Source: Entomortierella parvispora E1425 (taxonomy: Eukaryota; Fungi; Mortierellomycota). From it: 64,000 bases of DNA. Positions 1-64,000 of this stretch are shown here, piece after piece. Numbering within the stretch: position 1 is the stretch's first letter; each line of letters opens with the position of its first letter. The stretch lies in contig BQFW01000015.1 in assembly GCA_020891255.1 (NCBI GenBank), positions 930,001 through 994,000 on the forward strand, written 5' to 3'. The notes under the pieces are model-generated. The model had not been told where the DNA came from. It searched no databases and was given only the letters and a program-made list of their open reading frames with translations. The translations under genes and the position numbers were made by a program.

Positions 1-28
1 ACCCTTTCCTCAACCATCCTCTCCTTCA

Positions 29-2283
29 ATGAGATTCCTCTCCATCTCAGCCGCCGTGGCATTGGCCTCGGCAGCCATGGTCGCTGCTGACCTTTCCAAG
101 ATTGTTCGAATTGACCCTGCCAACCAACAATTCATTGATGCACAAGGTCGATCCCGATTCTTCCATGGAACCAACATGGTCAAGAAATCTCCCCCATATC
201 ACGCAGACGTAAACACATTCGTCCCTGGCTATTCTGTTGTTGACAGAGATATCCAGGTCTTGAAGGATCTGAACATTAACAGCGTTCGTCTTGGTAAGAA
301 CTAACTTGGCAGAACCTCCCTCTGAGTATACGTCCAAGGATTGACCTAGAGGTGCTTCGTCCACTGTACCGCACTAGGTGTCCATTGGGCTGGTGTTGAA
401 CCCGTTCGCGGTCAGTACAACCAAACTTACCTTGACATCACCTATGGCATCATCAAGAAACTCCAAGACAACGGTATCTACGCCTTGCTCGATCAGCATC
501 AAGACGTTTGGGCTCCCCAGCTCTGCGGTCACGGCGCACCTCCGGTAAGATGGCCGCATCTCGCGTTTTGTTCTTGAGGACGCGTCTACCCAGTTCTAAC
601 CTCTTACATGTCCTTAATAGTGGTTTGTCAAGCCTGGCTGGGTTGCTCCAGGGCATATGATGCCCGTTCCCCAGAAATCCACTCCTTTCGCGGTGGATGC
701 CAACGGCATCCCATCGGCTGCGGACTGCAACTCCATCGACTGGGCTACTTCCTACCTCAACTATGCGGTTGGCAATGCTTTCGGGCGTCTCTATAACAAC
801 TACGATAACCTAGGAGATGCCTGGGCTTTGTTCTGGAAGACAGTGTCGACCAACTTTCACCAACTGCCAGGTGTTTTGGGATATAACCTCATGAATGGTA
901 ACGGTCCAACGCGTTTTTTTTTTCTGCCATTCTTTGTTCTCACGATTTTTTTTAAAAAATTTCCAATGGGTCACCCCCTAACGCTATTCTCTTTTGTCTT
1001 TTTGTATGCAACAGAGCCCTGGGTGGGTGACCACATGGCGGATCCCACACTCCTAATTCCTGGAAAGGCTGATGGTGTCAACATGGAGCCTCTTTGGAAC
1101 AAGGGTACGGCCCAGATCCGCACCATCGACAACACCACTATCGTCTTTTTTGAAGGATCAACCTACGATATCTTGAACGGATTCAACAATGTTCCGGGTG
1201 GAGATGGCACCCGTGCGGCTCAATCGTATCATTACTACAAACCCCCTCAACTGGGATCGATCGAGACCACAATGAAGAACAGGATCAAGGATGCGACCCG
1301 TCTGAGGTCAGCCAATATGATGACCGAGTTCCAGTTCTGGGGATCGGACAAAGATACTTTGGCTTTGATCTTGGAGGCTACTCAAATGGCGGACACCTAC
1401 TTGCAGTCCTGGCAGGGATGGGCCTACGAGGAGCTGTGGAGTGGTGACAATTACAGTGCTCCGCTAGCAAGACTGTATGCTCGAACGTATGCCGAGGCCA
1501 CGGCCGGAGTGACAAAGACGTTGTACTTCCAAGATACTACCGCCAAGTACTGGGTCTCTTGGGTCGCTAACACCGCTATCACTGCACCTGGTCTTGTCAG
1601 GATTGCTCCCAAGACCTACTACCCCGATGGCATCCGCGTCTTCTTTGTGCCCGCTGGTACTGGTACCTACACTATGGAAAACGAGAACGTTGTCCAGCTC
1701 CACTACACCTCTGCTGCCCAGAAAGGTCAAACCATCCAGGCTAGTGTTCAGCCTTACTTCCCTACAGATATCATCAAGGTCTCCGCTTCCACTGGTTTCT
1801 GCATGGATAACGGCAACGGCTATGTCACTCCTGTAAGTTATTGTTCTTTGTAACCCATCAGTTTCTCGTAGTCCTTTTGGAAGCTCTCTAACAACATGCG
1901 TTTTTTAATGGTCTTTTTGATAGAATAACCCCATCATCATCTGGGGATGCTCTTCATCCGCGAACCAGGTCTGGAAGTTCAAGAACGGCACCATTTCCTT
2001 GGCGTTTGATCCATCCCACAACCACGATACCTTCTGTTTGGATACCCAGCCCATTGCTTCAAAGACTTATTTTAGCGCTGTGCTGAACCCTTGCCAAGCC
2101 GGTTCCCAGACCCAGCAATGGTCTGTGAATGCTGCTGGAAACATTATCAACGCTGCCACCGGTTATTGCATGGACGTCACCGGAAGCACCTACAAAGCGG
2201 GCACCACTGTGATCACTTATCCTTGCTCTGGAAATCCTAACCAGTCCTGGATCTTGCCCCGTGGTGCTTCTGGCACGTGGTAA
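29..2283 (+). CDS. Secreted GH5 endoglycoceramidase-like glycoside hydrolase with C-terminal ricin-B (CBM13) lectin domain, paralog 1
   Basis: Five exons (29-293, 378-544, 621-897, 1015-1832, 1924-2283) with GT-AG introns. Signal peptide MRFLSISAAVALASA; GH5/EGCase motifs RFFHGTN, LLDQHQD, acid/base LMNEPW (spliced), nucleophile MMTEFQFW; QxW ricin repeats (NQVW, TQQW, NQSW). Confidence 0.88.
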
Positions 2284-3919
2284 ACGTCCTGTAGTGAAGA
2301 GATGCCATAACATGCTTCCAGGCAATACATCAAAAATAATAAAACAAACGGCCTTTGGATGGTCTTCAAGAGCAAGTTTGCTTAAGCGGCACCTTCAACA
2401 TTCTGAGAAGTAGAGGGTGGGAAAGCACACGAACGCGATTGGGCGCTGGTGAAAGGGGGCGAGAGCACATGGAACCGTTGAGTAAACAACTCGGAAATTT
2501 CTGCACCGTAAGTCGGGCGCAAATGGCCGAAACAGGGAACTAAACCTTCGGCTCCATGTCCACCCTGCTGACATTGGCGTTGGTGAAAAGTTCATCCAGT
2601 CGACCTGACTAATCGTTTTTGCCCATCAGTGCCCGTCTGCCTCGTCTACAACAAGCAGGGTAAAATAGGAAATCCGGCACCATAGGGGAAGTCGCTTCTT
2701 GCCTCAAACTTTGATCAATGATTTGACCCAAAAAAAAAAAAAAAAAAAAAAAAAAAATAAGACTGTACCATGCTTTTCCTGAACCCATCGAGACTCTAAC
2801 GCTACACTGTCGGGTCCTTCATTCTGGCTTGTTGCTATAGCGAAGCTGAAGAAGCTTGCTCGATCGCAGCTCTTGAGTTAAAACATCTCTCCGGCTATAA
2901 AGTGACCAAGCAGAAATATCCCTTTTGTGTCTGTGTTCCACTGAGATTCAGCATTCAGGATGACGAAGGTGAGAACAAAAGAGAGCACAATTGAGAGCCA
3001 ACGTCTCTAGAGTCCACCAGACCAAAAAAAGTCCAGAGTTCTTCCATGTCCCTCTCCCCCTCTTGTTTACTTTGAACCAGAGAAAGTTGAGAGGGCACGA
3101 TAGCTGCAGAGATCCACATTCCTCAAATAACACTTTAACTTGTGGAGAGCAAGCTACTGACAAAGTCAAGGGCGTGGAGCGAGAGAAGGGAGGAGAGGAC
3201 TTATTGTTTGCGTAAAAACATAAGAGATGATCCAGGTAATCAGCCTCGCTTTGGGCGTTTTCCCAGCCTCTTTGGAATTATGAGGCAGCAATAGCAAACA
3301 GCCAATCTCAGGGGTCGTGGGAGCACGACGAGCAACCCGCCCTGCAAAACACCCGAGAGACGCGATTGATAAATTTCAGGGCCCAACCGAAGAAAAGTTT
3401 GTGTTCGTCCAACGCGAAATTCGGAAATACCATGTTGCTCTTGCGAGCTTGGACCCTTCGGCTGCCCTCTGAACTCGCAGTTTACACAAGGCTGGGGATG
3501 TTTATGGCAGTCCAGACTGAGTTCTCCCTCATCCTCCTGGAGTACAAACAATTACTCCTGCAGCTGTCTTGTTGACAAGAGGTCAGGGCCGTTAGAAACG
3601 ACGTCTGTTTTCCTGCGGCGCTTTGTTTACAGAAAGTGAGGAATGAGTTGACATGCGCGTGAACGTTAAGGAGCAAAAAGTAGACACAAAGCTGCATGGA
3701 GCAACTGGCAGACAAAAGAGTCCAAAGTGAAGAAACCACTCGGAACTGTGAACCTTCCTGTTCAATGTAGACATGGTCATGTCCATGCTCCACGATTTTT
3801 GCTTATATAGACCCATCAACCGCCCCTCGCTTTTTTTTTCCTTTCCTCTTTTTGGCTCTTCGTTCTCTTTTACTTTTCCACTCCAAGAGTCACCCATCCT
3901 TTTCCTCATTCCCTCCTCG

Positions 3920-6241
3920 ATGAGATTTCTCTCCATCTCAGCCGCGGTATTGGCCTCGGTAGCCTTGGTCACTGCCGACCTGTCCAAGATTGTTCGAGTT
4001 GACCCTGCCAGCCAACAATTCATTGATGCCAACGGTCGTTCTCGATTCTTCCATGGAACCAACATGATCAAGAAAGTACCTCCATATCATGCGGACATCA
4101 ATCAATTCGACCCTGGTTACTCCCTTGTTGACAGGGATATCCAGGTCTTGAAGGATCTGAACATCAACAGCATTCGTCTTGGTAAGAATCTACTTGATGT
4201 AGCTTTTTTTTCCGAGTGCAAGATCTGTAACTGACACAGGACATACTTTTGTCGACTGTGTTTAGGTGTTCAATGGACTGGTGTTGAACCAGTTCGTGGT
4301 CAATACAACCAAACTTACCTCGATATCACCGGTACCATCATCCAGAGGCTGCAAGACAACGGTATCTACGCCTTGCTCGATCAGCATCAAGATGTTTGGG
4401 CTCCTCAGCTTTGCGGTGAGGGCGCACCTGACGTACGAAACCCAGCATCTCATGTTTTGTTCCCAAGGATGTGTCCACTACTTAGTTCTAACCTTCTTAC
4501 GTGTTCCTAATAGTGGTTCGTCCAACCCGGTTGGGTCATTCCTAGCGATATGATGCCCGTCCCTCAGCAGTCTACTCCTTTTGCTGTGGATGCCAATGGC
4601 ATGCCTTCTGCAGCGGACTGCGACTCGATCGATTGGTCAACCTCTTACCTCGACTACGCAGTTGGCAATGCATTCGGACGACTTTATAACAACTACGACA
4701 GCCTGGGTGATGCCTGGGCTCTATACTGGAAGACAGTTGTGACCAATTACCACATGCTGCCAGGTGTTTTGGGATATGATCTCATGAACGGTAACACTCC
4801 AACGCGTGTTTGTTCTTTTGTCTTTTCTTTTTTTTTTTTTTTTTGTTCTCACGCTCTTCTTAGATTCTTCAAGTTTTCTTAATTTTTTGTGTGGTCTATT
4901 GTCACACCCTTTCAACTGAGCAGCTCCTTAACGCTATTCTCTCCTACTCTTGCCATCTACAATAGAGCCCTGGGTCGGCGACCATATGGCGGATCCTACA
5001 CTTCTGATTCCTGGAAGGGCTGACAGTGTCAACCTAGAGCCTCTCTGGAATAAGGGTACGGCCCAGATCCGTACCGTCGACAACACCACCATTGTTTTCT
5101 TTGAAGGTGTGACATTCGATATCTTGAGTGGGTTCGAAAATGTGCCCGGTGGAGATGGTACCCATACGGCTCAATCGTACCATTACTACAAGCCCCCTCA
5201 ACTGGGATCGGTCGAGACCACGATCCAGAACAGGATCACGGATGCGACACGTTTGAAGACTACTGGCATGATGACCGAGTTCCAATTCTGGGGATCAGAT
5301 AACGCGACCTTGGCTTTGATCTTGGAGGCTGCTCAAATGGCAGACACATACATGCAGTCCTGGCAAGGATGGTCCTACGAGGAGCTGTGGAGTGGTGACA
5401 ATTACAGTTTACCACTTGCTCAGATTTACGCTCGCACATATGCCGAGGCCACGGCCGGAGTGGCAAAGACGTTGTACTTCCAAGATACTACCGCCAAGTA
5501 CTGGGTCTCCTGGATCGCCGACACTTCCATCACTGCACCTGGTCTGATCAGGATTGCTCCTAATACCTACTACCCCGACGGCATCCGCGTCTTCTTTGTG
5601 CCCGCTGGTACTGGTACCTACACTATGGAAAACGAGAACGTCGTCCAGCTCCACTACACGTCTACAGCCGTGACTGGTCAAACCATCCAGGCTAGTGTAC
5701 AGCCTTATTTCCCTACAGATATCATCAAGAGCTCCGCCTCTACTGGTTTCTGCATGGACAATAGCAATGCTTTTGTCAACCCTGTAGGTTTTTATCTGGC
5801 GACTCTATGTTTTTTTATTTTTTTTTGGAAACTAACATCAGCCGTGTCATCTTTTTTTTTTTTCTTTTGACACTCCACCAGAACAACCCCATCATCATCT
5901 GGGGATGCTCTTCATCCGCGAACCAGGTCTGGAAGTTCAAGAATGGCACCATCTCTTTGGCGTTTGATCCATCCCACAACCACGATACCTTCTGTTTGGA
6001 TACCCAGCCCATTGCTTCAAAGACTTATTTTAGCGCTGTGTTGAACCCTTGCCAAGCTGGTTCCCAGACCCAGCAATGGTCTGTGAATGCTGCCGGAAAC
6101 ATTATCAACGCTTCCAATGGCTACTGCTTGGACATCACTGGAAGCACTTACAAGGCCGGTACCGATGTGATCACTTACCCTTGTTCAGGAAATCCTAACC
6201 AGGAATGGATCCTCCCCCGTGGCGCCTCTGGCACGTGGTAA
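3920..6241 (+). CDS. Secreted GH5 endoglycoceramidase-like hydrolase + ricin-B lectin, paralog 2
   Basis: Same five-exon structure (3920-4181, 4266-4432, 4514-4790, 4966-5783, 5882-6241); same motifs, including CGEGAPDW, NEPW and TEFQFW. Confidence 0.88.
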
Positions 6242-6319
6242 ATAGTGCTATCTGAGAGATACAATAAAAATCTGCTAAGGATATCAACTGTGAGGTCCAG
6301 TCCAGGGTCTTTCCTTAAA

Positions 6320-7246
6320 CAGTTCTGGGGAGTAGATGCACAATACTTGGAGAACATCCGTAACACCGTCCAATTGGCAGACAAATATTTGGTCTCCTGG
6401 CTAGGATAGGCCTACGAAAATCTTTGGCATGACGACGATTAAATACCGCCCTGAATTGGCACAACGGTAAGGCCACAGCTGGTGTGGCACAAACAATGTA
6501 CTTCCAGGATACCACCGCAAGTACTGGGTCTCCTGGGTCTCCAACACTGCCATCACCGCCCCTGGTCTGATCAAAATTGCTCCCAAGTTTTAATACCCCG
6601 ATGGCATTCGCGTCTTTTTTTCATCCCGCTGGTACTGGTACCTACACCATGGAGAACGACAATGTGGTCCAGCTCCACTACACGTCTGCAGCCCGAAACG
6701 GTCAAACCATTCTGGCCAGTGTCCAGCATTACTTCCCAACATATGTCGTCAAGGTCGCTGCTTCCACTGGTTCAGCAACAGTGGCTATGTCACCCCTTCA
6801 ATTTTTTTTCTTCTCGTCAACTCGGTGAATTTTTCGTGGTCATTTGGAACACCATGAACAGCGTGTACTTTTTTTCATGCTTTTCACTAGAACAACCCTA
6901 GCGTCATCTGGGATTCTCAACCTGGAATCAAGTATGGAAGTTCGAGGACGGCGCCGTCTCTTTGGCGTTTGATCCATCTTACAATCACGACACCTGCTAC
7001 ATGAATACACAGCCCTGTCCTGGCAACCCTTAAAGTAATGTTGTGTTGAATCCTTGCCAAGCAGGATCTCAGACCTAGCAATGGTTTGTGAATGCTGCAG
7101 GAAACATCATCAATGCCTTTAATGGCGGGTGTCTGGACGTCACTGAAAGCAGATTCCGCGATGGAACACCCTTGGTCACTTACCCTTGCAATAGAAGCTC
7201 TAACCAGGTTTGGATCCTTCCCCGTGGCGCCCCTGGCAGGTGGTAA
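6320..7246 (+). pseudogene. 5'-truncated, frameshifted third GH5/ricin paralog
   Basis: Starts ~80 nt after the paralog 2 stop with QFWGVDAQYL..ADKYLVSWLG*AYENLW (TAG at 6407 where paralogs have Trp). Further stops and indels; clear DNA similarity to paralogs through the ricin exon ending ...ILPRGAPGRW*. Confidence 0.85.
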
Positions 7247-7330
7247 TGGGAGAATACCACAATATTCTGTGCTTCAACAGGTGTGTGTTTTGTTACGATA
7301 TGCAAAAAAAACCCGCAACGATTTGCTTTA

Positions 7331-9213
7331 TTACATCTTAGGTCCACCTTTCTTCACCTTGCCTGAGTATTGCCTCTCCCTCTTCTCTGAGACCCAACGC
7401 TCATGCTTTCTCCAAAAGGCCAGGGTCCGGTCGTCCAACCTCTCACATAATCCACGCTCCACTGTGGCCTGCTCAGAGAAGACCAAAGCTTCGCCTCGGC
7501 CTTTGACTCCGATATCGCTAGGTAAAAGTCCGCTCATAAACCCCACACCAGTGGAAGAGTTATCCCTATGGCAACGGGTGAGCCCATATTGGCGGTTAGT
7601 CTCGCCCCACGCGAACAAAATCCAGATCTCCATCATTCGACGCGACAATTCTTTCTCGGCGGGATCCTTGAACAGAGCCAAAGCGGCGTCGGAGCCAAAC
7701 ACAAACGGGATCTCAATCGCATGATGAGCCCCGATAAAGATTCCCATATCCTCCATGAGCTTCAACGGACGATCAAAGTGGAACCGAACTAGGTCCAATG
7801 CTGGACTCTCCTTCTTCATCAGAGCTAGACTCGTTGCATGTGTTGGGTAAAGAAAAACTGAATCCGAGATAACCCTGGACGAAATCTGACGAGCCTCCTT
7901 ATCTGTTTTGGGGATCCCATAGATCTGTTCGAATTCCCGACGACTGACTTCATCTGGTGGACAGTTGCGAGCAAAGAACTTATCCCATCTTTTCATTGAT
8001 TTGGCGCCCAAGAACGGAACAAACGTTCGACCTTCATCCCGACAATCGCCTAACATGACAGCCTCGATTCCTTGATCGTAGGCGCGAGGGTCGTGAAGTT
8101 GTATGCGAGGATCCTGATGGATTAGGATGTCATCGATCGTAGGGGTGAACATGCCTACGCGTCCAAAGTCGCCAGCCTTGACCAACTCTGTAGCATCAAT
8201 AGCCCTCAATAGCTCCAGCTTCTCGGCTCCTGTCAATGGCTGGTCAGCGGCGCTCTGCAGACCAAAGTGTCGGCAAAGATGATCAAAATACCGTTGTCCT
8301 TCAATTTCAGCTCTTCCTGCAGCCATCGTGGTAGCGGCTCCGGATTGCAAGATGACTTTTTGGAACAGACCATGATTTTCAGGTATCAAGAGATGATAGC
8401 TGATAGACACTGCTCCTGCGGATTCTCCAAAGGCTGTGACATCTTGAGAGCTTCCTCCAAAAACATCAATATGGTCCCGAACCCACTCCAAAGCCATTTT
8501 TTGATCCATAAGACCCCAATTGCCAACACTGCCTCGAGACCGTGCCAGATTTTGAGGGAGAGTGGCATCGTGCTTCAGTTCTGCAGAGGACATAAAACCA
8601 AGGTAGTTGAGTCGATAATTGATGGTGACTAAAATCACGGGTCGTCCAATACGAATCGAATGCGCCACAAAGTTGGATCCATCATAGAGAGGAAGGGCGT
8701 TGCTTCCGTGAACAAAGCCTCCACCGTGGATCCAGACCATGACGGGAATCAAGGCGTTCGCTTTGGAGAGATGGTCTAGGGGTGCAAAGATGTTCAGATT
8801 TAGGCAGTGCTCCTCCGAATAGGTGATGACTTCCTGAGTTGCTCCAGCATTGTTATCGTCTCGGTTCATAGCCGCCATGGGGTCTGCTTGAGCTGGCTGT
8901 GGGCAAGCAGGTCTAATATAATAAAGATCAATAGAAGGAGACAGATACTGAGTACTGGCGATCTTGCGTGATAGTTTGTCCAACTTTTGCACATAGACCT
9001 GTTGGTCAACCTGCAAGCTGTCTCTTACCCCAGAACAGTGCAATCGCGAACATTGCTCCATGCAGCTGCTTTGAAGGCTGGACGCCAGCGCTCAGGTACG
9101 GTTGCATAAGGAACGTTCAAGAACTTTGCAACTGAAGGTTGAGTCTTAACCTGGAGACCTTGAACGGCGCCACATCCAGGGATCGTTATTTGAGGGTCGC
9201 GAGACACAGGCAT
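7331..9213 (-). CDS. Type-B carboxylesterase/lipase (alpha/beta hydrolase)
   Basis: Exon 1 9213-9029 (MPVSRDP..FLNVPYA..PERW), intron 9028-8913, exon 2 to 7331. Motifs SEEHCLNLNIF, WIHGGGF, GESAG nucleophile, DEG acid, AHHAIEIP histidine. Confidence 0.92.
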
Positions 9214-9465
9214 CTGAGCTGAAAAGTCAAAGGTGGACTGGTTTTGCCTGAAACAATGGAGTGTGTATTGCCAGCAAAAGGAAGAAATGGGGAAATGGAA
9301 AATGTTTGAAAAATTAGAAAAGCAAGAAAGAAAAAAAGGGTGGTACAAAGCCAATTCGTTCACTTTACATGATGACCGTGGACCGAGCCCTTGTTTTTGT
9401 AGAGCAGCAACACATAGGCCACCATCGTTCATGGCGCCACTAGAAAGGCTTGCTTTATTCTTGCT

Positions 9466-9717
9466 TCATTTCTTTGACCCCTGCTGCTTCTTGGCCAAAT
9501 GCTCCAGGTCCCGGGCTCGACTATCCTGGACCAGCTTCCCAATTTGCGTCATGGTCAACCCTCCTGGTCCCTTGATTTTATCGGGGTCCAGCTCGGTCTT
9601 TGTGCGACTGCTGCTCTGTTGCTTCTCTTGTGAGTTTGACGATGAGGGGGTCCTTGACACTCTGGGCGGAGTGACGCCTCTCCCAACGCCACTACTGTAA
9701 TTCCGAGTTGCCTGCAT
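9466..9717 (-). CDS. Small basic hypothetical protein, possibly mitochondrial (R/S/T-rich N-terminus); true start may lie upstream
   Basis: 83-aa ORF with protein-like composition; no family recognised. Confidence 0.3.
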   Translation of the reverse strand: MQATRNYSSGVGRGVTPPRVSRTPSSSNSQEKQQSSSRTKTELDPDKIKGPGGLTMTQIGKLVQDSRARDLEHLAKKQQGSKK

Positions 9718-10173
9718 GCATGCTCGTGTGAAACTGTTGATGGTCGAAAAAAAACTCCGAATGTTAAAGCCATGAATCGAAATCTCAGCGTCCCTCCCAC
9801 AATGATTGCCTCTCTTTACTTGATGGTTCCAAGTGCTTTTGTAAACATCATGTTGAATAAATGTGATCCGGCAAACGAAAGAGGGATGTGTCTTTGCAGG
9901 CTCAAGTTTTAGTTAGGCAAGCCAAAGGGAACGACCCCGTCGTGTGGCTTAGAACATGAGTCTCCCTCTTGCTTTGCGAAGGCGCGCGCGTTCTTTTCGT
10001 GCCAAGGCAGGCGCGACCAACAAAAGCACAGTTCCAAGCCCTCGAGTGGCATAGGCAGCTCTTTCATCTTCAGATTGTGCTGGAGAGATTCACATTCCAT
10101 TGGGTATTTCGTCCTACTTTGGACTAGTAAGGGTGCACCCTTCCCGGATATGGCTGTCGATCATAGGACCCCA

Positions 10174-10989
10174 ATGAAGTCCTCTGCTCTTTCTCCGTCA
10201 CAACGCACCAATCACCTCGAGAACACCTACCAGGCAGACCCTCTTGGTCACTTTCAGCGCTATCCTCACCCATGTTCTTGTAGCTGAAGCGGACATAATT
10301 CGCGACCAAGACGACCCCTTGATCGCTTGTCGTACAGGGACTAACAACCTCTCTTCTTCACCTTCAGCCTTGGATATTGATGGGGCTCACATCCTGCTCC
10401 AAAACGATGTCCACAGTCAGATAAAAAAAGATCATGTCGTTCTTCTGTTATCGAAACCCAGATCTTATCGCGATGCCATGGCTGCATGTGCCACATTTGG
10501 TGAAGGTAATAAGAGGATCACTTTAAGGTAACAAATGAAGGGCTCTTTGTAACTTTTGTAACCCTTCTTTGGGCTTTTTTGCAGAAGGCTACTCTGCCAC
10601 CTCTCCAAGTCGTAATCGAGCCAAGGATGGCCCAGGTTGTTATTGATCGCTTCTCGACTTTTGCAAAGACAGGAAATCCAAACCCAAACTCATGGCGTGA
10701 GAGCGGGTCGGCAGCAGGGAACCCGGGTGTGACCTCTGTTCAATAGAGCCCCTATACCGAGAGTAGAATGAACCCTGTCATGGTTTTGGGAGTACCGCAA
10801 AGTGTATTGCGTGTTAATGAGGGTAGGGATCGGTGTACTTGGATCAAGAACAATAACCTCAAATACGACTACCAAGTGTATGGGTCAAGCAGCTACGAGA
10901 ATAACGTCGAGCATCCAGAAGTAGCACAGGTTGGAATAAAAGAACTGAAGAGACGGCGCCCAGACGCTTCTTGCAAGTTCAAAAACTGA
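10174..10989 (+). pseudogene. Internally deleted carboxylesterase type-B relic (N-terminus joined to C-terminus, catalytic core absent)
   Basis: ATG 10174 is one base out of frame with a signal-like LLVTFSAILTHVLVA and HILLQND..LLLSKPRSYRDAMAACATFGE. After an intron comes VIDRFSTFAKTGNPNP..VQ*SPY..KYDYQVY, a typical esterase C-terminus with an in-frame TAG. Confidence 0.65.
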
Positions 10990-11074
10990 TAGTATCCTTC
11001 TGGAATGAGCTTCCTGTGGATGGGGTACTTGCTTTTTCTTAAAAAAAATAATTCTATTCTGGTGCATTGGGCTA

Positions 11075-12371
11075 TCAGTTGTCGTCATCCTCTTCGTCTT
11101 CCTCCTCTGCTGCATCGGCACTGCCACCAGCGCCATTTCCATTGATGCCTGTACCCTTTGCTTTCCTCCGCTTCCAGACTGTTGACGGCGCCGCTGTTCT
11201 GTCTGAGAGTCCAATCAAGATCTTTCCATCCCACGCACTGTGACAGGTTGGGCAAACCGGACGGGCCATGTTTTTAAAATAGGCAGAGGCGCAGTGCTGA
11301 TGAAGCCGAGAACTGCATGCAGCGACCGTACAGCGCTGTCCTTTGGTAATGATCTCCATGCACAAAGTACATTCCTGAATCTGATCGTCATAAGTTTCCT
11401 TTAGGAAAGTTTGCAACTCCAACAATGACCTCATCGACAACGAGTATGCTCCAGCTCTAGCATCACAAAATAAAATTAAATTAAAATTAAAATAGTCAGT
11501 AAGAGAGTAGGATAGCTGGACAAGTAACGCTGGCAGGAACAAAGAAAACACACAAGGACTTACGTCGATTGAATGAACCACTGGTCAGCCACAAATCTGT
11601 CCAACAAAGCTTCGGCATCCTTTTTTGTCAGGGCCACAGCCTTATTTTCCTTGTTCTTCAGCTTTCCTGCTTCGTGAAGAGCAGCCGTTGAGCTGATGCA
11701 AAATGCCTCATCATCCGCCATAATGATGGCGTCCAGCTACCATGGAAAGTGATTGATACAAAAAGGTTAGATTCTACCGATGACTTTGCAGCCCGCGTCA
11801 GTCGAATCTGTTGAGTTTTCCTTATGCCCCTTACCAAATGTTTAAAGTACTCCAGTTCCGTTGGGCTATATCTGGTCGCTACCTGCGCAATCTTTTGACC
11901 ATTGGTGTTTGTCTACGTTGTTAACAGGGAAATATATGAAGTCCAGTCAGTTAAAAAGCTAACAGTACAGTGAAGCTCCTTTTTTGTTTGACCGAGGATT
12001 TGACAAATTTACCAGGGCAATAACTGGAACGCCAGTAACCTCGTCCTGTGCTCGTCGAAACTCCAGCTCCACACTATTGAGTCCTTCATTCAGCTGTGTG
12101 ATAAAATCCGAGAAGTTTTCTCGGTCGTAGGGTTCTACATGGCATGGAAAGTGGTTTCTAAAACGATGAGTTTTTTGGACCATTGAGGAAAAGATGTCAT
12201 TGTTGTTTTGCCACCAAAAAAAGCGAAAAATAGTGGAATCCTTTTCTTGCCTTCTGTCACTGTGCAGACTCGGCTGTATAGATCCTGCGCGGTGGCCTCG
12301 GTCATAAGACGCTTGGAAATGGCCGCCTGCAAGTAAAGTCGATGCAGGTCTGTGAATCCTGATGTGGCCAT
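11075..12371 (-). CDS. NSE1: Smc5/6 complex non-SMC subunit Nse1 (winged helix + RING-like)
   Basis: N-terminus HRLYLQAAISKRLM, INEGLNSVELEFRR..DEVTG..IALVN, C-terminal CTLCMEII..C..C..RLHQHC..CPTC; multi-exon. Confidence 0.9.
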
Positions 12372-12666
12372 GGCTGCTGGTTTGACGAGTTGCACAAGAA
12401 GGAGTCAAATGCACGGAGGAAACGATTCAACACTCAGGGAACCCATTTGAGTCCTCCAGAAAAAGCCACAGAAAAACGCGAATTTTTTGTATTTCTTCAC
12501 AGAACCGCCCTGAACGGACCCTCATCACCACAACTCACTCCAAGGACGCGACTGTCGACCAACTATTCAGTTTCATTTAGCAAACAGGAGACAGCATCAG
12601 ACCCATCATCAGAGCACACTTTGACGACTAGACATTAGGCAATCTCGAACCAGGACCTCAAACAGC

Positions 12667-13491
12667 ATGAAAGAAAAGGACCTTCTCTCTTCATTCCTTG
12701 TCGGGAATGAACTCCACGACAGCGTGACTTTCCAACAGTTTTCAAACTTCTTCCCTTCGGCCTACAAGAATCACCCGGATGTCAAGAGCCTCTATAGGGC
12801 TTACTTGGACTCTCGCCACCATGTTCGTAGCAAGGTGCGACGAAATATTGACGTCGAAGTCAGGAGGAATCCTTTTCAGCTTGATCAACTTCCCGCGCAG
12901 CCCGAGACTCAACCTTCCACCACTGGCGAAGAGAGCTCCTTTTCTCTCAACGAAGACGATATGGATATCGAGGTAAACTCATTTCGATGTGGATATTACG
13001 GTGATGTTCGACCGAGGATATTTTTATTGAGCTCAGGTCTCGGCGTTGGTTTAGGATGTCGACAAGAGTTTGACTCTGGATCAAGCAATCCAGGAGCTCG
13101 TGCTAGCGGAACGAATTTTCAAGAAAGAGATTCGTCAGTTGGAGAATGAATGCAGTAATATTGCGAAGGACTTTCAAGAGTAAGCCTGTTGGGCAGTCAC
13201 CTATGAGAGAAACGAAGAGATGTGAGGCAACACTCTGACACCTTTTGTTCTCTTACCTCTAGTCTCGATCGAGACATGGATGCTGTTGATTTGCCGGACA
13301 TGCCTTCAACTGGAGTGGATGAAGAGGCACTTATGAAAGATCTCCAGGTATAACCCTAATTTTCCCCGCCGCATCGTCCCGCTTCGGGAGACAATTGACA
13401 CTGAATATCATCTTTTTTTTTCCTTTTTTTCAAATAGGAACTGTTGGAATTGAGCAACGCCATCATGGAAGGAAATTCAGCCAACCCATAG
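12667..13491 (+). CDS. Cnl2/Nkp2-family inner kinetochore protein
   Basis: LLSSFL..VTFQQFSNFFP..HPDVKSLY..L...R..VR.NI.E N-terminus and LTLDQAIQEL..AE..EI..LE coiled coil resemble Cnl2/Nkp2; four exons. Confidence 0.65.
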
Positions 13492-13694
13492 CAACCTCAT
13501 ATTGCTTCTAGGTAGCAAAGACCACCACCGCCACCGACACCATCACATATCCGCTCACGCAACAGCAACTTGTACATCACAATCCACTGTAAATTATCAT
13601 AATAAAACATCCAGTAGTCACCTCGTCTTCAAGTTGTCCTCTACTTGTATGGATATCCTGCGCCATTTTCAAAAATGACGACTCTATATTTCAT

Positions 13695-14335
13695 TAGCGA
13701 AATAATGAACACTTTTTAAAGGCGTCTTTGACTTCTTGACTCCTTCGGATGGGCGAGGTAGAGAGGCAGGTCAAAATGTTCTCCGGTTGCTCTCTCCATG
13801 TAACATGGGGCACCTCCAACCCAGACAGACTTGCAGCTAGGGCTTCCAGTTGTGGCAGATTCTTCACCTATTTCAGCATTAATGACAACTTGTGTTAGGC
13901 GAAAGGACCAGCTAAACATCACTGGGAGGGGTTGTTATGAAGGACTCTATTTCTACAGTACCTCCAAGACCACCTTGTGCATGTTGTTGATATCAGCGAG
14001 ATACTCGCGTGTATCGTGCAGGTCCTGGGTCTTGTGCAATACCGCGGTCGAAGCATGGCATGCCTGGGCAATGACACTAGTTGAACATGTAGATCGGAGT
14101 CAATGTGCTGCCGTGCAGAACAACAACATATACTATAGGCGAGCGCTATACAATGTCGTACCTCCCTGTTGACCACCCGAGTGTCTGTTGAGTAACAAAG
14201 AAGGGAAAATGAGTTGATAAATCCTATCGATGGACGAGGAGAAGCGACAATAGGCACCGGCGCATTGTGTAGAATCATAACTACCTTGATGAGATCCTTA
14301 CGGATGACGATAAACATTGTGAGGGGGTCTGCCAT
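13695..14335 (-). CDS. PTRHD1: Peptidyl-tRNA hydrolase domain-containing protein (PTH2 fold)
   Basis: MADPLTMFIVIRKDL, IAQACHASTAVLH, MHKVVLE, EQPENILTCLST; spliced. Confidence 0.88.
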
Positions 14336-15571
14336 GGTTCTATATCCAATGCTATATATGTGGAGTTGTCCGAGAAGGCCTGGCAAGAGCGTTCAGCAAG
14401 AGCATCCCGCTCAAAGCCAAAAATATTGCGTAACAGAAAATGTGGACCGTGTATTTGCTGCAGAGGGCGAGAATTGAGTCTTCTTGTCCACCTTCTCCTC
14501 TTCAAACCTCTTCCTTCCTGCCCTCTCCACCCTAATTCGTCAAGTAGAATAAACATGTCGTGTGGAAACTATTCCATGCATCTTTTGTGAATCTCATCTT
14601 ATACTCTACCCACCCCCACCTACACTTTCACCCCAGTTGAACAACCGCTCGTCTATTATCGTTATGACGCTTTCTGTGGCTACCAACTATTCAAGGGGAA
14701 GAACAAACCACTACATTCTACTTGTTTTACATGGCCATTGACTCGCAGTGTCATGGTCATCACTCTTGTGTTTGACATTTTGGACCCTTAGCTTCAATCT
14801 TTGCCTTTCTTGCTACAGCTATAGGAAAATAATAATAAAAAAAGGCAATAAAGAATTACACGCGTTGATCTCACGTTTTAGCTCGCGTGTTTGTATTTTT
14901 TTCAAGTTGTCGACACTGAGCAAGGGGATGCAGGTGCCAGGATTGAAGTACGGTGAAAGCAAGGGTGGAGGGGGAACGAGCTTCGCATCCTACGCGGTGT
15001 ATATGGAGAGAGTCAACAGTCGATTGAGCAGGCAGGCGCACGGGCGAGACAGGAACAATGAAAAGAATGAACGCGCTCACAACAAAAGAGCAGAGCAGGC
15101 CATCCAAAACTGTCTCGAGAGAGAAAAGGGGAACTCGAAATCAAAATCACTGCCAACAGCGAGAGAGGCGCGCGGACTGTCACTCAGCCAGCCAGGCCAG
15201 CCCAGGCAGGGATTTTTTTGATTCTCTGCCTGCCAACACTTGTCCTGCCCATCTCTGTCTAGGCCTGGTCGGGGGCGGCAGTCCTTCGTCTGTCTTGCAC
15301 AGGTGACGGCTGTCCTTCCGCCCGACCCTTCCTGCGACGATTCAGTGACTGACCCGTCGCCATCGGATCTGACTGACCGAACAAACTGAGAAAACCTCCC
15401 CAAGGCCGCAGACATTCCATTGCACCCATCCAAACCACCATTCCTGCTGCTTTTCTTGAAGTTACCTTGTTCATCGGCTCATCCTATATCTATCCCCACC
15501 ACATCCCCATCCATTGTCATTAATCCGGCCACATTGACATCTATCACGTACTGAAAAGACGGGCACGCTCA

Positions 15572-18500
15572 ATGACGCCCTTCTCTTCGCCGCCGTCAGA
15601 CCTCATGGCCAGCGCCATGGGAGGTGCGGGATTCCTTGCCAATGCAGCCATTGCGACTTCCAACACAACTTCCTCTACGGACTCGCCTTCTTCCAAAGCT
15701 AAACGGGCCAAGAAGGGGGCAGCGGTGCCAAATGGTGCCGTTCGAATTTTTTACTCGCTCAAGGAGAACCCACATGCCATCATCTCTTATGCAGACCTGG
15801 TTCGTCAAGAGCAAGAGAACCGGCAGCGACAGAGTTCTCAGCTCCTTGTGCCTTCCAAAACCGGTGGCACAACCTCTCCTATCAACCCCTCGTCCTCCTC
15901 CTCACCCAGCATCAAACAAAGCGCCACTGGCGCAGCGGTTATCGGTCAGGGAAATGGCAGTGCCGTCACTGACTCGAAAGATGGCACTGCCATGGATGTT
16001 GATCAACCAGAAGGAGAGGAAGACGAGAGTGAAGCAGAGGAAGAGGATGACGGCGCAGAGGATGATGAGGACGAAGACGACGCCGAAGTAGAAGGAGAAG
16101 CAGAAGATGAGGATGATGACGACGACCCTGAGGAGGAGGATGACGAGGAAGAGGATTCCGAAACTCGTCCGCGTGAACCCAAGGATTTCCTCGAGGCCCT
16201 GACCGAAAAGTACGCCAACATGGACGAAAACGGAAACGAGGGAGAAGACGAAGATGAAGATGAAGAGGTAAGATATTGTACTATTGTCCTGCGGCTGTTG
16301 ATCCACCGTCCCCCGCCCCAGAGTCTCCGGACTGGGAGCTCCACACAGAGGAGGAGAGGGACAGTCCTCCTCTTTGGCATCCGGTCTTCGGAAGCGTCAG
16401 TAAGCAGACACTGCACTTTTCGGACTGGTCTGATTTCTCCCTGGAGTCGCCCAAAATCAGGGGGAGAGGGATCCTTCCGCATCATGGTTGCACACAGATG
16501 CGACTTGCTGTCCACGCCTCACTTTTAATTTGTAGAGAATTTGAGATTGAAAGTGGTCCGCGCACTGACGTGTCATGTTGTGCAGCCCTGGGCGGTTGGC
16601 ATGCGCACCATTCCCACTCCACACGCCCGATACTAATCGTTCAGTTTAACTCGCTTCAATAGGGAGTAAGGAGCAAGCGGCCGAGTCGATGGGACTCTGA
16701 GCACTACGACATTGAAGACGAGTTTATTGATGACAGTGAGATGATGCTGGAGGCCATCGGTATGATCCGACCAAAGATCGAGGGGTTTTTCGCCTTTCGT
16801 GGACCTGTGGAAACTGTTGAAGACAAGTATGTAAAAGTTTTGTTGTCTGAAGATTCACCCCATGTCTGTCTGATCCCAGTGACTAATTGTTGCGCATATC
16901 ACCGTTACTAGTGATTCATCTGACGCTGGACAAAGACAGAAAAAAATTGTAAGACGGAGAGCACCTGCAAGCGCATCACCATCCAGCACAGGCAGGGGAT
17001 CAGGAACAAAGGCTGTCAAGGCCTCGAGTCTTGCTATTGTGGAAAATGCGAATGATACAGCATCGGAGGCAAGTGAACCAGAAGAAAAGTCAAAGCCAAG
17101 TAAGGGGGCAGTCTCAAACGCACCCACGGCAGAATCTACTACATCTTCTGAAATACCGACGGGAACGGCATCAGAAGCAGGACCAAACAGCACAGCGGCC
17201 ACGCCTACTAAGAAGAAGGCGCCGGCTTCCAAAGCAAAGGCAATAGTCAAGGAGCCAAAGGATTCGAACAAAGATGCTACGAAAGACGCTCCCAAGGCTG
17301 CTATCAAAGATGCCGAGACCAACAGAGACTCAGACAAGGAGACAAAACCCGCGCCGAAAAAACCTAGAGCAAAATCTACAAAGACCAGTCTTGCCTCTTC
17401 AACAAATGCAGACGTAGAGCCAACAAATCCGTCTTCCACGGCCGCCCTTGCCCCGTCTGTTCGGATCGACTCGCCACCGCCTGCAGACGAAAACACTGAA
17501 ATGTCTACGCCACCGCCGAGCTCCCCCTCACCATCGAAACCAAAGCCAAAGAAGTCGACAGCGAAAGCAAGTGGCTCAGAACTGGCTTCAGCATCCACCG
17601 CAGCGGTTCAGGACTCTGGAATGGAGTCGTCTTCATCGACGACAACAAAAACTGCTGCAAAGCCCAAGGCGGCCGCGGTGGGTGATGGGCAAAATCCCAA
17701 GGGGAAGGGCACGAAAGCCTTGGAACCTTTGCAGAAAGATGTCCAAGCTTTATACAACGTTGTTGCGGAGTTGGCTAGAAAAGGTATCCAAGTTACTGTC
17801 ATTTGCTGGATGTATTTGTGTTAGTGCTCTGTTGACCTCATACTTACTTGTTAACCCGATATCTGTAGAAACCTGGGCAGTCAAGACCAAATTTCCGCTC
17901 CATATCAAGGCACCCTTGTTCGAGTGCGCCAAGCTGGCCCTGGCGACGGGAACAGGATATGTGCTAGACGAGAATTTTCTGGCCCACCTTCAAGTGGTGC
18001 TACCCTACAACAAGTTTACTCTGAAGGTAAGTCATCTGATTTGGACAGTGCTTCGATAACACAATGTTGCTTGGATTCTAATGTAACATCGTTGACATAG
18101 AAATTAATCTACAAGAATATTCTGCCGTCTTGGATCACGACGTTGGAGAACCAGAGAGTGCACCTACTCGATCAGTTCAAAAAACGAGTTGGAATGTTGT
18201 CAAAGTCGGCAGGCTTAGTGGATAGACCTTTTCCTACTGAGAAGGATAACGACGACGACGTTGAGATGACTGAAGGAGAAGGTAAGTTGAGAACTACGCA
18301 ACTGCCTTATACAATGAATCAGCCATTCGGTCTCAGCCAACACTTTATTTCTTGATTCTCTTAACATAGACAGACGCAAGTTTCCTTGGAGTCAGGATTT
18401 GCGTCTATTACTTTGGGAATCAATGGAGAAGTTTATGGAACTCTTGGCAGTCAAGCAAGAGTTCTTTTCAATTGATGAAAATCAACCCCCACCATCTACG

Positions 18501-19861
18501 GAATCGAAAACGCGGAAGGATGCATATCAAGTTGTAAGTCATTGGGCTTGATAACTAGGTATTTTTACGGACACATCATGAAACTAACTTTCTTGCCACT
18601 GAACCTCATATAGCTGGTGCAAGCATTCCCTCATGGATGGATGACTTCGTACGAAATATCTCGGCAGTACAGTCAATTGAAAGAGAAGGTCCAGAAGCAA
18701 ACGGGCCGTGAAATCGACCCAAGCACGTCAAAGATCAAGCCGATTCTGACATCGTCCAAATATTCGAGTGCCCGAGCAAGCAATGGCGTTCCTGTAGCCA
18801 GATCTCCTGCCTTGCCCAACGTGTCTCGACCCATTGACTCTGCATCAGCAACAACAACAGCAACAGCAACGTTGACTGCCACGGCGCCCTCTACATCAGC
18901 ACTCTCGCCTTCTAAATCCCCCCGTATCCAGCCAGCGTTATCGCCTGCACCGAATCCCCCTCAGCCAGCGGCTGCATCCTTAGCTACACCTCTCACTTCT
19001 GATGCGACAGGATCAACAGCTACTGCGACAATCACACCAGCCAGCGTGCCATCTAGAAAACGGAAAAAGGCCGCTACCGAGGCTGAACCTCAACTTGTTC
19101 TGAGTTCTGGAGAAGATACACCGATGCCCATGGCTATTGACAGTGAGGAGCCTGTCAACATTCCATCGGAGAAGCCTGCGATATCTTCGGGAGGTCTGAG
19201 TCCTTCACTAAGCGCAGCTGATCTCGCTGTCTATCATTCATTGATTGCTAACAGCAAAAAGAAAAAGGCGGACTCGGCTGGAGTAGCCTCGGCCAACAAG
19301 GTACCAAGATCCAGGAAAGTCATGACGCAGACCACCAAGACTGTCAAACAAAAAGAACCTGATAACTCTGGACAAGAAGCGCAACAAAGAAGTGTGGGAG
19401 CCTCTCCTACTACTACCCTTTTGCAACCATCGCCTTCTTCTGGAGCACCATCGCGTGGAAGGAAGGTTAACTCGACAGCACCTTTGACATCCTCGCAAGG
19501 ATACTCACCGCAGTCGCACCCCCTTCAGCGGCCTCCTTCTCCGCCGCCACCATCGCTTTACCATTCTCCCCCCACTCATTCGACCCTCCCACCAATTCAT
19601 GGATCACCGTATTTCCAACAGCACTCTCCATCTCCACCGGCACATCGCCGTGTGACTTCCCCTGGATCTTCAGGACACCCTATGGGTGGTGCATATGTGG
19701 CGTCGGCTGTTTCCCCACCCCGAGGATCACACCCACATATGACCATGAATCAGGCTTTGAACCGTCAACAACAACAGCACGGTTATTCGCAGCAACAGCA
19801 TAGAGCTCGGCCGCAACCGCCTCAACAGCAGCAGCAGCAGCAGCAGCAATATCGCCCCTGA
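15572..19861 (+). CDS. HPC2: HIRA-complex subunit Hpc2/ubinuclein
   Basis: HRD/HUN motif HYDIEDEFIDDSE..GFFAFRG (16700-16800); ubinuclein middle domain ETWAVKTKFP..LFECAKLA; acidic and P/Q-rich disordered regions; multi-exon. Confidence 0.82.
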
Positions 19862-20023
19862 TGATGGGTGAGAAACTTTCTCGAATAAAATTTGTTTTTT
19901 TCGCGAATATTTTTATTTCTAATTTTTACAGGTGGCTTGGAGCAACAACGGCAAGGCACAAAATGCCGATTCTTCCCATTCAGCATTCAAACACCTTCCT
20001 TCTCCCTCGGTAACTTTGACACA

Positions 20024-20480
20024 ATGTCCACAAAAGCCAAAATGACCCTCGCCATCACCACAGCGTGCACCGTTGCCACTGTCTATGGTGTGCATTACCA
20101 ACAAATGTTTGAAAAAGAGGTAAAGTAGCGCCTTGCCCATTCCTCCCATCTGGTTTCTTTGGTCACTTTCAACCTTCTTTTTTTTCCCTTTTCGGCTGAG
20201 CCTAGCACTCCTTTCCATTTCTCGGATCGTGCCACACAATACAAACAAAGAAAATATCGGAATACGCGTTTTTTCTTTATTCTCACAAGCTGCCTTTTTG
20301 CCTTTTTGTGTTGTATTATCTTAGACGATGCGCCTGGGAGTCGTCAAGGATGAGGAGAGAATGGCGGCCAAGAAGCGTCAGGACGAGAATGTGCTTGAAT
20401 TGGCGGTCCAGCGCGAGTTGCAGAAAAAGATGCTTGAAGAGCAGACTGTTCGAACGAACGACAGCGATACCAACTCATAG
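20024..20480 (+). CDS. PET117: Cytochrome c oxidase assembly factor Pet117
   Basis: MSTKAKMTLAITTACTVATVYGVHYQQMFEKE | TMRLGVVKDEERM..Q.EL; intron 20120-20324. Confidence 0.88.
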
Positions 20481-20627
20481 ACACAATGTAAACTAGAATA
20501 TCCCTTCCGTAGAAGACAACAACACACAAGTAAAAAGAAACCCCCCTCTTTGAAAGTAGGTTATATATGAGTGTAATTTCAACAATGGGATAGAGAAGTG
20601 CTCTACCTTTCCTCCTGTTTTCTTGTT

Positions 20628-21113
20628 TTACGCGCTTCGAATGACACAGCTGGTGGTCGTAGTGCGAGTATCGGGACCAGCCTTGGAAGCGAGCTTCATT
20701 TCCAAAACTGCCAAGGACCTCCAATCCTCATCCAATTCTTTGTGGACACTCATCAGCTTTTCTTTGAAACGAATGGGGTCCACATCGTAGTGAATCGACC
20801 ATCTGGGATGCACCTCCGATAACTTGAGCGAATGACGATGCACAAAAGCGCAAATTGGAGTTGAATTTGTGGGGCTGGCTGCCGCCGTTGCCGCTGAGGC
20901 AGCCGAGGTGGAGGCAGGTGTGGCCAGGACGGCAGGCGTGGAGACACTGGCGTTGTCGAGTTGCCGGACCAAAGACTCGATTGATCGCATATCTGAGGCT
21001 AGCTTGTTGAGGTAGGTTTGACGGGCCGAGCCAAGATCCTTCAAGGAATAGAGACCGAGCGCAGTGATCACAAGAGCGAGGCTACCCATGATAGTGATGT
21101 TGGTGGGCGACAT
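20628..21113 (-). CDS. Hypothetical protein with one N-terminal TM helix and coiled coil
   Basis: 161-aa ATG ORF with a hydrophobic N-terminal helix; no family recognised. Confidence 0.6.
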   Translation of the reverse strand: MSPTNITIMGSLALVITALGLYSLKDLGSARQTYLNKLASDMRSIESLVRQLDNASVSTPAVLATPASTSAASAATAAASPTNSTPICAFVHRHSLKLSEVHPRWSIHYDVDPIRFKEKLMSVHKELDEDWRSLAVLEMKLASKAGPDTRTTTTSCVIRSA

Positions 21114-21924
21114 AATGGTTCCGAGGTTCGAACGCTTGCTTTGGTAGGTAAAGGAGGAGTGGATATGGTAGAGAAAGATGAAAATGAGAGAAAGGAAGCT
21201 GTGGCAAGAGGGATCTATGATTATGATGGGTGTGGTCCTTGTTGGCTCAATACCACCGACACGACGCTCTTTGATCGTCCTTTTGTTTCGGTTTCGTTTC
21301 TTTCACCAGTCGGGTCTCTGCGTTTGCGGGGACCTTCTTTTTCTTTTTTTTTTCCTCTGCCTCTTTTCTCCTTCCCATCTTGCTGTCATTGCAGCCGTGC
21401 TCGCAACCTAATTCTTCCAGGACACACTCCTTCCTCTCCACTCATGCTACTTGCTTTCTCGTCTCTTCTCTTCTCTTCTCTCTTTGCCTTCAATCCTGCC
21501 TGTCCATTCATTGCCCCTGCGGCTACTTCCTTGAGCCTTGCTTGTCTCTTTCCCTTCCGAACATGACTGGACACCCCCATACACCTTCATGGTCCTTACG
21601 GCTACAATTCTCTTGACCCTCTAATACTTGTTAGAGCACGTTACGGATGCAGTCAGTCGCTGCACTTGTTCTCAAACACTGAAACTGATGATGCTTTATC
21701 AGCCTTACATTCTGCTAAGCACAACGCTATTATTGTAGAAACTTTGGATCTCATTGCAGCTGTCTCAACTAAGAGAACGCAGCAAACAAGGACGATCGAT
21801 GGAAGAGGACGGTTGACGACAGGATTATTGGGGCTCTGGATCTTCTACAGTTGGCGCAGCATTCAGCAAGAGTCCTCTTTTTGATGCATCAGGTTCGGTT
21901 GGACCTTGCGCTTGTTAAATAAAA

Positions 21925-22685
21925 CTGAACTGCACAAGAGTTCATCTCTACACTCTGAAGCAACTCATCGCCAACCATGAAGGCCTGGACGTGTCTGGAA
22001 CTCTTATTACCGCGTCAGACTTGAACGTACTGATTCAATTGAACCCTACATGGATCAATATAGCTCGCTGTGTGGCTCTTACCAACCGGGCCAACACGAT
22101 CAACCGTAAAGCAATGGGCGTCTTTATCACCACTGTGATAAAAAATCCACGAATCACGACTGACATGTATATGCTGGATGTCAGGATGCCGCTCGACTTA
22201 GGCTCTTTCGGTGCCCTTAGAAAATACATGACAGAGCCCGCGTCTTTACCCACGAGTGTTGTGGGGTTTACATTGATGTAACTTTTATGTTGGAGGAACA
22301 TATCGATGAGATGAAATCTTGCCATCAATGCGGCTCAAGTACAAGCATGTATCGTAGTTGTGGCTTTTGTGGGCTCTGCCTCTGCGACGATTGTAGGACC
22401 AGTAACTGTAAATGCGAGCGTGATTCAGATGGCAAGTTGCCCGATACTCATGGCAATGAGTGTGCTGGGTGCGCCAGCATCCAGAATTGCACTATTTGTC
22501 AATCGTTCCCTTGTCCATGGGATGATACAGATGACGCCAGGCTCACGACGTGTGTGATATGTGGACTGCGATCCTGTACAACTTGTACGCCTAGCTCATA
22601 CACGTGCAATAAGTGCCGGTTCGAATACTGTGGACAGTGTTTTGAGAGAGGCGAAAACGAACATTGTGGATGGAAGTGCACATGA
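21925..22685 (+). pseudogene. LRR-like + Cys-rich (zinc-binding) C-terminal protein, frameshifted; 5' part decayed
   Basis: LNCTRVHLYTLKQLIANHEGLDVSGTLIT (LRR-like) joins KIHDRARVFTHECCG..CHQC..CGFCGLCLCDDC via an apparent 1-nt shift near 22220; no clean 5' exon found. Confidence 0.45.
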
Positions 22686-24243
22686 AAGGGCCATCTGTTT
22701 TTCGAAATAAACATCATCAAAGCTATCCCTAAAAAAGCAGCTTTGGCCGTTTTGTTTGTTAGGAAGGATTTCGGTTTCCTCAGTAAGACTGAGTACAGTA
22801 CCAATAATCGAAGGAGGGGGGGGCTTTTTTATTTTTGAGTTGAATCTACCATGCAAAGGTTGACTTTTCTAACGCCGAAAGACCAACCAACTCCCGACTC
22901 CTCCACAGCAGTTCGCACAACAAAACGCGCACAGTACTATGTACACACCCGACCTGACGCGTCCACCGCCACCAAACGCGAAAGACGCTATGAGGCAAGC
23001 GAAGGGGTGCCCTTATCTAGACATTGATGACTCTGTCCTTCCATCAAGTATGTAAGTCGTCCATAAGGAAAGTAGAATCACATGCATCTCCATTGTCCTT
23101 CCATTCAAAAACCAAGAGTTTAGAAACTTGTATAATACATCCTCCTCCATGGTATTCATCCAACAAACCGAAAGGACAGAATAGGTGGATCTTGCTCAAG
23201 CTCGCTCGAAGGCTGATCCAGAGCGTCCTTTGTAAAGACTGCTAACCGCAGCAGATCAGTACCTTCGGACAATGACCTTGAATGGGGACCCTTCATTTCA
23301 CCATAGTACGCTTTTCTCTTGTCCTTTGTCCTGCCAACAACATCAGGCAGTCGCGCCTGTCCGTCTTTCTCCAACGCTGCCTTGCTTATCCTTCCAGAAG
23401 TACAGGAAGGCCCAAACAACGACCTAACGACGGCTATCTCTTGGACGACTTCAGGGTCGGTTAGATACCCTGGCCCACAATATCAACATGCACCAGTACT
23501 ATGTTGCATTGGCCAGTCTGGCAAACCCGAGAAACCTTACCACATTTGAGATCACTCCCAAACACCTCCGTACAACGTTACCGGTTTGATTGAATGTGAA
23601 TAGACAATAAAAATCCGGCGAAAAAAAAAAAATAAAAAAAAAATAACCATTGCACTTTCCATTCAGAGGGGAGAGTTCTAAAACTTTCTACCCCGATGAT
23701 GCCTATCCTGTGTGGGGGACCTGCGGGGCTGGTTTTACCTTTGTTCGACCTTGGTGACAAGGGCAAAGTTGAGGTGCGGGTGGCTAATCCACCACAATCC
23801 GATGATCACGTGTGTCGTTTTTTCAAAGTTTGAGAATTGAGGGCAATTGGGCGTTGCAGTCGACCAGTGAGCGAAAGAGAAGGGCAGGAAGAATAGAGGG
23901 AGAGAGCACGCACCCCCTCACACACGGTTCGAAGGGTGGTGAGACAAAAGGCAGGCAGGGCGTGGGGTCGACAGTCGGTCGACTTTGCGCGTTTTTTGCT
24001 TTCGGTCTACTTTCCTGACCTCTCTTGTGTGCCGTTGAAGAAGAGAGGGCAGCAGGGATACAAACAAACAATAAAAGGAACTCGCTTGTTTTCTCACCCT
24101 CTCACGACCACCTTCACTCCCTCTCTCTCGCACCCTCCTCATTCTCTGTACCTCGCTCTGTCGGTCATCAGTCTCTCGTCTTCACCGCCGTTTACTCTCT
24201 CGCATCCATCCCTTCAACCTCTTCCGCCCTCTCTTCATCAGAC

Positions 24244-25885
24244 ATGGACATGCAACAACTCCAACCTGCAGGCTATGTCAATGCCCAACCCAAGAGGAAC
24301 AATGACATGGGCGCCACTGGCAATGTCACTGTCAAGTCCTATGCTGAGGGTACAGAAACGGCGCCGTCTCTTTTCCCCTTCTGCTTTATCTTCTCCTCCT
24401 CTTGCCCTTCTCTCCCATTCTTTATTTTGCCTCTCTTTTGTCGACTTGTGCCCAAAAAAAAAAGTCCAATCTAAACCTTTCTTTCTTGCTATTTTGTTCC
24501 TGCTGCAGAGTTCCCAGCACAACGCGTCAACGGTTTCTATGGCTCTATGGTCAACGCGTTCGGCTCCTGCATTGGAACCATGGGCATGGTAATAAGATTG
24601 TTCCTTTTATGTTTTGTAGTTTAACCGAGTTGCTTGGTCCAATTTTTGTTCTAACGGTTCTTATTCGTCTGGTGACAAAATAGATCCCATGTTGTGTTTG
24701 GTAAAATGAAAAACATTGCCTTGTGGAGTGCTATTGGAAGTGGGGGCCTCTTTCCTCTAGCGATTCTAACAGACCTTTGTTTCCCCTTCATTCAATAGCT
24801 GCCCTAACCCCTACAAGAGTATCGAGCAGGGCACAATCGGTTTGGTCTCGCGTTTCGGTCGCTTCTACAAGACGGTTGATCCCGGTTTGATTCGCTTGAA
24901 CCCATACACCGAAACAGTTCAGAAGGTCGATATGAGGGTCCAGATCTCCAGAATCTCGGATCAAGTCATCATGACCAAGGACAACGTCAGGTAAACATTG
25001 GCTTCTTTGATAATTGCCTTTTCTTTGCGGGTATACAGTTGTAAGGACTTGTAGGTTACTTTTTCTTGACGACTAACTCTTTTGTCCCCTCATAGTGTGC
25101 ATATCGATAGTATTCTCTACTGGCACATTATCGACCCTTACTTGGCCACCTACGGAATTGCTGATGTCCGTCAGGCACTGGTCGAGAGAACAAAGACGAC
25201 GCTGCGTCAAGTTCTTGGTGCCAGAGTCCTCCAAGAAATTATTGAGAACCGAGAATTGCTTGCGCAAGAGATTCAAAACATCATTGATGTTCCCGCTCAT
25301 CAGTGGGGTGTTACCGTAAGTGCACATCCTACACATCCTGCTTTGATGCCCCTCTGCAGCGCTCTCAGATTCTAACTGCCATCGTCTCTGCATGCCTGTT
25401 TCTCCAACGATAGGTCGAAAGTATCTTGATCAAGGACATTCAATTCTCCAAGAGTCTGCAAGAGTCTCTGTCATCTGCTGCCCAGGCCAAGCGATTGGCC
25501 GAAAGTAAGGTCATTCAGGCGCAATCCGAGGTTGACAGTGCAAAGTTGATGCGACAGGCTGCTGAGTGTAAGTTAAATTGAAATGGATTCATGCTTTTGT
25601 ATGGCACGTTAAACTTTCATATCTGACCCCTCTCTCTTCCTTCATTCCCCACAAATAGTCTTGAACACACCTGCCGCCATGCAGATCCGTTATTTGGAGT
25701 CCATGGCCGCGATGGCGAAGCACAGTGGTCAAAAGATTATCTTCATGCCTACCTCGGATGACACAAAGACTCACTTCCATCCAGCGGCCGAAGGTACCTC
25801 CTTCTCCATGCCCTCAGTTCAGGTGGCCGGTGGTTCCGGAAGCCAGCCCTCTGTCTTGTCTTACCAAAATACTGGCAAGAACTAA
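24244..25885 (+). CDS. Stomatin-family SPFH/band-7 protein
   Basis: IPCCVCCPNPY, QGTIGLVSRFGRFYKTVDPGL, IMTKDNVSV.IDS, ELLAQEIQ, WGVTVESILIKD, AMQIRYLE; includes a 17-nt exon at 24684-24700. Confidence 0.92.
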
Positions 25886-26276
25886 GCGAAGCATGATGGA
25901 GTGAGCAAAAGAGACCTCTTGAAACATTTTGGGATGGCAACTCTTTACAGATCCATTCTACAGTGTCCCCCTAATTGAAAGGAGGAGCTTTCAAATACTT
26001 TGTCTATATATTTTGTTTTCGTTTCCTCGTCTTCCTGCATCCTTTCAGTATGGTGCTTGACAGAGAGGATACCACTGTCCTTTACATGATACCATGGCTG
26101 AATTACCAGTAAAAACTCTTAATAAAGAAAACCCGTCAAAAGAAAAGAAAAAAAGTTTGCCGCCAAAGGGAAAAGTGACCCAACAACTTTTGCTGTTCAT
26201 CATGTAACGAGGTGTATTTTCATGGCTATTGTACGTTGAGTGGGAGGAGGGGAGGAGGATGAGGTATAAGAGGGCT

Positions 26277-27497
26277 TTAAGAAGTTCCATCGTTCTGGTG
26301 ATGAGGGTACCAGTTCGATGGTCCGGCATTGGAAGACGACGATCCTGAAGCCGCATCATATTCTTGGTTGGGAGGTGCTTGATCTGCGTAGTTGCTGCTG
26401 TTGTTTTGGGCTGTTGGTGAGACTGGTCGCATCTTCTTTGATTGCTCGTCCAGGACCATGAAGGGGTTTGTATGGGTGGTCACCCAAGCTGACTTATTCT
26501 TGAGGGCCTCATCTTGGTCCACGTCGCCTTCATCAAAACGATCGGGAACATAGGCAAACGCCTGCGGGATATCCTCTTGTACGTCTTCTTCTGGATCTCT
26601 TGGAGGAAGGGGAGGCAGTGACTTTTGCATATGGTTCGCCTCCCGCACAGTCGATGTGGCTGCCAAGGCTTCGTTCCCAAGATGATTCAAAGGTATCGAA
26701 GGAACATAGATCTCGACCTGTTTCAGAACCGGAGGTAGACTGTGGGCCTTTCTTCTCAAACGGTTCTGCAAGATCACAGTTAACAAAGCCTCGATCAAGG
26801 CCAGTCCCGCCGCTGAGGTAGCGAGTGTCTCTGTGAGCTGATCCATGAAACAGAGATAGGTCAAAGGTCTGGACCAAGATTGGTCCCCCTCTGGACAATC
26901 AAAGAGGTTCCTTGGGTTCACATTTTGGAAATTAGCATCACTCAATGGGTCTGCCTCTGGAGAAGAGCGGGCGTAATCCAATGTGAAGGCTGATCGATTC
27001 GACCACGCAAAGACCATGATAGTGATACGAAGAATCGCGGCGGAGATCAAGACCACCAACAAGAAGCGCATGAAGTAGAAACACGTCCATAAGCCAGCAC
27101 GGCGTCTATCCACAATCTCCCTTCGCGTCGGAGGATAGTATGATTTTGGTGGGCCAGTAGTGTAGGGTGCAGTGAACGTGGCCGAGTCTGCGGGAGAATG
27201 TCCTTCAGGATTAGGGAGCTGTTGTGCTCCTTCCTCCTCCTCCCTGTGACTGAACCCCTTGAGATGGGTGGCTCGATAGCTTCTATAGTGGTTCCCAACT
27301 CGATAAAATAACTCTGAGAGGAACAGAATAGAACAGAGGCAGCCGACGAGCGTTGTTTGAGCGTAAAAAGGCCAGTCAAAGTACATGGTGGGCGTCGTTT
27401 GGTAGAGATAGATCAAGTACATGTCGAATCCGAACGCGACCGCGCCAGAGAGAAAGGAGAGATAGCGAAAGAACGTGTTGAATCCTGACAACCCCAT
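26277..27497 (-). CDS. Hypothetical four-TM (MARVEL-like) membrane protein with disordered tail
   Basis: Single-exon 406-aa ORF with four hydrophobic segments. Confidence 0.75.
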   Translation of the reverse strand: MGLSGFNTFFRYLSFLSGAVAFGFDMYLIYLYQTTPTMYFDWPFYAQTTLVGCLCSILFLSELFYRVGNHYRSYRATHLKGFSHREEEEGAQQLPNPEGHSPADSATFTAPYTTGPPKSYYPPTRREIVDRRRAGLWTCFYFMRFLLVVLISAAILRITIMVFAWSNRSAFTLDYARSSPEADPLSDANFQNVNPRNLFDCPEGDQSWSRPLTYLCFMDQLTETLATSAAGLALIEALLTVILQNRLRRKAHSLPPVLKQVEIYVPSIPLNHLGNEALAATSTVREANHMQKSLPPLPPRDPEEDVQEDIPQAFAYVPDRFDEGDVDQDEALKNKSAWVTTHTNPFMVLDEQSKKMRPVSPTAQNNSSNYADQAPPNQEYDAASGSSSSNAGPSNWYPHHQNDGTS

Positions 27498-28406
27498 GAT
27501 GTAGATTTCGTGTATCGGGATGTTGGTATCTTATTAAGTAGCAGGTAGGACCACTTCGAAAACGAGAGGACGAGGGAAAGAAATGAGAAGGTGGATGTGC
27601 TGATGAAAGTCAATGACTAAAGAAGAGAGAGGAGGAAGGAAGAGCCTTTGACCGACCATTATATATGCCTTCCAGTCCCCGTCGCCGCAACTTTAGGGCT
27701 CTATGGTCATTGATCTCCCCAGCCAATGGACAGCCAACTTCAGCTTGACTTCACAAATTTTTTTTATCAACATGTTGATTTTCCTTTGAACGATCCTCTC
27801 CAAAAAAAACAAAAAAAAAAAAACAAAAAAGCCTACCCCCGGTAGTGTTTCTACTCCGTTGAGGTGTCGAATGGCAAGGATGGACAAAGGAGACGGAAAG
27901 GGGAGGATTGTCTTGGCACAGAGGCAATGACGAAGAAACAGGTCTGTGGCACAAGAAGTCCACTGCGCGATGAAAGGAAAAATGAAGGAAGGCTGTAGTA
28001 CAAAAGGCCTGTGTCACCCGTTGGGCTGTCTCTTTTCGGGGAAACGAACGATCACCGACCGTCTTTTTTCTTGGCGTTTGCAAATGATCTCCAGCCCCCT
28101 CCTAGTTCTGGGGTCTGCGGGGGCCTTTGCTGGATGAATATAAATATCTCGTTTTATTGTTTTTTTGTCAATTTTTTTTTTGGGCTGCAAACAGGTCGTA
28201 AAAAATGCAAGTGAATTAGTCGGTCCAATGACACCTAGGAGTACGGATATTATTGACAGGTCCAAGTTCGACTGGTTGCATGAGAAAATTGAGTGACAAT
28301 TATGTTCTTTGGCTTCCTTTTTTTTATCCAGAAAACGTCGCGCATCCCTGATCCTGGTCATCACGAGAGCGTGGGCAAGGTCAGAAGAGTGAAGAGAGAA
28401 AGCCCC

Positions 28407-29865
28407 CTAGTCCGATAGCTCCCGCTCCAGCTTCTTGTCACAAAATTGCCACAAAATTGTCAGCAGTTCATCACCAAGTGTCCGCAAGTCGATGTGAAAT
28501 TCCCCAGCTATTTGTGATATTTTTGCGCGTCAGAATTAATGCTAGTACTATTGGACCATTATTGCAGTCAACGATATCAGCTCCTGGTCCTTACCATCGC
28601 CATCTTCTTGAACATACATATCGGCTGTTTGGTGATCTTTGACCAGCTGAACCAACTCTGCAAGATCCTCCTCCTGCAGCATCTGGAATTTCTTTGCGAG
28701 TTGATGTACATCAATCTAAAATACAAGGCGGTAGTTGGCGTCAGGAAACGTTGCAAAGCAGAGTTGTGACTTTTCCGAGGAAGAGGGGTTCAGGCTTGAT
28801 AGTCCTCAATCATTAAATACGGTTGTAATCCTACCTTGTCTCCCCATTCGTCACCAGAGGCGGCAGCGCTACTATCTAAACTGTCATCCTCCGAGCTTTC
28901 ATCCTTGACGCGCTTTGATTTCTCTTTTACGGGTGCATCTCGACGGCGCTTTGGTTTTGATGCTGCCTCCTCTGAACTGTCTACACTCGTTTCCCGATCA
29001 GATGACGGGCTAGAGCGTGACTTCAAAAGCTTCAAAAATCCTGCCTTCACGTCTGATCTAAAAGTCTGTAGATGTACAATGACGGGCACTCCCCCAAAAC
29101 TGTTAGCACCATATCCACTGGATCGAATGCTACAATAAAGAAAAACTGTTCTATCCATAATCATACCAGGGTGTGAGGCATTTCGTATTGTGTTGATTGA
29201 AAGTGAAGATCATGGTCCAACTGAACTGGCGGCACTGACTTGTCCGTAAAATAAAGCATGATCTTCATGTCGAACTCGCCCCACCCCTTCTCCTGCAACG
29301 AAAATGGATATTCTGTCACCTCTGCAAAAACCAAACAAAATTAGAGACCAACAGCGTTAATTACTTGTGCTCGCGCTGGGGATCTTGGACAATATTGGAC
29401 AATACATGCTCAAAATCTTACTTCTAAGTGGTTGCTCGAACGACTCATGAAGGATATATTCCACGTAGTCGACATAGGGCATGGACTCCTCGTCGCCATT
29501 GGAGTTTACTCCTTGGACAGAGATCTTCCATTTGCGCATTGGGAATCCATTCTGTTTCTGTCCTTTGATGATATTCTGGACGGTGACGATCTATTTGATT
29601 CAACAATGCACAGATCCGGTCGCCTGTTAGATCGAGATTGAGCGAAGGCACTAGCAGACATGCCATAACAGCTTCAGTGCGAGGATAGGCAACAACCATA
29701 CCTTGATCTCCTTGCGGATGGGCTTTGGCTACAACAGGCAGTCCCGGAGAGGGGAAAAAAGAAGGTCTAGTTAGCAAAAGCGCAAACACTCTTGAGTTCC
29801 CCCCAAGGGAAAGCGTCGTCGCCCTCACAGGGACACCAAACCTTATTTGAACTCACCTGTGGCAT
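28407..29865 (-). CDS. TAF14: YEATS + ET domain chromatin/transcription subunit Taf14
   Basis: Spliced MPQ|PKPIRKEIK|IVTVQNII..FPMRKWKISV..YVDYVEYILHESF..YPFSLQEKGWGEFDMKI..; C-terminal ET IDVHQLAKKF..LVQLV..GEFHIDL. Confidence 0.9.
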
Positions 29866-30423
29866 GGTCTTTGATGGCGATCAAAAGTTAAATAAGGACG
29901 TCGGTGATGGAGCAACAGGGTCGCTGATGTTGATGATGACGACAAGTATGTGCAAGTAGCTATGGCAAGGGAGATGCTTCAGGCAGTTGTCTCGAAGGTG
30001 AAATCACCAGAGGGGAAGGGAGACTGAAATAGCCCGTGTTCAATGGAGGCACGAGAGCAATGGTAAGGGTAAGATGGCGGAGGGATCAGCTTCGACAAGC
30101 GCGTTCTTGATCAGCCGCTGCAGCGGAGGTGTTGCTTCAGACACAAAGGGTCGAGTGGATATAGAGGATATGGTGGTAAAGCTATGCTGTGGACAGTGAT
30201 AGCTCGCCTAGAGGTCAAATAAGCAAGAGAAAGTGATGAGGTGGATAGATGGATGGATGAATGAATGGATGGAAGGATGTGTTGGAAGCCAACTCAGAAA
30301 GAAGGAAGAAAAAAATTATGTGACTGCCTGTTTGCCTGCACTTTGTGCGAGAGAACGAACACCAGCGATTTTTATTCGAATAGGTACCTCTCAAGGATAA
30401 AAGAAACGGTTCTGTCATGGCCG

Positions 30424-31216
30424 CTACGCGCCTTTGAGCTTATATTGACTCTTTTCCAGACCAAAGAGCTCTTCCTCAGGATCCAGCATTATCCAAAGGC
30501 ATGTCAAATCCACAATCTGGAGCAGCAAGGGCATCGACCACCATAGCCACTCAAATGAAAATTCGTTCGTACCAAACATAAGGGCTACCGGAACCAGGGA
30601 TGCAAATGTCCATGCGGCTAGAGTGTCTCTCCGGATCAATGTTGAATCCTTGATGAGAGTCATGCCGATCGAAAATGAGATAAGAGAGCACAGAGTCCCC
30701 GTCGTTGGAGAGGCGCTCTGCTGGAAACTATGGTCATCGGCTGACAGGCGCCTCCTGTACCAAGAATATGCTGCAAACGCGAGGTGACTGATACGGGATG
30801 TCAGTGTATGGGAAATTAGTCAAAAGGTTGGGTTCAGCGACAGCATTAGAAAACGCAACGTACGAGATCATCTCCATAGCAGAGAAGGCCCAGAGAATAG
30901 TCTATTAAAAAGGAAGAAAGTTCGTTTGAATACAGAAACTCTGGAGGTTGTATGTTGCTGCAACACTTTCTGAGCTTGCCTTGAATGCGCTGTTCGCGTT
31001 CTCGTTCGACACCCGGAGAGATTCTATCAGCTCTTCTTGCTCTGAGAGGCATTATGAGTAGGTGTAATTCATAGCACTAGGAATGCAGTCTGGCTGACTC
31101 TATGCTAAAAAAAACTTACCATCTTCAGCTAGAAACTCGGGCTCCTCGTCCTCCAAGCCTCGGAAGAAGGACTTGGTGGCGTTCGGCCTGCGCTTGAGTT
31201 TCTGCAACTGCTCCAT
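30424..31216 (-). CDS. Uncharacterised multi-TM protein ending ...LEKSQYKLKGA
   Basis: Four exons reconstructed in frame (MEQLQKLKRRP..EFLAEDEQEELIESLR..), using a GC-AG intron at 30979-30902. Confidence 0.75.
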
Positions 31217-31666
31217 GAAGGAAGGCGGTTGGCAATGGGTAGAGATGGAGACTAAGAGATGAAGCAACACACTCGAGAAAGCAAAGAAGAAGCAATACAA
31301 AAGGAGCTGCGGAAGTTGAGGCGAGAAGGAAGGGAGGGAGGGATGAAGGAAAGGGTGAGACGGACGAAGGAATGTGCCCATGACACGCACGCATTCACGC
31401 CTTGAGCCTAAAAAAAGACGATCGTCCTTCAGGTCCGCGCGCGCTCATGTTCTGTCCCTTTCCTTTTCTTTTCATTCTTTCACTCCATCCATCAACTCAG
31501 TCTGCCAGTCATTTCTCCATTCATCGTGCCCTGCTCCTTTCAGTTTGCTACTCTCACCTCGAACCATCCATAAAAGTGTTCACACTGTGTTTCGTCCATC
31601 CATTCACCCGCCTTTGCCCTGCGCCTCCTTCGCCATAGCCTCTGACCCTTCCAATCTCCCGCCTTC

Positions 31667-33216
31667 ATGCCGCCACAGCCGGGACAAGGGAAAACGCCGG
31701 CAACTGCAGCATCCTCCTCCACACCCACCCAACCAGCACCTCACAACCAAGTCGCCAAGGTCATCTGGGATGGATCCATACCCATCCAATTCTCGTGGGA
31801 CAAGGCCGAGGCCGCCGCCGTAGGCTCTAACGCCGTCGAGTCTTTTTTTGTAAGAAACGAGCCATGGACCAGAAGAGCTTTCTGGGGAATGGAAATGAGA
31901 GTCAGCAGTCTTGCTCTGCTAGACTGTTTGAGCTACCTTCAGGCTCCAGACATGCAGACAAGTGAACTGACACCCGTCTTGTCCCTCCTTCTCCTGGTTT
32001 TCTAGTTTGAAGCTCAAAGATGCTCTTACTTTCCATTGTTGACCAGTCATGTGAGGAAGCACTTCGTCGACATGGCGCTGCACTTTATTGGGGACGATGC
32101 CGAGGTCTGGTATGAATATGAAGGGACGCCGCTCAAGTGGTAAGTGGATTCATTTCAACCTTCTTTGGAAATGAAGGATTGGCCCTTCACTGGAAAACCG
32201 TTGTACCGAATGGGAATCCTTCGAGTGCCAAGCTTTTGGGGCACTTTTATACATTCTCACTTATTGTCGCTGTATGTAGGCACTATCCCATTGGACTTTT
32301 ATATGATATCCATGGCCTGCAAGCATCGTCCGGGCAAGGCATGAATGGTTCGCTACTGCCTTGGAAAGTCACAGTGCACTTTCAAAACTTCCCGGGAGAT
32401 AAACTGATCAAGAGCCAGGCCGTGGATAGCTGCCAAGATTACTTTATGTCGATGATCAAGGAGGCAAGTGGAGAGGACCATCTCAATGCTTTGTAGAGGC
32501 GCGGTGCGATTGGGCTGTAGGGCGGGCGGTGCTGTGCCCAATGTTGCGATCAATGGCAACAGCAAGAATGTTGTGCTCGCGGCAATTTTATTGAACGTTC
32601 ATTTTGCTTTTTTATGATACTTAGGCTGACTATTTACGAAATGGATCGACAAAGAAAGTGATGAACATGTCAAAGTCGGACCAGACTCAATTGTGGGATG
32701 GATTGTGGTCCAGTAAGTCTTTTTGGACAGAATATTTTGTATGGACAACATCTAGTAACGAAGGCTGTACTGAGCGTAACCCTTCTCTTGAAACTGTATA
32801 GACAACTACGATCGCTTCTGGGGTATGAACCACAAGCTTGTGATGAACGATGGTGTGATAGCAAGGAACCTCCCTATTAGGATATATCTTCCAGAGAATT
32901 GTCCTGTTATTCAGGAACCTGTGTCACCTGTGGACGATAAAGGTAAGAACCTGCCTCAGTGAAGGAATATTTCCGTATTGACATAGACTCTAAGATGCAT
33001 TCAACTTCACCAACAGAACAACCAAAGACCCTTCGGCAGGTGCTGAATTCGTCCTTGCCAGACCTCTTTCCACTGGTGGAAACAGGTCCTCCTGTTGCAG
33101 CAGCGATGATCCACGGCATTATACCCAGCTTAGACACGAGTGCCATCTGGGCTTCACAGAACATGTCCTATCCTGACAACTTTTTGCATGTTGTTGTAAT
33201 TATCATCAATAAGTGA
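31667..33216 (+). CDS. ATG5: Autophagy protein Atg5
   Basis: [88 protein letters not shown]. Confidence 0.95.
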
Positions 33217-33359
33217 AGCGACCTGTGGGATTTTACACAGTCTTTTTCTCTGGAATAAAAAATTAAACCTTACTTGCACGTGACCTGATTTTTCATTTTT
33301 GCCACGGCATTCACGAGATCTAGCACAACCTTTACTTTCAATCAACCCAACTTCTCAGC

Positions 33360-34295
33360 ATGTCCAAGGCAACGGTTGAACGCAAAGTAATTGGAATCCT
33401 CTACGACTTTCAAAAAGCTAGAAAAGTTTGGGGTGATCTCGTGTCGGATGGATTGACCCAGGCTAATGCCTTGGTAAATGTACAACTTCAGCAGGGGTAA
33501 TTAAAAAAAAAAAGAACATGCAAGGAGAAAAGGAGAAAAAAAAAAGGGAAAAATTGACAAAAGACGGTCCCTCTCCAACTAGATATGTCGATAGTGCGGC
33601 ATACTGGCCTCCAGCGCTCTCACAGTTCACGGATCTGAAGGATCGATTCGAAAGTAAACTCCAGAAGAAGGCGGACGCGTTGGCAATGGATTTTGAAACG
33701 ACGTTCACAAAGATGGTAAAGACAATGGCGTATTTTCGACGTGCTGAGAAATCACTTTCCTTTACTTTTTTTTTTTTTTGTTCAATCATTTCTAACGTAG
33801 ACTCTTAATCACTCATAATAGAGTGCACAATACGCAAAGATGAAACTTCAGACAAGCCAATTCGAATATTTGATAGAGGAGGCAACAGAGTCCTTTGGAG
33901 AGGCGTTCGTATTCAAGGAGCCATTGGGAGCCACTTGTACACTGGAGCAGATCTGGATTCAACTAGAATCCATTTTTGGACTTTACACCCAACAAATCAC
34001 CCTGAACCGCGAGATCTTGGATGAGTTGATTGCTAGAAATCAACACAGTCAGCCTCAATTTGTTACATCCTCAACAGCCTCAACCTCATCTCCACCATCA
34101 ATACACAAAGCCCAGGGAGCCAAAACTGCACTATCAGATCCAAGCGCCATTGGCATGGTTGTTCCTCCAGCACGGAGGGACAAGGATCAGGGTATGATCT
34201 TGCTGTCAGCATGGCTGAATCAACCTCATCTAAAGACGGACGCTCTCTTGACCTTTGATGAGTTTTGTCAAGTAGAACTCTTCGGGAACGAATAA
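33360..34295 (+). CDS. C1orf109/AIRIM-like helical protein
   Basis: Three exons; WPPALSQFTDLKDRFESKL resembles the recalled PALRAFPDLKERL segment of C1orf109. Identity not verified. Confidence 0.5.
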
Positions 34296-34603
34296 AAGAA
34301 AATAAATGAAAATGGAACGTACGTCATGACTATCGCTGGCGGCATCCCCGGGGTTCTGGGGATCAGTTTGGACTCCGTTTGGAGTCGCCTATATTTCGAC
34401 TCTGAATCTCAAAGGCCGCACAATAATCTGAAGTGTGAGCACCATGTATCCCGCAAGATTGTTCTTTTGGTATATAAAAGATCGCTCGTTGGCACATTTA
34501 TTTTCTCTCCGACTTTCCTCTCTTCCTCCTCAAGTACGCACCGCATCACCCAGGCGCCAGAATTGGACACCTGCTCGCCATATACACGACATCTCCTACC
34601 ATA

Positions 34604-35290
34604 ATGATCCCAACCACAGCCTTCAAAGATACAAAGATGGTTCATCCTCCCTCTTATTTTACCATACGGTTGACTGGGGCGCTTTCCCTGATAGTGTTAG
34701 TCTTGGACCTGCTTCACATTCAATACCTCGAAGCCCAACGACGATATGACGATGAGGTGCTCAAGATTTCATCCGCAACCCGTGCATGGCAATATGGCCT
34801 CTGGATGTGCCCTGGTCTTGTCACCCTTGCGATATATCTCGTTCGTCCTGTCGCTCTCCGTTTGCGTCGCTTCTCAAAGATGAAGCAGGAACCAACCTTG
34901 TCTTGCCCCGCAATCCTGATCCTGGCCATTGCTCTGCTGTACTTTCCAGTTCAAGAGCTCGTCGTGTCCCTCTTCTTTGCGAGTGTGATTCACGGTTTGG
35001 CATCCTTTGGTAGCAGCGATAGTGATGGCAGCACTGGTAGTTTGGCGCTCACGTTTAGAAGGGTGCATTTCTGTGGATCTAGAGAAGTGTTTGAGGTGAC
35101 GCTGCCTCAGCGCCACCAAAACCGTGTCCTGGAACTGTCTGAGTCTGGATCATACGGACTTAGGGACGACACGTACTCGCAATGTCAGATCATCAGAGCG
35201 CGCTCTTGCATCATGATTCCGTTGGGGCCGTTGGTTATGTATCAGTTTATCTCTGCTAATAGGACACCTGCTACCGACATCCATTCGTAA
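34604..35290 (+). CDS. Hypothetical MARVEL-like membrane protein
   Basis: 228-aa ORF with 3-4 TM segments; alternative start MVHPP. Confidence 0.6.
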   Translation: MIPTTAFKDTKMVHPPSYFTIRLTGALSLIVLVLDLLHIQYLEAQRRYDDEVLKISSATRAWQYGLWMCPGLVTLAIYLVRPVALRLRRFSKMKQEPTLSCPAILILAIALLYFPVQELVVSLFFASVIHGLASFGSSDSDGSTGSLALTFRRVHFCGSREVFEVTLPQRHQNRVLELSESGSYGLRDDTYSQCQIIRARSCIMIPLGPLVMYQFISANRTPATDIHS

Positions 35291-35399
35291 GTGGATCCCA
35301 CAGAACCAGAATAAATATATACACATCTCGTTGTTTTGTATTTCACACAAGTTTCTAATTGCTGAGTCTTTCCTCCAAGAATGGATATGGCTTCGCTTG

Positions 35400-37701
35400 T
35401 TACAAGACCAGCTCCAGATCATCGTCTTCATCGTCTGCTACAGAGAGTAGTTGCCCATCCATATCATCGTCGTAATCCGGTGCCTTTTCTCCAATTGTAA
35501 AGATGCTGGACCCCATTCCCGGTTTGGCATTCATCTCCTGAACTCGCTGGCAGAACGCTTCGAAATCTGTGCGATCACGGCAATAAAAGGCCAGGAGCAT
35601 AGATGGATCGATTGCATTGATATCGATTTTGCGGATTGTTTCGCAATGGTATGATGCCAAGTCCTAAATAAAGAGGCGGTGTTTGTTAACAAAAACTTCT
35701 AGCTAGCCGCTTTTCCTCACTTCGTCCTAATGCCATGCTCCTCATCCCCTCAAACTGGATAGCACGATTACCTCGACAGTATAGTCTTCCAAGTTTTTAG
35801 TCTCCACAATGCACCTCGAGTGATGTGGGTCCAGATAAAACAACTCATCTCCTTGATATCCCACAAAGTAATAAGAAGATGATGGACGACCACTATACAA
35901 AAAAAAGAGGGGACAACCATTAGATTCTTTTTCGTTATCTACAAGCAACAACGTCGAAATAGCACCTACCCTGCAATTCCCAGAGTTTGGGGAAACTCGA
36001 GAGTCTTCTTGATAGCGTCGTTGTAGATTGGGTTCAACTTGTCGATACCCAGGCGAATAGTCACCAAAATCAAGAGGTTCCCAAATCCTCCTGCCTTTTT
36101 CAGGGTTGCAGCTTCCTCCACTTGATCCTTGTAGATAACTCCATCCGTTGTGACATAGACACCGAGGCCTGACTCTGGAAAGTTGTGGACCAGCGCCCTG
36201 TGATAACAACAATGGCAGTGTTAGCCATTCGTCTTTGACAGAGTCTCTTTTTTTTCTCCTGTTTCAAGATTGAATGGAGAAAAATCTTACTTTGTAACTT
36301 GACTTGTCGTTGAGGGACCAAACCACTCGCCGATATTCTTGCCCAATTGCTTTCCAAGAAGGGCAATTCGATGGACCGAGAAAGGTGATTTCGAATTCAT
36401 GTCATCCAAAAACCACGAAAGGATCTATTTTAAATCAAGGACATGTCAGTACAAATGAAAAGGGGTCCATAGTCAAACTTAAGAATGCTTACTCGAACGT
36501 AAATATCCCACGTGGGATCTCCAGGTGAGGGTCGATTCCAGTCTAAAAGGCACGTACGTCAGATTAGTCTTCATATTACCAAAATCACATACGTTTCCGT
36601 TTTTTCCATGCACCCAGCAATCAAGCTGAAGTACTCACTTCGACCCATAAACTGGATTGCAAGCGCGTTTGCCAAGAGTCCTTGTCCAGATCGAAGCATA
36701 CACCCCCAGCCTACATCACTCGTAAAATTGCTGGGCCTGATTGGAGCATAGCCATGTCGATAAGTGCACCAGATCATGCCAAGAGTAAAGTCCCGTTGGA
36801 AATCGGTCCACTGCGTACTAGACGGAGGATAGAGTCTGCCCATCAGGTAAATAGGGGCACTGGTGACATTTGGAGGCGGGGCTACACAGGTTGAGGATCT
36901 TTTAGCAATCGGATCGTTTGCCTCGTGTACGATTGTGGTCGACTTGTCTACTGGCTGCGGCAATGAAGAAACAGATTCATGTCCGGGAGATGCCAGTGGA
37001 CTTCTGGTCGCCTTTCTGTCAGGAATGTCCAGAGAGTAGCCGCGAGGAGAGGATGGCGATGACAGGCTGTTCCCAAGTGCTGAAGCACCATCGCCCCCAG
37101 CCTTGGATCCCAGTGTATACGAGTTCATGCGCTGAGTCTTGGCAGGTCGCTGTTGATGCTGCGATAGAGACTGTGTTCCAGACATAGGCGCTTTCAATGC
37201 CGATTCCGCCTTGCTGCCACCATCAGTACTCGATGATGCTGACGACGCCGAGGAACTAGGAGGAGCGGTGAACCAGGTATTCCACATGTTCACCACATTC
37301 TTCTTAAGATCCTGGGCCATATCTGCAGCCCGCTCACCATTTGCCTGCGTAAGTCCCAGGTTGCTGGCCATAGCTGGGAGGCCCACGCCCGAGATGTTGA
37401 CGCTAAAGCGCGAACTGGCTTTGGAGGCAGGTGGAGGGGGGGAGGCTCTTGGGGTCACCGAAGGCTCCAAGGTTTCCTGGGCAGACAGGGTGGACTGAGA
37501 GGCAAAGTCTTCAGGCTTGGCTGTCGCGGCCCCCTCTTTGCCTGGAGAGAGAGGCGGAGTTGAGCTGACTGTGGTGTCGATACCAGAGACTGCGGGCTCG
37601 ACAAAAACAGAGTTTGTCTTGTCGGCGTGAGGGCCAGAGGTGGGGGCAGCAATGTCCATGAGAGAGCTGTTGTTGGAGCAGGTGTCCTGGTAAATGTCCA
37701 T
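35400..37701 (-). CDS. ATG4: Cysteine protease Atg4 (C54) with long disordered N-terminus
   Basis: [22 protein letters not shown] (catalytic Cys), [25 protein letters not shown] (Asp/His), [11 protein letters not shown]. Confidence 0.95.
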
Positions 37702-38263
37702 GGGTAGTCAATGAATGAATGTCCTTGGTAGGGTCCTTGTCTGTCAGGTTGTTGCTGTGTCTGTCAGTCCTGCAGCCTTGCGCTTGCGCGTGTGACTCGT
37801 GGAGGAAGGAGAGAAGACGACAGGAAGGAGGACGAGAAGGAGGACGAGAAGGAGGGAAGGATATAAAAGCTGAAGGGAGTCCAACGGGGAGTGATGTACT
37901 GTGGGTCTTGTGTGGTCGCTGCTGCGTCGAACAAGAGAGAAGAATGGAATGAGCGCATGCATGCATCGCTCTCGCTCTCTCTCCCTGGAACACATTGTGC
38001 CCGCCTGCTCACAGGGCTAGGCGAGGTGCCCTCTATATTTGACCGCAATCTCCATCTCCCTCTATTCCTGCACACGGGTGTGCCACGCGCGCGCCTCCGC
38101 CCCCTCTCACCTCTGATTTTAATCCTCTGCTTTCTTTTAATCAATCTCATCCCATCCCCATCCCTCCACAACCACACCAAGAGCCAACCCATCGTCATCG
38201 CATCCCAAAAGTCATCGTTCAACCAAGCCTCAAGCCTTCACAATCAAGTTGCTTCATATTCGG

Positions 38264-40419
38264 ATGTCTGCCACTTCCGAACTAGTCGAAATGGCTAGCG
38301 CTCCATCACCTGTTCCTGCAACAGAACTGCCCGCCAACCCCGAGACCACCTCGGAGCCTGGATCTGCACTGCATTCTGCCATTGCAATCGATATCGATGA
38401 CAACACGTCTGAGGCTCCCCACTCTATTGATCATGAATCCGCCCGGGCCGCAGTGACTGATAATGCTCCTCAGACTGCACTCGACCAGGACTCTAATATG
38501 TCTGGGGAGGATGCGTCTGCTTCCCAAGCCCAAGAACCATCATCAGAGCATCCAGAACAAACGCAACAAGATGAAGATCGAGTGGAAGCAGTGGATGAGA
38601 CCGCACAAGAAAACAACGAGGAGGAAGCTGTTGCCTCAGCTAAAGTTGAGACGGTTGAGACTACTGAGAACTCAATGGAGGAAGAGACTGCCGACCCTTA
38701 CACGGAGAAGGACAAAGCCTACAAGGATACTCACCTCGTATCAGCAACTCCTGTTCCGACAACAGAGACCCTCCCTGCCGATAAAAAATCTGATGGTGTG
38801 TCAGGATCAAAGGGAGCAGGCACGAACCAGAAAGGCTCAAAGCAAAACAAACAACAGCACTCCAAAAATCGCCTAGGGCATCACAACAACAATCGATCAG
38901 GCCCCTACAATCAGCGTACATTCAACAATAACAGCAACAACAACCAACACCCCAACCAAGGCATGAACCAAAACTTCAACAACAACCGCCGAGGCGGCCA
39001 TGGAGGTGGACCTGGACCTTTGCGCAGAGAAGGATTTCGAGGTAGGATCTAATATCTCTCTAGCTAACAATCCTTACGACAAGGGTATTAATTGTCGCCC
39101 CTTGGTATCTCTATTTTTTTTTCAAAAAAAAACAGGCTCTCAAGACCAACGCCCCTACCGGCGAGATGATGCTCAACGTGGACGTCCCATGGACATGCAC
39201 CCCCAACAGTTTCCACCTCACCATCAGCAGCATCCTCGTGACTTTAACCACCAGAATCCAAACCATATTCACAACAATCAAGGCAGCGGTAACTTTCAGG
39301 GTGGACCCCGTCCTCGAGGACAGTTTCCACCCCAGCAACCAGCTTTTCCTCAGCAACCTCATCAGAACCATGGACCAGCACCTCATCAGAACCATGGACC
39401 AGCACCTCATCACAACCAACGCTTCTCTAACGGCCCTGATCACAACGACCGTGGCAGTCAACATCGTCAGAACAGAGGCGGCCCAAACATGACGCCGCCA
39501 GTGCAACATCAAGGGCCCCCTCCCCCTCCTCATGCAAGAGGACAGCCTCAAGGAGGACCACCTGCACAGCCCGGCAACATCAAAAATATTTATGAATATG
39601 TCAAGGGAATGCGCTGGGATCAGGTAGCTTTATATGAAATTGAATAGCTGCAGCCTCGCACATATTGATCCATGCTGGATGACTAACTGACTGACTGCCT
39701 TCTATATTTGTACGTTTTAGGGAAATGCACCTGTCGCTAGACCTCCTGCACCGAGCACAGCCCATGATCAGCCACACTATCCTGGCGCCGGTGCTGGTGC
39801 TGCTGGTGGCCCGGGACGATTCAACTCTCCTCGTGGTCCAGCTGCCCCTGTTGCCACACCTCCTCAAGGATATGGGCACCCGCACGCTAGAGATCCATAC
39901 GATCCTTTTGCTCATCACACTCCACCACCTAACATGCAAGGTTCTGGCGCACCTCATCAGCAAGAGTGGCACCCCGACAATGCTCGATATCCTACGGGAA
40001 ATGGCCCTCAGTCAGGAGATACAGGACTCGGCCCATCGCGTGGACTCAACGGAGACTGGCAAAATCCAGGGGATAGACAAAATACACCTTTCAAGCGCCC
40101 GCTTGATAGTGGCCGCGGTGGACGTGGTGGACGTGGTGGTCGCGGTGGCTTCGGTGGACCTCCAGGAAGAGGTGGTCACAATAGCAACAATGCTGGCTTC
40201 AACAATTCAGCAGGTCATGCGGTACAGTCCAATGCCAGCTCTGTGAACAGTATCCCACTGAATCAAAACAAGCCCATTGGTGGCCAGGGTAATACCGACG
40301 GGTATAATGGTCGTCAGCCTCCTATTCCCCCACAGCCGCCTTTGCCAACACAACCTCCTCCCGCCGCTCTTCAGATGCAACCCCAACAGCAACTGCAACA
40401 TCAGCAGCACCAACTACAC

Positions 40420-40457
<38 letters not shown>

Positions 40458-41052
40458 ACAGCAGCAACAGCAGCATCAAGCATACCCTCAAGCCTATGCA
40501 CAAATACCAGGACAGGGCTATGGCTATCAGGATGCATCTGGGACATATCAGGCTTCAGCGGGTGCTTATCAACCTCAAGCTTCAGGATATCCCGCACCAG
40601 GAACTGGGTACGCTACCGCAGGTGCTGGCTATCCCGCGGCGGCTTCAACCGCAAACGCTTACCAGGCAGCAACCCCTGCCTACCCCGCTGCAGGAGGATA
40701 TCAGGCAGCAGCAACAACGGCATATGGTTATGGCGCAGGATATCAGCCTGCTGCTGCCGGCTACACTGCAACGACAACTAGCTATCCGAATGCAGGATAT
40801 CAAGCTGCGGCTGCTTACTCGGCTCCTGCTGCAGCCTATCCAACTGCTGCAGCCACAACTCCTGCTGGAGCCTATCCTACCGCGGGCGCGTATCCAGCAG
40901 CCGGCTCTTACGCTGTTGCCGCTGGCGCATACCCCGCAGCCCCTGCTACTGCTTATCAGGCTACTGCTGTTTATCAGGCACCGCCGGCTGGCTATCAAGC
41001 ACCAGCAACGGCTTACCAAGCAACTGCGACAACGTATCCTACATATCGGTAA
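38264..41052 (+). CDS. Low-complexity prion-like protein (acidic N-terminus, N/Q/H/P/G-rich, RGG, polyQ, YPA-repeat tail)
   Basis: Three exons (38264-39041, 39137-39623, 39721-41052) chain in frame; no globular family recognised. Confidence 0.78.
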
Positions 41053-41879
41053 ACCGCCCCTGGTATCGTATTCGGATGCGGCGCGCCTCTGCTCTTCCTA
41101 TTTTTTGTCTATTTTTTTTTGTCCCCTTGGTGTTTTCATCCCATTTGTGTCTGCGCTATTATCTCTACCTACTTTTCATTACCTTCAGATTTGATCTCCT
41201 CTGAAGTGCACGCCATTGTGCAATGCCTCGCTTTTTATTTTTTTATCCCCACTCAAGTGCCCATCTTCTCTGCACCCACTCATTACACCCTTATCCCCAA
41301 ATCCACGCTCTCGTATCACCGCACTCTTTTCGGAACGAGATCACAATTAAGCTCAACCTGGATGATGTGCTTACGCCAAAGGAGCAGAAGGCTATACGGA
41401 ATGCCTCTTTGAAAGGCCAATCGGTCAGAAAGCACTCTCACACACTCCTCTCTCACACGCTCTAAGTATGGGTTTGTCATTTTCATTTCGTGCTGGCAAG
41501 GGATCAATATGGGCCCCACACCTGGTGAATTATTAAGCCCCCTTTTAACAATGCCTTCCCCATCCTTGTCCCGCGCACTCCTCTTGACTTTTTGTCCATC
41601 TCCATCTTCCACAAACAGAAACCTGATCTGGTACATTGTCTGCGTCATGCTGTCGGATTGTCAATGTCATTCTCTTCAGACGTTGTTACTTGGCCAGAGC
41701 GCTTGATCTATCCCCAGACATCCCAATCTCTTCTCTGCGCTTCGCTCCTTGGAACATTTCCGTTCACATCCCCACCCACTCCTCTCTTCTGCACATGTAC
41801 TATAAATGAGCGTTTTACTTTTGAGTTCATTCCTTCCCCATCTACGTAGTATACATTTCAGGAATAGTCCTTGCTGGTG

Positions 41880-44267
41880 TTAGGAATCTGCTGCTGTTCT
41901 GGGGTGGTGAAGACGACAGGGCGATCGGTCCAAAAATAGGCAGCAAGGAAGCTGACACCTCTTCCAGAGGTAACCAAATTTTTGGGTGAAGCCAGGAATC
42001 AGCCTCTTCTGGGCATTCGGAAGGTCCTCGAGGAGTTTTGAGGGCACGGCTTTTTCCCTCTCCAAGTTCATTTTGGTGAAACGATGGACGAATTGGGTGT
42101 CATCCATTCCCAGCCCGAATTGGTGTTGAGGCAGAGGATCTCATATATCTTTCTTGAGATAATCCTGGGATATGGGCAATTTGGGATCATCTTCAAACTA
42201 ACATGGATCGCAATTTGATCCTTTCGAGGCTTGGTTCCTGAATGAGTCCAGCCACTTTGTCTTGCCATTCATTATGGAACATACGTGACCGCGCGAGCCA
42301 CTGGAACTCCTTTGGCCCTCTGTTCCTTGTAAAGGCGGCTTCGTTGACGACGTGCGCCAGTTTCTTTCTGTTTGCGAAATAAATGCCCATCAAATGCTCG
42401 GCCCATTTGTGACCAATATCGGTGTTGGAGCTTTGTTGGTTTGTGTCAAGGTTCATGTCAGGTTCAGAGACGTCATCATTACGAACAGCGATCGCTGGAA
42501 TGATGCCGAAGGTTGTGAATCTGGACCATAAGGATATTGCGGATTTCCATGTGCTCTGGCTCCTTGGTGATGAGAAGGCAATGGGTGAACGTGAATGGAG
42601 AATAAATGGTAGTAAAAAGGAAACCAGAGTGGTGAAAGATCCGCCGTCGCGAATGTTTTTTTTTCTCCCCTGTCGTCAAATGCTATCTTGTCACAGGGAT
42701 CCACTCACACGTAGCACGGACTGTAGTGTTCTTGCTGGGTGCTAGACGTCTTGTCATGTTCTGGTGTGACAAACAGTACACAGCACTTGTCCATCTCGGC
42801 AAAAGTAAACCGCAATCATGCTGACGCCCGTCCCAGCCATCACCAGATATTAGACGGCCAGGAACCGGATTGTGCCCTCGACGTCCTGAATATCGTGGTG
42901 CGGCGAATTTGGAAACTCGTCCTTGATTTTTGAGAGCTTGGCTTCGTCTACATTGGCGTTCGATTTGCTGAGTCGGTAAACAAAATGGATCTTGTCTCTA
43001 CCCAGGCTGAATTCAACTGATTGCGAAGACCTTTGAATATCTTGAGGTAATATACAAGGGACAGAGGCTTTGCTTCATCTCCAAAATGAAGGTGGATTGC
43101 GATTCGATCCTGAGGGGGATACGTAGTAGCTTTCTTCAGAAGATCTTTGCTATAGGTTCCTGGGACGAGCTGCTTGTGTTTCGGTGTCAGTTTTGACTCT
43201 ATGGCCATTCGCGCCTCCATTTCTCCCGGGGTTTCTGGGGGCAGCGACAGAGGTACTGCAGTTCCCGCGAGGCACTGAAGCACGATTTTCCTGTCTTGAG
43301 ACAGTCGACGCTCGAAATGTTCGCATTTAGTCCTGTAATCGATGTAAAATCCATCGTATGCCTTCTTTGAAAAACCTTTGGCTCCGTTTTTCTTGGAAAG
43401 GTCCAAGCTATTTCTATGATAGTTTGGAACATGTATCCAATGGTGAAGGTCGAGGTATGGCGGATTCAGTTTGATAAAGTGCCGCTTCACGAGTTGAGCC
43501 AGGCAGAGATGATCTTTTGGTTCAGTGTCCCTCATAAAAGCAGCCACGTTGAAGACATGAGTCAGACCACGCGTGTTGGGAAAAACACCCCTTCCAAGAG
43601 CTCTGCCCATTTTACTCCTAGATCAGCACTAGAGCGATGGTAGACCGTGAAGAGACCGATGTCAAGAAGTTTGAGTTCCGGATCCGTTGGCACGGGTAAG
43701 TTGAGACGAAAATTGCCTTTTAGAGATGGATCCTTGGACTGCTCGCCTCTGGTCCCGGGTCTTTAGTTTTTAGTAGGGCACCATGGCCGAACAGAGAAAA
43801 GTCATCCGATTGAATCGAGGTTTTGAACCATTGGTGAAGGGGTGGTTTCTTTAGATCCATGGTACCTGATACCTTTCGCTCGTTATTGACCAAGTGAGGC
43901 TCTCTGCTGATATCCATAACCCTTTCTCTTCCTCAACTAGCCTCACCTTATCCTCTTCGGTGAGTGGTAAGTTGTTAATTTGAGGTGCGCTCAGCTAAGA
44001 TTCTTTGTCCAGCAGGTTCCCATTTTCATCGTAAAATAGCTTCGCCATTCCCATTATTTTTTTCTTTGGAGGAGGGAGTAGTCTCTGTTCGTTGACTGAG
44101 GAGCCCTCTCCTGGCTCTCTAGCCACGGGTACAGCCTTGGGTGCGCTGTAAGGAGTCGACAACGATAAGAAATAAGGGATGGAGTCGATGGGAAACGGAG
44201 GTAAGGATTCCATAAACGAATGCCGCGGCTGCCCCTCTTCACGCTCTAGTTCGAGATAGGCGATCAT
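41880..44267 (-). pseudogene. Fragmented gene, core possibly fucosyltransferase-like (GT-B)
   Basis: Chain of protein-like ORFs separated by stops and frameshifts; RIAIHLHFGD (~43080-43106) and FLAV*YLVMAGTGVSMIAVY (~42810-42865) echo the HxRxGD and D..xSxSxFS motifs. Confidence 0.45.
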
Positions 44268-45018
44268 GACAAGAAGCTAGAGGGCGGAAACAACGTGAAC
44301 CTGGTTCGCAGCAGCTGATGGGCGCACATATTGACGGTGATGATACTCTTCCAAACAGCGACTGTTGTGGGAATTGGTGGAGGGCATTTTTGAGAAATGT
44401 AAAAACGTTCGCAGCACCCTTCTCCTATTTCTGGCCTTTTCTGTTTGCTGGAATGTTAGGTCGTCCTTGTGAGCAGACCGAGCGCAAGACGATAGAAGCT
44501 AAAGTGCATGCGCACGGACGTAGCACAACCAAGACCGCGTCCATGAACGAACTGTCGCGTTTTGACGTTGATTGTCAGATTGTCAGATTATCACGAGAGT
44601 TGTTCTTATCGCAGACTCTTTGACACGAAGGTCGTCAGCATGGTCCCTGCATGCGCTGGTGCAGACTGGACCACAACCGTCGACAGATCCGTAATCACAC
44701 TGGGCATCCCTTTCCTCCGCACTGCCTTGAGTGGTGGGCAGTCTGCACCCCATCGTTCTCCCTCCCAACCAGAATCGATCCGGCCTGGTGACAGAGCGTG
44801 CGTGCCGCAATGTCTCAAATGCCAGTTGAGACCTTTTATTTCAGCTCTGTTCTCTTTTTTTTCTGTTTTCCCCTCTTGACTCTCTCCCTTCCTTTGGCTT
44901 GAAGTCTTCCCCTTTATTCCCTTGCATTCTATCCTGCACATTATTCTTTTCCTGTCAACAAGTCTTTCGCTCATCCATCTGCACAAACAACAACTCGCAC
45001 TCACCTTCACTCACAAAA

Positions 45019-46389
45019 ATGAAATTCCGCTGGGCATCACCTTTGGCCCAAGTCATTGCCGTGGGCTTTATTTGCTTCTGCTGCCCCGGTATGTTCAATG
45101 CCCTCAACTCCCTGGGCGGGGGAGGGCAACTTAACTCCAAGGTCGGCCAGAATGCCAACGTAGCCCTTTACACCTGTTTTGCTGTCTTTGGACTCTTGTC
45201 TGGAGCCATCCACAATAAGCTCGGACCAAAGTGGACCATCTTCTTGGGCTGTGCAACCTACGTCCTCTACGCTGGCTCCCTCCTCTGCTACAACCACACC
45301 CAGAACGGAGCCTTCACGATCGCAGCTGGAGGAATTTTGGGTGTCGGTGCCGGAATGCTCTGGACAGCCCAGGGAGCGATGATGATGGCGTACCCGCGTG
45401 AGGAGCACAAGGGCGTGTACATTGGTTACTTTTGGGCCATCTTCAACATGGGCGCAGTGTTAGGATCTGTCATTGCGTTCGCAATCAACTTCCATGTCAC
45501 CGAGGCCAAGTCTTTGGGCGACGCTACCTACGCTGTGTTCATTGCACTCATGGGCGTCGGAACCCTGATCGCACTCTCTCTGGTCCCTCCATCATCCGTG
45601 ACCCACGCGAACGGTGACCACATCTTGATCCAACAGTTCCCAACTTGGCTTGGTGAGATCAAGGCCATCTTCAGGCTCTTCCTTGACTGGCGCATGCTTG
45701 TGCTCCTTCCCATGTTCCTCTCCTCGAACTGGTTCTACTCTTACCAGTTCACCACAGTCAACGGACGGTACTTTTCGATCCGAACTCAGTCTCTCAACAA
45801 CATCATGTACTGGGCGTCTCAGATTATTGGCTCGTATTCCTTTGCACGAGTCCTTGACTTTCAAGGAGTGAACCGAAGGAAACGCGCTCTCTGGGGCTTG
45901 ACCATTATCACAGTCGCATTCGTGGCCACTTGGATCGGTGGTATCTTTTTCCAGCGTACCTACAGCCTTGATATGCCCCAGCTTAACCATGACTTCAGTG
46001 ATGGTCGCTCCTACGTCGGACCGCTATTCCTCTACATATTTTATGGGTTGAACGATGCCGCCTGGCAGACATATATTTATTGGTTGATGGGTGCACTCTC
46101 GAACAACGCTACGGTCCTGTCCAGATACGCTGGTTTCTACAAGTGCATCCAGTCTAGCGGTGCCGCCATCTCTTGGAGAATCAACGCTGTGGAGACTCCG
46201 TTCATGACCGAGCTCATCATTTGTTTTGCTTTGTTGGTGGCGTCAATCCCGGGAGCACTCTTCCTGTGCTTGCGCATCAAGGACCATACCGAGGAAACAG
46301 GCGATTATGACAGGGCCGCAGTGTCCGACGATAAGCGTGAACACCTGGAACCCCACGACAAGCGTGAGCCCGTGGACCCCCAGTTTTAA
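45019..46389 (+). CDS. UNC93-like MFS transporter
   Basis: Intronless 456 aa; FCCPGMFNALNSLGGGG, AGMLWTAQGAMMMAYP..KGVYIGYFWAIFN, SNWFYSYQF; ~12 TM. Confidence 0.9.
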   Translation: MKFRWASPLAQVIAVGFICFCCPGMFNALNSLGGGGQLNSKVGQNANVALYTCFAVFGLLSGAIHNKLGPKWTIFLGCATYVLYAGSLLCYNHTQNGAFTIAAGGILGVGAGMLWTAQGAMMMAYPREEHKGVYIGYFWAIFNMGAVLGSVIAFAINFHVTEAKSLGDATYAVFIALMGVGTLIALSLVPPSSVTHANGDHILIQQFPTWLGEIKAIFRLFLDWRMLVLLPMFLSSNWFYSYQFTTVNGRYFSIRTQSLNNIMYWASQIIGSYSFARVLDFQGVNRRKRALWGLTIITVAFVATWIGGIFFQRTYSLDMPQLNHDFSDGRSYVGPLFLYIFYGLNDAAWQTYIYWLMGALSNNATVLSRYAGFYKCIQSSGAAISWRINAVETPFMTELIICFALLVASIPGALFLCLRIKDHTEETGDYDRAAVSDDKREHLEPHDKREPVDPQF

Positions 46390-46698
46390 GGAAGGGCCCT
46401 CCCACACCTGTACATAGTTTATATCCCTTGCCCTCCTGGTGACTTCGCCACCAAACGTTTTTTTTTTAAAAAAAATAAACTTTTTTGCCTCGTCTTTGAA
46501 ACATGAAGCAAAACGTGGGATGAGTGATGGCTTTGTGGGTCGGCATCGCTCTCATTGTCTGACTCTTTCATGTTGAATCCCGATTGAATTTTCTCTCTCC
46601 ATTCCACATTCAACTCAAATCATCCTCCATTCCCCATCGTCGTAGCACTTTCCTTATTTTCTCGCTATCCCTGTCTCTCTCATACAGACACACACGCA

Positions 46699-48183
46699 AT
46701 GCTGGCCGTACTGGGTCAACTGCAGAGGCTATGGTACCTGATCCTCTCCTGCTCCATCGCTTGCCTTATCAGCGACATTACTCTGTCCAGTATCTCAGAC
46801 CCCTCTATCTCGGCCTTCATCTTCATCCCACTACCTTTGGTTGCCGACGTCCCAACGGTCCTCATCTTTGCTTATGGCATATGGGGAAAATCTCAGCCTT
46901 TCCTATTGCCGTCGTCCACATTGAACCCATGCATACGATGGACCCGACTGCTGGGAACAGTGCTACTTTGCCTGCTTTGGATTATAAATACGTTCATCTA
47001 CAGTTCCAGTGAAATGCTCATAAGAAGGATCTTTGCTGGAATCGCAGCCTTGAACTCCATCTTGATCTTGGTCGAGATGCTCGGCAGCCATCGGATTGGA
47101 AAGGAACAACGAAGGATTCTGAAGAAGGAGAAAAGAGACCAGCAGGAAAAGTTGGAGCTAAAGCAATTGAGGCTGCAAAAAAGGAGGGAAGAGTTGCACC
47201 AAGGAGATTCTGGATTCGAGAGTCAGGCGATTGAATCCAGGGAGAGCATGGGAGGACAGAGCGCCTTTGATAGGCAGAACAGTGGCTCACACAGCGATCA
47301 TGACGAGGATGAGGACGATGAGGGGCGACTCAGAGAGGTAGAGATCATTCGACCAGAGGCGATCGACCCTTCGACTGTCATCTTTACCCAGCAAATGATG
47401 TACGAAAGGCAACAGCGGGAGTACTTTTTGCAGTACCAGCAGTACCTACAAAGTCAGCATCATCTCTCGGAACAGGAACAACAAAACGCCAGTGCTGGAC
47501 CCTCTGGTTCTGTGCTGCCTGTCGCTGGCTCGATGGGTGGTGAAGATGGGAAATACGACGATATATTCCTCGAGTCCTCATACAAGTTCGAGATCCCCAT
47601 CGACGGACCTTTGGTGAGTCAATCGACGGGTGGCATTGCAACAGAGAAGACAGAACCTGCTTCTATAGCACCATCGACACCGCCAACCACGACGGATGTC
47701 AAAAATCCATACATATACCTTCCTTCGGCCCCTTCTTTGATAGGGTTGAACATGCCAATGCCCACTGCTGCTTCCCACAACTTATCCTCGCCATTCCCCC
47801 ATACGGCGTCCTCAGCCTCATCCTTGTCAAGGCACTCCACTCTCTCCTCGTCCTCGTCCACCTCGGTCGTTCACTCTGATGAGAACCTCTCTGCAGTGCA
47901 AAAACAAGCCCTTGCAAGCTCAAGCCCTTACTCTGAACAGGACTACCAATCCAAGAGTCAAGAATTTGCCTCAGCCCCACCATACGAAAGCCGGCAGTCT
48001 CTTCAAGTTCCTGTGCCGCCTTTGATACCTGCACCAGCACTAACTCTAATTAGCACCACGGCTGGATCCGTGGTTACCGGGACAGTGTTTGACGCTCAAA
48101 CAACGGCAGATTCGGATCAGATCCAAGGCAATGACCGTCAACCTGTCAGGAAGATTCACGGTGCAAAGCGCTCGTCTATATGA
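46699..48183 (+). CDS. Hypothetical protein: four N-terminal TM helices (MARVEL-like), coiled coil, S/P-rich tail
   Basis: 494-aa single ORF. Confidence 0.75.
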   Translation: MLAVLGQLQRLWYLILSCSIACLISDITLSSISDPSISAFIFIPLPLVADVPTVLIFAYGIWGKSQPFLLPSSTLNPCIRWTRLLGTVLLCLLWIINTFIYSSSEMLIRRIFAGIAALNSILILVEMLGSHRIGKEQRRILKKEKRDQQEKLELKQLRLQKRREELHQGDSGFESQAIESRESMGGQSAFDRQNSGSHSDHDEDEDDEGRLREVEIIRPEAIDPSTVIFTQQMMYERQQREYFLQYQQYLQSQHHLSEQEQQNASAGPSGSVLPVAGSMGGEDGKYDDIFLESSYKFEIPIDGPLVSQSTGGIATEKTEPASIAPSTPPTTTDVKNPYIYLPSAPSLIGLNMPMPTAASHNLSSPFPHTASSASSLSRHSTLSSSSSTSVVHSDENLSAVQKQALASSSPYSEQDYQSKSQEFASAPPYESRQSLQVPVPPLIPAPALTLISTTAGSVVTGTVFDAQTTADSDQIQGNDRQPVRKIHGAKRSSI

Positions 48184-48387
48184 GGAACATTCAATAAAAG
48201 TTTTGCACACCAAATTTCGTGACCCAACAGCCCAACAGCCCAAGCAAAAGAGAAATGTCAAAGTCCAACAGAGTTCTGAAAGCTAGCGCACAGAGGCGAA
48301 TTGATTGACATGACAATTATGGTATTGTTGTATGGTAAGCTACTTTCTTCTATATAAACATATCTCTCTTGACGCCTTCTCTGCATC

Positions 48388-49340
48388 TTAGACGTAGGAA
48401 CGCTTTGCGCTAGAAAAGAAAGTCCTAACGACAAAGACCTGAAGAGCCGACATGGCGACAATCATGCCCAATTCCGTAACAGAGAACCAAAAGATCCTAG
48501 ACTCGGTCGAGATCACGGTGGCAAAGTTTCGGCTCTCTCTTGTCTTCTGGTACTTTTGCATGCGATCGACCTGGCCCAACTCTCCTGTCAATCTGAATAG
48601 CGATTCATCCATGGCCTCGGTGTGAGCCTGAGGTCTAGTGGTCTTCTCACCAGCGGCAACCTGAGATGGTCTCGTTTCATTCTCGATCGAAATCTCAAAG
48701 TCAACGACCTTCTCGGCAAAAGTGGACATGTCGTTGGAGAAACAGAACGAGTACTCGCCCACATCATTGGCCGTGAAGACATAGTCGCCCTGACGCTCCT
48801 TCTCAAGTTGGAGAAGGAGCTTCTCGTGGGGACCCATCACCTCGACATCAATGTCGAAAGATCCACCCGATTGGACCTAATTATATCATAACATGAGGAG
48901 ACAATATGGTCAGTATGAGAGGAATAACGTCTAGTGAATGTTGGGGAACACTGAGGAAGAGAGGTTTGAATCCATTGAGGTCCATTGTGCCGATTTGCGA
49001 GCGCGCTTCGATATCTGGACCGCGATTTTTTGTGTTCCTGACCGATGAGTTCCCGGTCCCGTTTGTACTTTTTTTTACAATATCTGTTCTTTAGTTGAGC
49101 AAATTGATGTGTCCATGGTCCTAGTGAGGTATTAACTCTCTATCAAAGTGCTTGGCTTACGGCAAAGTAGAAGGCAAGCTTCTTCTTGGCAACGGGAGCG
49201 TAAGTGTAGAAGCAGGCACGCTCATGAGCCGCGACATTGTAGGTGAGGGCTGTGGCCTCGACAACAGGAGTGATGGTCGAGATGGAAAGAAGGGCGACGA
49301 GGGCTAGCAACGCAGCCGAGAAGGAAGTGATGGAAGGCAT
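48388..49340 (-). CDS. p24/GOLD cargo receptor (gamma, Erp2/Erp3-like)
   Basis: Signal peptide, ALTYNVAAHERACFY, AFYFAV|QSGGSFDID, GEYSFCFSNDMST, TRESRNFATV.ST.SRIFWFS, TM, FF motif; intron 49160-48877. Confidence 0.93.
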
Positions 49341-49561
49341 TGCTGTGATGTAATGTTTGTGAAGGAACCAGAGAGGATTGCTAGATGACAAGATGTGAAT
49401 CGAGATGACTTCGACCGTTGGCTTATCCTTCCCCCCGCCCCACGTTCGGACGTCACCTGCACGTGATTAACGAGATTTTGTACGTGATTCAAATTGGCGG
49501 CGGCGATTGCCTTGTGCATGAAACCTCCACTCTTCTACTTCATGCACATACGTTCCGCATC

Positions 49562-50954
49562 ATGAAGGCACGAGGAGAAAACACCTACCACTGTCCATAT
49601 CCGGGCTGCACTCAGGCCTTTACTGCCCTCCGGGATTGGAATGCACACACAAGACGCGAACGATTCAACAGGTAAGACTCTTGTCAATGACTGCTGTCTT
49701 TTTTGTTCAAAAATTGTTTAACGACTTGCTCCGCAACTGCTGCCTCTTAGCATCAACTCACGGATCGTGTTTGCAGTCAGAAAAAGGACTGGAAATGAGC
49801 GATTTCACCTTTCCACCATCACGGACGCCGACCAACAAAGTCATCATTCAGGGACTATGGACGGAATATTGGCCTCTTTGGGTATGCTGGATCTCCTTCC
49901 GCTTGACAAGAAGGGTGTCATCAACAAGCAATATCTAGACGACTCTCACAGGACTCCGGGATCCAAAGAGATGTGGGTACGAGAATCCAGAGAGTGCCAA
50001 ATCTCTATGGGCCACAATCTCAATACGAGTGTCAAGGCTAGTAGAGATGAAAATACACCACCAACTCCAGTTCCGGAAACACTACCAAACGCGTCCCAGT
50101 CCTCTAGCGTGACATCCCTCACAAGAACGCAGTGGACTCTGGGCGATGTGAATGACCGTGATGTATCCCTGTCACCGCCAGCAAAGGACAGTGAAATGAG
50201 CTCGAGGAATCACGCGGATATCGACGATGCAAAGAATGTCATCGATGGCGACATTAAATGCCAGTGGGAGACACGGTTACGACAGTGTGGATTCAAGACT
50301 TTTATCGCTTCAGGAGCCTGTCATAGGAACTTGCGTACTCAGCAAACACTTGCCCGACACTACCTGCTTCATGCTATGACACAAATCACGAACTTCTATA
50401 CCTCAACTTGCCCTGTTAAGGACTGTGAGATGATATTGTTCCAAGAGACAGAGGATGAAACGCTGGAAGACATGATATCGAGGCACAACGCTCTGCTGCA
50501 CCCCACTCTCCCCAATACCCGGCGAAGGACTCCTACTTCAACCGTACCGACTACAAAGGATGTGTCAAGTAAGCGCTCTAATTCTCCAGGATCGAAAAAC
50601 ACCGCCTCTCAGGCCGCTACCAATGTAATGAAAGCGCGGCAAAAGGATCGTCGACACAAGTCGAGGTCAGGGACAAAAGAGCCATCACAGCCAAAAGAGA
50701 TACCACCAACGACACCAAGTGAACTTGCCGTGTCTAGGATGACCAATCCTGCAGAGACGGTAGAAGACAGTTGTGATAGCGATGGCAATGATGTGGAGGG
50801 CGTGGAGGGCGTGGCGAGCAAGCGGAAAGCGAGCCAGGATCATGAAAGCCAAAGTCATAGGCGGAAAACAAGGGGTGGCGTCGGAAATTATCAGGAAGCA
50901 GTAGACACTCCTTTAGTCCTGGGTCCCTTTTTCACTCGCATGACTGAGCGTTAA
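49562..50954 (+). CDS. Hypothetical protein with divergent C2H2-like zinc fingers
   Basis: YHCPYPGCTQAF..WNAH; C..LARHYLLH; CPVKDC..RHNALLH; one intron ~49672-49750. Confidence 0.55.
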
Positions 50955-51745
50955 AGGATGACCGATTCTGTGCAATAACCCTTCTACAGACGAACTTCTC
51001 GAAATGAATAATTTCGTTTTATGGTAGTTCATTATGTATAATATATTTGTGTTATTGTGTTTGTGCTGTTCAACATTTCTACGAGAATTGAGGCGTAGGT
51101 ACATATAGCTACAAGGTCGGAGGTCCACTGCCGCTGCCGCTGCGGTACTTTGATCTTGAGTTTGCAAAGAACGCCTCCGCGAAGGATTCCAGGTGGATGA
51201 ATTCACCTTTTACGTACCCAGACACCGTCCGATATCCCTCCACCTCTTCTTCTGAAGGCGGAAAGAACAAGGTCATGAACTGTACGCGTTTAACTGTCGA
51301 TACGGGTCGAGGCGCGAACGAGACGATTAATCCCAATGTCCTGATCCAGAATCCGAGGTACGGACGTGGAAATCGTGAGAGTGCCTACGAGATTGAAAAC
51401 GTAGGCGGGTACGAGATCATTGTGGTTGGAAACGACAAGAGCTAGGACGACTCTATGGCCAGCTTAGAGTTTGTCCGGCCCCTGAGCTCGATGACGGCTC
51501 AAACATGTACTCGAACACGGAGTACTGGTGCGACAATATGTTTGTCGAGGTCACAGCTAAAAGCTACGACCCGCCACCAATCTACTTCAGAAGCAGTCAC
51601 TTGTTTTTTTTTGGCTCCGCCCAAAAGTGCATGCTCTTTCCTGCCACCCCATTGACTTGACGCTGCCCTTCATCTTGCTGTTTTCACTCCATCACTCCAT
51701 CCTGCGTTTATCTACTCGCCTTTGTTCACACCATCCTTTTTTTTT

Positions 51746-53862
51746 ATGCTCGGCCTGAACGGACTTCGACTGATTCAGAAGCGCCTCTCTGTCCTTGGCC
51801 GCACCTTTCCTCAGCCTTCACCCCGCTGCTCTATGAGCTCCATCTCCCCCATGGTCCACGACACTACTAGCCTCTTGCCAGAAACCATGTCCCCTACTGT
51901 AACCTCCTCCCCGACGGCTACCACCGTTGATATTGATGCGATGGACAGTCTGTCCCTTAAAGAAACTACGACCCCTGGATCGCAACGCTCCGCTTCAGGG
52001 CGAGCCTTGGTTCCACGCCGGATCAGCAAGCCTATCGCTGTTGCCCCCATGGTTGATGTCACTACCTCGGTAAATGAAGCAGCAGGGATCAGGTCTACTT
52101 TCTGCCAAAAGAAACTACTGAGAGAAGCAGAAGAGAGGAAGAACCAAAGGAGCAGTAAGCATATCGACGACTAATTTTTTTTGTTTTCTTTTTTTTCCTT
52201 TTTTTTTTTTTTTTTTTTTTTTTTGAATTGTATCTCAATAGCATTTCCTTCATCTCTGCAGGATTATCTCGCCCAACTTCACCCTTTACACAGAAATGAT
52301 CCACTGCAATGCGTTAATCTATAACCCAAAGGACCTTTACAACTTTTTTGGCGAACCTTGGGAGGGCAAAATTGTTCAGCTTGGAGGATCAGATCTGGAA
52401 GCAATGGCCAAGGCTGCAAAGCTGGTTCAGGACAATGGATACAAGGAGATCAACTTGAACGGTTCGTGAGCTACTCTCTCGTCATGTGTGCCATCTTTTG
52501 TTCTGTGGATCATGAGTCAAAGATTAATCTCCCTCTCTATTATCTTCGTGAAATAGTGGGTTGCCCTAGTCCACGGGTACAGAAAGGGGCCTTTGGTGCG
52601 ATTCTGATGAAGACACCGACGACAGTTGTTGATATTATTCAGGAAATGGTGAAGATTGGGGTCACTATCCCGATTACTGTCAAGTGCCGCATAGGAGTCG
52701 ACAATTTGGATTCTTACGAATACCTCTATGACTTTGTAAGAGATCCGATCCAACCATCTATGAAGGACTAGGGTCCAGCTGCTCATGAAATACTCACTGA
52801 TTTTTGTTTCTACGATTTATAGATCAAACTTATTTCGACAACGACACCTGTGACACATTTTATTGTCCATGCGCGGAAATGTTGGCTGAAAGGGCTATCA
52901 CCAAAGCAAAATCGAAGTATTCCACCTTTGAAGCACGAAGTTGTATATCAGGTAAGAGACGACAAAGAGTATCAGAGAGGCATCCTAAGGATTATACGAT
53001 GCCAAGACATGTTTGGTGATATACAAACATTGCTCTCTTCATTGTCCCTAACGCAGCCCTATCTCATTCACTCACTGCGTAACGACCTAGTTGGCGAAGG
53101 ACTTTCCGCATCTAACGATCACTATCAACGGAGGGTTCAATACAAGTACCCAGATCAAGGAACAGTTGAACTTGGTAGACGGCGTCATGATCGGACGAGA
53201 AGGTAAGTTGCCTTGGATATACGGTTTAATACTGTGGCAACTCGTCTGCAAAGATCTAATGGTTTTCCTTTTGTGCCCTTTATACATCGCTCATAGTCAT
53301 GGACAGACCCATGTTTTTAGCCAGGGTTGATGCTGGTAATGACGACTGCTCAGTTAATGGTCATATTAACTGCTCTCATGACCTGTTTTCTGATCTTTTT
53401 TGTCTTTTCATTTTTGTTAGCCTACCACAATGTTCCCCCAGAGAACATCAAAAGCACAGAAGAGGTCATTGACGAATTTTTAGGTATATTCCGCACCGAA
53501 TCGATCACAAAGGGTCTGATTTTCTCCATGCAGGATTATAACCTATTTCCCTCCACTATGATATAATAGACTATGTTCTTTCAGAGCACGAACGTGGTAC
53601 TCCTCACTCCAACTCAGTGGTTATGGCACCCTTAAAGATGCTGTATGGAGGCCGCCGAGGAAAAGAATATCGCCGTCGGCTGGCCGCCTTGATCCTTCCT
53701 CGGACCAAACCTCTACCGGATATTGTCGCAGACATGAGGCAAATGATGCAGGAGATGGACTTTTCAAGACCTTCAGACGGAGAGTCTGAAGCTGAAGACG
53801 ATCTGGAAAATGACAAGGACCTGGAGAAACCAGCGTCACCATTGACCAGCTGTGCACAATAG
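51746..53862 (+). CDS. dusA: tRNA-dihydrouridine synthase of bacterial DusA type with putative mitochondrial presequence
   Basis: APMVD, YTEM, QLGGSD, EINLN|[76 protein letters not shown]; multi-exon. Confidence 0.85.
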
Positions 53863-54026
53863 CTTTCATCCCGATACCATTTTAATGTAGAAAACATCGC
53901 CTTAATGTACCAGTTTCAACTGTAACAACTATTGCAATTTATTTCAGAATGCACAGAGCTTTCGTCCTCAAGCACTTGAAATCTCATTCGATTCGCCAAA
54001 CCATTAAATAAGCAAATGCTCAAACG

Positions 54027-55547
54027 TTATTGTCTGGCCTTCTCGTTCTCCAGGCGCTGGTACAGCATGTAGATTGCCATCTGGTTCGACTCGGGGGTTC
54101 CTGTGACGGTGACCAGACGCTCATTGCCTCCATTGTTCAAAGGCTCCGAGATCTTGATATGTGATCCAGACATCTGACGGATTTCATTAATCTTGGAACC
54201 ACCCTTGCCAATGACCGATCCGACCATGTCGTTGGGGATGTAAATTTGTTGGGCAACAGATCCATGAGGAATCATGGGTCCTCCACCTCCATGATGACCG
54301 CCGCTTCCGCTCCGCGAGGACGATGAGGATGAGGATGGGTGTCCCATGTAGTCCTGGCCATATCCGCCCATTCCTCCCTGTCCTGGGTATCCACCATAGT
54401 AAGACTGATGGTGGTGAGAAGAGGGGCCATGGGATGGGTATCCACCCATGCCTGAAGGACCGCCGGGGTAACCTCCAGCGCCGCCGCTACGACCCATAGG
54501 TCTGTAGGGGATAACATTAGCGGTCCGGTCACGCTCGCTGTGCTCCTGCAAGACGACACCCACGTGGTAGACTGCGATATGGATGGCATCAGGAACACCT
54601 GTGATGGTAATTGTGCGCTCTGTCGAAGCAGGCAAGATCTCCTCGGATGCCACCAAACGCGCGCCAGAAGCATCCTGAATCTCCTTGATCTTGGATCCAG
54701 CCTTGCCAATCACAGAGCCCATACGATGGTGAGAAACCAACAAGCGGATCGCGGTCGATTCTGTCTCGGGGGCCGCATCGGGCTCAATGTGCTCAGCAAT
54801 CACTTTTTGCGCCACCAAAGAGTATGCCTAGACATTTACATAAAAAAAATAAAAAAAGGACGGTTGGCCCACAACTCCTACAACAAAAACAACCCATCGT
54901 TGACACGAGCGATTCGACATAAACGAGAGGTTCTTAATTACCTTGGCGACGGTATCAAGGGGTCCAGAGACGGTCAAGATACGCTCGTAAGCACCAGGAA
55001 TCATCTCAGAGATAGTGACTTTGGCTCCCGACTGCTCACGGATCTCGCTGACATTCTTGCCAGACTTTCCAATAATGACACCAGCATCCTTGGTCGAGAC
55101 AATCGATCTCAAAGCAGTTGTTGGAGGGATATCGCCTTCGACAGCAGCGTCATGTCGGCGAGCTATTTACAGTTATCGAGTCCAACCGTTCAATTGGGGA
55201 AAAAAAAGATTAGTTGAAATTACAGAATGTTTAGGATTTCTAGGACTCTCAGGATGATTTATCTACAGGCAAGATGAAAAGGAGGCGGGAAAACACTTAC
55301 AGCCATCATCAGAATCCCGGCGGCGGTGTTGGGGGCGCTGAGGAGAGGACGAATCAGACTCATTGACGGCAGCGCGTTTATGTCTACGGTCTTCGGCATC
55401 CGAATCATGCTCATCAGAATCATCAAGAGCTCTTTTCTTGTCGCGATCTTCTGAAGTGGCAGTGACAGCAGCAGACCCATCAGCAACGGGGGCAGTCGAG
55501 TCGACATCGGCCGACGCGGTGGCAAGGGACTTTTCGGTATCAGACAT
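54027..55547 (-). CDS. Triple-KH RNA-binding protein (hnRNP K/PCBP, Pbp2/Rnc1-like)
   Basis: Three GxxG loops: IIGKSGKNV, VIGKAGSKI, VIGKGGSKI; three exons. Confidence 0.92.
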
Positions 55548-56608
55548 GGTTGGTTGGATTGGAAGAAAAGTACGAATAGTTCGGGGTAGGTGTCTCTCTG
55601 ATCAGTGTGTTGAAAAGAAGCACAGAAGACAGTTGTTCAAGGACTCGTAGGGGACTCGGGGGACTCGGAAATGGGTGGACGGATTTGTGTTTGAGGATAG
55701 AAGCACGGTGAAGTGGTGGCTATCGCTTGCAAGGTGGAGGATAGATGATGGCGACGAGCTGGATGATAGAACGCGGGGCAAGGTGGGGAGGGGAGGAAAC
55801 GTTGCGGGTTTGTGTGAGCAGGGATGGTCAGTTTGATCGTGAGAGAAAGAGAAAGAGAGAAAAGCGAAAACAAGTAGCCATTGAAAGAGGAAAGAACAAA
55901 GCGACAGAAAACACAAGAGTCCGCAAGAACTAATGCCTGGCCTGCTGGGTGATATAGGAGACCAAGCAACACAAACATAACAACCATCAACGATGGTCAT
56001 CGGCCTACGGCGATACCAATGGCATTACGCATTCTTGAGCCAGAATTCACTGGTAGAACGAAAGGTCTCCAATCCTGCTTGGTGTAGACATTCTTAACAT
56101 GTTCACCGTTTGGATCTGGCAGTCATCTCCGTGATTGAACGATTCACGATTGTGTCCTATGATCGTGGTGGGCAGTGCAATCATCTTTCCTGGCGAGCAG
56201 AAAGAGTCGCGGCACATGCCAGCAAGGCAGACATTGACATATTACCGATGAGAGGATGATCCTGGGCTGGGGTGCAAAGGACAGGGCGATAAAGTAACAG
56301 GGAGGAGAGAATGCTGATCCTCGCACATCGTCACTGCTCAGGGTGTATGTGTGCACCACACACGTCCACTCGCCAGTCACTCGATCGGATCGTCTGCCGC
56401 CCCTTAAGACACGCGACAGAGCGCATTCTTCTCCATGCCATCGAAAAAAAAGGTGCCCTCCTTTCTTTCCTTCAAGTCTCGACCCCCCTCTCTCGCTCGC
56501 GCAGATGACACTCCTGGCAGGATCCTGCTGCGACTCTTTTGGTCCCCGCCTCGGTCTTTCTCTACCTTACCATCTTTAACAACACTCTTGCCAAACCGAC
56601 TTGTAACC

Positions 56609-56688
56609 AATCTGGACAATCTGGACTATCTAGTCAGGGTTGGTATCAGGGATTTTCTGGTCAGGATTGGTACGAGGGACTTTCTGGT
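56609..56688. repeat. Degenerate 9/27-nt tandem repeat
   Basis: caatctgga x2, then ggactatctagtcagggttggtatcag / ggattttctggtcaggattggtacgag / ggactttctggt. Confidence 0.65.
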
Positions 56689-56748
56689 TTATCTAAGACT
56701 CTGATCCTCCTTGCAACACGCTACCGGCACCACTGGTACACGCTACCG

Positions 56749-57334
56749 TTTTTTTTTTTTTTTTTTTTTTGCACATTTTATTTGCTATGTCGAGCCAAAG
56801 AAGTGAAGTGCGAGACCAAACTATCTACAACCTGAGCAAAGCCGCGTGGTCCAGACGACAAATGACCCCGGATCCCCGCGCAACAAATGCCACGACTCGT
56901 CGCCGTGTTATAAAGAAGAGTAAAATGTTACAAAAAATGGATCTTCCCCATCTTTTCTAATGTCGATAAGTGAACCTGGCCACGCACACAAGCCAGTAGT
57001 CGCTGGTCAGCCAGCGTAGGATCGTCTTGGGCACCTGGGCAGAGGCCTTTGTGGTGGTCAGTGTAAGCCTTGCCGCATTGGCAGGTGCCTGGCGCAAGGA
57101 TCGCACCAGAGGCATTGTTCCACGGCTGCCCCGACGGGGCTGCTTGTTTTTTCATCTTGGGGCGGATGCCTTGTGACTTCTCCCAGGCAATGGTGACTTC
57201 GCACCGTGTCTTCCAGATACGTGCAAGGGCGTCTCTGTCCAGGCGGCGGATAAACTGGTGAGCAACTGCGACCACAACCGAGCGGGGTCCTTTAATAACC
57301 GGTGTCCAGGCTGTGATCAGCGCCGAGTGTAACA
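56749..57334 (-). mobile_element. Short 5'-truncated non-LTR retrotransposon copy (end of ORF, 3' UTR, 22-nt poly(A))
   Basis: PolyT 56749-56770; 3' UTR nearly identical to that of the long copy; ORF end ..CQCGKAYTDHHKGLCP..KIHFL*. Confidence 0.92.
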
Positions 57335-57349
57335 GTGACCCCGGATCCC

Positions 57350-57351
<2 letters not shown>
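57335..57351. repeat. Target-site duplication, left copy: GTGACCCCGGATCCCGG
   Basis: Directly abuts the long copy's polyT; identical to 62587-62603. Confidence 0.9.
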
Positions 57352-57388
<37 letters not shown>

Positions 57389-57545
57389 AACATTTTATTT
57401 GCTATGTCGAGCCAAAGAAGTGAAGTGCTAGACCAAACTATCTACAACCTGAGCAAAGCCGCGTGGTCCAGACGAACAAAAGACCCCGGATCCCCGCGCA
57501 ACAAATGCCACGGCTCGTCACCGTGTAATAAAGAAGAGTAAAATG

Positions 57546-58364
57546 TTACAAAAAATGGATCTTCCCCATCTTTTCTAATGTCGATAAGTGAACCTGGCCA
57601 CGTACACAAGCCAGTAAGCGCTGGTCAGCCAGCGTGGGATTGTCTTGGGCACCAGGGCAGAGGCCTTGATGGTGGTCGGTGTTAGGCTTTCCGCATTGGC
57701 AAGTGTCCGGTGGTAAGATCGTACCAGAGGCATTGTTCCACGGTTGCCCAGTCTGGGCTTGCTTCTTCATCTTGGGGCGGATACCTTGTGTCTTCTCCCA
57801 TGCAATAGTCACTTCGCAGCGCGTCTTCCAGAGCCGAGCTAAGGCATCCCTGTCCAGACGACGAATAAACTGATGAGCAACGGCGACCACGACAGAGCGA
57901 GGGCCTTTAATAATTGGCCTCCAGGCCTCGATCAGAGCCGAATGGAGCAGTCCTTGGTAAGCAGTGACGACAGAACAAGCCGATGCCAACGGAGCTTTGA
58001 GCTGTCCCTGCTCAGGGGGTCGGAAGGCTGACAAGTCATGAAAAGCAGAGTAAAGTGATGCCCACAAGAGCGTGTCCGATGGTTGGTACCATTGGAGTCG
58101 TTTCGGGGCTGCAACGTTGGGTGTGCGGGCTTGTTGCTTGCGATGTCTGGTGTCAGCGTCCTCATTGGCTTTCCTGATAGCGGCCCTGCCCCACTTTGGT
58201 ATTGAAGCCACCGCATCCGCCCAAATCAGTTGTTGTTGATTGTATGAGTTTGGACAAGTCCACACATGGTCGTTGTCCTCTGGGGCTGCACGACACAGGC
58301 AACAGAGTGCGTCTGCGTACATATCTGGGTGTCGCGCCTGCATGACTGTGAGTGTCGGAAGCAT
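57546..58364 (-). CDS. Retrotransposon C-terminal region (CCLC..EDNDHVWTC zinc knuckle; CQC..H..C)
   Basis: 272-aa ORF continuing the polyprotein after a 1-nt shift. Confidence 0.8.
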   Translation of the reverse strand: MLPTLTVMQARHPDMYADALCCLCRAAPEDNDHVWTCPNSYNQQQLIWADAVASIPKWGRAAIRKANEDADTRHRKQQARTPNVAAPKRLQWYQPSDTLLWASLYSAFHDLSAFRPPEQGQLKAPLASACSVVTAYQGLLHSALIEAWRPIIKGPRSVVVAVAHQFIRRLDRDALARLWKTRCEVTIAWEKTQGIRPKMKKQAQTGQPWNNASGTILPPDTCQCGKPNTDHHQGLCPGAQDNPTLADQRLLACVRGQVHLSTLEKMGKIHFL

Positions 58365-61300
58365 CCCATGGAGTTTTTTTGATGTGCTGTGTGCGTCGAG
58401 ACGTGTCCCCGCGGCTGCTGAAGAAAGTATGGACTGGCCGTTTGTCGTGGATGATCGAAAGAGCAGATCGCCACTCCACGTCGGTCAAGTCACTAATAGA
58501 TCGCTTGACACGTTTCTGCGCTGTCCACTGTTGATGTCGACGGATAGTAGTCTGCTGTTTAAGAAACTGCCGCAAATCTGACTCCAGTTGTTGACCGTGG
58601 CACGAGGCTGTGAAGGTAATGTCGTTTTGAGTGCTGAAGTCCGCATGCCATGGTGTCGTGTCCTGCTCGACAGCGTTGGTAGCAATCGCGTCAGCCATAT
58701 CGTTTCCCTTGTCACCACTGTGTCCTCGAACCCATTGCACCGCTGTCCGGCCCTCTCGTTCTGCCACCACTGTCGCCAAAACTGCCCAGAGGCATGCATG
58801 TGTTGCCCGTTGTCGCTTTCGTGGAAGTGTTTTGTGCCGGTCCAGGACTAAGTCGTGATATTGAGTAACGACACCCTCATTGTCGAGGCGGACCAAAATG
58901 TCTTGCCCTGGAGGCATGGCGACGATCGCAGCAATAAGTCCCATAAGCTCGGCTTTGCCAGAAGAGGCTTGTCCATCTGTGCGGCCAGGGATAGAGTAAG
59001 AGGTGTCCGTGGAAAAGTCAGCCACGCCAAAGGCCATAGCGCACTCTTCAGTACCTGCTCGGACCATCGAGCCGTCCGAGTATAGGACTCGCTGGTCTTG
59101 TGTGATTGGTGATTGACGAAGCTGGTGTAAGAGTTCGGCTTGGGTTCGGGGCATCCACAGCGGGCCTACTTTGACAAGGTGGTTTTGCTGTGGGAGAGGT
59201 AAAGTAGGAGGTGAAATGTGAAGAGTATGAACAACACTTGGATCAATGGTGACCGTAAGTGGATGTTGGTGCCGTCCAATACGTTCTCTGTTGGTGATCA
59301 CATCCTGGTCCCGCTCCTCCGCAGCCCAGGAGATGTACTCGGCTCTGATAAGCTGCCTTTCTTCTGCCGCCTCCAGGTGTTGTTGGTGTTTGTTGTCTGC
59401 GTAGTCGTGTGCGTCCTGGATTTTGTGAGCAAGTCTATCTGCAATGTGTCCGAGCTGGATCTGAGCACGAGCCTGCAACACTCGGAGCCCCCGCTTGGCA
59501 ATACTCTCGGCCGCTTTGATGGCCTCGGCTAACCTTTGCGGGTTCTTGGCTAGTTGGCGGCGGTAACGGGCAGCATGGACCTGAAGTTCTTGACGCCTCT
59601 TATCCACTGCAGACTGCAACTCTTGAATGATCTTGGTCCGGGCAGGAATAGTGCCCACGTCGGCTGCATTGAGCCGTGAGGTCAGCTCGTCGTCAAGCCA
59701 GCGTGATTCAGCTCGCAACAACGCGTCTGCCTCTGGTGGCAGTCGCGCCAAGTACGTCGTAGGCGGGGTGTCAACGACAAAGTTGTTGTTAGCATCTATA
59801 CTAGCAGAGACTGAACGCGAGACATTGGTTAAGCCGACAGTAGTTGCGGTGTCAGGAAAGAGACGGCGGAGGGTAGGGGCTGCAACAAAGTAAGGTGAAA
59901 TAGAAGAAAACTGAGAAGACAAAGATTGCGAAGATAACGGTGCTGATAAGGATGGAGAAGAAGGTGATGGTGAACAGATAGGTGACGATGGAACAATAAC
60001 AGGGAGGGGTGAAGGGGGTGAAAAGGAAGGGTCGCTTACTCCCGAAGACAGTGACGAAGAAGATAGAGAAGAAGAAGGTGACGATGAAGAAGGTGCAAAT
60101 GAAGAAGAAGAAGAAGAAGATGAAGAAGAAGAAGAAGAAGAAGAAGGAGACAAAAAAGAAGAAGGAAGGGAGCGCGACCTGGGCTCGTATGGTCCCTTTT
60201 TCTCTTTTGGCTCTTTTTTTGTTGTCTGGTCTTTTTGGCTGTGAGGGTGTGCAGACCGTGCAGTAGGTGGGTTGTGCCTTGCCTTTTGTGGGATGGGGTG
60301 ACGTGAGCCTTTTTGTTGTTGTTTGGGTTCTTTTGCCTCTTTTTGTTGTTTCTTTTTGTCCTGCACGGTCTTGTTTGCATCTTGTCCACACTCCCCACTC
60401 TTGTTCCGCACCACCGTTCCCACGCGCGCCTCGCTCCAGTCCTCTTCCTCTTGAACCTGCTCGCGCGCTGCCTCTTTTCCTTTTGGGCTCCGTGGTCCTC
60501 TTGGTATCTCATCGTCCTGCTCCTCTCCCGACGACTCTTGATCCGTGAACGCCATATCCATCTCCCAGATCACCTCTTCTACAACCTCTGCGCCGTTGCC
60601 GTCGCTGGGGCTGTGGTCCGCACTCTGTTCTAATGAATACAATTGGGTAAGTGTGTCTTTGTTTTTGTCTGGCTTTGGTCGTTGTTCTTCATCTTTCCGC
60701 TTGAACGAATGAGTCACTGCCGTAGCAGCTGTTGTAGACACTGCCTTTTGAAGTTCGTTTTTGTTTATACTCACTCGCTCAAGATCACCTGTAGTTGTTG
60801 TGGAGGCCTCCTCTGCCCGGAGCAGAGCACGACGCAGGATGCGTGGATCAATCAACGGCTCTGAATCGGTATCGGACAACTCGTACACGCTGGATGTCGC
60901 GGACAGAGTTGTGGCGGGTGCGTTGTCCTCGTTCGTTTCGGCAGAATCAGAGTCGCTGGCATCAGGAGGTGTGCAGAGATGGACAGTGAGAGCAGCGTAC
61001 CATGCACGCATCCCGCCAGACAGGCGGTGTCGGTCCTTGAGATCGCGCCAAGATGCAAGGTGGGATCCATCCTCAGTAACAACGTCGTGCAGGAATACAA
61101 TGCCGTCGCGGAAGAGTTGTGGGCCGATTTTGAAGTATGCTTGGGCAGGGATAAGTGTCGACAGCAGTGTAGATGGCGGGTACTGCGGGAGTTGGACAGG
61201 AGCGATTGTAATGGCCCGGTCAACCAAGAGCCCACAAACCTTGGCGAGAAAATGGTGCTTCTTGACCAGACATGAGCGGTCCGGGGCTTCGAGCGGGTGT

Positions 61301-62577
61301 TGTACAATAGCAGCAGCAGCTTGCAGAGATGAGAAACGAGCAGCCATGACTCTGCCCACCAGACCCTTGTCTTGTATGCGAAGGAGGACTGTCGAAATTT
61401 GCTCCTCAGCCTGCACGTCACCAAAGTGGCGGAGGCCATACAATCGACGGTGGAAGAGGATACTATTGGGCGTGCCAGCCGGAAGACCCACTTTGTGCCG
61501 AATCATAGTCGTATACCGCGAAACTATCGAGGTAACTTCAGAAGGTGAGAGGATTGTGACTGAAAGACGATACAAGATCCGTGGAATTAACACATTATTA
61601 ACCAAGTAAATGGCCTGTTTGTCTGTGACAGCGCGGCGCGAGAGGACGGCACACAAGGATGAAACTTCCTCCATGACCATTCGCTTAGTCGACTTCGGGA
61701 TCCCGTCTTCAGTGAACCACACCCCAAGGGAGCGGACGGCTGTGGTGGAGTTGTGGGCTTGTACAGTTGCGTCGCCAATAGTGATACTGCGGTCGTCTGT
61801 GGAGGCGTTGATGACAATGAGTTCAGTCTTTTTGGGATTAATCTCGATGGCGTTCAAGGTGAAGAATTCTACCGCCACATCCACTGTTTGTTGCATGTTG
61901 GCCTGGGATGGGGCGTAAAAGTTGGTGTCGTCCACGAAGGCGCCTGCTGACACCTGAACTGCAGTGTCCGAGGGATCCTCCAAAAGCCTGGGAAGCCGAC
62001 GCTGGTCTACCAACGAATTGTGTCGCGTTATCACATAACCGAGTCCCGCCTCCATCACTGCATCTAAAAGGACGTCGTAGCAAATAAGCCAGAGGATAGG
62101 ACATTCAACACCACCCTGATCAAGGCCGCAGCGAGGGTGATATGGTGCCGTCATTCCAAAGGCCGTAATAACTTGGTTGGTTTTCTCGGTTGCAATGGTC
62201 GTGCAGAGCTGGATGAACATTGGATGGATCCGAAGACGTCTCAGGCTACGTTCAAGGGTCTGGCCCGGTCCGCAGGTTACAGAGTCAAAACAGCGGCGGA
62301 TGTCCTGGAAGAGTATCCATGCTTCCTTATTGTGCTCCCGAGCATCTTCCATCACCGCATTGAGGATGTGAATTGGATCCTTAGTGGTAGTGCCCGGAAG
62401 CACTGAGAAATTCGCGCCACGCAGGACCCTATGTGTAGTTAGAACGACGACCATGCGGTCAACCAGAATGGAGAACAGGATTTTGCGCCCATGTTCCAGT
62501 AATGTCAAGGGACGGACGTCTGTCAAGCGACCTGTCCAGCAAGGCCCTTTGGGGATGCAGTACAGAAGGCCTTTCAT
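58162..62577 (-). CDS. Retrotransposon polyprotein: RT, long disordered insertion, RNase H
   Basis: 1471-aa ORF; shifts frame near 58374-58380 into the zinc-knuckle ORF. Confidence 0.9.
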   Translation of the reverse strand: MKGLLYCIPKGPCWTGRLTDVRPLTLLEHGRKILFSILVDRMVVVLTTHRVLRGANFSVLPGTTTKDPIHILNAVMEDAREHNKEAWILFQDIRRCFDSVTCGPGQTLERSLRRLRIHPMFIQLCTTIATEKTNQVITAFGMTAPYHPRCGLDQGGVECPILWLICYDVLLDAVMEAGLGYVITRHNSLVDQRRLPRLLEDPSDTAVQVSAGAFVDDTNFYAPSQANMQQTVDVAVEFFTLNAIEINPKKTELIVINASTDDRSITIGDATVQAHNSTTAVRSLGVWFTEDGIPKSTKRMVMEEVSSLCAVLSRRAVTDKQAIYLVNNVLIPRILYRLSVTILSPSEVTSIVSRYTTMIRHKVGLPAGTPNSILFHRRLYGLRHFGDVQAEEQISTVLLRIQDKGLVGRVMAARFSSLQAAAAIVQHPLEAPDRSCLVKKHHFLAKVCGLLVDRAITIAPVQLPQYPPSTLLSTLIPAQAYFKIGPQLFRDGIVFLHDVVTEDGSHLASWRDLKDRHRLSGGMRAWYAALTVHLCTPPDASDSDSAETNEDNAPATTLSATSSVYELSDTDSEPLIDPRILRRALLRAEEASTTTTGDLERVSINKNELQKAVSTTAATAVTHSFKRKDEEQRPKPDKNKDTLTQLYSLEQSADHSPSDGNGAEVVEEVIWEMDMAFTDQESSGEEQDDEIPRGPRSPKGKEAAREQVQEEEDWSEARVGTVVRNKSGECGQDANKTVQDKKKQQKEAKEPKQQQKGSRHPIPQKARHNPPTARSAHPHSQKDQTTKKEPKEKKGPYEPRSRSLPSSFLSPSSSSSSSSSSSSSSSFAPSSSSPSSSLSSSSLSSGVSDPSFSPPSPLPVIVPSSPICSPSPSSPSLSAPLSSQSLSSQFSSISPYFVAAPTLRRLFPDTATTVGLTNVSRSVSASIDANNNFVVDTPPTTYLARLPPEADALLRAESRWLDDELTSRLNAADVGTIPARTKIIQELQSAVDKRRQELQVHAARYRRQLAKNPQRLAEAIKAAESIAKRGLRVLQARAQIQLGHIADRLAHKIQDAHDYADNKHQQHLEAAEERQLIRAEYISWAAEERDQDVITNRERIGRHQHPLTVTIDPSVVHTLHISPPTLPLPQQNHLVKVGPLWMPRTQAELLHQLRQSPITQDQRVLYSDGSMVRAGTEECAMAFGVADFSTDTSYSIPGRTDGQASSGKAELMGLIAAIVAMPPGQDILVRLDNEGVVTQYHDLVLDRHKTLPRKRQRATHACLWAVLATVVAEREGRTAVQWVRGHSGDKGNDMADAIATNAVEQDTTPWHADFSTQNDITFTASCHGQQLESDLRQFLKQQTTIRRHQQWTAQKRVKRSISDLTDVEWRSALSIIHDKRPVHTFFSSRGDTSRRTQHIKKTPWDASDTHSHAGATPRYVRRRTLLPVSCSPRGQRPCVDLSKLIQSTTTDLGGCGGFNTKVGQGRYQESQ

Positions 62578-62586
62578 CCAAGATGC

Positions 62587-62603
62587 GTGACCCCGGATCC
62601 CGG
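62587..62603. repeat. Target-site duplication, right copy: GTGACCCCGGATCCCGG
   Basis: Abuts the truncated 5' end of the long copy. Confidence 0.9.
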
Positions 62604-62640
62604 TGCCAGTGGTGCCGCTACTGTGTCCTCTTCACAGGAA

Positions 62641-62650
62641 GTCACGTGAT
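62641..62650. promoter_or_regulatory. E-box/Cbf1-type palindrome GTCACGTGAT upstream of tRNA-Gly
   Basis: Same 10-mer occurs upstream of tRNA-Val; function unproven. Confidence 0.4.
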
Positions 62651-62699
62651 ATAATGGGATCTTAAATGTTTGGAATAAAGTTATTTCCATCTTGATCAA

Positions 62700-62770
62700 G
62701 AAAGTGTAGTATATGGGTATCATTCCGGCCTTCCAAGCCTGAGAACCGGGTTCGAGTCCCGGCACTTTCA
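62700..62770 (+). tRNA. tRNA-Gly(TCC)
   Basis: Acceptor GAAAGTG/CACTTTC, anticodon arm CCGGC-CTTCCAA-GCCTG, T-arm CCGGG-TTCGAGT-CCCGG; T-runs follow at 62773-62793. Confidence 0.9.
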
Positions 62771-62908
62771 TATTTTAGTACCTTTTCTTTTTTGTCACTA
62801 CGTTGAGTCTAACCGCCGAATCACACATGAAGCATGAGGCTGCCGGCATTGCCCTCATGTGCTGCAACAGCAATCTTACGGTAGGGCTGACAAGGCTGAT
62901 GGAAAATG

Positions 62909-63175
62909 TTTTTTTTTTTTTGGGTTTATCTATTTGAGGCCTTGATCGAAGCGCAGTGTAACACTCCTTGGTAGGCAGTGACGACCGACTGAGCCGATGC
63001 CAACGGGGCTGGTGCCAACGGGCTGGTGATCTGTCCCCTCACAGGAGGTCAGGTCGTTGGCGAGTCATGGAAGGCAGAGTACAATGATGTCCACAAAGCC
63101 GTGTCCGATGGCTGGTACCATGGAGGCGGTTTCGGGCGGCAACTTCGGGTTTGCGGGCTTGTTGCGAACGAGGTG
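62909..63175 (-). mobile_element. Decayed internal fragment of the same non-LTR family, preceded by a 13-nt polyT
   Basis: 62934-63175 aligns by eye with ~57915-58140 (e.g. gtgtccgatgg(c/t)tggtaccat, gcgggcttgttg). Confidence 0.78.
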
Positions 63176-63182
63176 GAGCTCA

Positions 63183-63270
63183 CTATCTGACAACCCAGGT
63201 TTCCATGCAATTTTCCAAAGTGTGACTGGTGGGTTGTCAAACAAAACGAACAACCTGGGTTGTCAAATAG
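63183..63270. repeat. 88-bp element with 17-bp inverted ends (MITE-like/hairpin)
   Basis: ctatctgacaacccagg ... cctgggttgtcaaatag (1 mismatch). Confidence 0.65.
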
Positions 63271-63278
63271 ATAAATCC

Positions 63279-63445
63279 TTTTTTTTTTGCTATGTCGAGC
63301 CAAAGAAGGATCCCTGCACACTAAACATTTTACTCTTCTTTATTACACGGCTACGAGTCGGGGCATTTGCTGTTGATAAATGAACCCGGCACAAATACCG
63401 TCTGTCACCTTGGGATCGTCTTCGGCGCCAGGACAAAGGCCGGAG
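63279..63445 (-). mobile_element. Decayed 3' end of the same non-LTR family with an internal inversion
   Basis: PolyT + gctatgtcgagccaaagaag identical to the 3' UTR; 63324-63372 is the reverse complement of UTR sequence; ORF-end similarity to ~63441. Confidence 0.8.
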
Positions 63446-63477
63446 TGAAGTTTGCCTGTTTAACGTACAAAAATGAT

Positions 63478-63517
63478 GACACGTGATATTCACGTACGAT
63501 TATAGTAGTCACGTGAT
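63478..63517. promoter_or_regulatory. Two CACGTG E-boxes (gacacgtgat, gtcacgtgat) upstream of tRNA-Val
   Basis: At 63478-63487 and 63508-63517. Confidence 0.4.
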
Positions 63518-63587
63518 CATAGCTAAATATCAATAAATTCCTGAACCAATCAGCATCCGAGACCTGGCCAATAGGCTTCGTTTCTAG

Positions 63588-63660
63588 GCTTTAGTAGTGT
63601 AGTGGTTATCACATCTGTCTCACTAACAGAAGGTCCCAGGTTCGAAACCTGGCTAAAGCA
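63588..63660 (+). tRNA. tRNA-Val(CAC)
   Basis: Acceptor GCTTTAG/CTAAAGC, D-arm with AGTGG, anticodon arm TCTGT-CTCACTA-ACAGA, T-arm CCAGG-TTCGAAA-CCTGG. Confidence 0.88.
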
Positions 63661-63663
63661 TAC

Positions 63664-63668
63664 TTTTT
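63664..63668 (+). terminator. Pol III oligo-T terminator of tRNA-Val
   Basis: T5 four nt after the discriminator base. Confidence 0.7.
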
Positions 63669-64000
63669 ACCTTTTGTCCACGAAATCTTGGTTTTCCTTT
63701 TTGGGCGTCTCGTATCCGCCGACCATTACCGCCGACCCCTCTCTAAACCACCGAGGAGCTTCTTGTCTCTCATCCACCGACCTAACTATTGCCGTATCCG
63801 CGGACTTGTCTTCATCTTATCTGCCGACGATCCCTTCCTTAATCGTCGACCTAACCAAAGTGCTTTTGTTCATGTCAACGAAAAAAAAATCTAGATCAGT
63901 GTCTTGTAGACCGGCGGTGTCATTCTCACCAACCGCTGTCCTTTCGAGCAGCCGGTCACCAACGGCAGAAGTTTCAAAGACTCAGTTGGCTACGCTACAA

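Follow-up and report, generated by a model that had tools for sequence, protein, structure and literature searches.

A 2018 review records non-LTR elements that target tRNA genes in a position-specific manner from dictyostelid amoebae only (PMC5911963). Among these elements, TRE5-A (DRE) inserts upstream of tRNA genes of any identity, at a set distance and in the opposite orientation, and TRE5 also inserts at other Pol III genes, such as 5S (PMC5911963). NLTR-A from D. purpureum and NLTR-B from P. pallidum encode an ORF2 with the domains APE-RT-RNase H and are likewise associated with the region upstream of tRNA genes (PMC5006619, PMC5911963). A search of the literature for a tRNA-targeting LINE in fungi found no description of one. 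To our knowledge, the targeting of Pol III genes in fungi was previously known only for LTR elements. Among LINEs, the tRNA-upstream habit presented here for a fungal element had so far been described only in social amoebae.

The window, a 64-kb stretch of the Entomortierella parvispora genome (contig C15, 930001-994000), contains exactly two tRNA genes, both on the plus strand (ARAGORN), and four minus-strand LINE pieces, identified by BLAST against a full-length genomic copy; the same search returned no further piece in the 64 kb or in the following 10 kb. The features of the locus are as follows:

56749-57336, minus strand, 588 bp: copy A, a LINE 3' fragment of the A subfamily with 88.8% identity to the full-length copy
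57335-57351, 17 bp: left target-site duplication of copy B, GTGACCCCGGATCCCGG
57352-62586, minus strand, 5.2 kb: copy B, a LINE copy with a truncated 5' end that shares 99.35% identity with the full-length one on contig C2
62587-62603, 17 bp: right target-site duplication of copy B, GTGACCCCGGATCCCGG, at -113 to -97 relative to tRNA-Gly
62604-62699: spacer from the insertion point to tRNA-Gly, containing the motif TCACGTGAT, with CACGTG at 62643-62648
62700-62770, plus strand: tRNA-Gly(UCC), target of copies A and B (ARAGORN)
62909-63165, minus strand: fragment C, an old LINE piece from inside the element (BLAST), together with a T-run at 62909-62921
63281-63441, minus strand: fragment D, an old 3'-terminal LINE piece (BLAST)
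63588-63660, plus strand: tRNA-Val(CAC), target of fragments C and D (ARAGORN)

The element ends 3' in a poly(A) tail, read on the plus strand as T-runs of 22 to 35 nt (56749-56770 in copy A, 57352-57386 in copy B). Copy B is truncated inside ORF2, just ahead of the RT, and its 5' end lies 113 bp from tRNA-Gly(UCC). The 5' end of copy A, which now adjoins the left target-site duplication of copy B, held the identical position relative to tRNA-Gly before copy B inserted; a target-site duplication was sought for copy A, and none was recognisable. The open frame at 58162-62577 in copy B encodes 1471 aa, with RVT_1 at residues 8-286 (E 5.6e-15) and RNase_H at residues 1162-1303 (E 2.6e-12), and a frameshift near 58375-58436 has led to the loss of the C-terminal ~275 aa with the CCHC motifs. 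Over 62937-63165, fragment C matches the C-terminal region of ORF2 with 73% identity. Fragment D retains 96% identity to other copies in its terminal 28 nt, has a 49-nt segment (63324-63372) inverted relative to them, and ends 5' about 146 bp from tRNA-Val(CAC), upstream of which CACGTG motifs lie at 63480-63485 and 63510-63515. These results bear out the preliminary description of four pieces of one RT and RNase H family, all on the minus strand upstream of plus-strand tRNA genes and nowhere else in the window, with a stacked pair 113 bp before tRNA-Gly. Two older fragments had also been described as ending ~140 bp before tRNA-Val, a distance that measures 146 bp for fragment D; fragment C is an internal piece and not a 3' end.

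A full-length copy of the element was recovered, the only one in the genome, and with it the APE endonuclease and ORF1 were identified. It measures 9.8 kb and occupies about 207-10009 of a 10100-nt reference stretch of C2. ORF1 (748 aa) gives an RRM_1 match of 23.3 bits (cut-off 20.7), carries a CCHC-like knuckle near residues 347-361 of a 769-residue open frame, has a C-terminal region that by eye looks like a coiled coil, and overlaps ORF2 by 8 nt. The order within ORF2 is APE endonuclease, RT, a long low-complexity linker (~560 aa), RNase H and CCHC motifs; Exo_endo_phos spans residues 85-318 (E 2.5e-10), and RVT_1 begins at residue 696. Copies start at 209, 4302, 4792 and 9417 of the reference stretch, so that 5' truncation is variable. 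Neither terminal direct repeats nor an integrase domain was found in the element, and a PDB search with its protein gave a single weak match, to R2, and none to L1 ORF2p. With APE and RT in ORF2, a nucleic-acid-binding ORF1, a poly(A) tail, 5' truncation, duplications of variable length and no LTRs, the element is an autonomous APE-type non-LTR retrotransposon (LINE).

Three copies are 99.3-100% identical, and a separate target-site duplication (16-19 bp) flanks each of them. The full-length C2 copy (19 bp) lies 108 bp from a tRNA-like locus with A and B boxes, a copy at 738 kb of C15 (16 bp) lies 109 bp from tRNA-Val(AAC), and copy B in the window (17 bp) lies 113 bp from tRNA-Gly(UCC). All three are oriented opposite to the Pol III gene, head-to-head, and their duplication sequences, flanks and nick contexts are mutually unrelated. 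Neither ARAGORN nor Rfam called a tRNA at the locus beside the full-length copy, which its A and B boxes mark as a candidate Pol III gene.

Across the genome, matches to the 3' fragment number at least 45, at about 37 loci. At no fewer than 15 of these loci, a tRNA gene within 3.2 kb has the expected side and strand, where ~0.3 such loci would be expected by chance (binomial p about 1e-22). A variant 5S gene lies 3.15 kb from one further locus, in the expected geometry. Among the tRNA-associated loci, a single one departs from this arrangement; all others are in opposite orientation to the tRNA. The 5' ends that could be measured by coordinate at five further loci lie 105, 105, 110, 114 and 125 bp from the tRNA, and the targeted isoacceptors are Gly, Val (two), Arg, Asn, Leu, Thr and a Ser/Leu-type. 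At ~20 of the ~37 loci, no tRNA is found on the expected side within 10 kb in a catalogue of ~183 genes that is incomplete, being without Ala, Gln(CUG), Lys(UUU), Pro(UGG) and other families; ten of these loci are short fragments, whose 5' end is expected ~110 bp from the target. Such loci may be untargeted, rearranged or beside uncatalogued Pol III genes. Because they amount to roughly half of the fragment loci, the strictness of targeting is unproven. Contigs of other isolates, in which empty sites were looked for, yielded none. The proposal of a LINE that targets Pol III genes is sustained by the enrichment and by the three young copies, all at 108-113 bp; genome-wide, side and orientation fit at the 15 or more loci, and the measurable 5' ends fall at 105-125 bp.

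The same habit is found in diverged relatives. Family 2 (52% RT identity) has a full-length 5' end 151 bp from tRNA-Gly(GCC), head-to-head, and two more fragments that are also upstream of tRNAs. Among metagenomic relatives, all four contigs with enough unstacked flank place the element beside a tRNA in the geometry seen in E. parvispora, at 120 bp (tRNA-Lys), 146 bp (partial tRNA-Ser), ~150 bp (tRNA-Glu) and ~154 bp (partial tRNA-Cys). Another metagenomic contig, L038, has no tRNA in its 142-bp flank, a length just below the range needed, and three more carry a poly(A) and about 25-60 nt directly before the next 5' end, that is, a stacked array. Both subclades of the ORF2 tree contain tRNA-associated families, and ORF2 identity between the subclades is only about 35%. 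Family 3, a LINE with five copies in the same genome (66-100% amino-acid identity over aligned segments, most at least 94%), serves as an internal control for tRNA association: no tRNA was found in the 20-kb region of any copy.

We suggest that the structure of the element, its duplications, orientation, distance and enrichment, and the recurrence of the habit in diverged relatives, all of which are observed, are best explained by a LINE that chooses its position upstream of Pol III genes, a reading to which we assign a probability of about 0.8. The element would transpose through target-primed reverse transcription, with the target picked for where it lies relative to a Pol III-transcribed gene and not for its DNA sequence. 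The first nick would fall at about -90 to -97 from the gene and the second, judging from the three copies with target-site duplications, 16-19 bp farther upstream, which would place the element's 5' end 105-125 bp from the tRNA gene, the two being head-to-head. Repeated insertion at one coordinate would push older copies outward and thereby produce head-to-tail arrays whose youngest copy adjoins the tRNA, as with copy B and then copy A. The TRE5 ORF1 protein binds TFIIIB subunits, and TRE5 targeting needs an intact B box. By analogy with TRE5-A, we infer that the Pol III pre-initiation complex (TFIIIC/TFIIIB) on an A/B-box gene serves as the ruler, and that a protein of the element would contact this complex as a tether. 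As the distance exceeds that of TRE5, the contact may be a different one, or the cut may be made where the first nucleosome upstream begins or ends.

Alternatively, the cue might come from local chromatin, such as a nucleosome-free region or the first positioned upstream nucleosome, or from a factor bound to CACGTG, with no direct contact to TFIIIB or TFIIIC. With nicks at about -90 to -114, the element cuts well outside both the DNA that TFIIIB usually covers and the site used by TRE5 (~-48), which would suit a chromatin cue, although the present data do not separate a nucleosome cue from a protein tether. As for the bound factor, each of the four E. parvispora tRNA genes read has TCACGTGA(T/C) 50-110 bp upstream. 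However, the distance to CACGTG varies (39-57 bp) whereas that to the tRNA is nearly constant, and CACGTG is absent both from the tRNA-like locus hit by the full-length copy and from the metagenomic tRNA-Lys target. We regard a cue of either kind as rather unlikely.

It is more doubtful still that integration is random and that selection merely retains copies beside tRNA genes as harmless spots. A gene-dense genome and the lack of a catalogued tRNA at about half of the fragment loci would be in keeping with such retention, but it gives no account of the fixed strand and the 105-125 bp window, of the junction shared by successive insertions (the 5' ends of copies A and B are both at -114), or of the position of all three copies with 99.3-100% identity at 108-113 bp, and the family 3 LINEs of the same genome are not near tRNAs. 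We give almost no credence to an endonuclease that reads a specific sequence upstream of tRNAs (as in R1 and the Tx1 group), or to segmental duplication of tRNA-LINE units, since a 14-nt identity between the target site of copy B and the element's own 3' UTR (TGACCCCGGATCCC) is set against unrelated target-site duplications and nick contexts in three copies, at least eight tRNA families plus a tRNA-like locus as targets, differing flanks, truncation points and duplications, and metagenomic relatives that adjoin yet other tRNAs.

Returning to a LINE that chooses its position, on balance we lean towards the wider view that an old LINE lineage of Mortierellaceae has acquired the ability to integrate at a set position upstream of Pol III genes, that this trait has an origin separate from that in the dictyostelid TRE and NLTR elements, and that the lineage has its own ruler (first nick about 90-97 bp upstream, about twice the TRE5 distance), and is represented in E. 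parvispora by one intact 9.8-kb copy and two recent offspring. If true, this would be the first fungal LINE of such kind and a culturable system for studying how target-primed insertion takes its bearings from the Pol III complex or the flanking nucleosome. A fungal lineage with the same habit, another distance and another domain set would be a third independent safe-harbour solution in compact genomes, and comparison with it can help to work out what tethers an endonuclease-plus-RT machine close to Pol III genes. As a natural case of site-directed target-primed reverse transcription, it is also relevant to gene-delivery design. Moreover, arrays of LINE fragments beside tRNA genes are to be expected in Mortierellaceae assemblies and are not assembly artefacts.

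Like this LINE, yeast Ty1 and Ty3 and other fungal LTR retrotransposons directed to Pol III genes find a safe harbour upstream of tRNA genes. The Ty1 window upstream of the gene is nucleosomal DNA and includes about -110, and the Ty integrases contact AC40 (Ty1) or TFIIIB (Ty3). The fungal LINE differs from both, which have LTRs and integrase and show no target-primed reverse transcription, poly(A), 5' truncation or fixed orientation rule of this kind; that it is itself an LTR retrotransposon of the Ty1/Ty3 type was ruled out by the missing terminal repeats and integrase. R1, R2 and the Tx1 group are LINEs with restricted RNA-gene targets that cut a defined sequence within the gene or repeat, whereas here the adjacent gene is intact and the target sequence variable. 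The element does not fit a sequence-specific LINE of the R1, R2 or Tx1 type either, as the three copies have no constant junction sequence.

Closer in design are NLTR-A and NLTR-B, which share with the fungal element the domain order APE-RT-RNase H and the upstream-of-tRNA habit. ORF1 and ORF2 overlap by 13 bp in NLTR-A versus 8 bp here. The insertions lie 2-6 bp (NLTR-A) and 39-64 bp (NLTR-B) upstream, compared with 105-154 bp for the fungal element and its relatives, and the hosts of both NLTR elements are amoebae. TRE5-A, whose geometry the preliminary description had invoked, agrees in orientation but not in distance (about 48 bp against about 110 bp; ranges 44-54 and 105-125 bp). Both are APE-type LINEs with two ORFs, poly(A), frequent 5' truncation and an orientation opposite to the tRNA, and each has targets other than tRNA genes, 5S and others for TRE5 and a tRNA-like locus, possibly also a 5S variant, for the fungal element. 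TRE5 ORF2 combines APE, an L1-clade RT and a zinc finger and has no RNase H, whereas the fungal ORF2 has RNase H and the ~560-aa linker; the RRM and CCHC knuckle of ORF1 and a fungal instead of an amoebozoan host are further differences, and no sequence relationship to TRE5 appears among the best protein hits. The fungal element is thus an analogue of TRE5-A, and not a relative shown by homology.

Our results show that the LINE represented in the window (family 1) integrates through target-primed reverse transcription, keeping to a fixed distance and strand with respect to a wide range of Pol III genes, whose target sites have no sequence in common. The pieces in the window were delimited by repeat analysis and by BLAST against the full-length genomic copy on assembly contig C2, and ARAGORN found two tRNA genes in the 64 kb, both on the plus strand.

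LINE pieces and tRNA genes in the window (identities are to the full-length copy)
56749-57336, minus strand: copy A, 588 bp of the 3' end, poly(A) included, 88.8% identity
57352-62586, minus strand: copy B, 5.2 kb, truncated immediately ahead of the reverse transcriptase (RT), 99.35% identity
58162-62577, minus strand: open frame of 1471 aa, carrying RT (residues 8-286) and RNase H (residues 1162-1303) domains
62700-62770, plus strand: tRNA-Gly(UCC), ARAGORN
62937-63165, minus strand: fragment C, an internal piece, 73% identity
63281-63441, minus strand: fragment D, 3'-terminal, with a 49-nt internal inversion
63588-63660, plus strand: tRNA-Val(CAC), ARAGORN

BLAST with the full-length copy gave no further LINE match in the rest of the 64-kb window or in the next 10 kb. 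ARAGORN and BLAST thus bear out the preliminary description, which had seen four minus-strand pieces ahead of the plus-strand tRNA-Gly and tRNA-Val genes, none elsewhere in the 64 kb, and an array ending 113 bp before tRNA-Gly, which is where copy B has its 5' end; the end of fragment D is 146 bp away from tRNA-Val. A 17-bp target-site duplication borders copy B (57335-57351 and 62587-62603), and none is recognisable for copy A. Until copy B inserted, the 5' end of copy A held the identical position relative to tRNA-Gly, and copy B therefore landed between copy A and the tRNA gene. A 24-nt inverted repeat (56716-56739 versus 62603-62626, 83% match) encloses the whole A and B array, and 14 nt of the copy B target site (62588-62601) are identical to a stretch within the element's own 3' UTR (56863-56876). 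In fragment D, which is old, 49 nt of 3' UTR (63324-63372) are inverted relative to every other copy, with their flanks still colinear.

Three young copies, all opposite in orientation to the Pol III gene, carry target-site duplications that have no sequence in common. Read through target-primed reverse transcription, they put the priming nick, which is on the tRNA-sense strand, at about -89 to -97 and the second nick at about -108 to -114.

Young copies of family 1
C2, full-length copy: 19-bp duplication, 5' end 108 bp from a tRNA-like locus
C15:738 kb, copy of 5.7 kb: 16-bp duplication, 5' end 109 bp from tRNA-Val(AAC)
Window, copy B: 17-bp duplication, 5' end 113 bp from tRNA-Gly(UCC)

The tRNA-like locus (C2:3491203-3491286, or 5203-5286 of L026, the stretch read out there) has perfect A and B boxes and belongs to a small family, about 92 nt each, of which the genome has about six more matches (C2:3469000, C2:3004168, C2:3179246, C3:580593, C12:398323 and C5:549743). 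It is called a tRNA by neither ARAGORN nor Rfam (permissive threshold) and has no clean cloverleaf fold; the family may represent a tRNA-derived Pol III gene or the head of a SINE.

Mapped by its 3' end, as the preliminary description had proposed, the element has at least 45 matches in the genome at about 37 loci, most of which were judged from coordinates alone. The tRNA catalogue was drawn from an Rfam search, in which 63 of about 1193 candidates were scored, and from three combined A-box/B-box patterns, which gave 99, 105 and 55 matches, while the same patterns reversed as controls gave 12, 5 and 44; a pattern of the B box alone was discarded as too noisy (at least 100 matches). After random-looking and duplicate matches were dropped, the catalogue held about 183 nuclear genes and missed whole isoacceptor families, for example Ala; the E. 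parvispora genome paper gives 192 tRNA genes (PMC8759367). At 15 of the ~37 loci, a catalogued tRNA lies on the 5' side of the element, on the opposite strand and within 3.2 kb, where chance would give about 0.3 loci (binomial tail ~1e-22), and a single locus has a tRNA in a differing arrangement. The gap between fragment and tRNA, where visible in coordinates, is 105, 105, 110, 114 or 125 bp; the targeted tRNAs come from many isoacceptor families, and several carry stacks of two to four fragments (for example at C9:250 kb and C1:2879 kb). The predicted geometry was seen at these 15 loci; about 20 others have no tRNA from the incomplete catalogue within 10 kb. Ten of the latter are short fragments, expected about 110 bp from their target (C2:3598783, C10:1796566, C1:779928, C13:1356472, C8:2337059, C12:754621, C5:1186446, C5:1799446, C5:1349205 and C8:2349600). 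Loci of this kind might lie near uncatalogued Pol III genes, might have been rearranged or might never have been targeted. No contig bridging an empty site was found in four runs under the same species label, whose contigs hold only relatives at 80-95% identity.

It is possible that 5S rRNA genes are also targets, the one case being a copy on C16 with the same geometry and a variant 5S gene 3.15 kb away. The 5S genes form short tandem arrays with a period of ~1.4 kb, mostly near contig ends (C5:1897018-1898542, C11:8329-9882, C16:121949-123495 and C18:55693-57245), and there are diverged single copies at C16:100404 and C5:1873555. Separately, eight near-identical 514-bp segments have 74% identity to the LINE 3' UTR (C11:855432, C4:2822564, C4:677162, C12:86289, C8:428472, C2:1604099, C1:1810610 and C9:862517). 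Two of them are found downstream of a tRNA, at 352-354 bp and in its orientation, and two others ~3.83 kb from one; the segments seem to belong to a larger repeat, likewise tied to tRNA genes.

The element is a canonical APE-type LINE. An RT search of the genome recovered three copies with identical RT as well as more distant families, and the 5' half of the element was found in the C2 copy only, which spans 9.8 kb between its duplications. This copy supplied the endonuclease and ORF1 that the preliminary description had proposed to identify in a full-length element. ORF1 (748 aa) contains an RRM and a CCHC knuckle, has a C-terminal part resembling a coiled coil, and overlaps ORF2 by 8 nt. ORF2 consists, in order, of an APE endonuclease, the RT, a low-complexity linker of ~560 aa, RNase H and two CCHC motifs. 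The linker, which is acidic, basic and serine-rich (about residues 1230-1790 of the full-length protein; window ~59700-60900), is probably coiled-coil at least in part, and it is because of this insert that the element is unusually long. A sequence search of the PDB gave a weak match to R2 for ORF2 and none for ORF1, whose alignment is without any conserved stretch.

By analogy with TRE5-A of dictyostelids, whose ORF1p is tethered to TFIIIB (PMC5911963), a protein of the element may be anchored at the Pol III pre-initiation complex, with the ORF2 linker as a candidate tethering region. Insertion takes place about twice as far from the gene as with TRE5, so that the contact or the geometry must be a different one. 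As a serious alternative, the element may cleave where the first upstream nucleosome has its edge. A palindromic motif, TCACGTGA(T/C), is unlikely to be the ruler that sets the distance, its spacing to the insertion point being variable and the motif being missing at two targets. In E. parvispora, each of the four nuclear tRNA genes read has it 50-110 bp upstream (window 62643-62648, 63480-63485 and 63510-63515; 9057-9062 and ~5680-5686 of the stretches L016 and L018, respectively), and it may serve the tRNA genes of Mortierellaceae as an upstream promoter element. The 64-kb window has 11 CACGTG sites, three of which are at those tRNA-upstream positions, and TCATGTGAT is present twice at the tRNA-Cys of a metagenomic relative.

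Family 2, with 52% RT identity, has a full-length copy with its 5' end 151 bp from tRNA-Gly(GCC), head-to-head, and two of its three other fragments are upstream of tRNAs. An LTR retrotransposon interrupts the family 2 LINE exactly at the end of ORF2 (C2:2893798-2901454, starting at L029:2799); its LTRs are ~7.49 kb apart, and four or more near-identical copies of it exist in the genome, also at C1:1377382, C6:56773 and C7:619472. Metagenomic relatives were taken as contigs with proteins 34-61% identical, for which an alignment of the ORF2 N-terminus is usable as a query; all four with sufficient unstacked flank end in an opposite-strand tRNA.

Distance of metagenomic relatives to the tRNA
tRNA-Lys: 120 bp
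Partial tRNA-Ser: 146 bp
tRNA-Glu: ~150 bp
Partial tRNA-Cys: ~154 bp

The flank of another contig (L038), at 142 bp just under the tRNA range, has no tRNA by ARAGORN or Rfam and holds a B-box-like word in the orientation of the element; it was treated as uninformative. Three further contigs have a poly(A) tail and ~25-60 nt immediately ahead of the next 5' end, which is the signature of stacked insertions. The 20-nt 3' terminus has no exact match in the metagenome contigs. With Geosiphon elements as the root, an ORF2 tree has tRNA-associated families in both subclades, and the habit is therefore old in the lineage. Family 3 nests within the same lineage, and its five copies in the regions read (66-100% amino-acid identity over aligned segments, most at least 94%) have no tRNA in their 20-kb regions; proximity to tRNA genes is therefore not the default for LINE copies in this genome. 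This LINE is ~8.6 kb long (C1:510148-518732, L017/L028), with more copies on C11, C13, C5 and at C15:289 kb, and the C1 copy has an 18-bp flanking duplication built of GGCAATGGT repeats; this may point to a preference for another kind of target, possibly microsatellites.

We found no fungal non-LTR element with such a tRNA habit in the literature, of which our coverage was incomplete, including a 2018 review (PMC5911963). The closest analogues are the dictyostelid LINEs TRE5, NLTR-A and NLTR-B. The match to TRE5-A geometry drawn in the preliminary description holds for orientation and target class but fails for distance, and the domain set is also unlike that of TRE5; the element is therefore no member of TRE5. 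NLTR-A as well as NLTR-B has the RNase H architecture in common with it, whereas their insertions lie much closer to the gene.

Follow-up and report, generated by a model that had tools for sequence, protein, structure and literature searches.

Why should the target-site duplication (TSD) around a LINE insertion resemble the 3'UTR of the inserted element itself? The question is raised by a locus within a 64-kb stretch of DNA, hereafter the window, in which all positions are numbered and whose source appears to be Entomortierella parvispora. A stack of element copies occupies positions 56724-62623 of this window (Table 1). A 17-bp TSD, GTGACCCCGGATCCCGG, had been reported in a preliminary description and was found to be exact at both of its positions, where it brackets the long minus-strand copy, termed copy B. 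The reported sharing of sequence with the element UTRs was likewise reproduced: an exact 14-mer, TGACCCCGGATCCC, is common to the 17-mer and the 3'UTR of a shorter copy, copy A, while an exact 13-mer is common to the 17-mer and the 3'UTR of copy B. The distance from this motif to the poly(A), previously given as ~95 nt, is close to the measured values of 91 nt in A and 103 nt in B. When up to three mismatches were allowed, the only sites of the window that matched the 17-mer besides the two TSD copies were 56862-56878 and 57480-57496, so that four sites were seen against 0.13 expected from shuffles. The UTR motif is one arm of a variable hairpin that forms part of a conserved, covarying 3'UTR structure. 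In the reading that we favour, with a probability of roughly 0.6, two LINE copies are stacked at this locus and the 17-mer is the 5' junction of copy A, including a filler derived from the UTR, which was duplicated by the insertion of copy B. The likeness between UTR and TSD is thus probably a by-product of insertion and not a sign of target recognition.

Table 1. Features of the element stack and its surroundings (window positions; a dot denotes no strand).
Feature	Position	Strand	Remarks
Putative decayed TSD of A, left copy, CCGGCACCACTGGTACACGCTACCG	56724..56748	.	Direct alignment to 62599-62620
Copy A, older 5'-truncated LINE	56749..57336	-	88% identity to B over 590 bp
Hairpin motif in the UTR of A, proposed filler donor	56863..56876	-	14-mer identical to 57336-57349
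17-mer GTGACCCCGGATCCCGG, left TSD copy of B	57335..57351	.	Sequence search
Proposed composition of the 17-mer	57335..57351		GT (end of A's body), GACCCCGGATC filler (57337-57347), CCGG (57348-57351, start of A's putative TSD)
Copy B, younger 5'-truncated LINE	57352..62586	-	Poly(A), 3'UTR, RT-RNase H ORF
Hairpin motif in the UTR of B, 13-mer common to the TSD	57482..57494	-	Hairpin 5' arm and loop
17-mer, right TSD copy of B	62587..62603	.	97-113 bp upstream of tRNA-Gly
Putative TSD of A, right copy	62599..62623	.	77-101 bp upstream of tRNA-Gly
tRNA-Gly(TCC)	62700..62770	+	Head-to-head with copies A and B
Fragment C, old internal piece of the LINE family	62937..63165	-	About 80% identity to B 57923-58137
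Copy D, old rearranged 3' end of the family with poly(A)	63280..63460	-	Read by eye against B
tRNA-Val(CAC)	63588..63660	+	

Copies A and B belong to one non-LTR retrotransposon of the poly(A) type with APE, RT and RNase H domains, the APE being seen in full-length relatives. Copy A comprises a poly(A) tail (56749-56771), the 3'UTR and the C-terminal end of ORF2. In copy B the poly(A), which appears as poly(T) on the plus strand (57352-57378), is followed by a body extending to 62586, with an RT-RNase H ORF at 58162-62577 (1471 aa) and a frameshift into the frame of 57546-58364. Pfam identified RVT_1 (E = 5.6e-15) and RNase_H (2.6e-12) in this ORF. Copy B begins at residue 659 of ORF2 of the full-length relative P0002 (2408 aa), and the "long copy" is therefore itself 5'-truncated; it carries no APE domain, which is present as PF03372 in the full-length relatives P0001-P0004 (43-62% identity). 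A poly(A) of 10-35 nt terminates all copies, and the 5' truncation points differ among A, B, L009, L012 and L015. In JGI metagenomes, an exact-pattern scan with the conserved 3'-terminal 22-mer gave 0 matches; a protein-pattern scan returned 8 loci. Over 60537-62586, B is identical to a source-strain contig that carries other sequence beyond 62586, indicating a second, longer copy in the strain. Copy B is younger than copy A, as seen from its perfect TSD and from this identical 2-kb contig, which runs beyond the truncation point of B.

The boundaries of copy A provide the key to the composition of the 17-mer. The homology of A to five other copies (B, C, L009, L010 and L013) stops at 57336, having extended two bases into the 17-mer. 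The 25 nt immediately preceding the poly(T) of A align in direct orientation with 62599-62620 (18/23, with one gap), a score reached by 4/2000 dinucleotide shuffles (p about 0.002), and the repeat so defined begins at the CCGG inside the 17-mer. Transitions predominate among its mismatches, one CA/TG pair being of the kind that CpG decay typically leaves, a pattern that fits the 12% divergence of A from B and suggests that the direct repeat is the decayed TSD of A. This putative TSD is only 78% identical and, at 25 bp, longer than the 17 bp of B. Moreover, owing to the near-palindromic core, these flanks align just as significantly in inverted orientation, and they could accordingly represent a palindromic element rather than a TSD. 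If the decayed TSD is accepted, 11 nt remain between the end of A's homology (57336) and the start of the direct repeat (57348/62599). Together with their overlaps, these bases are identical at 14/14 positions to A's own UTR (56863-76) on the same strand, and the 14-mer fits the UTR of A one base better than that of B. The filler joints display microhomologies of 1 nt (T) with the body and 2 nt (CC) with the target. The alternative raised in the preliminary description, in which the 17-mer had been captured from the UTR during an earlier insertion and merely duplicated afterwards, fits this anatomy base by base.

The junctions are consistent with a history in which A and B inserted successively at almost one place, ~100 bp upstream of tRNA-Gly, with their 5' ends toward the tRNA. 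The older copy A (TSD at -101 to -77) would have gained 11-14 extra nt at its 5' junction, copied from its own 3'UTR hairpin. The filler appears to have been templated rather than pre-existing, the likely route being either a reverse transcriptase template switch at the end of first-strand synthesis or transient second-strand priming on tethered cDNA. Twin priming was rejected because patch and donor lie in the same orientation. The younger copy B would have nicked 12 bp further out (-113), with staggered cuts across the 5' junction of A, and its 17-bp TSD would therefore combine 2 nt from the body of A, 11 nt of filler and 4 nt from the TSD of A. Reads from four sequencing runs contained no joint across A or B at 56680-62679 that would represent an empty allele, only repeat-derived pieces, and a syntenic metagenome contig (L011), which matches the window up to 56285, lacks the tRNA genes and holds no empty site; with no empty allele recovered, the sequence before insertion is a deduction rather than an observation.

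A short patch of UTR sequence could also be what is left of a third, very short or largely deleted element copy in the stack. Stacks and tandems are usual in the family, as illustrated by A and B, by C and D nearby, by the full-length tandem L001 and by L017, where a second truncated copy directly follows the first. Such a remnant is nevertheless very unlikely here, as the neighbours of the 14-mer display no further UTR similarity (Smith-Waterman score of the right flank 22 against a shuffle mean of 20.9, with 103/300 shuffles as good) and no poly(A) lies between the patch and the body of A; a remnant of 11-14 nt bounded by microhomologies would, in any case, be indistinguishable from filler. 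The right flank was also considered as an old element fragment and rejected, the similarity of 62601-62647 to fragment C being marginal (1-2/300 shuffles) and leaving the 17-mer uncovered.

How readily could the match between TSD and UTR arise by chance? The preliminary estimate of ~1e-5 set the figure somewhat too low. Among background 17-mers of the window, 0/56,000 share a 13-mer or longer word with the two UTRs, 0.03% share a 12-mer with the UTRs and 0.15% share at least a 13-mer with the whole element on either strand, frequencies that make a per-locus chance of ~1e-4 (UTR only) to 1.5e-3 (whole element) realistic. One such match could occur by chance among thousands of insertions inspected. 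The 17-mer may thus be ordinary DNA that already lay upstream of tRNA-Gly, with insertion taking place ~100 bp upstream whatever the sequence and the UTR likeness being coincidental. We consider this unlikely, although several observations speak for it: the motif is short and made of common palindromic words (CCGG, GGATCC), the 11-mer GATCCGGGGTC also turns up at two unrelated positions in the roughly 170 kb of retrieved loci, which exceeds the uniform expectation, the 0.15% figure has to be set against very many inspected insertions, and the TSD assignment of A is uncertain. Pre-existence is disfavoured by the complete lack of background 17-mers with such long UTR matches and by the matching bases occupying precisely the interval from where A's homology stops to where the direct repeat begins, a fit that chance does not predict.

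The preliminary description had proposed that the likeness reflects target recognition or primer capture assisted by RNA-DNA pairing. In this model the 3'UTR hairpin RNA would pair with the nicked target strand (...GACCCCGGATCCC) and aid RNP docking or primer capture, such that UTR-like sites are preferred; in a weaker form, only the reinsertion of B would have been favoured, by the patch that A had left. The RNA of B is indeed complementary over 13 nt to the primer strand of its own target, and UTR-like sequences lie within 100 nt of the 5' junction in two other copies, namely a 12-mer at 93 nt upstream in L009 and a 16/18 stretch at 67 nt upstream in L012. The primer strand was described with the right geometry, but its 3' end is mismatched to the RNA within the final two bases (GG-3'). 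The comparison extended to ten further 3' junctions from the family and its relatives (A, D, L009, L010, L012, L013, L008, L016, L018 and L019). Their flanks match their own UTRs over only 4-7 nt, which is the shuffle level, and they share no GGATCC/CCGG consensus, so that the pairing model fails the refutation test that the preliminary description had set for it. No flank covaries with the UTR motif in subfamilies with a different hairpin sequence (L012, L013, L016 and L018; L001, L004 and L006), and copy A went in at the same distance despite lacking such a site. An all-against-all comparison of 14 flanks yielded 15 shared 9-mers where about 13 were expected, and a flank motif apparently common to the window, L010 and L018 (CCACTGG...CCGGG) was therefore discarded as over-reading. 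R2-type and telomere- or repeat-specific LINEs, whose RNA pairs with the nicked target as in the proposed model, have the complementary RNA segment at their extreme 3' terminus and a target common to all copies. Here, by contrast, the motif is internal, lying ~100 nt away from the tail, and a match to the element RNA is seen at only one of eleven insertion sites. Priming at the internal motif would cost a copy its terminal ~100 nt and its poly(A); copy B keeps both, and a motif located 91-103 nt from the poly(A) is thus not the priming site of a full-tailed copy. Taken together, these findings render guidance by pairing highly improbable.

The position of the insertions relative to tRNA genes offers a common denominator. 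A and B lie at -77 to -113 from tRNA-Gly with their 5' ends toward the gene, and the relative L015, on an unrelated metagenome contig, is placed head-to-head about 110-130 bp upstream of a tRNA-Pro. Insertion looks as if it were directed by distance to the tRNA gene, A, B and L015 all being about 100-130 bp upstream. Copy D has its 5' end about 128 bp in front of tRNA-Val; when compared with copy B by eye, it presents a 68-nt deletion with a breakpoint in the GGATCC motif and a 49-nt inversion. No tRNA was found within 10 kb of L009, and tRNA-like strings beside the L001 and L012 copies were recognised by neither ARAGORN nor Rfam. A CACGTG box is present at 62645-62650, between the insertion site and tRNA-Gly.

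If the filler of A was copied from the hairpin, the 3'UTR hairpin might repeatedly supply short templated patches to the 5' junctions of this apparently tRNA-targeted fungal LINE, a generalisation that we regard as doubtful. Candidate patches are the 14 nt of A, the L009 12-mer and the UTR-like stretch of L012, which extends over ~40 nt. No TSD was established for L009 or L012, the former displaying a possible 15/17 repeat 715 nt upstream of the body. The deletion breakpoint of copy D, inside the motif, is a further candidate. A 13/14 hairpin match at the junction of L018 was not counted, as it is probably ORF sequence, a homologous CCTTTGGAC occurring at the same place in L015. Were recurrent donation true, the hairpin would stay at the integration site, bound by ORF2p or on tethered cDNA, during 5' joining, and the patches would record, as a footprint in the sequence, how the second half of target-primed reverse transcription is organised. 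Such patches may then, in addition, favour reinsertion by pairing.

Extra nucleotides are common at the 5' junctions of LINEs. They are found in about 40% of zebrafish ZfL2-2 copies, where they are largely ascribed to template jumping (PMC2666801), and they also occur in the tRNA-targeted TRE5-A (PMC3159450). Similar to junctions of ZfL2-2, human L1 and R2 reverse transcriptase, the junction of A holds a non-target, non-contiguous filler between the truncated body and the putative TSD, with microhomologies of 1-2 nt. In contrast to those junctions, that of A has a donor that can be named, the hairpin in the element's own 3'UTR, located about 470 nt further downstream on the same RNA, and the filler was later duplicated within the TSD of a second insertion. 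A limited literature search found no description of 3'UTR hairpins as preferred filler donors. The element further resembles TRE5-A and NLTR-B of dictyostelids, which are APE-type LINEs inserted upstream of tRNA genes with the 5' end toward the tRNA, frequently 5'-truncated and repeatedly inserted at one gene; NLTR-B also has an RNase H domain (PMC5006619). It differs from them in its distance of about 100-130 bp, compared with about 50 bp, in its host, a mucoromycote fungus (Mortierellaceae), and in the location of L009 away from tRNA genes.

A duplex between 3'UTR and target that guides a LINE would have been an important targeting principle, which is unsupported at this locus. What the locus presents instead is a trap for target inference based on TSDs, which can seem to derive from the element when insertions are stacked at a Pol III hot spot, together with a rare case of 5'-junction filler DNA whose donor can be named. 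Should hairpin patches prove to recur across the genome, they would be relevant to the second-strand and 5'-joining step of LINE integration, which is poorly understood. The occurrence in a mucoromycote fungus of a LINE that sits upstream of tRNA genes (~100 bp, head-to-head), resembling TRE5 of Dictyostelium, may be the more valuable lead.

The 17-mer GTGACCCCGGATCCCGG, the target-site duplication (TSD) of the younger (copy B) of two stacked, 5'-truncated LINE copies, occurs exactly at 57335-57351 and 62587-62603. A search of the 64 kb with up to 3 mismatches recovered as further matches only the 3'UTR sites of copy B (57480-57496) and of the older copy A (56862-56878), giving 4 matches observed against 0.13 expected, and the coordinates, 14-mer and 13-mer of the preliminary description proved correct. 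Poly(T) runs read from the window sequence on the plus strand (56749-56771 and 57352-57378) reveal two poly(A) elements on the minus strand. Among 56,000 background 17-mers from the window, a 12-mer in common with the two UTRs occurs in 0.03% and a 13-mer or longer in none; for the whole element on either strand, 0.15% share at least a 13-mer. A chance match at this locus, at about 1e-4 to 1.5e-3, is unlikely, although not impossible when a scan covers many insertions.

The first residue of the copy B ORF aligns with residue 659 of the 2408-aa ORF2 of full-length relatives, which additionally carry an APE domain and a 717-aa ORF1; copy B, previously the "long copy", is therefore itself 5'-truncated. 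It displays a frameshift near 58162-58364. Copy B is young: one source-strain contig matches it without a difference over 60537-62586 and then diverges into other sequence, indicating a longer sister copy in that strain. Within ORF2, imperfect tandem repeats (about 36 and 69 nt; 60044-60168) encode a low-complexity segment rich in serine that lies between the RT region and the RNase H region. The copy in E. parvispora contig BQFW01000006 (L009) is 94% identical. In copy D the 3'UTR is rearranged, with a 68-nt deletion, an inversion of 49 nt and the loss of another 28 nt; the right breakpoint of the 68-nt deletion falls at GGATCC of the hairpin motif, and the retained motif presents C-to-T and G-to-A changes. 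Fragment C is bracketed by short inverted repeats, TTTATCTATTTGA / TCAAATAGATAAA (62923-62940, 63258-63279) and TATCTGACAACCCAGG / CCTGGGTTGTCA... (63184-63200, 63255-63271), each beside a T-run; they may represent a foldback or other small mobile element carrying a LINE piece. In sequencing run X3 (another strain under the same species label; 56680-57279), contigs show 10-100x the word depth in the final ~600 nt of the element that they show across most of the body, a pattern compatible with massive 5' truncation or with a non-autonomous (SINE-like) partner sharing the LINE tail.

Positions of LINE copies and tRNA genes at the locus
Feature	Position	Strand	Description
Copy A	56749-57336	-	88% identity with last 590 bp of B
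Copy B	57352-62586	-	1471-aa ORF with RVT_1 (5.6e-15) and RNase_H (2.6e-12)
tRNA-Gly	62700-62770		
Fragment C	62937-63165		old fragment of the family, between tRNA-Gly and tRNA-Val
Copy D	63280 to about 63460		old fragment of the family, between tRNA-Gly and tRNA-Val
tRNA-Val	63588-63660		

In a multiple alignment with B, fragment C, L009 and two metagenome relatives (L010, L013), the homology at the 5' end of copy A extends to 57336 and so takes in GT, the first two bases of the 17-mer. The last 25 nt before the poly(T) of A (56724-56748) align directly with 62599-62620 (18/23 with one gap; 4/2000 dinucleotide shuffles reach this score), and the repeat starts at CCGG, the end of the 17-mer. 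Most mismatches in this repeat are transitions, one CA/TG pair among them, as expected if it is a putative, decayed TSD flanking a copy with about 12% divergence. Only GACCCCGGATC (57337-57347) is left between the body and this TSD; counting the overlaps, one base to its left and two to its right, it constitutes a 14-mer identical to A's own UTR on the same strand, one base better than its match to the UTR of B. Thus, body end, filler and TSD start account for every base of the 17-mer as the 5' junction of A. The patch would have been captured from the UTR during insertion of A, either because the reverse transcriptase switched template onto the UTR hairpin or because the second strand was transiently primed on tethered cDNA, and staggered nicks made for B across this junction would have duplicated it as the TSD of B. 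Filler nucleotides are common at LINE 5' junctions, as proposed here for copy A: they occur in about 40% of ZfL2-2 copies, where they are largely ascribed to template jumping (PMC2666801), and also in TRE5-A (PMC3159450). Capture from the UTR followed by duplication, which the preliminary description had offered as its alternative, is the best explanation, with a probability of roughly 0.6. The flanks of A also align inverted (16/18, 5/2000 shuffles; 20/24 in another alignment) because the core GGCACCACTGGTGCC is nearly palindromic; what is read here as the TSD of A may thus instead represent an upstream palindrome. Neither four sequencing runs nor the syntenic metagenome contig yielded an empty allele, so that a pre-existing target sequence resembling the UTR by chance, set against the complete parse of the 17-mer, keeps a minor share of the probability.

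The preliminary description had put forward, as a possibility, pairing of the 3'UTR RNA with the nicked target, for recognition or primer capture. The first 25 nt past the poly(A) were compared with each copy's own last 200 nt in ten other copies: A and D of the window, L009, three from ENA metagenomes (L010, L012 and L013; 73-84% protein identity), three from JGI metagenomes (L016, L018 and L019) and the more distant relative L008. The flank of copy B matches its own UTR end over 13 nt (0/500 shuffles as good); the ten other flanks display matches of only 4-7 nt, well inside the shuffle range. These flanks begin CGGTAGCG, GGATTTAT, TGCTCCAC, TGGTGGCG, GGGAGTGA, GGAACTGG, CTGAAGGA, GGCAAAGT, CCTGGATT and GTGTACAG, contain no GGATCC/CCGG consensus, and do not covary with the UTR motif in subfamilies that have a different hairpin sequence. 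An all-against-all comparison of 14 flanks gave 15 common 9-mers against about 13 expected, the meaningful ones being only CACGTG boxes upstream of tRNA genes and the inverted repeat noted above for the flanks of A. These are therefore the very observations that the preliminary description had named as contrary to its proposal, and pairing for targeting is not supported. The motif was also rejected as a priming site: priming at a point 91-103 nt within the RNA is incompatible with a copy that keeps its whole tail, and the pairing leaves a mismatch among the primer's last two bases (GG-3').

Nine 3'UTRs (A, B, L009, L010, L012, L013 and the metagenome relatives L001, L004 and L006) were aligned, with a mean column identity of 71%, and RNAalifold predicted 42 pairs, with compensatory changes in 12. 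Flanked by the conserved blocks GGCRUUUGUUGYGCGGG and CACGYRGC, the motif comprises the 5' arm and loop of a predicted hairpin in which UCCGGG pairs with UCUGGA. In relatives this position is taken by hairpins that differ in sequence (e.g. CCCCUCC/GGAGGGG, CCAU/AUGG). The motif therefore acts through RNA structure, plausibly as a feature that the reverse transcriptase recognises, and this role does not depend on a DNA partner.

UTR-like sequence was also identified in the vicinity of other 5' junctions. The L009 copy is preceded, at 93 nt, by the 12-mer GATCCGGGGTCT, and a possible direct repeat (7918-7937 and 11421-11440; 15/17, TG-TCCACCCAA-GGGA) is found 715 nt before the point where its 5' end becomes recognisable; were this the TSD, the 12-mer and the rest of these 715 nt of unrelated sequence would have been co-inserted at the 5' end. 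In L012 a 16/18 match (1/400 shuffles as good) falls in a UTR-like stretch of about 40 nt, 67 nt upstream of the copy. In the 5' flank of this short copy (671-757), the UTR-like stretch gives way to an opposite-strand string that looks like a tRNA 3' half (GGTTCGAACCC T-arm) but is called a tRNA by neither ARAGORN nor Rfam. A similar match in L018 is probably ORF sequence, and the bare 11-mer also occurs at an unrelated ORF site in L004. Together with the GGATCC deletion breakpoint of copy D, L009 and L012 are hints that the hairpin might be a recurrent donor or breakpoint (n = 6 junctions).

Stacked copies were observed in relatives. In the metagenome contig L001 (1-260, 10100-10260), the poly(A) of a full-length relative (ORF1 717 aa, ORF2 2408 aa) and two bases (TC) are followed by the 5' end of a second copy, forming a head-to-tail tandem array of full-length elements. 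In L017 (3520-3645), the 3' end of a related-family copy lacks a clear poly(A); about 40 nt further on, another copy begins, 5'-truncated within the conserved RLWKTRCE...WEK region.

Copies A, B and D direct their 5' ends toward a tRNA gene. Relative to tRNA-Gly, the TSD of B lies at -113 to -97 and the putative TSD of A at -101 to -77, while copy D ends about 128 bp before tRNA-Val. In L015, an unrelated metagenome contig of a related fungus, a relative with a truncated 5' end is placed head-to-head with tRNA-Pro at a distance of about 110-130 bp upstream, just past three CACGTG boxes. Such boxes, often as ATCACGTGA, are found 50-115 bp upstream of tRNA genes (window 62645-62650 and 63480-63525; L015:2720-2770), with LINE 5' ends directly beyond them in both. 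The L009 copy has no tRNA within 10 kb, and tRNA placement is thus not absolute. To the left, a three-exon KH-domain (PBP2/PCBP-like) gene occupies 54027-55547 on the minus strand, in a region syntenic with metagenome contig L011 down to window position 47302; L011 lacks the tRNA cluster and the LINE stack. The arrangement resembles that of Dictyostelium TRE5-A and NLTR-B, whose insertions lie about 50 bp upstream of tRNA genes (PMC5006619). Placement relative to the tRNA gene would explain how two insertions came to fall within 12 bp of each other without a sequence signal. On the favoured reading, the locus illustrates a type of event already known, in a fungal LINE whose apparent tRNA targeting is of greater interest.
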